The notes under the pieces are model-generated. The model saw only the letters and a program-made list of their open reading frames with translations. It did no database searches and had not been told where the DNA came from. DNA of 62,637 nucleotides, filler included. It is 10 parts of 10 records of this genome, joined end to end, with 100 filler letters (N's around TTAATTAATTAA, not from the genome) between each part and the next. Parts side by side here need not be neighbours in the genome. Positions count along the whole stretch, not along the records: positions 57,877 to 62,637 come from SRR15195285_1793; 9 more parts are not named here. One strand, given 5' to 3'. Position 1 is the first letter of the stretch; the number at the start of each line of letters is the position of its first letter. The position numbers and the translations under genes were made by a program. Shown piece by piece: positions 1 to 62,637 of the stretch.

Positions 1-82
1 GCAGCGGCAGCAGCAGCAGCAGCAGCAGCCCCGGGAACGCGCCACCCTTGACGGTGCATCCGCGCCACCCTTGACGGTGCAT
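1..82 (-). CDS. Possible 5' end of a secreted-protein gene running off the window
   Basis: ATG at 82 gives MHRQGWRGCTVKGGAFPGLLLLLLLPL, a poly-Leu signal-peptide-like stretch encoded by the CAG repeat; too short to confirm. Confidence 0.25.
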   Translation of the reverse strand, partial: MHRQGWRGCTVKGGAFPGLLLLLLLPL

Positions 83-86
83 CCGC
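38..86. repeat. Perfect 23-nt tandem duplication (cgcgccacccttgacggtgcatc x2)
   Basis: Copies at 38-60 and 61-83, read directly. Confidence 0.9.
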
Positions 87-733
87 CCAGGTCTCCGGGT
101 CCGCCTCACTGCGATGTCACGCAGGTCGCGTCGCGTCTCACAGGTGGATGGCGCAGCAGTATCGTGTGTACACTACCAGTACACACTCTCTAGCTAGAGA
201 TGCCCGGGGGTTGCGGCGCTCCAATCGCAGCCTTCCGTCATCGCCCGTGCGCCGTGGGTGGGAATACTTGCGCCGGAGGGAACCTGTGTGTGCACACACA
301 CGACACAGTCGACAGTGTCCGAACCTGGGTATAATTACATATTACTATCATATCCTATCATAGATACCAGTACATCAACATGTACATGTAGCTTGTAGGA
401 AGTTCCTAACTTGAGAATTGAAAATATATAGATCTACGGCGCTTGATTGCTGCCCAAAATTTGAATTCTCACCGGCCACGAACACACAGCGCAGAGCGCT
501 GTGGTGACTGTCTACCCGGACAGCCGATTGGTGCTGCCTCGTTACGAGGCCTCGTAACGTCGTCAGCTGAACACTCAGCCGACGCGCCTGCGCTGCGATG
601 GGCACGAAGCGGCTACGATACGCGCAAGGTGCGGCCCGACGCAATGGGGTCGCAGACGAGCCGCGCCTCCGTCTCGCTCTACCTGGCTCGTGCACGAACT
701 CGCACGCACGCACGCGCACGCGCTCTCAACTAT

Positions 734-2398
734 ATGGATGGACGCGATGCGATGGAGACTCACGTAAAACCCACGAATGCGCTGCTTGCCACAGATTTCC
801 ACGCACAGGCTGCGGAGTTCAGCCTCGTGTCACTGCCTGAGAAGCTGCTCTCGAAAATCGTTGAGCAAGATGGCCGGTGCGAGTGCCTGCCATATCACGC
901 CGCAGTGCCAGTATGATGAACGTGGTGCGATAATCGGCTCGCTGTGCCCGACGCGCAGGGTCAGCGTTAAGGGTCGCGCTGGCGACGAGGCGGTGCTGTG
1001 CACGACAGACGAGACGTATGCTCTCCGACTGGCTGAAGCCACCAACACGCTGGTGCGTCTCCGAATCGCGCATGTGTGCCCAGCGAGCCTGCGCTGACGG
1101 CTGACCCTCGCTCAATCCGGTGCAGCTATTGGTGCCCCCGACAAGTTTAGACGACGACTGCCCTCCGGCCAAAACGCAGAAACGCGAACCAATCGAAAAG
1201 CAAAGCTCTGATGTAATCACTATCGTCGGCAGCCTGACTAACACTTACATCCTGCAGCATGTTCCACCGCGGCTGCAGCGGGCCAGAGAGCTGCTACAGC
1301 GCTACCCGTACCGAGGTCCAGAGGGCGAGGATGAGGTGGATTCGAGCGCGCTGCTGACCTGGGACGACCTGCTGCGGGAGGTGCAAGCCAGCCCCGACGA
1401 GCTGAGGCAGGGGCTCGCAGCCATGGGCGCGGCCGAGATTGGAGGGGTGTGGCGCGTGGTTGATGGTGCATACTTCGCGGAAGTCGCGCAGCTCGTGCTT
1501 GGATTGTGTATCGAGAACGAATGGCCGTCGGCAGCCGTACCCGCAGAGGACTGTGTGACGCAGCTGCCCGACTACTGCCCGCACGTCGTGCGGCACTGCA
1601 TCGCTTTTTACAGCACGCCGATTGTTGGCAACACCAAACGCCCAGCAGATGAGGACACATGGTCGCTGGATACAAACAAAGTCTGTGCGTTCGTCGCCTC
1701 GAGGATGCTTGAGTCGACACAGGCGGATGATGATGGTCAGGAAGTCAAGCAGTGGCCAGAAGCTGAATTCTTAGAGGAATGGAACGACAGTACCCCGGCT
1801 GACATGACCCCGAATGTGACGATGTTGCATGTACGCTGCTACCTTTACCATGCTGCTGCTTTGCTCGAGTGCGACCCAGCAGTTAGTGGCAGCAGCGAGC
1901 TATATCCGCACGCTTCACGCCGATTGCACGTTGTTGTCAATTGTGCAGTTCGTTGCATGCACAATGATAGCTGCGCTGGCTGTTGTCGGCAGGGTATTGC
2001 GTGTGTGACGCAGCGCCGAGGATCGAACGGAGAAGAGAATCGTTACATATACTCGTTTCCTGAGTCTGCGTTGCCGGCCACAGTGGCGGAGCGCTTCACA
2101 GCGATTTTTGATCATCGCACGCATTGGAGCTTCGAAGAGCTTGACCCCTACATACGGTGCGTTTCATGTGTACGCTCGCTGCGTGGCCACTGTGGTTCCA
2201 ATGATTAGCACAGCTCACTCATGACAAGATCGGGTGGTGTGGCTGTCGATCTGTGCGGCTCTTTGGTGCGCGGGGGTGCTCGTATGGATGGGATGCAGGT
2301 CCTTCTGTGGTGGTTCCACAACTGCAGGCGTATTGCTTGCCAAGTATACTCGAAGCTTCATTGGTGACGCAGGCCACCGTGTATATCGTCGTCGGTGA
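734..2398 (+). CDS. DSCC1: Sister chromatid cohesion protein DCC1 (Ctf18-RFC subunit), 5 exons
   Basis: Exons about 734-876, 959-1052, 1126-1830, 1993-2156, 2299-2398 with GT-AG introns. Spliced protein has VKGRAGDEAVLCTTDETYALRLAEATNTLL, LLREVQASPDEL and FDHRTHWSFEELDPYIR...LLAKYTR...VYRRR, all matching DCC1 family motifs. Confidence 0.9.
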
Positions 2399-2528
2399 GA
2401 ATCGGTGTGCTGTCGACTACGACGAGTGTGCGTAATGCTATGGCAACGGTTAACTCGCGTGTGGAACTTTTTGTCAACCTTGGCCAGTCCATTCAGTCGT
2501 CATGGGACAACTGTCCGTTCGTTCTGGG

Positions 2529-4299
2529 TCACTCCCGTTTGTTGCTCTTGCTGCCTGCCACGTACGTTCGGCATACATGGATCGACGTTGCACAAGCCTC
2601 CTTAACGTAAAATAAACCCATAGCGATACCGATGTACGGCCACCCGAGCATGATGTAAATGCAGATGTCGTGCATGTCATGGCTCATCAGGGGATGCACG
2701 ATCCAAAGCCCGACCACCATAATCAGCTTGCTCAACGTGCTCTTGACAATGTCACCGTCAACTCCACGCTCATTTTCCTGGCATACCGCACACCAAACCA
2801 CAGCGACGCATAGTCGGGGCACAGATCAATATCAAAGGCACCCATCAGACCATGTTCAATCGCAGCAAGCACGGAAGGATCAGGCTGGAGCAGAGGTCGG
2901 TAATGGGACAGGTAGCACTACAACAAAGTCCCAGACGTACCGGAAGCCGGTCAGCTGCGAACAGCAAGAGCAGCCAACCGCAGCTCTCCGTGATCGTGGA
3001 GCCGATTGCTGTCACCCACATGTGCCACACCTGTTATGCGGCGTGGCACATCCCCGTGGCATTCGATGATGAGAACGATGAGGGGCACAGTAGATAACCG
3101 TTCCTCAAAGCGAGTTGGGCGGCGCTGGGCAGGAGAGAACTGTAAGAATTCAAGATGGCGCCGACGATACTTGACCACTCACCAGTTCAGGGTGCATGGC
3201 TTCAAACTCGCTGAGGTAGTAAGCGATCTCTATCCGCGGACACAGCAGCCACGACGTCCAGAACCTATACACACGAGTACATTCGATAGCCGCCGTGGGA
3301 CAAAGTCCGTGCGAGGAGTCGGGTAGTGGGCGGACGGTACTGGAACCTACCCGAGGCCAGTTCCATCTCGATAGAATAGAGGCTGAAGGGTCTGCTTGTA
3401 TTCGAAGTGGTATAGGTACCTGTCAGAATGATGAACACAGGTACACGCAATCGTGTTCACCGGCACGGCGTGGTGGTATGGCCTAGATTGGTTCGAAGCA
3501 GGACGTCAATTTCCTGCGGTATAGCCCTCGTGCAGAGCGTACAAAATCGTGATGCGAGGGCAGTTGACTATTCCAGCGAGCAGCGTGTCATGGTCATGAT
3601 GGTTGGCAGCACGCCAGTCCCTGCCAGGGGCGCGGGCACGCACGCACATGCGCACCCCGTCAGTATTGGCGGATGAGCACAGCGCTTGGCACAGCGCGAA
3701 CTGAAAAGCGGGCGTTCGCAGTAGGCGTCTTAGGGACGGTGCCAGTCGAACTCGAGTTGTGCACTGATGCGAAAGGAGTCCTGCCCAACTGCACTGGCTG
3801 CTGTGATACGCGTCGTGCTACAAGCGAATGGCAGCGCACCAAAGGTCCAAGGGCTGGTCGAGGATGCCCTGCCGGAGCCGCCCGATGGCTTCCATCACGA
3901 GATACCGTTCCCCTACGGTGAGAGACGACGCACTCGAGCGTCAGTAGCTGGAACACGAATAGAGTGGCGCAGCGATCGTGATGACACACGCCCGGCGCGT
4001 CGCTCACTCGGTTCTAGATTGAACTCCACGTCCAGAGTGTGGTCGCGCATGGCCAGCAGCGTGCGACCATTTATCTGGGCACCTTCAAACGGCTCCCGCA
4101 AGAAGCCAAAGCCCTCGGCAAACAGCCAAGCCTCGACTTCCTGCGGTCCCCAGACCGATGGGGTCGGGAGATCCCCGCCAGGGTGGTGTGGTGGCACCAC
4201 TGGCGCACCCTCTCCCTGCTCCGCTCTTGAGCCGACAACTGCGCAGCACAGCAGCAGCGCCACCCAGCCAGCCAGCAGCAGCAGCATAGCACGTGCCAT
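2529..4299 (-). CDS. BFAR (bifunctional apoptosis regulator)-like SAM-domain multi-pass membrane protein with signal peptide, no RING seen; multi-exon
   Basis: MARAMLLLLAGWVALLL signal; SAM-like WGPQEVEAWLFAEGF..FEGAQINGRTLL; spliced PLDLWDWRAAN..NCPRITILY, WLLCPRIEIAYYLSEFEAMHPEL and GLWIVHPLMSHDMHDICIY parallel BFAR post-SAM and TM segments. Confidence 0.65.
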
Positions 4300-4458
4300 C
4301 GCCAATCGCGACGCGGCGCGTCGTCGCGTGAGTCGTCGCGCTGCCTGCAGCTGCACGCGCGGTGCACGCCGTTCATACACGATACAGTCATACTCCAGCC
4401 CAGACTGCGCACAATCTGAAAGAAAACCACACCGGCGCTTGATTTTGCAGAAATGAGA

Positions 4459-4558
4459 NNNNNNNNNNNNNNNNNNNNNNNNNNNNNNNNNNNNNNNNNN
4501 NNTTAATTAATTAANNNNNNNNNNNNNNNNNNNNNNNNNNNNNNNNNNNNNNNNNNNN
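4459..4558. other. Artificial contig spacer N44-TTAATTAATTAA-N44 (also 15524-15623, 20437-20536, 29134-29233, 33826-33925, 42242-42341, 47640-47739, 51231-51330, 57777-57876)
   Basis: Nine identical 100-nt N-runs with an all-frame stop linker. Confidence 0.99.
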
Positions 4559-4596
4559 GGGGGGGGGGGGGGGGGGGGGGGGGCGATGTGCTCCAG

Positions 4597-5986
4597 GGAT
4601 CGACGGAGTGGAGCCATTTCCACCCATTGCGAATCCTATGTCGATTTACGAGCAGTACTCTGGCCCAAGATCAACGTGGGGCATTGGCATTCATGCGCTG
4701 GTCGTGTGTGAGATCGTGGCAGAGGACGGAACTTACGGCTGTGGTATTACTACAGGTGGTCAGCCTGCTTGCTTCATGATCGAACACCACTTGTCGCGGT
4801 TTGTTGAGGGTCGTGACCCACGAGACATTGAGCTGATGTGGGACCAAATGTGGCGCTCATCAATGCCGTACGGCCGCAAGGGCATTGCTGTGCACGCGCT
4901 GTCTGCCATGGACCTAGCTTTGTGGGACCTGCTAGGTAAGCTACGTGGTGAGCCGGTGTACGCGCTGCTAGGCGGCAAAACCAAAGATGCCGTGCCGGTG
5001 TATTGCACGACCGCAAGGCCCGATCTCGCACAGGAACTCGGCTTCGTCGGGGCGAAATACCCGGTCGGTCCCCCTGTCACCAAACTTTCCGTCTTCTGGT
5101 GACCTAACATGACTCGGTTACTCGCGACACAAGTGCGCGCCGGCGCTGAGCTAATGAATGTGGAATGTTGTGTGCATAGCTGGCCTACGGTCCTGCAGAC
5201 GGTGACGTTGGGATGAAGAAGAACGTTGAAACGCACAAGAAATGGCGAGCTGCGGTCGGGCCAGACTTTCCCATCATGGTCGACTGTTACATGTCGCTCA
5301 CTGTACCCTACACGATCAGTACGCTAGCGTCCCTCGCCACACACTGAACCTTTGCCTGTTTTGCATGAGATAATTATGATGAGGTTGCATTTGCCATCGC
5401 AGAGCTGGCACAATCTTTGGCCCCACACGGCGTCAAATGGATCGAAGAATTCCTGCAGCCTGATGACTATGCAGGCCACGCCGCAGTGGCTGATGCATTA
5501 AAGTCAACAGACTGTATGCTAGCCACTGCGGAGCACGAGTACAGCCGCTGGGGATACAAACAGCTCATCGATGACCGCCTCGTTGATATCTTACAGCCAG
5601 ATATTACTTGGCTTGGAGGTATCACCGAGGCCCGCCGAGTCATTGCCATGGCTTCGGCCAGCAATATTCAGGTCATTCCTCATGGCTCTTCAGTCTTCAG
5701 CTACCACCTTGCGTTGGCAAGCGTAAACGTTCCCATGTCCGAGTGAGTGCCAAGCCGCGCAAGCCCAGTGCGTTCAAACTCGTTCGTGCGACATTATAGG
5801 TGCGCTCACAGTCACACAATCGATGGAACCTCTCGCAGGTATGTCACGCCACAACTCGACCACATCACTCCATACTTTGGCGGACTATTCGAGGGCGAGC
5901 CCTTGCCTGAGAATGGTGCAGTGACCCTACCCGATGCACCTGGCTTCGGTCTCACCCTTATCCGTGAAGGCTTGATCCGTCCGTGA
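4597..5986 (+). CDS. rhmD: L-rhamnonate dehydratase (mandelate racemase/enolase superfamily); 5' part lost in gap; introns at about 5064-5179, 5319-5402, 5743-5838
   Basis: WIDG..IANPMSIY, IEHHLSRFVEG, DQMWRSSMPYGRKG, DLALWDLLGK, MVDCYMSL, WIEEFL, EHEYSRWG, QPDITWLGG, PHGSS motifs. Confidence 0.9.
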
Positions 5987-6213
5987 GTATCTGTGCTTCT
6001 AAGCGCTGGCCACAAGTCTCAATTGCCGTGACGATGCGGTGATTGCCCACGCGGTCTGTGTGTTTTGCGTGCAGGTATTCTCGTGACGATGATTGGTCCC
6101 GACTGAATGCAGCCGCAAACATCCACTTCAAAGAGACCGATAAGCCCCGTATGAAGCTCTGAGTGTGTGTACGCAATGGGTGCAACGATACTAAACGATC
6201 GAAAAATGCCATT

Positions 6214-7044
6214 TCACGTCAGACTCGCCAACAGGTAGACACTGGTGGCCCCTGTAACAAAATAGCTGGTTGCAAACTCCATGGTTTTTGGACTCAGCCC
6301 AGCAAACAGACCGAAGCCTTCTTTGCGGATGAGCTGCATCACGGAGCTTCGCAACGTTGGCACTGCCTGCAAAGGCGGAACCGCCATACTGCGCTTCGTT
6401 GCAACATCGACTGCGTAGTCAGTGACCACTGCCGAACTCGCCGCCAGTGCGTAGCACCCACCGGGACCCAGCATCCCGAGTTTTATATCTTGCCGTTCCA
6501 TCAACAAGTGAGACACACCAAAGAACGTCACATCGAACAAAGCGTTTCGACAGCCCGCGTTGTGAATGCGCTGAACAACAGAGCGAAGCTGGTGTGCCGT
6601 CGCAGCAGCGCGCACAAGTTCGACGCTGCCACCACACCGCTGCCAGCGGCCACCTACTTCGCTGCTTGCTAGGACTTTACGCCACTCCGCGACCGCGGCG
6701 AAGCTACCTGTGAGATAACCCGAGCCTAAACTGCCACAGAACACAGCCGGCGTCCGGTTCATGCCCAGCGCAAGCTCGCAGACTTGCGTGCAGGCTTCGG
6801 ACGCCAAGAACATCGGGCCTCTCGTCAATACTTTCTGCTGAACGCCCGCAGCCAGCCCACGGTAAAACCCTCTCATGCCATGGGCTGCGGAGATACCCCT
6901 GGCTACCGCAGGCAGGCTCCGACCACTCGCTGGGTTGGTCTGAATGCGTATCTTGAGGACGTCGAAGGGATGTGCCAACACCGTGCCTGGCACAGCGCCG
7001 ACGGCGCCGATGGCGCCACGCCGCAGACATTCTTGCACGTCCAT
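6214..7044 (-). CDS. Mitochondrial carrier (SLC25) family protein, divergent, intronless
   Basis: First repeat HPFDVLKIRIQ..GMRGFYRGL; three-repeat length of about 276 aa; KEGFGLFAGL in repeat 3. Confidence 0.8.
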   Translation of the reverse strand: MDVQECLRRGAIGAVGAVPGTVLAHPFDVLKIRIQTNPASGRSLPAVARGISAAHGMRGFYRGLAAGVQQKVLTRGPMFLASEACTQVCELALGMNRTPAVFCGSLGSGYLTGSFAAVAEWRKVLASSEVGGRWQRCGGSVELVRAAATAHQLRSVVQRIHNAGCRNALFDVTFFGVSHLLMERQDIKLGMLGPGGCYALAASSAVVTDYAVDVATKRSMAVPPLQAVPTLRSSVMQLIRKEGFGLFAGLSPKTMEFATSYFVTGATSVYLLASLT

Positions 7045-7626
7045 ATCTCGGGAGGGTGCACACACTCCGATCCCGTCAGCACGAGCCTCCCCGCCGGGGG
7101 GAGTATCCCAGCGCAGTTAAGCCTTGCGCCATCCCGCCTGCGGCGTTTCGTATGTGGGCCACGCTGAGATCACCATGTGACTGTCGCGGACGCAATACCA
7201 TTATGCACATATGCACGCAGCATCTACCCCACTACCGACCAGCGTAGGATACTGTACGCCGATATACGCGCGCACGCCGCTCCGGGCGCCGCCAGCAGCT
7301 CGCCGGAGAGCACGCAGGTCCAGGAGCGCGAGCGAGCTCGCGCGGCCGGAAAAAAAACACTGCATGTGCCGGTCCCGAGCGCAGGATGACCGGACTCGCG
7401 TGCGTCATGCGCGCGCCGGCGCGCGGCGGCGCACGCGCGCACGCGTACTGTGTAGATTACACCCACTCAGCGAGAGCGGCGGGCCTACCGACACACGTTA
7501 ACGTGAACACGTGCGTAGCCTCTGAGATAGAGTGCGATTAGAAAAAAGCCGAGAGCCTGGGCGCGCGCGGCATATCCGTCGATCGTTTTCTCCACGTCCG
7601 CTCCGTTGTTGTGCGGGCCTGGGATC

Positions 7627-8957
7627 ATGCCCGGCAGTGGCAGCGAGATTCTGGTCTATCTTGGGGCGTCAGAAGCGTACGTGGGTGCCTACGAGACTAC
7701 CGAGACCTACGAGCTTCACTCGATTTCATGTGAGCACAGTCCGGCCTTCGTTCGTGTAGGATTAATCTACATGTACGGGCTCAACGTCGATGCCACGTGG
7801 GTGTAGACTGCTGCAACGCAGATGGCGTCGCGACCGCCGCTTACAACACCCCAGAGAATCTGAACTGCCTCTCGCCAAGCCTGACTGCCGAAACGTTCTT
7901 GGTACTCGAGCACGCAGCGCGTGACGACGCGTGCAAAGTCCTCGTATGTAAGCAATTTCTCGTGCACGTTTTCGCAGACGCAGCGCATAGCAGTCGCTGT
8001 GCCACTAGGCGTGCCGGCTCTTCAGTCTACCAACCACAGTCACACATGTGGCGCCGACACGCCTGGTTTGCAGCCAGGCAGCCAGCAACCCGGGTGCGCG
8101 TGCTCAGATTATTGCTTGCTGGGTGCAGGGACGGGGAGTGGTGACCGCGCATTCTCATCCGGCGCTGCGCTGAAGGGGGACGGCGAACACTTCACTGTAC
8201 ACGTGCCGCCGCACGTCATCGAGGACTACGAAGACCGCAAGATGATTCCCCAACCACCGACTATCCGTCCACCAGATATGGTGATGGCGCGTCAGACAAT
8301 CGCATTCTGGGATTTTCCCAAGCCGCTAATTATGGCGATCAACGGCCTCGCGGTTGGCGGCGGCGCGAACATAGCGTTGGCTAATTATGCTGACATGGTG
8401 ATTTGCTCGCGTACGGCGCGGTTTAAGTACCCATTCTCGACGCTTGGGATAACACCAGAGCTCGGTTCCTCTTCGCTCATCCCATTCGTTGTTGGGATGG
8501 CAAAGGCAAAAGAAATTATGATGCTCGGGGTACGGCTGCTTGGTAGCGCTACATCACTTCCACACACCGTGCTACTTTGACTAAGCTTCCCATGTCTTTT
8601 GTTGCTATGTGCTTCTGCGCGACATCCGCAGGACTGGTTTTCAGCAGATGATGCCGTTCAATTGGGTCTCGCAAATGAAGTCGTCGCGCCGGAGGAGCTC
8701 ATGACCCGTGCTCTCGTGAGCCTTTCCCTTGAATGTTTTGCCTACCGTGACCTGTGTAACCCTATGCACATCACCTCTGCTGTTTTTAGGAGGTAGCGAC
8801 AGAGTTGACTACGCGGAAACCTGCGGCACTGTCGCTCGGCAAGAAAATTTTGAACCACCACCTGCGCAAGGATTTAGAGCAGGTGCTCGCTACTGAGCTA
8901 GAGGTGATTATGAAGTCTGTCAAAGAAACGGGGGGCTTTTCCAATGCCAAGCTTTGA
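7627..8957 (+). CDS. Peroxisomal enoyl-CoA isomerase/hydratase (crotonase superfamily), multi-exon
   Basis: Spliced NTPENLNCLS, VLVWTGSGDRAFSSGA, FPKPLIMAINGLAVGGGA, PFSTLGITPELGSS; C-terminus ...SNAKL* is a PTS1 signal. Confidence 0.88.
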
Positions 8958-9132
8958 TACTAAAAATGCACGCATGTGTGACTCAGAATCTTTCCAGTGA
9001 GCATTGTACAGTACTAATAGCTGCACGGCATGAGGGTAGTGAGCTTCAGCTGCTGACGAAAGCCACCCTCCACTTCGCTTTCTCGCGTGGCTTGTTGTCG
9101 GACAGCATTTGTGCCACGTCCCACTAGACACC

Positions 9133-10888
9133 TCATTCGCATTGCTCTCCCAGCCATGTGCGCAGACGATACAGAAGACGAGGCTTCGCCCCTTCACCGC
9201 TTAAACCAGATTCCACACAAGCTGCCCGTAACGCCACGAAGCTCATTTTGTCAATTTCGACGCCGTTGTAGAGTACAGCGTCTGGACTGACGCCTGCAGC
9301 GCCAGCTACCGCGTCAGTAGAACCAACGGCTGAACCACCGGCGCTTGTTGGAGATTCAGCTGTGTGACTCGGAGGAATGACTGAGAGTTTCGCAGCGCCG
9401 GGCACCGGAAGTTTACCGACAGCGACTTGCGCAATACGCTGTGAAAAAGTCGCCACGTCATGGCTCGGCAGGTTCTGAGTCAACTCGAGCAAAAATCCCC
9501 ACAGCTCGCCAACAGTGAGATGCTTGAGCTTCCTGATGAGCGGGAAGATATTATGACTCTGGTTCTTGTTGAAGTCATGGTAATATATCTTCGTGACACC
9601 AGCTTCAGAGGCGGCTAACCATTGCTTCAGAAACATCAGATCGTGGTTGTTCCCAAACGCGCCGCAGCCCCAGTGTCCTGTGCCCACCTGCTTTGCCCCG
9701 TCGAACGCTATTCTGGCCTTGTTCATATCACGCAAGAGAGCAGGCTTTGTCATTGCTGGGCCGCCTCCCCGAATCGCATCGATCGCAACCACCTTCGGTG
9801 GTGGGCCTTCGCGCCTGCCATCGTAATCTCCTTCAAACTTAAAGCCCTGGCCGAAGCCACTCGTGAGGGAGTACCTAATCAAGTTATCCGATGGCTTGGA
9901 TCAGAACGCTGCAGACAGCGTGCTGGCGAGTATAAAAGATACTGTCCCGCAGTGGTGGTCACCACAAAACAGTTCAACGGGAATGGGCGTACTTTATAGC
10001 GCCAGATATCCCAACGACCTCCTCATCCACCATTCTGTTCATCAGCGCCATAGCTACCATCAGCTCCGGCTTGACGAGGAACAGCGTCTCCTCCTGTGCG
10101 GCATCACCTGACATCACACCTCCACCTGGGTAGCAGTTGGCAAATTCGACGTGCAATTCAGCTGGGCAGTCGTCGATTGAGCCATCGGTGAGCTCTACCT
10201 TGCACAAGGGCTTTGCACTTCCGTCCCATGACCATGGAGACGGTCCTTTGCAATAGCCCTGCCGCTCGAATGTGACCTTGTCCTCCTCTGGAACACCGTC
10301 TCGGCCTAGCACCGTGAAGTAGTTGAGGAACGTCGTTGCCGAGTTTGGCGTGACGGCAGTGCCAATGAAGAGGTCGACAACAGTAAACCGAAAGTCATTC
10401 GGCTGAACGTCCGCGGGCCGCTTCAAAGAACCAAAGAAACTGTGTGCTAGTAGGCACGCGCACTGTCGCCGGGTGAGCGAAACGCTGCATTTGACGAACT
10501 CTGCTGGAGCCCCCCAGGCGGATCGGCTCTTGAAAATCGGAATCTCCACGCCGTCAAACAAGGTCGGCATCTCCAGCGCCACCGCAATCATCAGCGGGCA
10601 CCCTTTTGCAAAGAATTCTTCAAAGTTGAATTTTCCAGCATCGGTGGAGCCCGGAATCGTCCCGAAGAAATTCCCGACCCGAGGCTCGCTGTCGAGCGCT
10701 GCAAACTTCGTCTGTATAGCATCCAGGTCGGCAGGGCAGTCGACTGGGGCGCTCAGTATCTCGACGACTCGTGCCCACTGATCGGGGTCGTCGGACGGCA
10801 GCAGGAGCCGCGCCCCGGCCGCGTCTGACGGAAGCATCGACGCTCTGGAAGGCTCACCCTCACTTGGCAGTGCTGCTGCCGCCTCCAT
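9133..10888 (-). CDS. PARG: Poly(ADP-ribose) glycohydrolase with C-terminal SAP domain, 2 exons
   Basis: QCACLLAHSFF, HVEFAN..GGGVMSGDAAQEETLFLVKPEL (GGG-x-QEE signature), AIDA, TGHWGCGAFG, QWLAASEAG; SAP-like DKMSFVALRAACVESGLSGEGAKPRLLYRL; one intron near 9880-9990. Confidence 0.9.
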
Positions 10889-11404
10889 TTGGATCCGACG
10901 GACGCCGGTGGAGTCACCCTGCGACGGGCAAGGGGCGCACGCACGCGGTTCTTCCGCAGCGCCACGCCACAGACTCAGCCAGACACTAACAGTGAGTACA
11001 GTGTACACACCGGCTAGCTAGCTTGCAGTGGGTGCATCGCGCGACAGGTGGATCGCAGCGCTGCGCCACGCCGCACATCGCATACAACTTTCCTGACACT
11101 CGTTTCGTGACGCGGACCCCAGGCTGCGCTAATATAGAAATAGAGCTCTCGCGCGCGTACAGCCGCCGGCGCCGCCCGCCCCTGAATCGACTGAATGAAC
11201 ATTTCCATAATTACATTGTACAAGCGCCGGAGTTGTTTCAATTATAATCGTAGATGAAACTGTGCGAGGCTGCAGGCGCGTGCTCGGAGCAACGCGTCCA
11301 GAATCCTCTCCGCGCCGCCCGCGCCGCCGGCGCTCCGCGCCACACGCGCGCGCGAGTTGCCACATAGCCACATCCGCGCGATCCCCTCTGTTGATCAGCT
11401 CACG

Positions 11405-12586
11405 ATGCTCCGCGCCGTCGCCACCCTGTCCACGCTGCTCGCGGTCGATGCGGTCCCGGAGACGAAGGCCGGCAAGGTCCAGGTCTACATCATGATGTAA
11501 GCTTGCGGACCATGTGTAGATGCGTGGCGCGAACGCGCGTGGTGCAGGATGCCACGGCGAGTTGTCTCTCTCTCTAGTAGATCACCTGTGCCCACCCGCC
11601 GATGACTAATCCCGAGAATCTGTGGTATGTGCGTGCTCAGGGGCCAGTCCAACATGCTCGGCGAAGGCAAGATCGCCGGCACCCAAAACACCTCCCTCAC
11701 GTCGCTTGTCCAGGCGGGCGAGTACCCATACCTATGGGACAAAACGACCAAGAACTGGACCACGAGCAAGAACATCCGGAACGTCTTCGTGATGGGCAGC
11801 GGCGGTCCCGGCAAGACCACCGTGGCGACTAACAGCTTCATGAACGGCGGCGTGGGCCACCGCGGCTCCATCGGTCCGGAGCTTGGCATCGGCGGGATGC
11901 TCGAGAAAAAGGACCCCACCACGCCGGTGATGCTGCTGAAGAGCTGCATCGGCAACCGCGCCCTCGGCTGGGATCTGCTCCCGCCTACCCAGAAGTCTTT
12001 CGACTGGACCGACCCTAAGAACAGCTCTCTCGTCTGGACGTACGCCGGCTATCACCAGTCTCCCAACCGATGGGAGAAGGGCACCACGCCCAAGCCCATC
12101 GCCTGGGTGGCTGGCATCCAGTACGACGGCGACACCTCGCGTGCGGACGGCGTTCTCAAGGATCTTCAGACGTACTACCCCGGCGCCACCGACTACGAGG
12201 TCGCTGGCTTTTTCTGGTGGCAAGGTGACCGCGACAGCCGAGACCCGGCCCTGACTGAGCACTACGAATCGAACCTGGTCGCTTTGATCAAGGCTCTGCG
12301 CGTTCGCTACAAAGCGCCGAATGCCCCGTTTGTCGCCGCTTCACTCGGTCAGTCGACCCTGGACCCAACCTGCGTGGGCAACTGCGGTGGTGGCATCCTG
12401 AAGGCCGAGGAAAACGTCGCCGACGCTACTAAGTATCCGGAGTTCAAGGGCAATTACGCATTTGTGGACTCGCACAAGTTCACCCAGCCAGGTGGTAGCT
12501 CAGGTGGGCACTACGGCCACAACTGCAAGACCTACATGGACGTCGGACAGGCGATGGGGGAGGCCATGGTCGGCCTCATGAAGTAA
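11405..12586 (+). CDS. Secreted SGNH-type carbohydrate esterase (SASA/DUF303, CE6-like), 2 exons
   Basis: Signal peptide; spliced VQVYIMMGQSNM; GPELGIG; GFFWWQGDRD; C-terminal GGHY; intron about 11497-11640. Confidence 0.85.
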
Positions 12587-12841
12587 AGAGCGCCCGTTAG
12601 CGCCGTCCAGTCTGGATCAGCCTCCTAAGCGAAAGAGGAGGGTAGTAGTGTTGGCAAGGGCCCGGCCATATGCTCGATGTGATCCCAGATATCGTACTCA
12701 TGGAATGTAAAATAATGCTCGAGCCTGATCGGAATCTATCCACAATTCCTGTCCTTCCGGCTGATGTATAGTAGCAAGGTACGTAGTGAACTTCGGCGCG
12801 AACAAACTGAAGATGATCACCAGGAATCACAAACGCGTCAT

Positions 12842-14631
12842 TTAGTCGTCATCCACGTGTTTCGTATAGTGACGATTGTCTCTGCTCATGTTCCACGCGA
12901 CTGTCTCAGCCAACCAATCGCGCATTGGCGTCGGCACCCAGCCATGCGGACCGAGCAGTCGCAGCGCCTTGTCAATCGAGATTGGACCGACATCTACAGA
13001 TGGAAGTATCAGCTGGGCAACAGCGCAACGTGTGAGTAGTGGACAACTCCGTCCAACTTCAATTCAACACGAGGACGCTGCAGTCGAGAGCTTGTTTTCC
13101 GATACTTGCAGTGCGTGGGTTTAGACTGATAAGAGTAGCAGACAGCCTGGCCATTCGCACCTCATCCTCAGCGTCCAGCTCGACAACGTAAGGCTTTTGC
13201 TGCGAGGCGGCACCATCAACCTTGCCCTCCCCAGCTGGCCCCGCCGATCCCGATATGGGAAGCTCATTCAACGCAGCTGCTACCGCTTCGTAGTATTCTA
13301 GAATTGTGGGTGCCTCTGCCTGCGCAATATGCAGCGCCTCTCCATATACAGTCGCCCCCTAGGCACACCAAGCGTCTCTCAGTCCAGTTCATCCAGCACT
13401 ATCATTAGAACACCGCATGGTTTGGAAGGCACACCGCAGCCAGCGTGCTCATGACCGCGCTCACTACGTCCCTTGCCGCAACAAGCGATATCCGGTGCGA
13501 TGAGATATCCTTGATGTGATCTTCGCTGCCGTCGGATGGGAGCGCCCTGTACTTTACAAGGCGCTGCTGCACTTTCATATGCGACCCAAGGTTGTCGTAC
13601 CTAAGTGTGCCACAGACTCGTTTAGGCCTATGAATAAACATATCGTGTGTGTCTAGCAGTACAATACCAGGGTAGCTAGACCCTACGATTTTGTTTGCAA
13701 AATGATGTGCAACGCACGGGCCCATCACATCTGGCAGGCGCAGTGCCGTGTATGGAAATCCAGTCTTGACGTGCCAGCTCGCCAGCTCTTCCTCACAGCC
13801 TAGCTTGTTTCCTCCGTAGCCGTACTGATACTTGTTCCAGCGTCGCAAGGCGGAGCGCTGTTCCTTATTCTCTGGCATCACTGCGTCTGTCTCGATCAAC
13901 CGCTCGACCAAATCGTCCACCTCGCTCACACCGCCGGCGCGCATTCCCGATCCCACTCGCAAAGATGGGAACGGTCGCTTTGCACCCATGTACACCGAAT
14001 CGGTCGAGATGAAAATGTAGTGGTCGACATTTCGAATGACCTCGGACTCTGAGACTGTATGGAGCGCCTTTATCGTGTCGCGAATGTAGTCGCGGTGAAA
14101 GCCCGTGAAGTCAATCACTGCGTGAAACGGAGCTTCGGCTGCAGCAGCTGAGATAAGAGCAATGAAGCGCTCGCGATCCTCCATCCGGTCGCACAGCAGC
14201 AGTCGAACACGATCATCCTCAGCTGTCGAACAGAAAAAGGCAAGTACTGTCATTAATGCATTGTCATCAAAAGCGCAGCAGGTTGGTGCAGTAAGCTGGA
14301 AGGGTGGGCAGGCGTCGAACTGGAGCTGCAATATATCCGAGCGAGCTAGGGTCGCGTTGAATTCAACAACGAAGGAATGTTCACCGAACGGGTTGGCGGT
14401 CACGCCACGGTTGCTCGTCGTCACCCGGTGTCCGCTGGCCAATAACCGTTCTACCATCAGCCGCCCCATGAACTGCGTGCCTCCCAGCACCAACACGTTC
14501 ATGGCCGGGCCCTGCACCTCTCGGGCAGCAGCTGCAGAGGCAGCTCCAGCAGCGGTAGCAGCGAAAGCACTGTTGGCACCTGGGCAGCTGCTGGCACCGT
14601 CAACGGCGGTCTCGCCGGGCGCAGCTTCCAT
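12842..14631 (-). CDS. Atypical SDR / NAD-dependent epimerase-dehydratase family protein, multi-exon
   Basis: VLVLGGTQFMG..SNRG, YIFISTDSVY, YGGNKLGCE, LRLPDVMGP; last exon ...GWVPTPMRDWLAETVAW...DDD* ends at 12842. Confidence 0.8.
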
Positions 14632-14893
14632 CTGGTGTATATGAATAGTGATCAAGGGCGCTGGAATCGTGGCAACAGTCACTTGCGCGCGCTGCTCCGA
14701 CAGCAGCTCATCCGTAGATCTCGAGTCCGATCCGTCGCGCTGAACGCGAATCGAACGTCGACGTCGTCCGGTGGCGCGCGCGGGGGCGGCCGCGGAGGAT
14801 CCGCGACGGCGCGCGCGCGCGCGCGCACACGCATACAGCATATGCCCATATGCGCATCAGTAGCGCCACCACGCATGCGTGCGTGCGATCACA

Positions 14894-15523
14894 ATGTGCC
14901 AGAGGTACTTCTCCCTCCATCCGCTGCTGCTGCTGTTGCTGCTGGTCTGCTCAGTGCAGGTCAGTACACCGTCGAGTGGCCATAGCTCTGCCAAACAATT
15001 GACAGGGGCGGTGGCTCCTACAAATGATACCGAAGGGAGCGTACTCCCACGGCCGCCGAGTAGCGCGCGCAGCAACTCCAACTGGCGCAGCGCCTATCGT
15101 AAACGAAGCCGCCGACATCTCCGATACATGTCCGTATATGACTGGGAAGGTGGACTCACGGCGAGCATGAAAGGGTGGATCAATCTTGCGAAAGGACCTG
15201 TGGATATGCGAAATGCCAGCAACCCAAAACCTTCAGTCGGGCAGCAGATCGAAGCGACGCTTCACGCTCACCATGAGCTTGGCGTACCAGTACTGTGGGG
15301 CTTGCCTTCAGGCATCATCACGCCTAGAAGTACATCGCTGCCACGTGGCTGGAATGAGAAATTGGAGGAGCTGCACTCAACCCTATCGCCGCTGGTTCAG
15401 ACTGGAGTCATTGGTGGGTTTTTCAGTGGCGATGAGCAGTGCGCGAACGGGACTTGCATCGAACTCCAGCTGGGCCTGGTAGCCAAGCGCCTGCACGAAC
15501 TCTTCGATCCGGATGGTGCTGTG
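14894..15523 (+). CDS. Secreted protein of unknown function, 3'-truncated by gap (possible glycoside-hydrolase-like barrel)
   Basis: Poly-Leu signal peptide; open to contig end; GVIGGFFSGDE resembles a GH-type strand followed by an acid motif, but weakly. Confidence 0.5.
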
Positions 15524-15976
15524 NNNNNNNNNNNNNNNNNNNNNNNNNNNNNNNNNNNNNNNNNNNNTTAATTAATTAANNNNNNNNNNNNNNNNNNNNN
15601 NNNNNNNNNNNNNNNNNNNNNNNCCGGCAGAGGAGCCGTAGTCTGTCGGTATACGAGCCAGCGCATGGGAGTCGAGGTACAAGAGATCGTATAGTGTAGA
15701 AGCTAGGAGCGGGAGCACTGTGTCGTTGTAGTACCTAGCATGAGCTAGTATTGCCTGTCGCCATGGGGCAGTCTGTCGGTGTATGAACCAGCATGGGAGC
15801 TTAGTCTAGCCAGGATAGCTCGTACATGAATATTATAGGAGCCACCCACGGTTAGACATCTCGCAGTCTTTCCCACCCACCGTGCGTTGCTACTCTGGAG
15901 TAGACATCCATGATGATGATGAGGTGTGGTGTGCCTCACAGGATGAGCGGGCGGCGTGGGAGTGACGGGGGGGCAG

Positions 15977-18497
15977 ATGGGCTCGGCGGCAGAGAGTCAG
16001 CACATTGCAAGGGTAAGGGCGTCGCGCTCGGCGAGCAGTCTCGGTCTGGAGTCACTGTATCAGCCCGCGAAGGAGAAGCTGCTCAGCTCGACCGCGCTGT
16101 ACGGCGGCAGCTCGCTCGGTGCCAGCGCGTCCGCGGCCGAACTGGGTGGGTTCGGCTTCGACGGCAACGCGTCCAGGAGCAGGCCCAACAGCAAGAGCGC
16201 GCGACTGGCAGCACGCCGACGAGGCGCGGCACCGAGCAGCGCGGGGCCTTCCAAGAATTCTCGTGTGGTCAATGCGGTGCAGGGGCTGGACCAGGCGAGC
16301 AAGCAGGCATTGCTTGACGTCATCAAGATGGAGCGCCAGAACCGCACGGTACAGCAGCAGAAGGAGGAGCTGGTTGATCGCATGCACGGCGAGGCGTCCC
16401 GCAACGCCACCGCAGTGGAGGAAGAACAACGGATCTTCGACGCAATCGCCATGCTAGAATCAACTGAGCTAGAACATCAAGCCCAGGGGGGCGGCCAGGT
16501 CTTGCAGTTCTGCGCAACGGCGGCGGAGCCTTGTCCAGCGATGATCATGCGCGCCTGCGCTGTCTACGGGAAGCTGCATCAGTCCTACAGCGGGGCCGGC
16601 GAGGACCGGGCTACAGCAATGAAATCGGAGCGAGAAAAGTGGGAGGGTAAAATGGCTGCGGTCGAACGTCGCCACAAAGAGGCGTTGAGCAAGCTGGGCG
16701 CCACGATAGGTTCGGACATGAAAGATATGAAAAGACAGCTTGAGGCTGTCACTGCAGAGCGCGATGCGGCACTGACAACAGTGCAAGAGCTGTCAGCCAA
16801 GCATGCTGCTGATGCAAAAAAGCTAGAGCGCGTGTCGGCAAAGCTCGCCACCCTTCAGGAGTCTACTGAGATCCCTTCTGCGGCGGCGCCAGCTCCGATG
16901 CCATCGGAGTCCAACGAATCGTCTCCAGCAGCTGAGGAAGCTGCGAAGGAGATCACTCTACTGAAGTCTGCGGTAATGGCATCAGACAAAGAAATGAAGG
17001 AGATGAAGACGCGGCTGAAAAAGATGCTGGGGCGAAGCAAGAAGGACCAGGCTACCAATGGTGAGCTTACTGAGGCGTTGGAGCATGCACGTGCTCAACT
17101 TGCCGCGCAGATGGAAGAGAACGAACGCCTCAAGAGCGCACTGCCGCAGCCGACCCAGGATTACCTGCCTGCAGAACCCGAGCCAGCACAGGAGGACCTA
17201 TCCGGGTTTGCAGGAAAGTTGAAGGACCTAGAGATCGCAGCAACACGTGGGCAGGCCCCATCGCTCAACATCGACCGCGGCACTGCTGAAGCGGATATGA
17301 GCATGCTGCCAGAGGGTACCGTTACCATGGAGATCAATGTCGACGAGGCGGATCAGCATCATGGCAGCCCGTCTGCAGGAGACAGCGTGTTTGGAGGGCT
17401 TGGCATGGGCGACATTGAAGTTGCGGAAGATGATGAGAATGGAATATTTGGCGCTGAGGCATCACCAATCGCATCGACGGAGATGACATCTTTAGCAGGA
17501 GAGAAATCTTTCTTCGAAGACAGGGACGGCACGGGGCTAGACACAGCTATTATAGTCACCGAAGGTGGCGCTGATGCGTTGACCGAAGAGAGCTTGCGCC
17601 GGGAGGTGGAGCAGCTGCGGATGCGAAATGCAGAGCTAGAGGCTGCGCTGGATAAGGCACTTGACAGTGGCTCAGATTCAGAGGATGACGTTCCGCTGAG
17701 CTGCGCCAAGAAGCCAATTAGCCGCACTGCTATGGCGCCGCTTCCAAGACCCAACAACGTTCCCGCACTGGTACGCCCACCATTTGTGCATCACTCACTT
17801 GGACCTGCTGCCTGCCCCCGTGCTCACTCGGGCCTGCCGGTGATGCTGATATTTCTGGCTATTTCTTGTACCGCGCAGGACTTCAGCAACTTGGAACAGA
17901 AGCTTAAGGAGATGGAAGCAGCAGAGGCTGAGGCCGAGGCCGCTGAGAAGGCTGCCAACGGCGAATCGACGGTTCTCGAAGAGGTATCATCTCCCCTGCT
18001 TGCATGTGATATTCTGTGAAGGAGTTATTCGAATCGTTCTCACACATCTATCTATCGGGCTTCTGCAGGTAATCGATCCAGACTATGTACCGACTGACAA
18101 GGACATCGTGGAGTACGCAGCGTTCCTGCAGCTGGATCTCGACAAGGAGCCAGAGCTTGCATGGATTGCCCAGAAGGTACAAAACTGTTCGTTTGCTACT
18201 GCTTTACAGAAGAGCTTCTACTAGTTCAGTTTTGTTCAGCGCACGCTCTGCGCAAATGGACTTACCGTGGTAGATTTTCTGCGTTCTGTTTGCTGCTGGT
18301 TCACATTACAGGGGCTCGTTACTCCACTGCCAGAGGGTTGGAAGCCTTGCGCAGCGCCGAGTGGGGAATTGTACTACTTCAATTTCGACACTGGTGAGAG
18401 CGTGTGGGAGCATCCAGGCGATGAGTACTACCGCAACTTGGTGGACGTCGAGCGAGCGAAGTTGCGCGCAGGCGGTGACCGTCCTGGTAGTGCCTGA
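15977..18497 (+). CDS. Coiled-coil protein with C-terminal CEP164-type helical + WW module, 4 exons
   Basis: Long heptad regions; introns 17771-17878, about 17984-18068 and about 18177-18311; spliced LEEVIDPDYVPTDKDIVEYAAFLQLDLDKEPELAWIAQKGLVTPLPEGWKPC..GELYYFNFDTGESVWEHPGDEYYR. Confidence 0.8.
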
Positions 18498-18922
18498 ATT
18501 CAGCAGGGTTAGCGATAGAGCTACGCAGTAGGACGAGTGATAGATACTCGTCAAAGCACTGCTATAATTATGGAACTTGCGACTGGGTATTGACAACCAT
18601 AGTGCCGGACACAGGCAAGCCAGCGTGCACCCAGAGCTGACTATCTTTCATCTGCGTAGAGCAGGTTTACCAAATTTGTGCAGCGCAACCGACTTGAGGC
18701 AGCAGCACAGACAGCAGCTGCGACAGTTGTGAACATAATGCTCCCGACGCTCGATAATGAAATGATTGTACAACGATAACCACGAGCTATGATTGTTGAC
18801 CATGCGACCACTGACATTGACGCTTCCACCCAGTTCGTCGTGTCCAAACGAGTTCTGTTGCATCCGTGCACCGTACCAAGATAGTGGATGGCGGTTGCTA
18901 TGCATACTGTAGCATGGATTTG

Positions 18923-20266
18923 CTAAGCAAGTGCCTCCGCCACAGCTTCCTCAAAGATCTGCAGAGCAGTGTCGATCTCCTCCTCAGTCACCACCAGAGC
19001 TGGGATGAAGCGAACAGATTGTCGTGTTCCCATCGTGAGCAGCAGCATGCCACGTGACAAACTGGCTTTCGAGACGCGGCCAGCAATCCCACTGTACTCG
19101 CCGGCATAAGGCTCAGCATTCATGGCCGGGTCAAACTCCACACCCACCATCAACCCGCGCCCCCGGATATCGCCGATCACACCTGGGTACTTGTTTGAGA
19201 TGGCGTGGAGCCCGGCACGCAGCTGCTCGCCGCGCGCGGCGCAATTTTCGATGAGACCCTCTTCCTTGATCACACGCAGCGTTGCGAGCGCAGCGGCGCA
19301 GGCCACGGCATTCCCGCCGTATGTCCCGCCGAATGAGTTTGGAGAGTCGAGCTGGTGCGCCGCGTGCTCACCCGTCGTGAGGACAGCGGAGATCGGGTAG
19401 CCGGAACCCATTCCCTTGGCGGTAACGATGACATCTGGAGCGATGCCTTCCTCCCAATCTAGCCCCCAGACCTTGCCCGTGCGGCCCATTCCCGACTGCA
19501 CCTCGTCGGCGATAAAGAGGATGCCGTGCTCATCGCAGAATTTGCGGAGGCTCGCCAGGTAGCCAGCTGGTGGTACAACGTAGCCGCCCTCTCCTTGTAC
19601 TGGCTCGATGATCAGTGCAGCAACCTCTGTCGGGCTAACGCTACCCGCCATCAGTTGGTCCAGCCCAGCCAACGCAGCCTCTTTGGTGATACCTGCGTAC
19701 TCGTATGGGTACGGGGCCATGACGATGCCGCCTGGCATCGGCCCCGGCTGCTTGCCTCGGTAACTCGTGCCGGAGCTCGTCATGGCCAATGTCTGCTGTG
19801 TCCGGCCGTGGTAGCCGCCCATGAAACAGATCACATTGTTGCGGCCAGTGGCTAAGCGCGCCACGCGGAGGGCATTTTCCACCGCCTCTGCGCCAGAGTT
19901 CGCATAGAAGACGCTGTCCATCCCTGGCGCCAGTGCGAGCAGCTCGTCCGCCAGCTCGAGCCCGATGCTGGAGTAGAAACACGACTGCTGCGTATGCGTT
20001 ATCTTCGCCGCCTGCTCTTGTACAGCTGCCACAACCTTCGGGTGGCAGTGGCCGGTTGAAAGCACACCGATGCCCGAGGTCATGTCCAGGAACGATGCGC
20101 CCTCGGCCGTCCAGACAGTCGACCCCTCGCCGCGCTCCACCACCAGCTCCGACATGCGCTTGATCCCGGGAAACATCCGCGCCTCAGCTGCAGCGCTGCT
20201 CCCAAACGCTCGAGCCGCCGTCGTGCAGGGCACCGAGCGGGCCGCCAGAAGGCGCCTGCTGAGCAT
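18923..20266 (-). CDS. Class III PLP aminotransferase (GabT/4-aminobutyrate aminotransferase-like) with mitochondrial presequence, intronless
   Basis: MLSRRLLAARS presequence; FLDMTSGIGV, NSGAEAVENA, GGYHGRT, IEPVQGEGG, FIADEVQSGMGRTG, TAKGMGSGYP (PLP Lys), GGTYGGN. Confidence 0.9.
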   Translation of the reverse strand: MLSRRLLAARSVPCTTAARAFGSSAAAEARMFPGIKRMSELVVERGEGSTVWTAEGASFLDMTSGIGVLSTGHCHPKVVAAVQEQAAKITHTQQSCFYSSIGLELADELLALAPGMDSVFYANSGAEAVENALRVARLATGRNNVICFMGGYHGRTQQTLAMTSSGTSYRGKQPGPMPGGIVMAPYPYEYAGITKEAALAGLDQLMAGSVSPTEVAALIIEPVQGEGGYVVPPAGYLASLRKFCDEHGILFIADEVQSGMGRTGKVWGLDWEEGIAPDVIVTAKGMGSGYPISAVLTTGEHAAHQLDSPNSFGGTYGGNAVACAAALATLRVIKEEGLIENCAARGEQLRAGLHAISNKYPGVIGDIRGRGLMVGVEFDPAMNAEPYAGEYSGIAGRVSKASLSRGMLLLTMGTRQSVRFIPALVVTEEEIDTALQIFEEAVAEALA

Positions 20267-20853
20267 CGCTGATCCGTCCGCTGCGGGGGTGTCGCGCGGT
20301 GATGCCGCGGGCGCCGGCCGTATCCTAGATACAGCTGTTACGTTCCCGAGATCCCGACCACTGCTGCAGTACAAGAGTACATTCGGGTACTCGGTAGGAC
20401 TGACCAAGGGATGGATGAGAAAATTTTGCTCAGAACNNNNNNNNNNNNNNNNNNNNNNNNNNNNNNNNNNNNNNNNNNNNTTAATTAATTAANNNNNNNN
20501 NNNNNNNNNNNNNNNNNNNNNNNNNNNNNNNNNNNNTCCATTTCTTATCCTTGTCCCCCCTGTGTAGGATTCCTACACACTCAGTTCTGCTTTTGAAATT
20601 CTGTGAAATCTCCAGAATCAGAACTCCGAATCACGCCGAATCGAAAACCCGAGAGGTTCGGCAGGCTCGCCGGCCGAGCGAATATTAGTCCGCGGCGTTG
20701 GTCACTCGGAGGGACCTCTACAATCTCGTAATCATTTATGGCAGGTGGCTAGCAATTAATTATACAAATTGCCGCGAATAATATGAGTATATCTCTACGG
20801 TAGAGTGCGGATCCGCGGAACGCTCCTCCACGCAGCGTGTGCGGAAGGCGTTG

Positions 20854-23800
20854 ATGAGTGCCGTGCAGCCCTCGTCGAGATCCTTCGGCCGGCTGCCGTC
20901 CAATAGCGGCTTTCTGGAGAAGCTCAGCGGCGGCGGCTTGGTGGAGGGCGCGAAGTGGCAGCGGAGGTATGTATTGAAATGCTTCTTCTTGTCGTCGCAT
21001 TGGCAGCCATTTGCGCAGTGTTTGCGCAGTCATTTTTGCAGTGGTTCGGAAGAGAGAGCTTCGGCGGTCAGCGAGGCGGACCGCTCGCAAGAAGCCCGAT
21101 TGATCTTGGGCGCCATGTCATCTTGCAGCCGTTTGACGCAGAGAGTGGCTTTTGGTCGGAGCAGGTGGTTCGCGTTGAACGATGGGGTCCTCGCGTGGGC
21201 GAAGAAGGCCACGAAGATCGGGAAATACCCCGACGCGAGCTTTTCACTGTGCGATCGCATGCCGGCTCCTAGACCCAGCCGCTGCGTTGCCACATTGCTG
21301 GCGTGGTGTTGGCGCGTCTGGAGTTTGCACTGACCCGCACGCTGTGCCTGTGCGACCTCGGTGTTGGCCGATTGTCGCTCGCAGAGAGGGGGCGCGTGTC
21401 GAGTACAACGAGGGGTCGTGTGACGTCGTGCTCGAACCCGCTGCAGGCGTGGCGGCGGCCAGTGCCAAGGTCCGCGCACGCTACGAACTGCGGGCTCTGA
21501 ACCCAGAGGACGCCCTTAGGTGGTACGACCAGCTCGACCGCACCGTGCAGCAGCTGGTTCTCCGCAGTGCTGTGATCGACAAGACCGCGGGAGAAAGCAG
21601 CTTGACCGTGGCAGCAAGTGGCGACGTTGGTTCGCCCGAGACCACGGCGTCGAGCGGTGCGCGCGAGGCAGCCGGCACCCTGATAGTGAAAGCGCAGGGA
21701 TCGCAACACTGGCGCGTCACGTTCGGGTACGCATTTGAGGGTGCACTGCGGCTGTACGCAGCCGAGGGTGACTGCCCGCACGACACCAGCGGCGCGTTGG
21801 TCGACGTTGCAGCCGATGCGCAACAGCCTGACCTCAAGACCTGTCTGGAGCGGTTGGACACACTTGCCAGCGCCACAAAAAGTACAATATGCGCCAATGT
21901 TTCGGCGGATGACATTCGCGAGTTTGCTGACGACGAGGAGTACTGGAGCCAGTTGGGGCAGACTTTGAGCGATCTGATTTCGTCAGAGCAATGGCAGCTG
22001 TTCTGCTCAGCGCTCCCAACACTGTTGGATTCTCCCGAAGAAGCAGACCCCCCACGCCATTCTAGGAGTCGGAGGAGAATCGTGGACTTCCCGCTAGCTG
22101 TCGTCGACCTGTCGATCCTGGACAGTGACGACAGTATTCACCTGACCGAGGCAGAGGCAGATGATGTTGCACATATCACCATCAAGTCAGAAGGAAGAGC
22201 ACTTCGGGTGCGCGGTGAGTCGCTTGCGGCAACGACTGTATGGCACACGAGGCTTCAAGGGATATGGCACGATGCGGCTGGCAACTTGTTAGCCCTGCAG
22301 AGATTGCCAAATTCTGTTCTGATTTCTGGATTCGACAGCGCCGGCGCAGGCGACCCCGCGCTCGGACGCTCGCGGACTACAGTGGAGAGCGACAGGAGCA
22401 GGACTGTCGAAGAGATTTTCGAGCGCAGAATCGGCCCTGTTGTTGGTGGTAAGGAGTGGGTTGGCAGTAAGAAGGCGGTGGAGTGGCCCAAACACATCGC
22501 TGATCATGTGCAACCTGTTATCGAGCAGGCGGAGCATCTGCTGGATGAGATGGCGCTGGGATTAGTACAGGCAGCATCTCGACAAGACGTTGCAGACTGG
22601 TGGGTCACCACATTTTACAGTAGATTCATGGATATGCTGCGCGGATTTAGTACACGCACGCCACCTGTGTCTGGCGACATACAGGCATATGACACCAACG
22701 ATGCAATCGCCATCATTCACTGGTGCAAGCAGTTCCGCGAGCGCTGTGATGCAATTGGCATCGACCCAGATGTGTTTGAGACAGATCCGACCGAGCATGG
22801 GGTATACCAGGCACTGTCGAATGCGCATATGCCGTCGTATCGAGGACAGCTGCACAAGAAAAACGCGAGCTTGGGGTGGAGCAAACGCTATTACGCCCTT
22901 GGCGACGGCTGCTTGCGGTACTTCTCGTCGGAACTGATGGAGCAAGAGCATGGCTGCATTCCAGGCGAAATGATTACTTTTGCACAGATAGACACATCGG
23001 ATAAGTCAGGACGCACGTTTTCGATCACAGGGGCTGGCAAACTCACAGAACTTTATGCTGCCTCGAGCGACGAGGCCCTCGTTTGGGTCGAGCGTATCAA
23101 CAAAGCGAGAGACGCCGCGGCTGCGATGGAAAGGATGGCTGCAGCACGCACATGTTTTGAGGTCGAGGTGTTTGACGGCCACAGAGAGGTCGGCGTAGCT
23201 AAAGTGCACAAGGACTGCAACGAGATGTTTGATGCAGCACTGCGTGATGTGGGTGGCGCAAACAATTCTTCTTCGATGATGAGATTCACGGAAGCCGCTG
23301 ATTTGCTGGTCGATCAGCTTGAGGTCCGTGTCCAACGCATACCGGATGATCGCCCAGACGTGACAGAATTTTTTGTGGGGCAATATCACACGTACATATC
23401 GAAGCATATGCTTGCACTTGTAGCTCCTGAGCTCAGTGAGTGGAAAGCACGAGACGTGTGCCACTTTCTGTTCTGGGCACGACGATACGACAAAGCAATC
23501 GGCATGCTGCACAGTGGGCCAATGGAGCAGCCCCTGGCTGCTGCTACGCAATGGGATGACGTGCTCCCAGGATTTACATCACACCAGTTGCCGAAGTACA
23601 CGGGTTGGATACAGCAACAGTACAAGTCGGATCGCTCCTGGAACAGAGTATGGTTGATAATCGAGGATTCAGTTGCTCGTTGGTACAGCGATGAAGGCGC
23701 CCATCACATCCTTGGTACGATGGTACTGCCTGAAGATGCGGACGTCAACAAGTACACAGAGGACAACGAGCTGTATCAGCTAACTGTCCGGACGACGAAG

Positions 23801-26123
23801 GACACGCTGTATCTTCAAGTATCAAGCGAGGATATTCGACAGCTGCTATCGTGTCTAGTGCAGTCAATTCATCCGGTGTTGCCAGGCGAATCTGTGCGAT
23901 CAAGCCTGGACGATGACAATGGCGCTATTCGTGAAGCGGTAAACGCTTGGCTTGCAGAGTACCGCGGGCACAGCCCCGAGGAGCTCCAAAATATTATCAA
24001 AGGGAACTTTGCCAAACGCACTCAGGACAAGGTTGACGAACTGCGTTCCCGACAGCCTGCGCAAGAGTTTGGACTGGAGCACGTATTAGAGCTGTTCACC
24101 ACAGTGCTCGACGAGCTGGTTGATATAGTCGATGCAGTGCTGCTTACTACGGATGACGACACAGGCGAGTCGATTGAAATGGCACTTGTACACTTCCACA
24201 TCACCACCCGCCACAAGCTACTCGAGGAATCTACGAAACAACTCTGTGACCCGGAACGAACTGTGATGGATTCAGGATGCAATGTGGTCGTAGACAAAAA
24301 CAATGTTGCCCAGCTTCTCAGATGGATCGCGGATTATAGTTCCCGCATGGAGTCTCTGGGCGTGACTATTCAGTGGAACTCAAAGAAAACGGACACCGAC
24401 GCAGAGATACAGTCAACTGCTACAGTGATCGAGCCACTGCAGTTCTGGTGTCAAAATCCAATGGCTGAATTCGTTGAAGTTCAGAGAATTGCTTTCTCCG
24501 AGTGGCTGGCAAACCTTGACAAGGTGCAGCAGCAGAGGCAACAGGAAGGCCGAGCAGGCACTAGCCTGCCGATGGACCTCTTCAAGATGATTCACCAGAC
24601 CACACGCACTGCAGCTGAATCTGCTTCGCAGTGGATGTTGGTCAATACGGTGATGGGAGTGATTATCCCACAGGTGCGGCTTTGGGCCTCTGACTTTGAA
24701 GAGCAGCTGACAGTCACTAATAAGTCCCCAGAGTATTTCTGTGCGTGCATGAACGACATGTATGAATCGCAGCGATTATTCTGCGACTGGTCTGACGAGC
24801 TTGAAACACGAATTTCAATGCCCGAGATGATGTCTGATAATGAGGCCAATGAGCTACAGGTTGACTCTGTATCAACAGCGATCCGAGCAATCTTGAACGC
24901 GGCAACTGAACGGCTTTGCGAAGTACTCTTTGCTAGTGACGGCATGGCTGAATTTCTGGAAGCGCTGATGTATTCAAACAGGCGTCATCCAGCATCCGCG
25001 GGGATTCCCGACTGGCCAGGGGATCAGATGATTCGACCTATGTTGGACAATCTCCGCAGCCGCTGCGGTGAAATGGACGGTTGGCTCACACCTCGTATGT
25101 TCAAGCGGGCTTCGGACCAGCTCATGGCGACATCTATCCAGACGTATGAGCAGCACCTGCTGATGATGTCTCGCGCGCCGACAGTTAGAGGATGGGGTGG
25201 ACGGCAAGGCCACAGGCGTACTCCAGCGGTGCTTGGGGCCTTTGTAAGCGCAGATGTTGAACACCTGCAAGAATTTTTTGTCGAGCGGTTGAATTTGAGG
25301 GAACCAACGGTTCGCACCGCCCTACAAAGAATTGAGACCATTTCCCAACTTCTGAGCTGCGACATGGAAAACTTCGAAGCAGAGGTACAGAAAGCTGCAA
25401 TCTTCCCTGAATTTACCGTTGATACAGTGCAGTCCATCCTCGAGGCACGTAAGGACGTCGAGCAGCAAACGTTGCGGAATATAGTGCGTCGCTCAAGGTC
25501 GACCATTAAGGAAATTCACGAGGCGATCAATCCGACGTTGCCACGAAGGCCTGCAGGTGGCCCCATCATTGCTCCGCGTACCGTAGCATCGCAGCCTGAC
25601 GATGGCTCCCCTGCAGCCACACCAAGGGTTATTGCGTCGTATTCCTACAAGAAGCGAGAAAGCGACGATCTTTCATTTGAACCAGGTAAGTCGACCAATA
25701 CATTTTCCCACACGCACACGCACCCACACGCACGCCATGAATTCGTTGACAGGCAGTAGGCGACGAACGTGCGACTGACGAAATACCATGAAACGACCTG
25801 CGCATTTCTCCTTCTCATGTGCTGTCCAAATTGCGTTGCCCGCTGCGACCACTGCAGGGGACATAATTGTTTGCGTTGAGATAACAAGAAGTTGGTGGAG
25901 TGGCTACGTCGAGGTCCGCGACGGTGAGACGCTGGTCGAGCCCGGCGCAGATGCAAAGAATTGCGATATCGGACTCTTTCCTCCAAATTTCACAAATGAT
26001 ACAGGTGGCTGGAAGCGGCCTGCTCCGCAGCTGCTCGGTCCACCTCCAACCGATCAAGGATGTGCCGCATGTTGTGGCAGCAGTCGGCGCAATTTGCGCA
26101 AGAGCGCCAGGGGAGAGGATTGA
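20854..26123 (+). CDS. Multi-PH-domain protein with Sec6/EXOC3-like helical region and C-terminal SH3
   Basis: PH motifs SGFLEKL..KWQRRWFAL, YRGQLHKK..WSKRYYALGDGCLRYF, YTGWIQQQ..WNRVWLII; TSLPMDLFKMIHQ and YFCACMND (Sec6-like); spliced SH3 VIASYSY..DDLSFEPGDII..WWSG..GLFPPNF; GT-AG introns near 20968, 21249 and 25686. Confidence 0.75.
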
Positions 26124-26202
26124 GATGCTCACGAAATGCATGGATGATTTCACCTTGCGCGCCGAGTGCAGTTGTTCAATGACGACTGACCCTTGCAGCA
26201 GT

Positions 26203-29133
26203 CTAACGTGGAGGCGCCTGGTGCAGACCATCAATGAACGTCCGCTCGTCCCACTTCCACCGCTCACGTAATGCGAGCAGCTTTCGCCGCGCATCCATCT
26301 CCAACGCTGGTTGCCACACGTCGATAATCAGCACCAGGCGTGGGGTCGTGGCATTGTTCCACACCTCATGCTCAAAGCTCTCGTCAAAGATTAATGCCTT
26401 GCCTTCCACCCACTGTGACCTGGTACTCCCAACCCGGATCTGCACAGCTGCTGACTCTGTGGGCACGACGAGGCCCAAGTGCAAGCGCAATCTCAGATTG
26501 TGCGGTCCCACATGAGAAATTATACGAGCACCTGGTGCTAGCCACGAAAATTTCACGACCCCCGCTGCATTAATCAGTGGATCTTCTCCAAGCAAATTGG
26601 CCACCACCTTCATCGTGTGCGGGAAATTCTCCCATGCGGTTGGATTGGCTAGCCGCCCTTCGTCAAGCAAGCGTATTTCGCTCCACAACCCACGTCCAGA
26701 TGCCTCCGCACTGTCCACACTCGACCCTACGTTGTGTGCAGGTATCCCAGAGGCCACGGGGAGAACACGCCGAGCAAGCGCGCCTGGTGCTTCCGTAACC
26801 ACCTCTGCTGACAAACCAAGGAGACCTGTAGGCGTGCTTCCGAACGTGGACTGAGAAGTCGACTCCGGGGGATGAAAAGAAGTTCGTGCTTTCTGGTCAT
26901 GCGTAGCAAGAGCTGATAGCACTTCGTCACGAATCGCCATCCACTCCTTCTCAAGTTTGGCAACCCAGTGTTCATCCGTGCTGAGGTCCACATCTGCCTG
27001 CACTGCTGCTGCCGCTGCATCGGCCGCGGGTAGTAGAGAAATCTTGCTTGGGTCATGGAACTCCTGCGTGGGCAAACCGCGCAAGAACCGTTCAGGTCTC
27101 TGCAATACAGAGCCCCACGCAACCCCGTTCTGTAGGGCAATCTCGTACACCTCGAGCTCTTTTTCTCGGTCTCCAGCGTCAGCGTGGATCTTACCCCATG
27201 TATGATACACTTTTGGCCAGGTGGGAGCGCTACTGACTGCATGTTTGAGGTGCTCAATGGCCTCTGCTTGTTTAGTTTCGCCGTCACTCCGCGCCAAAAG
27301 CATCGCGAGGTTGTTGCGCGCTGCTGCATGCTTTGGATCAGAGTCGATGGCACGTTTGAACGCACCAATTGCGGCATCAGGAGCTGCGCTCAAGTGTGAC
27401 TCTTCGTCAGGACGACTTTCTGTAGCGTCTATCTTCTTGATCGCTAGACTCAGTGCAACACCCTGTCCAAACTCGGCATCTGCAGAATTTAGTTGGTACA
27501 GGTCGGCAATCTGGACTCCAGCATTAAAATGCGCGGCTGCTTCTACTGGTGTCTGTCTCGCCAATGCGTCAAAGCCCTGCCGAATCTGCTGGCTGAGCAG
27601 TACGTTGCCGAGAGGCGCACGGGCGCCAACACGAGAGAGCTTAAACAGCGAAAGACCTCCTGCACGCCACTTGTGTGGCTCAACCAAGTTGATCATCTCC
27701 ACTTGCACTTCATCTGCGCCCATATAGTCACGTTCTACCTCCCCGTCGGAATCGGTCTGGTTAGCCCTCAAGTCTGCGTTGGCTGCTGCTTGTATTCGGC
27801 TTCGCAGCTCATCTACACCATTTGACCATGGTATGTCTTCGCCAAAGCCTTGCCCAAAAAAGCCGTGCGTAAACTGCACTGCAAAGTAGCCCTGGTCCTT
27901 TTTCAGAAGCGGTACATAGGCGTCAATGAAATTGTGGAGCAACCCAGCGTCTTGTCGGCCATGTCCGTCAGACCCAAACCATACAAGATCCACTGCAGAA
28001 TTGAGACTATCAGAGAGATCGGTTGCAAATCCAGACACATCGTCTCGAGCAACATGGTGCAGCTCCAGCAGGGAGGTTTCGAGACCAAGTTGACTAAGTG
28101 CCTCAGGAGCTTTCGGCACGTCATCTCCACTGTGAATACAGTGCAATACGGGCGTGAGATTGTTCTGTCGTAACCGTGCGATGCTGTTGGTGGTTGCTGC
28201 CGATCCTTCTGGACCCATCTCCGCTTCGAAATACCACGGACGCAAGTAGTTGGACGGCACATCAGCTGCGGCATCTTCCGCTTCGCGCGCAAAGTCAATC
28301 GCGTTGTCAGCAAGCGCCTGCAGCAAGAACGGAGTAACGTAGCTTCCCCCACCACGTTCAACCACTCTTGTCGGCCGGATCATCCGCAACAGAGATCCCA
28401 GAAATGGTGCGACGTGCTCGTCGCCATGCTCGTGGCTGTAGAGCGGGCGGGCGGCTCCATCGAACTCTGGCGACGAATGCAGCCCAATTCTCACGGCTCC
28501 GCGTCGCGTCTGCTGCCTGGCCTCCAGCGCTAGTGGGAGGTTCGAAGGCTCCAGCTGCGCGGCTTCCGACCACTGCGCCGGTGTAAGAGGAGGCTGCGCT
28601 GTAGAACGTATCGTCTGCACTGCCGCCTTCTGCATTGCCTGCAGGATGGCTGCATCTGCGCTCGGCATCAGTGAGTGCCCATCAGCCACGGTCTGCTCGA
28701 TGAAGGCTGTCGCCGCCGCAGGAAGGTCTGCGACGGTGCTGAATTGGAGTGTGTAGCCGATGGCTGGCGACACCTCAAAATCCTGCTGCACCGGAAGAGC
28801 CGGCAGCACATGCCGCAGCGGACCAGACGAGTCTGGCGCCGCCCACTGGATGAACTCCGTCGGAGCTGCAGTAGCGACGGGCTGTTTTCTGTATCGGCGC
28901 GTGCCAAGTGGAGGCAACTGCAACGGCACGTCGTCCTCCTCATCGTCCTCCTCATCTTCGCCGCCAGCTCTGTGCACACTCGAAGACTTCGTGATGCTGC
29001 CCACTGGGACGATCAAGGGCCTGCCTGTCGGGACGACCACAGGGCCGCCGACACTGACCTGCGAGGGCGACGACGCCGGTAGATCCAGCAGAAGCAGCAC
29101 CGCCACCGCAGGCAGCACCGCAGGCAGCACCGC
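26203..29133 (-). CDS. Secretory-pathway aspartyl/asparaginyl beta-hydroxylase-like 2OG-Fe dioxygenase with TPRs and a methyltransferase-like domain; start in gap
   Basis: Signal-like AVAVLLLL; TPRs (AIGAFKRAIDSDPKHAAARNNLA); FSWLAPGARIISHVGPHNLRLRLHLGL, WVEGKALIFDESFEHEVWN, RLVLIIDVWQP. Confidence 0.85.
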   Translation of the reverse strand, partial: AVLPAVLPAVAVLLLLDLPASSPSQVSVGGPVVVPTGRPLIVPVGSITKSSSVHRAGGEDEEDDEEDDVPLQLPPLGTRRYRKQPVATAAPTEFIQWAAPDSSGPLRHVLPALPVQQDFEVSPAIGYTLQFSTVADLPAAATAFIEQTVADGHSLMPSADAAILQAMQKAAVQTIRSTAQPPLTPAQWSEAAQLEPSNLPLALEARQQTRRGAVRIGLHSSPEFDGAARPLYSHEHGDEHVAPFLGSLLRMIRPTRVVERGGGSYVTPFLLQALADNAIDFAREAEDAAADVPSNYLRPWYFEAEMGPEGSAATTNSIARLRQNNLTPVLHCIHSGDDVPKAPEALSQLGLETSLLELHHVARDDVSGFATDLSDSLNSAVDLVWFGSDGHGRQDAGLLHNFIDAYVPLLKKDQGYFAVQFTHGFFGQGFGEDIPWSNGVDELRSRIQAAANADLRANQTDSDGEVERDYMGADEVQVEMINLVEPHKWRAGGLSLFKLSRVGARAPLGNVLLSQQIRQGFDALARQTPVEAAAHFNAGVQIADLYQLNSADAEFGQGVALSLAIKKIDATESRPDEESHLSAAPDAAIGAFKRAIDSDPKHAAARNNLAMLLARSDGETKQAEAIEHLKHAVSSAPTWPKVYHTWGKIHADAGDREKELEVYEIALQNGVAWGSVLQRPERFLRGLPTQEFHDPSKISLLPAADAAAAAVQADVDLSTDEHWVAKLEKEWMAIRDEVLSALATHDQKARTSFHPPESTSQSTFGSTPTGLLGLSAEVVTEAPGALARRVLPVASGIPAHNVGSSVDSAEASGRGLWSEIRLLDEGRLANPTAWENFPHTMKVVANLLGEDPLINAAGVVKFSWLAPGARIISHVGPHNLRLRLHLGLVVPTESAAVQIRVGSTRSQWVEGKALIFDESFEHEVWNNATTPRLVLIIDVWQPALEMDARRKLLALRERWKWDERTFIDGLHQAPPR

Positions 29134-29822
29134 NNNNNNNNNNNNNNNNNNNNNNNNNNNNNNNNNNNNNNNNNNNNTTAATTAATTAANNNNNNNNNNN
29201 NNNNNNNNNNNNNNNNNNNNNNNNNNNNNNNNNTCCTCTATTGCTGAGACCTCGCGCACGACAAGATCAATTGCCCCACTCACATTGTTCCTGTGCCAAT
29301 GTGCACGCATCTACACCCGTATATTTGTCCACAACGTTGCGATTAGCATTGCGTCCGATGGGCTCGCTGAAAGCCGACGCCGATGCAGGATCATAAGTTT
29401 TGACGCACCCCTTGGTGCTGTCGTAGTGTTGAAAATAGATCCATATGAGCCGGTAGTCACATGTACTCTCGTATACATACACACGCGGCCGTATCCTCAA
29501 AGTGGCCGAGCTCCAAGAGAGCCATCGCGCAGCGTTGGCCGCGTGGTCGAAGCTCGGCCGCGCGGTCGCCATTGAACTAGCGTCAGCCCCCGATCGTCGC
29601 GCCACCTGTGGCGACATGCTGGCTGCGTCGCGCATCGAACATGACAAGAGGACAGGCTGAACAAGCAACAATCACGAATCAGAGTCAAGGAATTTCATGG
29701 GAGACTCTTCATGCAGACCGTTGCCAACGGCGTTGGCATGCAACCCCTTACACCGGCGGCGGCGCACCGGCGGCGCGTTCTCCACGCAGCTCTGTACAGT
29801 CTGCAGAGGGGTACGTACCGCG

Positions 29823-32800
29823 ATGGCGCTGCTGCTGCTGCTCTCGGCTGCTGCGGCACTGGCGCTGTGTCAGGGCGTGGCTGCGCTGCCGCCCAACTTC
29901 ATTCTGCTCATGAGTGACGACACTGGCTGGGGCGATGTGTCGTACAACAACGTCAGCGAGCGGATCTACAACCCTGGCGCTGGCGGCGAGAAGTTCGTCG
30001 TGAACCCACCCCGCACTCCCGAGCTCGATGCAATGGCCAAGTCCGACAACTCAATCCTGTTCCATCGCTTCTACGCCGGCTCCGCGGTGTGCAGCCCAAC
30101 GCGTGCGAGTGCTCTCACGGGACGCACGTCGACGCGCGAGTGCATCGACGGCGCGGAGGGTTGCGGCCAAGAGCCGGCGTGGAGCTGCGGCGACAGCCTG
30201 CCGCTCAGCCCACGCACCTTCACGATCGCAGAGGCTGCGAAGAAGAAGGGATACGCCACCGTCCACATTGGCAAGTGGTGCGTGATTACTTGCCTTCCTT
30301 ATTCTGTGCAGCTGTGTCTGCCGATCATTGCCAAGCCTGCGCTGACCTTGTGCTGGTGCCCCAAACTGGCTGGTCGCATCAGGCACTTGGGAAATTTTTT
30401 CCCAAAGCCCGGTGTGACTAAGAACAACTGGGCAAACAACAAGTGGCCAACCTCGTCGCCGCGCACTCACGGCTTCGACGAGTGGCACTCCACTGAAGCA
30501 TCCGCCTCCTCCTCCATGTGCAACTGTGGCTGCGATCCGGACTGGGCGTCCTCATCCGGCGGCGATCCGGGCTCCACGCAAGGCATCGGTTGCATCACGG
30601 GCGGCGGAAACTTCAGCTCAAAAGCCTACCCCTGCACCAACTACTGGGCACCGGTAGACCTCTCTTCTACGCACACACCGATGAACCCCGCCTGTGAGAG
30701 TGCACTCAACGCCACGCTGGGCGGCTGCACAGCCAACATGACGTCGAAGATAATGGGCGATGACAGCATGCTCATGATGGACCTGTTTGAAGACTTTTTG
30801 ATCAGAAAGGCACCTGGCGGCAAAGAAGAGTCTCCTTTTCTCGCGGTGCGCCTGCTAACTTTCGCGCTGCCTTCCCAGCATCACCATGAATCTCGATCCA
30901 CCAGCAAATGACTCCGGCGCGTGTGCGTGCAATTGGCTCGGGCGCGCAGGTACTCTGGCTGCACACCAACCACATGCCGCACCCGTCAATGCCCGAGTGG
31001 TTTCATGCCTATGAGGACGCAAACGGTCAGCCTGCGGGTGACTACCTCGGAACGCTCTCCCAGATGGACCACCAAATCGGCCGGCTGCGTGCGATGCTGA
31101 AAACACACAATGTGGCTGACAACACCGCACGTAGGTCAATCAGATCTACTTGCTTCCTTGGTACCGCCCTGAATCTAACACGGAAGGTGCTCCGCGTTCA
31201 GTGTGGTTCACTGCTGATAATGGGCCGCACACCTCCAGCGGTGGAGGATGCTCAGGCCCATTCGCTCGGTCTTCCAATCAGGCGACAAACGGGCTTCGCC
31301 AATGCAAAGCGAGTCTTTTCGAAGGAGGCATCCGAGAGCCAGGAATCCTGGAATGGCCAGCGATGATCAAGGTAAGATTCGCTGGTGCAATTTACTTGTG
31401 AACGTGCAATTACGATTGCGAATATTGCTATCTGACCCATCGATACTCGGTTGTGCACCGTTTTCCAGGCACACCGCGAGACTACGTTTCCTGCCTACGT
31501 CAGCGACTACCTGCCTACGTTTCTGGACGTCACCGGCATAGCGCACGAGGAGCCAACCTGGGCAGCGGATGGGATCAGCTTGATGCCCTTCATCCGCCAG
31601 ACACAGGAACAGACTGCAGTTGATGTCGTGGCGTGCGTGATGGTGGCCTTCCGTCGTTTCTAGCATTCTTTCAGCTGCTGTGCTTCTCAGAATTCCTGCT
31701 TACCCTTGTCTGATACTGTCGTGATACGCTGTGATTGACATGCCTGCTCCTTCGATTGCAGTAACCGCACTAAGCCACTTGGTTTCCAGCTCGGCGGACA
31801 GCAGGCGTGGATCGACAACGAGTGGAAGGTGGTGCGCAACCCGTCTAAGGGTCAGTGCAAAACGATGCTACCACCATACAATGGCAGCGGTGCCAAAGGG
31901 ACATTCATGTTCAACCTCGTGACGGATCCAACGGTGCGGCTTGCTCACCATTCGAAGTTGGCATGATATTTCCTGGTTTCAGATGTCGTTATCTGTGCTG
32001 CTCACAGGAAAGCCACGACTTGTCCAGCGATCCAGCACACGCCAGCCGATTCGTAAGTTGTCTGACACAAGCCAGTGCTATATCGATCCGCCACTTCGGT
32101 CTCATGGTTGCTCAAATTTTCAACGACAACCACCCCGCAGGCCACAATGACTGCGGCGATGGATAAGTGGAGCGCGACGATCACAGTCTCCCAGACTACC
32201 GAGTCAGAGTGCGCGCAGCCAGGATCTGGACCGAGCCCCAGCCCCAGCCCCAGTCCCTCGCCTGTGCCACCGCAGCCACCCAGTACGGGCTTTACGCTGA
32301 AAGTAAACGACGGCACCGGCCGGTATCTGACGCTAGATGGACTTGGACAACACGCGAAAGCACACCTTGCGGATAAGGCAGATGGTGGCTCCAAGTGGCT
32401 TGAAGGGCCCGACTCGATCACAAACGAGGGAGCTGCGACGGCTGAGTTGACCAACGCGGCCCCATCCTTATCAGGCGCGGATGTACTCAAGGTGGACCTA
32501 ATGGATCACAAGGGCGACGGTTGCGTGAAGAGCAACATCATCTGTGAGTGCAGAGCGACTCCATTTAAAGCCTAGCAGTCTAGTCTGCCTGCCAAGGTAT
32601 GCCTAGTGCAGCTGGCACCGTCTCGTGTGTGTGTATTTCTGTGCGTGCACCTTGATTCTATGCGTCAAGTGGAAATACTGATGGATGTATTTCACGCGGT
32701 GGTGGGTCCAGGGGTGGGAAAAACAGGTGGGGGGAACAGCTTCAGTCTCGTTGCAGCCAGCGGTGGTTTCATGGTGCATGCCAACGGAGGGTGCGATATG

Positions 32801-32881
32801 TGTGCAGTCGAGGGCACGGAGATGCCTGACGTCGTTCTCGGGAGCTGTGACCGTGCCCTCGTCTTCACGCGATCGTCCTGA
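29823..32881 (+). CDS. Secreted formylglycine-dependent (S1) sulfatase with Pro/Ser linker and C-terminal accessory domain, multi-exon
   Basis: Signal peptide; PNFILLMSDD.GWGD; CSPTRASALTGR (CxPxR); spliced GKWHLG and DNTALWFTADNG; KASLFEGGIREP; FNLVTDPTESHDL. Confidence 0.92.
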
Positions 32882-33094
32882 GCAACGGCACTTGTCAGAG
32901 TGCAGCACTCTAATGAATGCGCCCCACGAGCAACAGATGAAAGACATTCATTGATTAACACGGCTCTGTGTGCCCAGCATCTCAGACACCGACACAACAA
33001 AAGAGCTGCGGTAGGCGCAGTCGAGTCTGCCAATACGGCCCCACAACCTAATTCTAACGGTCGGGCCACGCCGAAATCATTATCTTGATCACGT

Positions 33095-33681
33095 TCAGCA
33101 TGAAGATAAATCCGTCATTGCGCGCGGTTGAATGATGGCGCGCTTGAGTGCTTCTCTCAGCTTTACTACACTGCCACTCTTATGGTCCCCCTTGCGTAGT
33201 GGTCCGATGTACGAGGTGTACGCCTTCCTTGCTGCACTCTTGTCCATTTTGTCGACATCGAGGCAGGTTAGCGCGACGAAAATTGGAACTAGTATCTTCT
33301 GATTGTGCGCGTAGTCCGTCAAATCACGAAAGCGGCCACGCAGCACTTCTCTCACCACTTCCTTACAAAAGCCTTAGCACCTGCGGCCGCGAGGTCGGCC
33401 GCGCTGAAGCCGCGGTTGCAGCCGTCTTGCCACAGCACCCTTCCAGGACGGCAAGCGAGCTCGATGATGAGAACGTGGCCGGCGTCGGTGATGCCAGCTG
33501 CGTTGAGCTTGAACGCGATCCCGGCCAGCGCCATCTGCAGGTCCGAGGTGGTGTACACCTCGTGCCCATCGCCATGATAGGACGATGCCAGCCAGGCGTT
33601 CCCGGCGACGCCGAGGCGCCGCAGCTCGTGCTGGCAAAGCAGCCCGTGCTCCTCGGTAGGATCCTACAGCTGCAGATCCAT
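33095..33681 (-). pseudogene. Possible disrupted gene (in-frame TAG at codon 6 and an apparent 1-nt frameshift near 33365)
   Basis: ATG GAT CTG CAG CTG TAG then coding-like DPTEEHGLLCQHELRRLG...AGAKAF; continues in another frame as CKEVVREVLRGRF...; no family recognised. Confidence 0.3.
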
Positions 33682-33925
33682 TTCAGACAGAGGCAACGTC
33701 CGCGCGCGCGCCGCGGCCTGCACGCGTACTGTCCAGGCAATCGCCGTCCGGTCCCAACCGCGCGCGCAGACGCTTTAGCAAGTCGTACTTGTTTACTGCA
33801 TATGTTTGAGTTTTTCATACTACGCNNNNNNNNNNNNNNNNNNNNNNNNNNNNNNNNNNNNNNNNNNNNTTAATTAATTAANNNNNNNNNNNNNNNNNNN
33901 NNNNNNNNNNNNNNNNNNNNNNNNN

Positions 33926-47283: not shown

Positions 47284-47604
47284 TCGAGGGTGAATGAGAA
47301 AATGTTTTGCACCCGGCTAGGCTGCACGCGACTACGTCTGCAGTCAGATGTTTTGCTTGATTTCATTCTGTCTGCTTATGTTCCCTCCAGCCCTCGCTTC
47401 TTCGGTATCAGCGTGTTTTGGCCAACCGCAGCACACTGCGGACGCGCACACCAACGACCCGCTCCCACGCCGTCATTCAGTGAAGATGCAAGCACTTGCT
47501 CGGTTGGGTGGTGCACCGGATCTCTCGTGAACGGTAGCACAATACTGATATATCATTCCATAGGCCGGCGCTTGATTACGATTTACGGTACATGCACTCC
47601 GGCG

Positions 47605-47639
47605 CCACCTAAGACATACCCCGGGTATGTCTTAGGTGG
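47605..47639. repeat. Perfect inverted repeat (17-nt arms, 1-nt centre) at contig end
   Basis: ccacctaagacataccc-c-gggtatgtcttaggtgg. Confidence 0.9.
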
Positions 47640-47739
47640 NNNNNNNNNNNNNNNNNNNNNNNNNNNNNNNNNNNNNNNNNNNNTTAATTAATTAANNNNN
47701 NNNNNNNNNNNNNNNNNNNNNNNNNNNNNNNNNNNNNNN

Positions 47740-50235
47740 GAGCCGGAGCCGGAGCCGGAGCCAGAGCCGCAGCAGGAGAACTCGCCGTCGATCAACGCGT
47801 CGATGACGGCGCTGCGTTTCGCGGGCAAAGCCAAGCGCAAGATTCAGGCGAACGCGGATGAGCGGCGGATGAAGGGCCAGAACTCTCGCGACATGGTGTC
47901 AGTCCAGAAGCAGAAAGATATTGTGGAGCAGCAGCTGGGTGCTCTGGACCACACGATGGACCTGCACTCCATCATGACGACTCTGAGTGCGGCGCGATTC
48001 CTCAGCCAGAAGCATTTGGAGACGGACGTCGCGTCGAAGGCAATGCATGTGGAGCAGCGCTTGCGGGAGCAAGACCCCGAGCTCGGCCGGAAACTGGATC
48101 TGCGCAACTCGCCAGCCGTCAGATCACAAATCCGGCGCTTGTGGGATCTGCTGCTGGCTGAGTCGTCCGAGTTCTCTGGAGGGGATCCTGGTGTCTCGGC
48201 CTATGCCTACTACGAGCTACACTGCTGCATCAGCAAGGCGGTCTCGGACGAGGCGGAGTCTTGGTCGCTGGATGAAGCCGTCGAGATAGCAAAGGCGGAC
48301 TGGGTTGATGACGTGGCGAGGTTCAGCTCTGACTCGACCATCAACTCCTGGTTTGTGAAGGTCAAGCAGGCGATCGCGCGGAAAACTGACGAGATAGTAC
48401 AGCTGAAAGGCTGGCAGAGAGTCTTCAACAAGATCGATGTTGATGGCAGCGGCGGTCTTGACTTCGACGAATTCAGGCAGGCTGTTCGGTCAAGTGGGGT
48501 ACACCGTGGGATCACCGATGATTATGACCTGCAGATGGCATTCGAGTCTGCCGACACGAATTTCAGTGGCGAACTGGACGCAGAGGAGTTTGTGCGTTGG
48601 TTGCGGACGGTTGATAACAAAGAGCAGGAGCAGCAGGGTGAGTCTGGTGGTGTGGCGCGACGGCGCTCTAGGTCGACCGTGGCCCTGCTTGAGTGCGTCC
48701 GGGCTATCCGCAGGGCCTCTGCAGAGCAGGTCAGCGCGTATGGGTGGGCCGACCTCTTCGCCAGCTTCGATGTGGACGACAGTGGATCGTTGGAGTGTGC
48801 AGAGTTCATCATGGCGTTGCGTTCAAAGTGCGGGATGCGGCATAACGAGGTGGAGGACGATGATCTGCGGGAGGTGTTCAAAATCATCGACACTGACAGG
48901 AGCGGCAATATCTCTGCGAAGGAATTCTCGAAAGCATTGCAGAAAAACGAAACTGAGGGCTACACGATGACATACCAGGCGTTTGAGGGCAGTATGTTCG
49001 AGTTGGCTGATTACTGGTCCCATGGCACAATGGGACAAGATTATGTCGCCTTTTTCAAGGTATTGTTCCGGGTGATCGCAATTCCCCAGGACGGTGTGGA
49101 CGGCTATGACGCCCCTGTGCTAACGGGAGCACTCGGGGCTTCCACCTCGACCTCGTCTTCCAAGCCGAATTATCGGATCAAAGGACCGGAGTCGGTCAAA
49201 GCGTCGGTTACAAACGGTCGGTTCGATCTTGGCGATCTGACCCCTCCGCATGAGCAACGAGCTCAGGCAGCAGTCAAAATTCAAGCGGCAGCCCGAGGCT
49301 CAAAAGTACGAAAGCAGAACAAGAAACAGAAGAAGAAGAGACGGAAGGAAGAGAAGAAGTCGAAGAAATTACGGCCGTCATCGCAAAGGAACAAGCAGCG
49401 CATAGGCGGTGGGGATCCGCGTACAGATCGTGGGGATCCACCTGTCGAAGACTACGATGACAAACTTTCGTCCTTGCGTGGCTGGGAAAGCAGCGATACC
49501 GATCGGAGCTCGGTGCCAGCAACCCCTCCAATCCATGGTCACACAGCGTTGGACAACGTACTTCTGTCGAAGCCGGCGTCACCGCCAGCACTGCCAGCGC
49601 AATCACTATCGACAGCGCCGGACGCTCCCGCAACCGCTCCGCTGACACGATTGCCACCTGCACGGCCGGCAGAACTATCGCCGGCATTGCCGCGAGCGCT
49701 GGTGCCGACGTCGACTGAGCGCGCAGAACCTCAACCACAAGCGCTACCCTCAGCACCGCAGCGCCGTCCCAAACTGTCGAAACTACCGGAACCAACTCCG
49801 CCAAGACAGCAGGAGCAAGCCAGACCAATGACAAAGTTGTGCTGCAGGCGCTACGGTCCACCAGTGCAATTCATGCTGCATCACCCCCCCCGCCAGCCAA
49901 TCAAGCATGGGCCGTCAAATCCTCTGTCGTTCCACCAATGGATACCTGCAATCCCGATGGCACCACAGTCTCTGAAAAGACAGCCTTCGCCTCGGACAGT
50001 AGCGGGCGGTCTGTGGAGCACTCGCCACTCGAAGCGTGCAACTGGTGCCGTTGCGATGCAGCGAGCTTCTACCGCCTCTTGGCCAGGTTCCCACGATTTC
50101 TCGGGTTTCAGAACGACGCGGTCGGCTGGACAACGAAGCCGCATCAGTGGCCATGTATACAACGTTCAGGGGGTTGACTTAGCATGCAGCTACGCGAACG
50201 GAAAGGTGTACAAATCTTCACGGGGCGCTCTGTAG
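47740..50235 (+). CDS. Ca2+-binding protein with four EF-hands, an IQ motif, a basic stretch and a Pro-rich tail; 5' end probably in gap
   Basis: DVDGSGGLDFDEF, DTNFSGELDAEEF, DVDDSGSLECAEF, DTDRSGNISAKEF; IQ motif AAVKIQAAARGSKVRK; begins in an EPEPEP repeat at the contig start. Confidence 0.82.
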   Translation, partial: EPEPEPEPEPQQENSPSINASMTALRFAGKAKRKIQANADERRMKGQNSRDMVSVQKQKDIVEQQLGALDHTMDLHSIMTTLSAARFLSQKHLETDVASKAMHVEQRLREQDPELGRKLDLRNSPAVRSQIRRLWDLLLAESSEFSGGDPGVSAYAYYELHCCISKAVSDEAESWSLDEAVEIAKADWVDDVARFSSDSTINSWFVKVKQAIARKTDEIVQLKGWQRVFNKIDVDGSGGLDFDEFRQAVRSSGVHRGITDDYDLQMAFESADTNFSGELDAEEFVRWLRTVDNKEQEQQGESGGVARRRSRSTVALLECVRAIRRASAEQVSAYGWADLFASFDVDDSGSLECAEFIMALRSKCGMRHNEVEDDDLREVFKIIDTDRSGNISAKEFSKALQKNETEGYTMTYQAFEGSMFELADYWSHGTMGQDYVAFFKVLFRVIAIPQDGVDGYDAPVLTGALGASTSTSSSKPNYRIKGPESVKASVTNGRFDLGDLTPPHEQRAQAAVKIQAAARGSKVRKQNKKQKKKRRKEEKKSKKLRPSSQRNKQRIGGGDPRTDRGDPPVEDYDDKLSSLRGWESSDTDRSSVPATPPIHGHTALDNVLLSKPASPPALPAQSLSTAPDAPATAPLTRLPPARPAELSPALPRALVPTSTERAEPQPQALPSAPQRRPKLSKLPEPTPPRQQEQARPMTKLCCRRYGPPVQFMLHHPPRQPIKHGPSNPLSFHQWIPAIPMAPQSLKRQPSPRTVAGGLWSTRHSKRATGAVAMQRASTASWPGSHDFSGFRTTRSAGQRSRISGHVYNVQGVDLACSYANGKVYKSSRGAL

Positions 50236-50532
50236 CAGCAGCAACAGCAACCGCAGCAGCACCAACCGCAGCAGCAGCAGTAATCGCAGCAACTGCCGCG
50301 AAAAAGGTTACAGTAACTAACTAAAATGAGGGAGGGTACATAATAAAGCACTTTGCTGAGGATATGTACAATGTTGCAGACAATGAATGAGGATACAATG
50401 TAAAAGAAAAAGCACCCAGTAAAACTGTCATTTTTGTTTGGGCTATTGTTTACTCAGCTAGAGCCCTCGTCCGTGGCATTAGTTTCCACGTGTAGCCTCG
50501 CCTCGCATACAGTCGCTCCTACACAATCGGTT

Positions 50533-50566
50533 TAACACTGGGCATGAGGCCTTATGCCCAGTGTTA
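50533..50566. repeat. 34-nt near-perfect palindrome flanked by TA
   Basis: taacactgggcatgaggccttatgcccagtgtta, one mismatched pair. Confidence 0.88.
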
Positions 50567-50914
50567 GTTCTGTTGTGCGCTTGGGTGCGATGATGATAGT
50601 GAAAGTGACGACGAAACAAGCATAATGATTGTATACATAATGAAAGCTACGCACTACACCATAGTATGCCCGGTTTACTACCTACACCAGTATGCCCGGG
50701 TGGGTTGTATAAATATATGCACTGGTGACACACAGGTGCGCATCGATCCAAGCCGAGAATACTCTCGTTCTTTCGTGAGTTCTTGTACTTCGTGTTTTGT
50801 TGCGCATCTTCATTCACAAGCCCAACAGGGCACACTCCACTCGATCAAGTGCTTCGTCTGCCACTAGCGCGTACCATACGTTCTAACGTGGCCACGAGCA
50901 CCACTACTTTCTTT

Positions 50915-51452
50915 TTACATCGGTGTCATCACCTTGCGCTTTTTGCGCGCTGGATCTTGTGCAGCAAACGTTGCAGGGACGCCACACCAGTAGTGGTATC
51001 GACACGCAAATCCTTCCACTATAGCATCGCGCGAAACGCTAGCTCCAATCAGCTCCACCACATCTGTCGATAGCGCTGACAAACTCGAAAAGCCGTTAGT
51101 GGGCTGACCAGGTAGCAAGCAAGAAGCCAAGGCCAAGCGAAGCATCGAGGCTGCAAGCATCACATCTGTACTGCGTATGGCCAGCAACGCATCGTGCCGT
51201 TGCAGCGATTCGGACGCAAACTCCAGCGCGNNNNNNNNNNNNNNNNNNNNNNNNNNNNNNNNNNNNNNNNNNNNTTAATTAATTAANNNNNNNNNNNNNN
51301 NNNNNNNNNNNNNNNNNNNNNNNNNNNNNNACGAACTCGCGGTCGCCCAAGAGCTCAGCTGTAGCATACTTCAGGACATCGGCGTTCTGTCCCACACAGT
51401 CTATCAATCGTTGCTTTTCTAGCCCCGACATCGGCTCGCCAGTAGAGCTCAT
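50915..51452 (-). CDS. DUF4116-repeat protein spanning the assembly gap
   Basis: 5' piece MSSTGEP..CVGQNADVLKYATAELLGDREFV (51452-51331) and 3' piece ALEFASESLQ...RKKRKVMTPM* (51230-50915) both carry AL.YAS.EL..D.E.V-type repeats. Confidence 0.65.
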
Positions 51453-52746
51453 CGATTCGAAAATCCTCCTCCTGGCCGGCCACGGTGGCGCTGCCGGTGC
51501 TGGCGTGCGTGGCGTGCGTGGCGTGCATGCGCGTGCAGTATCCTAGAGGGGTATGTACTGGAAATTGGTATCATTCTGCTATTCACCCTGATTGAGGGAT
51601 TCACTCAAGTCCGTCGTTCGGCATGTGAGAATCGACGTCGCCGGGACGCACTGAGAAATTGCGCTCCTGCAGGACCGGTGAATTTTCATAAGGATATTCA
51701 ACACAGACTGCAAAAAGACGCCTGATTTTCGGCCGATTCCGTTTTACAATCAACACAATTTATCGACGTGTAGCATCGTCATCGACACACCGGATTCTGT
51801 CGAGAGACGCTGCTGACGGGACGCTGACGGCTGACTGCCGGCTGTGTGACCTCACCACCAGTGCCATCTCAGCAACTCTTCCGTACGTACCGTACTACTA
51901 TAAACTACTACTATTGATAGACTCTACTACAATAGGAATTCCTAGCTACTACACGTACAGCCTACTATTCAGTACTTTTCAGTACAGAAAGTGGGAAAGT
52001 GGAGAGGACTGTGGCACTTCATCCGCCGAACATCTCTCCTCCCGGTATGCGGAACGTACTCCAGAGTACGCGAACTTGCGAGGCGCGCGGTGCGAAATCA
52101 AGAGCGATTGACCAACTGAGCGAATTCCCTAGTGTATGACGCAGAATTCCTCACCTCCGCCGCCTCGGCAAACCCCTTGGTACGCAATTCGACGGAGCAG
52201 CGCCATTCATCGCTACGGAGAAGACAGTAAGCAATCCCTATTTCGCCAAGAGTACGCTGGGATACAAGCCGGTCCGATCAATTCAACAAAATCCGGAACA
52301 ATGCTGATTCTGTGAATGCTAAGCGATAAATACGCAGCGACTCGAGGTGGTCTGCGCTCCCTATGCAATTTCTGAGTCATTTCTCCTTACCTCGAGCGAA
52401 TCCAAAGATGCAACTTCCGTGCCGTACAGTCAGTGAAAATACCACCAAATTCATTTGTTCAATGGAGAAAACAACACATGATGTATTCAGCGCTTTGCTT
52501 GCTTCCATGCTGGCGACTTCGGCAGAATTCCCAGCGATCCACCGCCTCAGTTCACGCGCTCTCAATCCCATTACACTACACTACACGGTAAATACAATTG
52601 TATATGAACTATCCACAGTGTGTTTGTTGATAAAGGGGATTTGCCACAGTTTGGTCTGTGGAAAGTGCGGCGGAAAATGCCATTGGGTCACTTCGCTCCC
52701 CGGACGTAACACAGAGCGCTCGTTCCCTCCTTACGACACGCTGCAA

Positions 52747-55493
52747 ATGATGCTTGCGAAGTGCGTCGCTGCGCTGGCGATGGCCGAGATGGCGGCCGCC
52801 ATGGTGCCGGAATCGCTCCTGGCCCTGCAGGCTGGTGGCCGTCGGTGAGTACCCAGAGTAGAGTCAGCTTCGCTGCAGAGGGTCAATGGCAGCACGCCGC
52901 CTCAGTCCTCACCCCGCGAGGGTGGGGGTGCGGCCCGCTGCGCCCGCTGCGCCTGCTGCGCCTGCCCGATGGTGATCCACGTATGCTGACCCGCGTGCGT
53001 GGGATTGTCTGTGGGCGCAGCCTTCAGCGCCAGGGTGCCGCCGACTCAAACGTCTGCGGCCCGGCCACGGTCCTCAGCCGCCAGTCAGGTACCATTCACG
53101 ACGACGCCACGGATGAGGCCATTGACTGCACCCAGGGCGGGTGCAACGGCGCGGACACCGGAGCCAATGGCTACGGGGACAACCTCGACTGCACGAAGAC
53201 CATCCAGGCCCCCGCCGACACGCTGATCACCCTCGACTTCTCACACATCGCACTCGAGTCCGGCGACGCCTGTGGCGGCGCCAACGGCGGAGTCGGCTGC
53301 GATGTCGTCACCGTGTACGACGGCCCAGACTCCAGCTCTCCGGTTCTCGGCAGCTTCAGCGGCAATGAGGTCCCGGAGCGCCTCCAGAGCACTGGACAGA
53401 CAATGACCGTTCGCTTCCAGACCGACACTGGCAATTATGGCCTCAGCCAGGCTGGTGTCTCCGACGACCCTGGCTTCTACGCTGACTGTGCGCCCAGCCC
53501 GGCTGCTTGATCCCCCTGCCGAATTCTTCTCGGTGCATTAGCGCTGCCGAGCCACTACAGTTCTGTTCAGGATCGCTGCCGACTGACCGTCTGCATTCTC
53601 GCGCGCGGCACAGGGCATTTCATTGACGTCCTGCCGCTGAACGGCGACGGTATCTGCCCTGCTCCGGCTGAGTACACGACCTCGCACGGCACCATTCGCG
53701 ACGACGAGCACACCGGTGTGAACTGCCAGGCCAATGCGCAGCAGTGGGGCACGTCCACACAGTGTGGAATGGCTGGCAGCAACGCCGGCTACGCCGACAA
53801 CACTGCGTGCTACACGACCATCCGCGCCCCTCACGACCAGCAGGTCCGGTTCACATTCACACAGATGAACCTTGAGCTCACTGGCTGCAACGCCGGCGCG
53901 CCCAATGGTGGCTGCCCGGACGGCGGCTGCGACTACGTTGAGCTTCGCGATGGCCTGACTCCTGACTCGCCAGTCATCGGCCGCTATTCCGGTGCTCTTT
54001 CTGGCGCTGACCTGCCGTCGGTCGTCTCCTCTGGCAACGGCCTGTACGTCCTGTTCCGCACGGACGCTGGCAACTGTGGGATCACCGGCAGCGAAGACCC
54101 AGGTTTCTTTGCCGACTGGGATTTTGTTGAAAACGGTCAAAACATCTGCGACCCGGACTCGGGTGTGCTCCGAGCGCAGCACGGTGTTCTCCGCGACGAC
54201 GACACTGTGCAGCAGGGCGCATACGGCACCACACCCGGCTCTGCGGGCTACCTTGACAACGCCGACTGTGGTGTGCGCATTCGCGGCGGCGCCCACTCGA
54301 CTATCAACTTCCACCTGGTCCAGATGAACCTCGAGGGTGATGGAAATGGCATCTGTGACCCTGCCCACCCACAGTACATTGGTCACTCTTGCGATGAGAA
54401 CGGTGGTGACTTCCTCGAGATTTACGATGGTCGCGACGCCACCGCGCCGCTGCTTGCTCGCGTCAACGGCCAGCCGACTGACCAGGTCCTGCTGCAGGAC
54501 TCCTTCACTTCTACTGGCCGTGATATGTACATCCACTTCACCACCGACTCTGGTAACTACGGTCTGACTGGCACCACCGCAACTCCGGGATTCTACGGTG
54601 AGTGGGAGATCATTACGGACGGTGCTGATTGTGACACTGGCTTTACTTCACAGGCAGGCATGGCTCTAGTCGGCCACAACAACGAAGCTATCCAGGGAAC
54701 TCCCGATGAATGCATTCAAGCCTGCTGCGCCCGACCGTGGTGCAAGTCCTTCGACTACATCCAGTCCACTGATACGCTTGATGCCGGCGAGTATGACGGC
54801 ACCTGCAATCTTGCTGATATCAACGCCGTCACCATGATGGGCACCACGGTTGCAAACCCGTACAATACACTGTATGAGAAGCCGGCATCTGTCACTCCGG
54901 GTGCTACTGCCGGCCCCATTGGCGTCGATGGCTGCACCTCGATGCTGAGCGACATCTCTCAACGCGTGAACCACGTCTGCTGCCCGCACGGTGGCTGCAG
55001 CAACGGCGTTCCGAACACCTGCGGTGAGGACTGCGCTGCGATCTGGATGCCCTTTGCGCTCCAGTGCTCTGAGTGGATCAAGAGTGCGTCAGACTCTGTC
55101 GGCGCCCTGGCTGAAATCACCGATAAATGTGAGCGCGAAGAGTACGGCCGCTACAAGCCGGGCAAGACCCATGGCCGCTGCGCTGACAGTGACATTCAAG
55201 AGTACTACAGCCAGTTCGCCCCAGCCTGCTGCGGCCCGAACGCTCAGTACTGCCCAGGCTTGGATCCATCTACCCCGTCCCTGGTCCTACCGACAAGCAA
55301 TGGCCAGCCGATCTGCACGCCGGAGTGCGCAACGTTCGTTGAGGAGTTCAACTCGGAGTGCCACCCGCGCCTTGAGGCGGGCGATGGGGCTGATGCGCGC
55401 ACCATGAACAGCTTCCTTGCAGTATGCCAGGGCGTCCCAGCTGCTGGCGGTGGCCATCGCCGTACCATGGACAACGAAGACATTGTTGTCTAG
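52747..55493 (+). CDS. Secreted protein with 3 CUB domains, a PAN/Apple domain and two Cys-rich repeats, 3 exons
   Basis: Signal peptide; three CUB units (Y.DN.DC...I.AP..L.F....LE..CD.V..YDG...S.G..M.V.F.TD..GF); PAN: ECIQACCARPWCKSFDY..CNL. Confidence 0.88.
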
Positions 55494-55935
55494 ATTGGTC
55501 GTAAATCTAGCTAAGCAAATATGTTGGTACAAGTAGATTAATGAGTTGGCCTGCATCTGTCGGTCACGATTCAAGAATTCCATCGGCCAGAACCCGGCTT
55601 CCGGGAGGCGCAAAAATAATGAATCGTTCATCGTAGACGGCCGAATTTGTTGCTCTTCCTCCTGCAATGACCGTACAAACAGTCTACTCTACACTACTCT
55701 GAGTACCACGCACCATACGCTCTACTATACGAGTGTACCATCAGTATAGTGCTACTGACGGCTACTAGTGCCATGCTCACAGTGAATCCGCGATTCCTGA
55801 ATTCACTGCACGCATAACAATGGCTGAGCGGAGATGCGAGCAGGCATGTCTCGAATGTTGCGAAGGTTGCAAAGGGTGTAGCGCAGGATCTTGTGGTTCC
55901 TATCAACCAAATGCATTTGGTCCCCCACTGCACGC

Positions 55936-57597
55936 TCACTTGTGCTCGACTTCAACTAAAGGCATTCCCCACGCTTGGTAACCCATTGCTATTGCCACTT
56001 TCGCTAAACCCTCCGTCTCAACCGCGTGCTGGAACGGAAATGGCGGAAAGAGCACCTGCGTTCGTCGCAGCGCAAGAATCAATTCATGTGCAGCTGCGGG
56101 AAGACCGAGCGGACGAAACACAAACACACATAGAGGCAGAGAGAGACAGAGAGAGACAGAGAGAATGATGGTGGGGTCATCGTTTTTTGGCTCACGCCCT
56201 CCATATGCAACGCGGAGCGGATGAGAATGGCCGCGCCACCGACGCCGTCAAGAGGCACCACCTGCTCATTTCGTCCAGTCAAACCGTATGGCTCAGTTTG
56301 AAGGATACCGCATCAAGCATTGGTGAGTGTGCGCACACATGACATGGAAGTAGAGATGTGGAGTGCATAGTCACTCACCTTCTTGCCTCCATCTTGAAGC
56401 GCCTCCTTGCGCAGCTCTGTCATGTGCTTGCGATGTGTTGGACGGCCCGCATAACTGCAGCAGGAAACACATAACATGGGCGATAGTCAGTCAAGGATAC
56501 ACAGCTTCGTGCAAACACGAATATGAGGGTACGGAATGCGCTAGGTACCCTTCAAACAGCACCTCGTCGCCGTGCATTCCATCCTGCAGCTGCAATGAAG
56601 CCTCGGTTTCCTGCCACGAGTTTAGGTCAAACGTCTGCCCTTTGTCTACGACGCAGTGCGGCACGACGAAGTCTTTCCCTGAACCCTGCAGCTGCTGGAT
56701 CAGACCTGGAGGATATGACCACAAGTCCGCATCAAGCCAAAGCACCCACTCCTCGTCACGGAGCGCAGTAACGACCAGATGGTTGCGGAGCCGAGCGAGA
56801 TGCGAGCGCCGACTTAGCTGATGTACGTGTCTGTGCCGCTCCTCCTTGCCCCCAGGTACTGTATATCCCCAATCTTTCTGCAGCAGCATCAGCCGCCGGT
56901 AGCCCGTCCCCTTTAGCTGAGCCATTGACTTTTGCAATTCAGCGTAAGTGTTGTCCGTCGAATCGCCCTCAAGCACTGCCAGCGAGATGAGGTCTTTCGG
57001 ATAATCAAGCTGGGACAGCAGACGGAAATATCGATCCATCGCCATCTCACCCTTGGATTGATGAGCACGATTGTGCATCGGCGAGAGGATCAGCACGGTA
57101 CCATTCAGTCCCTTTGCTGCACAGCCCGGCAGACCCATCTGCCCGCCTCGCGCCTCCTCGCCATTTTCGTCGTCGCCGTCGTCGTCGTCTTGATTCCCGC
57201 CTGGCTGGCCCACACTCTGGGCTACATCAAACTGCTCGAAGCCATCCGAGTCCAGCGTTTGCGTCTGCGCGGAGCGACAGAGGCCCCAGTCCAGCGTCTC
57301 GTAGCGCGGAAGGGCACCGGCGTCCTCGAGGATAAGGAACGACCCGCCCTCTGCGGCTTCCGTGCGCAGTGGGAGCGGCACGACAGCGGGGCTCGGCGCA
57401 ACTGCCGGCGGCCGGTGCCCGCCACTCCCGACGCCATCGGGCTCCGCACTGGGCTGAGCGGCCGTCGGCATCCTCTCATCCTCCCCGAACAGGTAATTGT
57501 GTGCTGCTTTGACGTGCCGTGCGGTGCGAGTGATCCCCGCCCCGAACATGAGCCCGATGGCGAACGCGGTCAGCACCATCTGGGTGAGGGAACGCAT
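55936..57597 (-). CDS. Anp1/Mnn9/Van1-family (GT62) type II membrane glycosyltransferase, 4 exons
   Basis: N-terminal TM; LSQLDYPKDLISLAVLEGDSTDNT, RRSHLARLRNHL, WVLWLDAD (DxD), FDLNSW, VPLDGVGG, VETEGLAK. Confidence 0.88.
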
Positions 57598-58378
57598 CCT
57601 GAGCACTGCGCTGCTGCAGCGATATACGCGAGGCGGGGCGGGCCTGCCGGTCGATCTGTGGTGTGCTTCTTAGCTCTTTGCGTGTAGCGTCTTGTCGCTG
57701 CAGTCAATCTAATGCCGCAGCCGCTTCGCAACGACAGGGAAGGTTCTGCCTATCGCCCACACTGTCTCATACACTGNNNNNNNNNNNNNNNNNNNNNNNN
57801 NNNNNNNNNNNNNNNNNNNNTTAATTAATTAANNNNNNNNNNNNNNNNNNNNNNNNNNNNNNNNNNNNNNNNNNNNGCGGGGTCGGGGAGGAGCCGTGTC
57901 GGCTGGCGTTGGCAGCCGCGTTTGTCGGCGCTACGCAACTTTAAACTTGCGATCGACCAGATTCGAGACTTGAACGCAGGGAGGTGTTGCTAGCTGATTG
58001 GCAAGAGAACACCGTGCAGAGAACACCGTGTTGAGTTTACAGCTGTCTCGAATTCATGCATGTAGTTGAATCTAATGACCGAGAAAGGTGTAAACTCAAA
58101 GGTCCACTTCGCAGCTCCAAATTGATTAGGCGTCTCTCCTCGCTTTGTGCACTATCGTTGCTCCCAGCGTAGCCAACATCCACCACCTAGCCTATCGCCC
58201 TGCGCAGTGCCAGCGTGGTAGTGGGTTAATGCGTCGCCCGCGGGCGCGTTGATCTAGCTACAGCCGAAACGACGAGAGTTGAAGAATATATTGTCTGACA
58301 CTGGCGTTTTCGATTTTGAGGACGCTCGGAACACGGGGTAGTGCAATGCCAACACCAAGGGATACGTGGTAGCTAGCG

Positions 58379-60120
58379 CTACGCAACACTCTTTGTCAAG
58401 CGCAGCACGACGGTCGAGTGCGGCCGCACGGTCACATTTGCGATCTTCCCCGTTGCAGTCATGGGCACAGCCGGCGAAGCCGCCGAATGATTTCCCCAAA
58501 GGTCTTTGACTGTGGCTTTCGCTGTCGCTGGCCAGCCGAACGCACCGAAGGAAGCTCCAATTGACTTCGGGGTATCTTCCTCATTGTAGAGCGCAACGGC
58601 GATGTCACCACCTGCCAAATGACGGGCCCACACTGTGGAGTCGCCAGCAACGATGGGAAAGCCCTGCGGCGTGACCTGTTGGTTGATGGCAATCACGTCT
58701 TTGTTCAGCAGGACGATTTTTTGAACCTCGTTCAGGACTCCCTTGCAGTTGTGCTTGACAGGATTCGGGGGCGGCGGCGGGCCGGAGGGATGGTGGCCGG
58801 GGCCGGATGGTTTGTTGCCTTTCTTGCATGGGCAGGTGTGAACGCCATCCCCATCGATGTCGCAAACAACATCGGTCACCCCGTCACAAGTAAACTCGCC
58901 ACGGCAGCCCTTGGTCCACATCGTCTTGTTCGCCACGGTACCAGAACAACCGAAGCTAGTTCCTTCCACACATTTGGCGATTGAGCGCTGTTTGGTAAGC
59001 GTGACTGAGCATTTTGCGGATTCATCCAGCTTTGCCTCCGGGTTCGAATCCACTGTTGAACGACGCTCACCGGTGGAGCCTTCGGCGTCCAGAACAGCCT
59101 TTGCAACATTGTCTTCAGCGAGCTGCGATGCTGAGCAGTTGAAAATTGGTGTGGTGACGACAAGTGGCGAGGCAGCAATGGCCCACATAGAAAACTCTGT
59201 GATGGACTCGTCGAGGTTCATGTTGCCCTCCTTGCCGTTGGCGTGGGCAGCTTGCAGGCCATTCCCCGTCTCAAGCATGCTGCAAACCAAGGAAGCATCT
59301 CGGTAAGCGGCATTGGCCTGTCCTAAAGTGTGCGCAGATGCAGAATTTTGGCGGCGACTCACTCCATGTCATTCCACCCATACGGGCGGCCCGAATACTC
59401 CTTCGGGATCTTCATCACCTCGCTGATGATGCCCTTAGTGGAAGACCATGTGCCAGTGTGATCGCCAGTCGCGCGCCACGACTGTGCACACGCATCACCC
59501 CACTCCCACGGGTTTTGCTTGCCCCACTCGCACATGTTGAACGCAATATGGCGCCCCGATTCGTTGAGGGCCTTGCCCATCTTGGGATAGGTATCTTTCG
59601 GGTCCTGTGGAGCTGAGTTGCACCAATCCATTTTAACCCAATCCACCCCCCATTCTGCGTATGCTTGGGCATCCTGCGTCCAGTAGTTTTCAGAGCCGAC
59701 GCGGCCACCGACGCAAGTCTTGGTGCCACCGCACGTGTAGAGTCCGAATGCCAGCTTGTCACCCTCATCCCCTTTGGAATGCACGTAGTCGATCACAGGC
59801 TTCATTCCGTTTGGGAAGTGGTCTATCTCGGGATAGGGAAATCCGGTGGCGTTGCGCTCCCGTGCTGCCCAGCAATCATCAAGGTGCAAGTGGCGGTACC
59901 CCGCCTCGTAGAGACCAACCTCCATGAAGGCATCGGCCGCAGCCTTGACAGAGTTCTCATCGCAGTAGTCGAAAACTGGGTGCTCGTCACCGGGCCCGAG
60001 CGCGACCCAGGAAGACCAGCCCAGCGCTGGCAAGCGCGAGTGTGGCGCGCCGTTGTCGTAGGCAGCTGCGGGGGTCATGGCTAGACAGGCGGCGGCCACG
60101 AAGACAGCGGTGTGCATCAT
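58379..60120 (-). CDS. Secreted alpha-galactosidase (GH27) with an inserted Cys-rich module, 2 exons
   Basis: YDNG..PALGWSSW, LDDCW, GVDWVKMDWC, SWRATGDH, spliced GWNDMDMLE, FSMWAIAASPL, LLNKDVIAINQ; C-terminal beta-sandwich (VKDLW, VRPH..VVLRL). Confidence 0.92.
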
Positions 60121-60647
60121 ATCTGCAGCGGCGTCGCGCAGTTCCGTCCGGCTGGAGCAGCTCGAGAATCCACACCCTGGCACACCCCGGCGCTGTACTA
60201 TATAGCAGAGCTAGCAGCTGCAGCTGCACGTCGAGCAACCGGCAGGGCACTACTAGCCTTGGCACGCACCCGCCGCCGGGGCCGCACCCGGTTCACCGGC
60301 GGGGAGTCCAGGAACCTGGGCACAGCGAATTATGCAAAACCAAGTTGTCAAGGAGCATCTGAGCGGTTTAGGTTGTCAACTTGGTAGGGATCCCTAGCTA
60401 GTCTCTACTAGTACTATAATTATTATATTCGAATATATTCGAATAGTCCCGGGTAGGAATTCCTACAGTAGTGCTACCTAGGTACCTGTTTAACATGCAC
60501 CTGTTTTCTGTGTATGTTTGACTTTGACTTTTTTATCCTACCACTAGCACCGGGTGGGAAGCGAGGCGCCAGCGGTGCGAGGCGCCAGCGGGTGCGAGGC
60601 GCCAGCCTTGGCCTGGGGTACACGCTTGAAGTTGCACAGCGGAAGGA

Positions 60648-62441
60648 ATGGAGGGCGGGGCCCCGGCAGGCGCTCTGCCGTTCAAGTGGAAGGATCGGCT
60701 TGCTGGGAACGTGCATGCACAGACGACAGATGTGCTGTCGGGCAGCCTGCCAAAACAGCCTCTTTTCGTTCACTGCCAGAACTGCGACCCGGAGAAGACT
60801 GGCATGGCCTCGCTGCAGCTGGCGAGGGTCGCGGTGCAGTGCGCAGTATGCCAGACTGGTGCAGCTGCTGGAGGCGGCGAGCCCGCGCCCGCGCCCGCGC
60901 CCGCACCCGCACCCGCACCCGACGCGCCCGAGAGCATTCCAGGCGTCTACAAGTCATCCGATAGCGCAGAGCGACTGGCAGACAAAATTAAGAACCGCCG
61001 TGCGGATGCTGCAAACTTTGCTGCTTTCCTGGCGGGGGCTGACCTCGCGGCAGCTGTGGCCGGGGTAGACGAAGAGATCAAACAGCTAGCCGCACGTATC
61101 GCCGCACTAGAAGCGGCGGCTCCGGCAGGCGTCCGCCCTCCGGAAGCTGTTCCGCCTCCGGCAGGGTTTGTGCTCCCGCCTGTGCCAAGCGCCACTTTCC
61201 AGTCATTGGTCGACGGGTCCATCAAAGGAATGTGCTACAGTGTAGAGTGTGGTGGTGCTCAGACTGCAGCGGAGGTGCAATTCCACTGCGGCAACTGCGG
61301 AAATCAAGGCTCCGACTGCGTCTGGCTCCCGCAGATGCGCAGCCCCATGCCGGAAGAGGAGTGTTGCATCTCCATGATGGAGATTGACGAGCCGCCGATT
61401 GAAGACGGTCCCTGCCCCCCCTGTGCGGTTGTCTTCGACCCATGCGGCTGCGTCGCAGACGTCACAATGTTTGCGGAGCAGATCAAGCAAGGCATTCAAT
61501 CCGGGGGAGGACGGTCCGTGATCACGATGGACCCATGCACAGAACTGTTTTCGATGCGATGCCCAAATCACCCACAAGGTGGTGAGCACGAGACGTCCTT
61601 TGTGCATTGCGTTCATCACTTCAAGGTAAGTGTTCTCACCGTTGCTTCTTCGTATGCGTTTTGGCTTCAACGTATGGCGAACGCACCCCGTGCAATTTCG
61701 TTAATGGGAATCACGCTCCGCTGCTGCTGTGGGTTGTCCAAAATGCAGGTTGGTGGTCCGAAGCTCTATGGCAGAATCAAGGACTGGGGAATGGAGCAGA
61801 TGGTCATCGAGGCTGGTGGGATATGCTGTCCGATTGGTGGTTGCCCTGCACAAGGGACTCCCTTTATGCGTCCATATCAGCCAATTGACGCGGCCAACCC
61901 GACCAAACAGCGGTGCGAGGCCTGCTCCAGCTGTGAGGTTCGTGGCGGTCAGTGCCCCGGCTGTGAGAACTGCAAGTATTTCTGCAGCGAGTGTCACGTC
62001 GAGTGGGGCAGTAGCCGCGACTGCGCACACTCGTATGTAGCGCCACCAGAAGCTGAACCCGCAGGCCCGACGGACCACGAGCTATTGATGCAGGCTATGG
62101 AGCAGTTTGGCTTTGCGCAGTGCCCAAAGTGCAAGGAGGGGGCGGAGCTCAAGCAGGGCTGCAAGTTTGTCTACTGCCGTTGCAAGCAGAAATTTTGCTA
62201 CCATTGCTCGCGTCCGCTGGGAGATAATCAGCACTACTCGCACTTTGAAGTGGCAGCGATCGCCGACCAGCCGGGCATTGAAGTAGGTAAGAAAGATGGC
62301 CCATTCGGCGACAAGTGCGTCGGGGGTCGGAAGGATAGAAAAGGCCACGTTGCAGAGCCTGCATGTCCGAGCTGCAGCGGATGGTCGGGCCAGAAGACAG
62401 ACTGTGACGTCTGCAGGGACTGGATGCGTGAAGCGGAATAA
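60648..62441 (+). CDS. Parkin-like RBR E3 ubiquitin ligase (RING0-RING1-IBR-RING2), no Ubl seen, 2 exons
   Basis: RING0-like LFVHC..C..RVAVQCAVC...GMC..VEC..AEVQFHC; spliced HHFKVGGPKLYGRIKDWGMEQMVIEAGGICCPIGGC (intron 61626-61748); IBR YFCSECHVEW; RING2 CPKCKEGAELKQGCKFVYCRCKQKFCYHC. Confidence 0.8.
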   Translation: MEGGAPAGALPFKWKDRLAGNVHAQTTDVLSGSLPKQPLFVHCQNCDPEKTGMASLQLARVAVQCAVCQTGAAAGGGEPAPAPAPAPAPAPDAPESIPGVYKSSDSAERLADKIKNRRADAANFAAFLAGADLAAAVAGVDEEIKQLAARIAALEAAAPAGVRPPEAVPPPAGFVLPPVPSATFQSLVDGSIKGMCYSVECGGAQTAAEVQFHCGNCGNQGSDCVWLPQMRSPMPEEECCISMMEIDEPPIEDGPCPPCAVVFDPCGCVADVTMFAEQIKQGIQSGGGRSVITMDPCTELFSMRCPNHPQGGEHETSFVHCVHHFKVSVLTVASSYAFWLQRMANAPRAISLMGITLRCCCGLSKMQVGGPKLYGRIKDWGMEQMVIEAGGICCPIGGCPAQGTPFMRPYQPIDAANPTKQRCEACSSCEVRGGQCPGCENCKYFCSECHVEWGSSRDCAHSYVAPPEAEPAGPTDHELLMQAMEQFGFAQCPKCKEGAELKQGCKFVYCRCKQKFCYHCSRPLGDNQHYSHFEVAAIADQPGIEVGKKDGPFGDKCVGGRKDRKGHVAEPACPSCSGWSGQKTDCDVCRDWMREAE

Positions 62442-62611
62442 TACGTTGTGGCAACACCTTTGAAATGAATCACTGTCCCAGTGTGCATTAATCATTTTCT
62501 TCGGGGGCAAATATCTAAGCTGCTAAAGTAACAGTTCAGTCTAGCTTTTGCACCATCCACTATCCTTTTCTCTTCACACTTCATCGGAGACAATTCTTTA
62601 AAAGTCTTGCT

Positions 62612-62637
62612 CCCCCCCCCCCCCCCCCCCCCCCCCC
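62612..62637. repeat. Poly-C tract at window end (poly-G also at 4559-4583; CT and CTGT microsatellites at 42192-42241 and 42342-42372)
   Basis: Low-complexity runs at contig termini, read directly. Confidence 0.85.

Follow-up and report, generated by a model that had tools for sequence, protein, structure and literature searches.

Parkin and PINK1 are described as animal- or metazoan-specific in passages of three papers (PMC2904391, PMC3789837, PMC12670562), and a passage of a fourth states that yeast and plants lack the PINK1-Parkin pathway (PMC12344103). Among the listings, abstracts and passages that we searched, none reports Parkin outside animals. Yet an earlier note on the stretch of DNA analysed here (hereafter the window, 62,637 nt) had claimed that it encodes a Parkin-like ligase, with a RING0 but no Ubl domain, in an apparently non-animal genome. 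The locus raises the question of whether this is a real gene of such a host, how specific its likeness to Parkin is, and what kind of ligase, if any, it encodes.

The gene, its intron and its host

The ligase ORF (60648..62441, + strand, like all parts of the gene given below) lies in record SRR15195285_1793, which occupies positions 57,877 to 62,637 of the window. It has 597 codons unspliced, and we read it as two exons that give a protein of 556 aa once spliced. Exon 1 (60648..61625; aa 1-326) carries a conserved N-terminal motif, a split RING0 and a degenerate RING1 and ends in HHFK. Exon 2 (61749..62441; aa 327-556 plus TAA) holds the remainder of the RING1-IBR helix, the IBR, a REP-like helix, RING2 and a C-terminal extension. 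The 123 nt between them (61626-61748, + strand) have GT..AG borders (GTAAGT...CAG), run from GTAAGTGT to AAATGCAG, and are stop-free and frame-preserving. We regard them as an intron because the P0002 and P0005 ortholog lineages have no interruption at this point (HHFK-LAGPKLYG and HTFK-LVGSALYA) and because reading through breaks two others: P0003 meets a stop 8 residues past HHFK, and P0004 continues into a different frame. Removal of the intron joins HHFK to VGGPKLYGRIKDWGMEQMVIEAGGICCPIGGC and restores the helix string that the earlier note had quoted. A second GTAAG at about 62286 was rejected as an intron, since the orthologs and an RNA contig are continuous there.

Contigs of three RNA runs (95-99% alike) lie over 60554-60869, 61247-61397 and 62015-62455, the last being a gapless cover of this part of exon 2, and this presence of RNA-library contigs over parts of the gene is a hint of its expression. 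No RNA contig covers 61398-62014 or bridges the intron, and splicing is neither supported nor refuted by RNA. Upstream, an intergenic region (60184..60647), presumed to hold the promoter and 5' UTR, separates the ligase from a divergent alpha-galactosidase gene (59359-60183, - strand; Pfam Melibiase_2), which leaves just 464 bp between the start codon and this neighbour; an AT-rich stretch within it (about 60390-60540) differs among strains. We rejected the possibility that the break at 60554 marks splicing to an exon further upstream: loose ends with near-identical letters occur there in one run of DNA and in one of RNA, and therefore reflect strain variation. A CUB domain protein is also encoded nearby.

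EukProt proteins of Picozoa sp. COSAG06 and COSAG04 fall within the 90% clusters to which the orthologs P0002 and P0154 belong, and the aminotransferase encoded 40 kb away in the window has an 85%-identical relative in COSAG06. Since the nearest named relatives of two window genes (71% identity for the ligase) are in Picozoa single-cell co-assemblies, we conclude that the host is not an animal, as the earlier note had supposed, but a marine single-celled eukaryote, probably a picozoan. The stretch is found in seawater and marine metagenome runs of 17 studies, and genes are densely packed in the window, where unbroken ORFs reach 2254 codons. On the whole, we think it likely that 60648-62441 is a genuine gene with two exons, that its host is a marine heterotrophic picoeukaryote with kinship to the Picozoa single-cell assemblies, and that it encodes a Parkin-related RBR ubiquitin ligase.

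Homology to Parkin from RING0 to RING2

The window protein taken on its own gives faint signals. A phmmer search against PDB sequences returned nothing significant (Ariadne RING2 at E 0.08, Parkin IBR at E 1.6), and Pfam found only a sub-threshold IBR_1 besides a weak Zn_ribbon_10 match over aa 25-69. The HMM test that the earlier note had proposed comes out negative for this protein: Pfam zf-RING_12 (RING0) has no match at E<=10 in the ORF or in either exon, and zf-RING_14 (gathering score 26.6 bits) has none in the protein at the same threshold. Among 30 relatives, zf-RING_12 matches none at E<=0.01, and zf-RING_14 reaches or exceeds its cut-off in four (P0095 108.1, P0064 40, P0153 27.3 and P0082 27.0 bits) and matches 10 more weakly.

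Profiles place the protein with Parkin. Profile A4, made of five rows of the window's own clade and free of canonical Parkin-like sequences, yields 37 rows against PDB sequences, of which the top 25 are all Parkin (E 7.2e-14), followed by RNF216 (5e-4) and Ariadne (1.4e-3); the RING0/RING1 stretch alone is collinear and scores just 7.5 bits. With A3, an 18-row profile of the family, Parkin takes the first 24 places among the 60 matches listed (E 4.3e-22), the alignment being a single stretch of rat Parkin from 142 to 460 that runs from the start of RING0 through RING2, and the first non-Parkin RBR match covers RING2 only (1.3e-10). Searched against 1.84 billion proteins, the window-clade profile A2 retrieves P0095 (E 1.8e-5), which bears the NCBI name 'E3 ubiquitin-protein ligase parkin-like [Dreissena polymorpha]', and hhalign of A4 against this sequence gives a probability of 98.4 (E 4.6e-15). 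A homologous-protein search with the 18-row alignment returned 5 close relatives only and no named Parkin. As a control, profile A6 of a neighbouring RBR family ranks RNF216 (6e-24) and ARIH1 (2e-18) before Parkin, and the profile method therefore does not default to Parkin.

The fold was predicted for P0002, the 71%-identical ortholog, not for the window protein itself (AF2, 66-row alignment, mean pLDDT 78.8). In Foldseek, the rows listed to rank 32 are all Parkin (E 3.9e-11 to 6.9e-6) and HOIP comes next (1.1e-2); in VIA, Parkin fills the top 25 places (Z 13.1-18.1, rmsd 2.2-3.2 A, 178-190 residues), with RNF216 as the next family (Z 8.9). The alignments to Parkin begin at model residues 56-69, which in most rows lie opposite Parkin 140-145, and the superposition on Parkin called for by the earlier note is thereby obtained over RING0-RING1 (Z 13-18). 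AlphaFold has seen Parkin structures, so that the agreement in fold and the homology in sequence are not independent lines of evidence. With full R0RBR structures, the alignment takes in only RING0-RING1 and the beginning of the IBR; a Parkin-like autoinhibited packing of RING0 on RING2 is therefore not in the model. ESM Atlas look-ups with the whole of P0002 and with its residues 205-378 give generic IBR/RING clusters only (scores 0.83-0.92). By A3, A4, hhalign, Foldseek and VIA, and with the A6 control, Parkin is, by a wide margin, the solved RBR that comes nearest to the protein. The homology, which greatly exceeds what chance would give, spans RING0, RING1, the RING1-IBR helix, IBR and RING2, and the earlier description of a Parkin-like protein that includes RING0 is borne out by two profile searches, by the hhalign comparison with the parkin-like protein named in an animal and by the predicted structure.

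The protein shares with Parkin (PRKN; PDB 4k95, 5c1z, 5n2w, 7us1, 8ikt and others) the order RING0-RING1-IBR-(REP-like helix)-RING2. The first half of RING0 (60765..60854; aa 40-69) reads FVHC-x2-C ... C-x2-C, at Parkin C150, C154, C166 and C169, and the second half (61230..61300; aa 195-218) reads C-x4-C ... C-x2-C, at Parkin C196, C201, C212 and H215 (a Cys here). By HMMER alignment and residue map, all eight zinc ligands are present and collinear with those of Parkin, in what is predicted to fold as a two-zinc domain directly before RING1. Unlike in Parkin, RING0 is split by an insert of ~125 residues (60855..61229; aa about 69-194), composed of Ala/Pro-rich low complexity, a helical hairpin and a Pro-rich linker. 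The hairpin is predicted at about aa 107-157 (60966-61118), from helices 134-153 and 158-186 of the P0002 model (pLDDT mostly >90), and matches generic helical hairpins only (Z about 7). K161, R163 and K211, given in passages of PMC9284454 and PMC11368401 as the basic RING0 pocket of Parkin for phospho-Ubl, align with R60, A62 and H213 (HMMER alignments to Parkin chains, residue map), and the erosion of this pocket, as claimed before, stands.

RING1 (61353..61577; aa 236-310 in the HMMER and family alignments) is degenerate. Where Parkin has eight ligands (C238, C241, C253, H257, C260, C263, C289, C293), the window protein retains site II (C266, C268, C305, H308) and has lost site I, with a Cys only near the C238 position and no equivalents of C241, C260 and C263. 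Pfam detects no RING family in it; the RING1 fold predicted for P0002 still superposes on that of Parkin. The Parkin-type RING1-IBR helix (61593..61805), which the intron splits, reads SFVHCVHHFK followed by VGGPKLYGRIKDWG and shows the HHF[K/R]...Y pattern. It is 35% identical to the Dreissena parkin-like protein over 94 columns, in accordance with the earlier identification of this helix. Parkin H302, R305 and Y312 correspond to H323, K326 and Y333. Among the family rows of A5 that are not gapped at the respective column, H302 is His in 23/30, R305 is Lys in 25/30 and Arg in 2/30, and Y312 is Tyr in 24/25. The phospho-ubiquitin pocket of Parkin, given as K151, H302 and R305 in a passage of PMC11368401, would read Q44, H323 and K326 by alignment: one residue retained, one conservatively changed and one lost. 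The residue equivalences from which the earlier note had suggested a partly kept phospho-ubiquitin site (H302, Lys for R305, Y312) agree with these HMMER alignments and the residue map. The IBR (61818..62030; aa 350-420, by alignment to the Parkin IBR) is enlarged by a Cys-rich insert (CEACSSC...) and is modelled with low confidence (pLDDT 43-48). For this insert there is also a match to P0059, a repeat protein of 1761 aa.

In Parkin, W403 of the REP blocks the E2 site, and His433 and Glu444 are catalytic. By alignment, none of the three is kept. The REP-like helix (62073..62114; DHELLMQAMEQFGF), at whose position helix 459-470 of the P0002 model falls, has a Glu (residue E444 of the window protein) where Parkin has W403 in the HMMER alignment, which is uncertain for so short a helix. 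RING2/Rcat (62115..62246; aa 449-492) comprises C451, C454, the catalytic C464, F466, K474 and C476/C479, followed by QHYSHF; the map equates C464 with Parkin C431, F466 with H433 and K474 with Parkin E444. The earlier note had read this region in the same way, with no REP Trp and with the catalytic Cys followed by Phe at the H433 position. Pfam IBR_1 scores 22-24 bits at RING2, under its cut-off of 27; the RING2 zinc ligands are all kept, and the catalytic Cys is present in 20/23 family rows with a residue there. In profile alignments to Parkin, Ariadne and RNF216 chains, the protein has the RING1 - IBR - RING2(Rcat) order and the RING2 catalytic Cys of an RBR, with a single zinc site in RING1.

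Beyond RING2, and absent from Parkin, lies an extra C-terminal Cys/His extension (62295..62438) with the motif DGPFG..C.GG..D.KGH.AEP.C..C.GW....C..C and invariant Cys/His columns; its counterpart in the P0002 model, residues 531-570, has a pLDDT of 90-94. The earlier note was silent on this extension, as it was on the split of RING0, the loss of RING1 site I, the Gln at K151 and the Lys at Parkin E444.

Also unlike Parkin, the protein has no Ubl and no Ubl-RING0 linker. Pfam finds no ubiquitin match in it, and tblastn with three family Ubl domains across the window gives a best E of 0.36, as expected from the earlier claim of a Ubl-less ligase. In a longer model, P0159 (715 aa), the upstream addition is low-complexity only, with nothing Ubl-like by eye. 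A far, very divergent exon is conceivable. Two relatives do carry a Ubl, P0153 with 51 bits and P0176 with 44 bits, and Ubl-bearing relatives stand on both sides of the family tree; the Ubl of the window protein was probably lost secondarily.

Relatives and the affinities of the C-terminal module

The window protein belongs to an undescribed and unnamed Parkin-like family from metagenomes, some members of which have retained a Ubl at the N-terminus and a RING1 of canonical form. The sequences P0038, P0044, P0046, P0047, P0050, P0054, P0058/P0176, P0069, P0084, P0117, P0145, P0082 and others share with it the RING0 pattern, a RING1 without zinc site I and the string FDPCG...SFVHDIHH[FY]K...Y. 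They differ in that most lack an IBR and have a different helical C-terminal domain, that P0176 keeps a Ubl, and that the H433 position holds His in 17 of the 24 rows with a residue there. Canonical-looking relatives, namely P0153 (Ubl-RING0-RING1-IBR-RING2), P0077/P0173 (with a WW insert), P0064 and P0095, are IBR-bearing like the window protein but have the full eight-ligand RING1; P0153 has a Ubl, and P0153, P0064 and P0095 are at or above the zf-RING_14 cut-off. The RING0b-RING1 segment of the window protein matches the Parkin-like family only, with 29 matches outside its own clade, including P0153 and P0095.

In the family tree, the window clade goes with the IBR-bearing Parkin-type sequences, apart from P0038 and the others listed with it (support 86/95; several branches are long). 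The median length of the end branches is 0.85 changes per column, and architectures include Ubl, SAM and WW domains, with or without IBR. The tree is unrooted, and the direction and age of the family are therefore not readable from it.

The C-terminal part has other affinities. The REP-RING2 part and the extension are nearer to a separate RBR family (P0011, P0013, P0014, P0017, P0020 and others) than to the Parkin-like family: both have Cys-x-Phe/Tyr in RING2, QHYSHF and DGPFG..C.GG..D.KGH..P.C..C.GW..C. That family differs in its canonical C3HC4 RING1 and its lack of RING0, and its best PDB matches are RNF216 and ARIH1. P0011 comes from the transcriptome of Artemidia motanka (Artemidia is a diplonemid), and it and P0014 have weak, sub-threshold UBA-like matches. 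Exon shuffling at the intron was rejected as a simple source of this mosaic, the Parkin-like helix running ~15-20 residues into exon 2. The earlier note had proposed an ancestral or independently modified Parkin. The second half of this proposal fits better, and 'ancestral' fits less, because of the split RING0, the loss of RING1 site I, the shared C-terminal module and the presence of Ubl-bearing relatives on both sides of the tree.

Competing explanations, mechanism and significance

The likeness to Parkin could be convergent, or a product of profile drift or of AlphaFold's memory, and the protein a generic RBR ligase whose zinc domain at the N-terminus is unrelated. Single-sequence searches and language-model look-ups do give generic RBR signals only, RING2 and the extension resemble another family, and Pfam has no RING0 match. 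We consider this improbable, however: A4, without any canonical Parkin-like sequence, favours Parkin by about 10 orders of magnitude, A2 retrieves a named animal parkin-like protein with which hhalign of A4 agrees, the RING0b-RING1 segment has no matches other than Parkin-like ones, the eight RING0 ligands are collinear with those of Parkin, and the control family is not Parkin-first. It is somewhat easier to imagine, though still rather doubtful, that a protein of Parkin-like ancestry no longer transfers ubiquitin and serves as a ubiquitin-binding or scaffold adaptor. This would suit the loss of RING1 zinc site I, the Phe and Lys at the H433 and Parkin E444 positions, the failure to find a Pfam RING family and the many members of the wider family that also lack an IBR. 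It fits poorly with the retention of the catalytic Cys across most family rows, with the complete RING2 zinc ligands and with the conservation of the whole module in five lineages of the window clade. Moreover, the separate RBR family, whose RING1 is intact, has Cys-x-Phe/Tyr and the extension in (near-)invariant form, and this speaks for an active site that is a functional variant.

Two further explanations concern the origin of the gene. Horizontal transfer from animals to protists, or the reverse, instead of early eukaryotic descent, would accord with the treatment of Parkin as animal-specific in passages of PMC2904391 and PMC3789837 and with the fact that only two non-animal taxon labels are available (Picozoa and the diplonemid Artemidia), most relatives being from unlabelled metagenomes. 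We hold it to be unlikely, given that the family is deep and diverse, with long end branches and several architectures, and that the animal sequence is not nested in the window clade, nor the reverse, in the unrooted tree. Least credible of all, to the point of being negligible, is an animal window or animal contamination with a divergent animal Parkin paralog. The CUB domain protein nearby and the mussel origin of the nearest named strong zf-RING_14 sequence would agree with it, but two window genes find their nearest named relatives in Picozoa co-assemblies, a further ortholog lineage is found in a second co-assembly, and the gene density, the long ORFs, the 123-nt intron and the marine runs of 17 studies all speak against it.

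Under the reading that we prefer, a Parkin-related RBR ligase of a picozoan-like host, E2~ubiquitin would dock on the one-zinc RING1 and ubiquitin would pass via C464 to the substrate. Ubiquitin or phospho-ubiquitin may bind the RING1-IBR helix as an allosteric switch, a proposal that rests on the family-wide conservation of H302, of Y312 and of Lys in place of R305. The Ubl/RING0-pocket step of Parkin activation would be missing or replaced, given the lack of a Ubl and a basic pocket that has become R/A/H, and autoinhibition may differ from that of Parkin, as the earlier note had supposed. The loss of RING1 site I together with the H433F and E444K changes could leave the protein with little activity as a ligase, or none.

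It may be that the design of Parkin predates animals or extends beyond them. A bolder version, to which we give tentative credence at most, is that the RING0-RBR design is an old eukaryotic family and not an animal invention, one that occurs in Picozoa at the least and perhaps in diplonemids and is widely distributed among marine metagenomes, the window gene being a Ubl-less derivative with a single-step switch. If the family is that old, its shared His/Lys/Tyr pocket would imply that ligases gated by phospho-ubiquitin work outside animals, and hence that a ubiquitin kinase like PINK1 does so too. A RING0 Parkin-like family in non-animal plankton would either move back the origin of the Parkinson's-disease ligase or reveal a cross-kingdom transfer. 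Among its members are natural 'deletion mutants', lacking the Ubl, the REP Trp and the catalytic His and having a one-zinc RING1, with which the essentials of Parkin autoinhibition may be tested, and they give a concrete reason to seek ubiquitin Ser65 kinases in protists.

Gene structure and surroundings

Read unspliced, 60648-62441 (+) is a single open frame (597 codons). Within it, a segment of 123 nt (61626-61748) runs from GTAAGT to CAG and is stop-free and in frame by chance. Excising it gives a product of 556 aa (the numbering used below) with the junction HHFK + VGGPKLYGRIKDWG, exactly the HHFK-VGGPKLYGRIKDWG string quoted in the earlier note, which a model had made from the sequence alone. 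The sequences of the orthologs P0002 (71% identity) and P0005 (53%) are continuous at this position, and two others, P0003 and P0004, depart at the same point, the former reaching a stop after 8 residues and the latter passing into another frame. Judged by these lineages, the segment behaves as an intron. Contigs over 60554-60869, 61247-61397, and 62015-62455 in three metatranscriptome runs suggest that the gene is expressed; none of them spans 61626-61748, and no joint was found among them.

A divergently transcribed alpha-galactosidase gene (58379-60183, -) is 464 bp away from the start codon. It is made of two abutting ORFs (Melibiase_2, then Melibiase_C), and their different frames imply either a short intron or else a frameshift near 59360. 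Upstream of the ligase gene, 60347-60554 is AT-rich, palindrome-like (ctagctag..., tattcgaatatattcgaata), and strain-variable: many small deletions and breaks at 60511/60554 mark it in a DNA contig, and the break at 60554 recurs in an RNA contig with almost identical foreign letters. One possibility is a small promoter element that is mobile or hypervariable. The window closes with a run of ~30 C (62608-62637), where an assembly may have ended or a homopolymer tract may lie.

Similarity to Parkin in sequence and predicted fold

In single-sequence searches, the protein by itself is almost unrecognisable as Parkin-like. Its sole Pfam match is IBR_1, at 22-24 bits (cut-off 27), and phmmer against PDB sequences gave no significant match. 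The models by which the earlier note proposed to check its Parkin assignment, zf-RING_12 and zf-RING_14, did not match it at E<=10. We then used a profile of the window exons and P0002, which matched 179 proteins among 1.84 billion (E<=1e-3); those matching its RING0/RING1 part form one family of unlabelled metagenome proteins. When 30 relatives were scanned with Pfam, four reached the gathering score of zf-RING_14 (P0095, 108.1 bits; P0064, 40; P0153, 27.3; P0082, 27.0), ten more had weaker matches to it, and none matched the RING0 model zf-RING_12. P0095 is named 'E3 ubiquitin-protein ligase parkin-like [Dreissena polymorpha]' at NCBI. P0064, a Parkin-type RING1-IBR protein of 335 aa from a metagenome, has a ubiquitin-like domain (38 bits) between IBR and RING2, not at the N-terminus.

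Profiles gave a much clearer picture. The one restricted to the window's own clade (A4: P0002, two window exons, P0005, and the distant member P0008) found Parkin in the first 25 of 37 rows of a PDB search (best E 7.2e-14), followed by RNF216 (5e-4) and Ariadne (1.4e-3). With the 18-row family profile, Parkin took the first 24 rows among the best 60, the alignment running unbroken from rat Parkin 142 (RING0 start) to 460 (RING2) at E 4.3e-22; the first non-Parkin RBR among these rows matched in RING2 only (1.3e-10). Aligned with hhalign to the Dreissena protein, A4 gave a probability of 98.4 (E 4.6e-15, 35% identity over 94 columns). A control profile of a neighbouring RBR family ranked RNF216 and ARIH1 above Parkin, so the procedure has no built-in default to Parkin. 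Together, these results point to a specifically Parkin-like protein.

AlphaFold2 gave a pLDDT of 32.3 with three sequences and a mean of 78.8 with P0002 as target and a 66-row alignment, low confidence in the latter model being confined to the N-terminus, one loop, and the IBR. The comparisons that follow concern this model, which is of the ortholog rather than of the window protein and comes from a program that already knows Parkin structures. Foldseek found Parkin in all rows listed to rank 32 (E 3.9e-11 to 6.9e-6), then HOIP (1.1e-2), with TM 0.62-0.64 and rmsd ~5 A against the RING0-RING1-IBR constructs 7us1, 8w31, and 8ikt. In VIA-align, the top 25 rows were Parkin (Z 13.1-18.1, rmsd 2.2-3.2 A over 178-190 residues), most of them pairing model 56-69 to 372-447 with Parkin 140-145 to 327-340, and the next family was RNF216 (Z 8.9 over 88 residues). 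These superpositions, of the kind the earlier note had suggested, thus predict that a RING0 fold packs against RING1 in the manner of Parkin. Against full-length autoinhibited Parkin, the aligned part comprises only RING0-RING1 and the IBR start, so the model is silent on RING2 occlusion. Ahead of RING0, residues 1-39 (60648-60764; 34-61 in P0002) carry a conserved motif, LPFKW.DRLAGNVH..TTD.LSG. Three VIA-align rows (8ikt, 7us1, 6glc) begin at model residue 56, paired with Parkin 102 in 8ikt and 6glc, both of which contain the Parkin activating element; speculatively, the motif might sit on RING0 in a similar place.

Domain anatomy and mosaic similarity

We mapped residues to Parkin using HMMER alignments. 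All eight RING0 zinc ligands are kept (C43, C46, C65, C68, C196, C201, C214, C217), with ~125 residues inserted between C68 and C196; this insert begins Ala/Pro-rich, continues with two helices confidently predicted to form a hairpin, and ends in a Pro-rich linker. In RING1, the site II ligands are kept (C266, C268, C305, H308), and there are no equivalents of Parkin C241, C260, and C263, a loss common to most of the Parkin-like family, P0153 and P0077 excepted. Functional roles are ascribed to Parkin W403 and Y312, and H433 and E444 are its catalytic His and Glu. The map agrees with the by-eye reading of the earlier note at the sites that the note names (K161, R163, K211, H302, R305, Y312, the REP Trp, the catalytic Cys, and H433). 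The phospho-ubiquitin site on the RING1-IBR helix is partly kept (H302 as H323, Y312 as Y333, R305 as K326), and the RING0 basic pocket K161/R163/K211 is eroded to R/A/H. Glu takes the place of W403 in the helix at the REP position, and RING2 keeps its ligands and catalytic Cys (C464), with Phe at H433 and Lys at E444. The K151 position is Gln. Among family rows with a residue in the column, the H302 position is His in 23/30, the R305 position Lys in 25/30 and Arg in 2/30, and the Y312 position Tyr in 24/25. Passages of PMC11368401 and PMC9284454 describe the roles in Parkin of C431, REP, Ubl, RING0, and the two pockets. The Cys-rich insert of the IBR (61900-61980, CEACSSCEVRGGQCPGCENC) matches P0059, a protein of 1761 aa in which such stretches occur 16 times; the match scores 46 bits when the profile is used and 85 bits for the IBR piece alone. 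The IBR seems to have borrowed this insert as a repeat motif.

Searched piecewise against the collected relatives, the protein appears mosaic. The RING0b-RING1 piece matches only the Parkin-like family (29 hits beyond its clade, P0153 and the Dreissena protein among them). For the REP-RING2 piece and for the conserved Cys/His extension C-terminal to RING2, the best scores come from a separate RBR family, which PDB searches show not to be Parkin-like and some members of which have weak, sub-threshold UBA-like matches. This family shares with the window protein the Cys-x-Phe/Tyr active site and the C-terminal extension but, unlike it, has a canonical RING1. Either a deeper kinship or an exchange of the C-terminal module would account for the resemblance.

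Host, probable loss of the Ubl, and putative activity

The 90%-identity cluster of P0002 includes a EukProt protein of Picozoa sp. COSAG06, and that of P0154, from another ortholog lineage, a protein of Picozoa sp. COSAG04. A class-III aminotransferase (18923-20407, -), 40 kb from the ligase gene, has a pair of close relatives at 94% and 85% identity, the second of which is labelled Picozoa COSAG06; the next matches of this enzyme (~50-58% identical) include Chloroflexi-type bacterial enzymes, and it may be of bacterial origin. These labels place the host among relatives of Picozoa. It is not an animal, in line with the impression of a non-animal genome in the earlier note. Contamination of the single-cell assemblies is possible; two co-assemblies and two window genes agree on Picozoa, and passages of the source paper report low contamination of the co-assemblies (PMC8599508). 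P0008, a more distant member of the clade, is a transcriptome sequence of the diplonemid Artemidia motanka. The stretch is present in seawater and marine metagenome runs of 17 studies. Genes are densely packed in it: uninterrupted ORFs reach 2254 codons, and among the genes are ordinary eukaryotic ones such as Dcc1, Sec6, PARG, Anp1, and a mitochondrial carrier. The longest ORF (33878-40642, -), with an OTU deubiquitinase domain at its N-terminus and WD40 repeats, gives the window a second gene of the ubiquitin system; another, of 1483 codons (42420-46871, +), unusually pairs many WD40 repeats with a C-terminal Ion_trans domain.

The missing Ubl was also borne out: Pfam found no ubiquitin domain in the protein, and when the whole window was searched by tblastn for the Ubl domains of P0153, P0176, and P0064, the best E was 0.36. 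Five ortholog lineages start at or near the same N-terminal motif (LPFKW/LPFAW), and the relatives P0153 (ubiquitin, 51 bits) and P0176 (44 bits) have an N-terminal Ubl. In an unrooted maximum-likelihood tree (25 rows, 324 columns), the window clade (support 99/98) groups with IBR-bearing Parkin-type sequences (P0153 with P0173, Dreissena with P0064), and a branch supported at 86/95 divides these groups from 16 IBR-less rows. Several branches are long, and the order among the three IBR-bearing groups is not settled. Ubl-bearing members fall on both sides of the 86/95 branch, which favours, without proving, a secondary loss of the Ubl in the window lineage.

From homology, domain layout, and residue states, we infer that the protein would act as an RBR ligase, passing ubiquitin from an E2 to C464, and that ubiquitin or phospho-ubiquitin would activate it allosterically by binding the His/Lys/Tyr pocket conserved across the family on the RING1-IBR helix. 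With RING1 site I lost and the catalytic His and Glu positions changed, the protein might instead be a pseudo-ligase, a reading that we consider unlikely; the Cys-x-Phe/Tyr site is nonetheless invariant in the separate RBR family, where RING1 is intact. An active ligase is our preferred reading.

Passages of PMC2904391, PMC3789837, and PMC12670562 call parkin and/or PINK1 animal- or metazoan-specific, and part of PMC12344103 describes yeast and plants as lacking the PINK1-Parkin pathway. Our search of titles, abstracts, and passages found no report of Parkin outside animals, and domain databases may already list non-animal Parkin-like matches without comment. From its sequence, the window protein is best described as a putative ligase related to Parkin in which an insert splits RING0, RING1 has one zinc site, the Ubl is missing, and the C-terminal module looks borrowed; neither its lineage nor the wider metagenomic family around it is one where Parkin would be expected.
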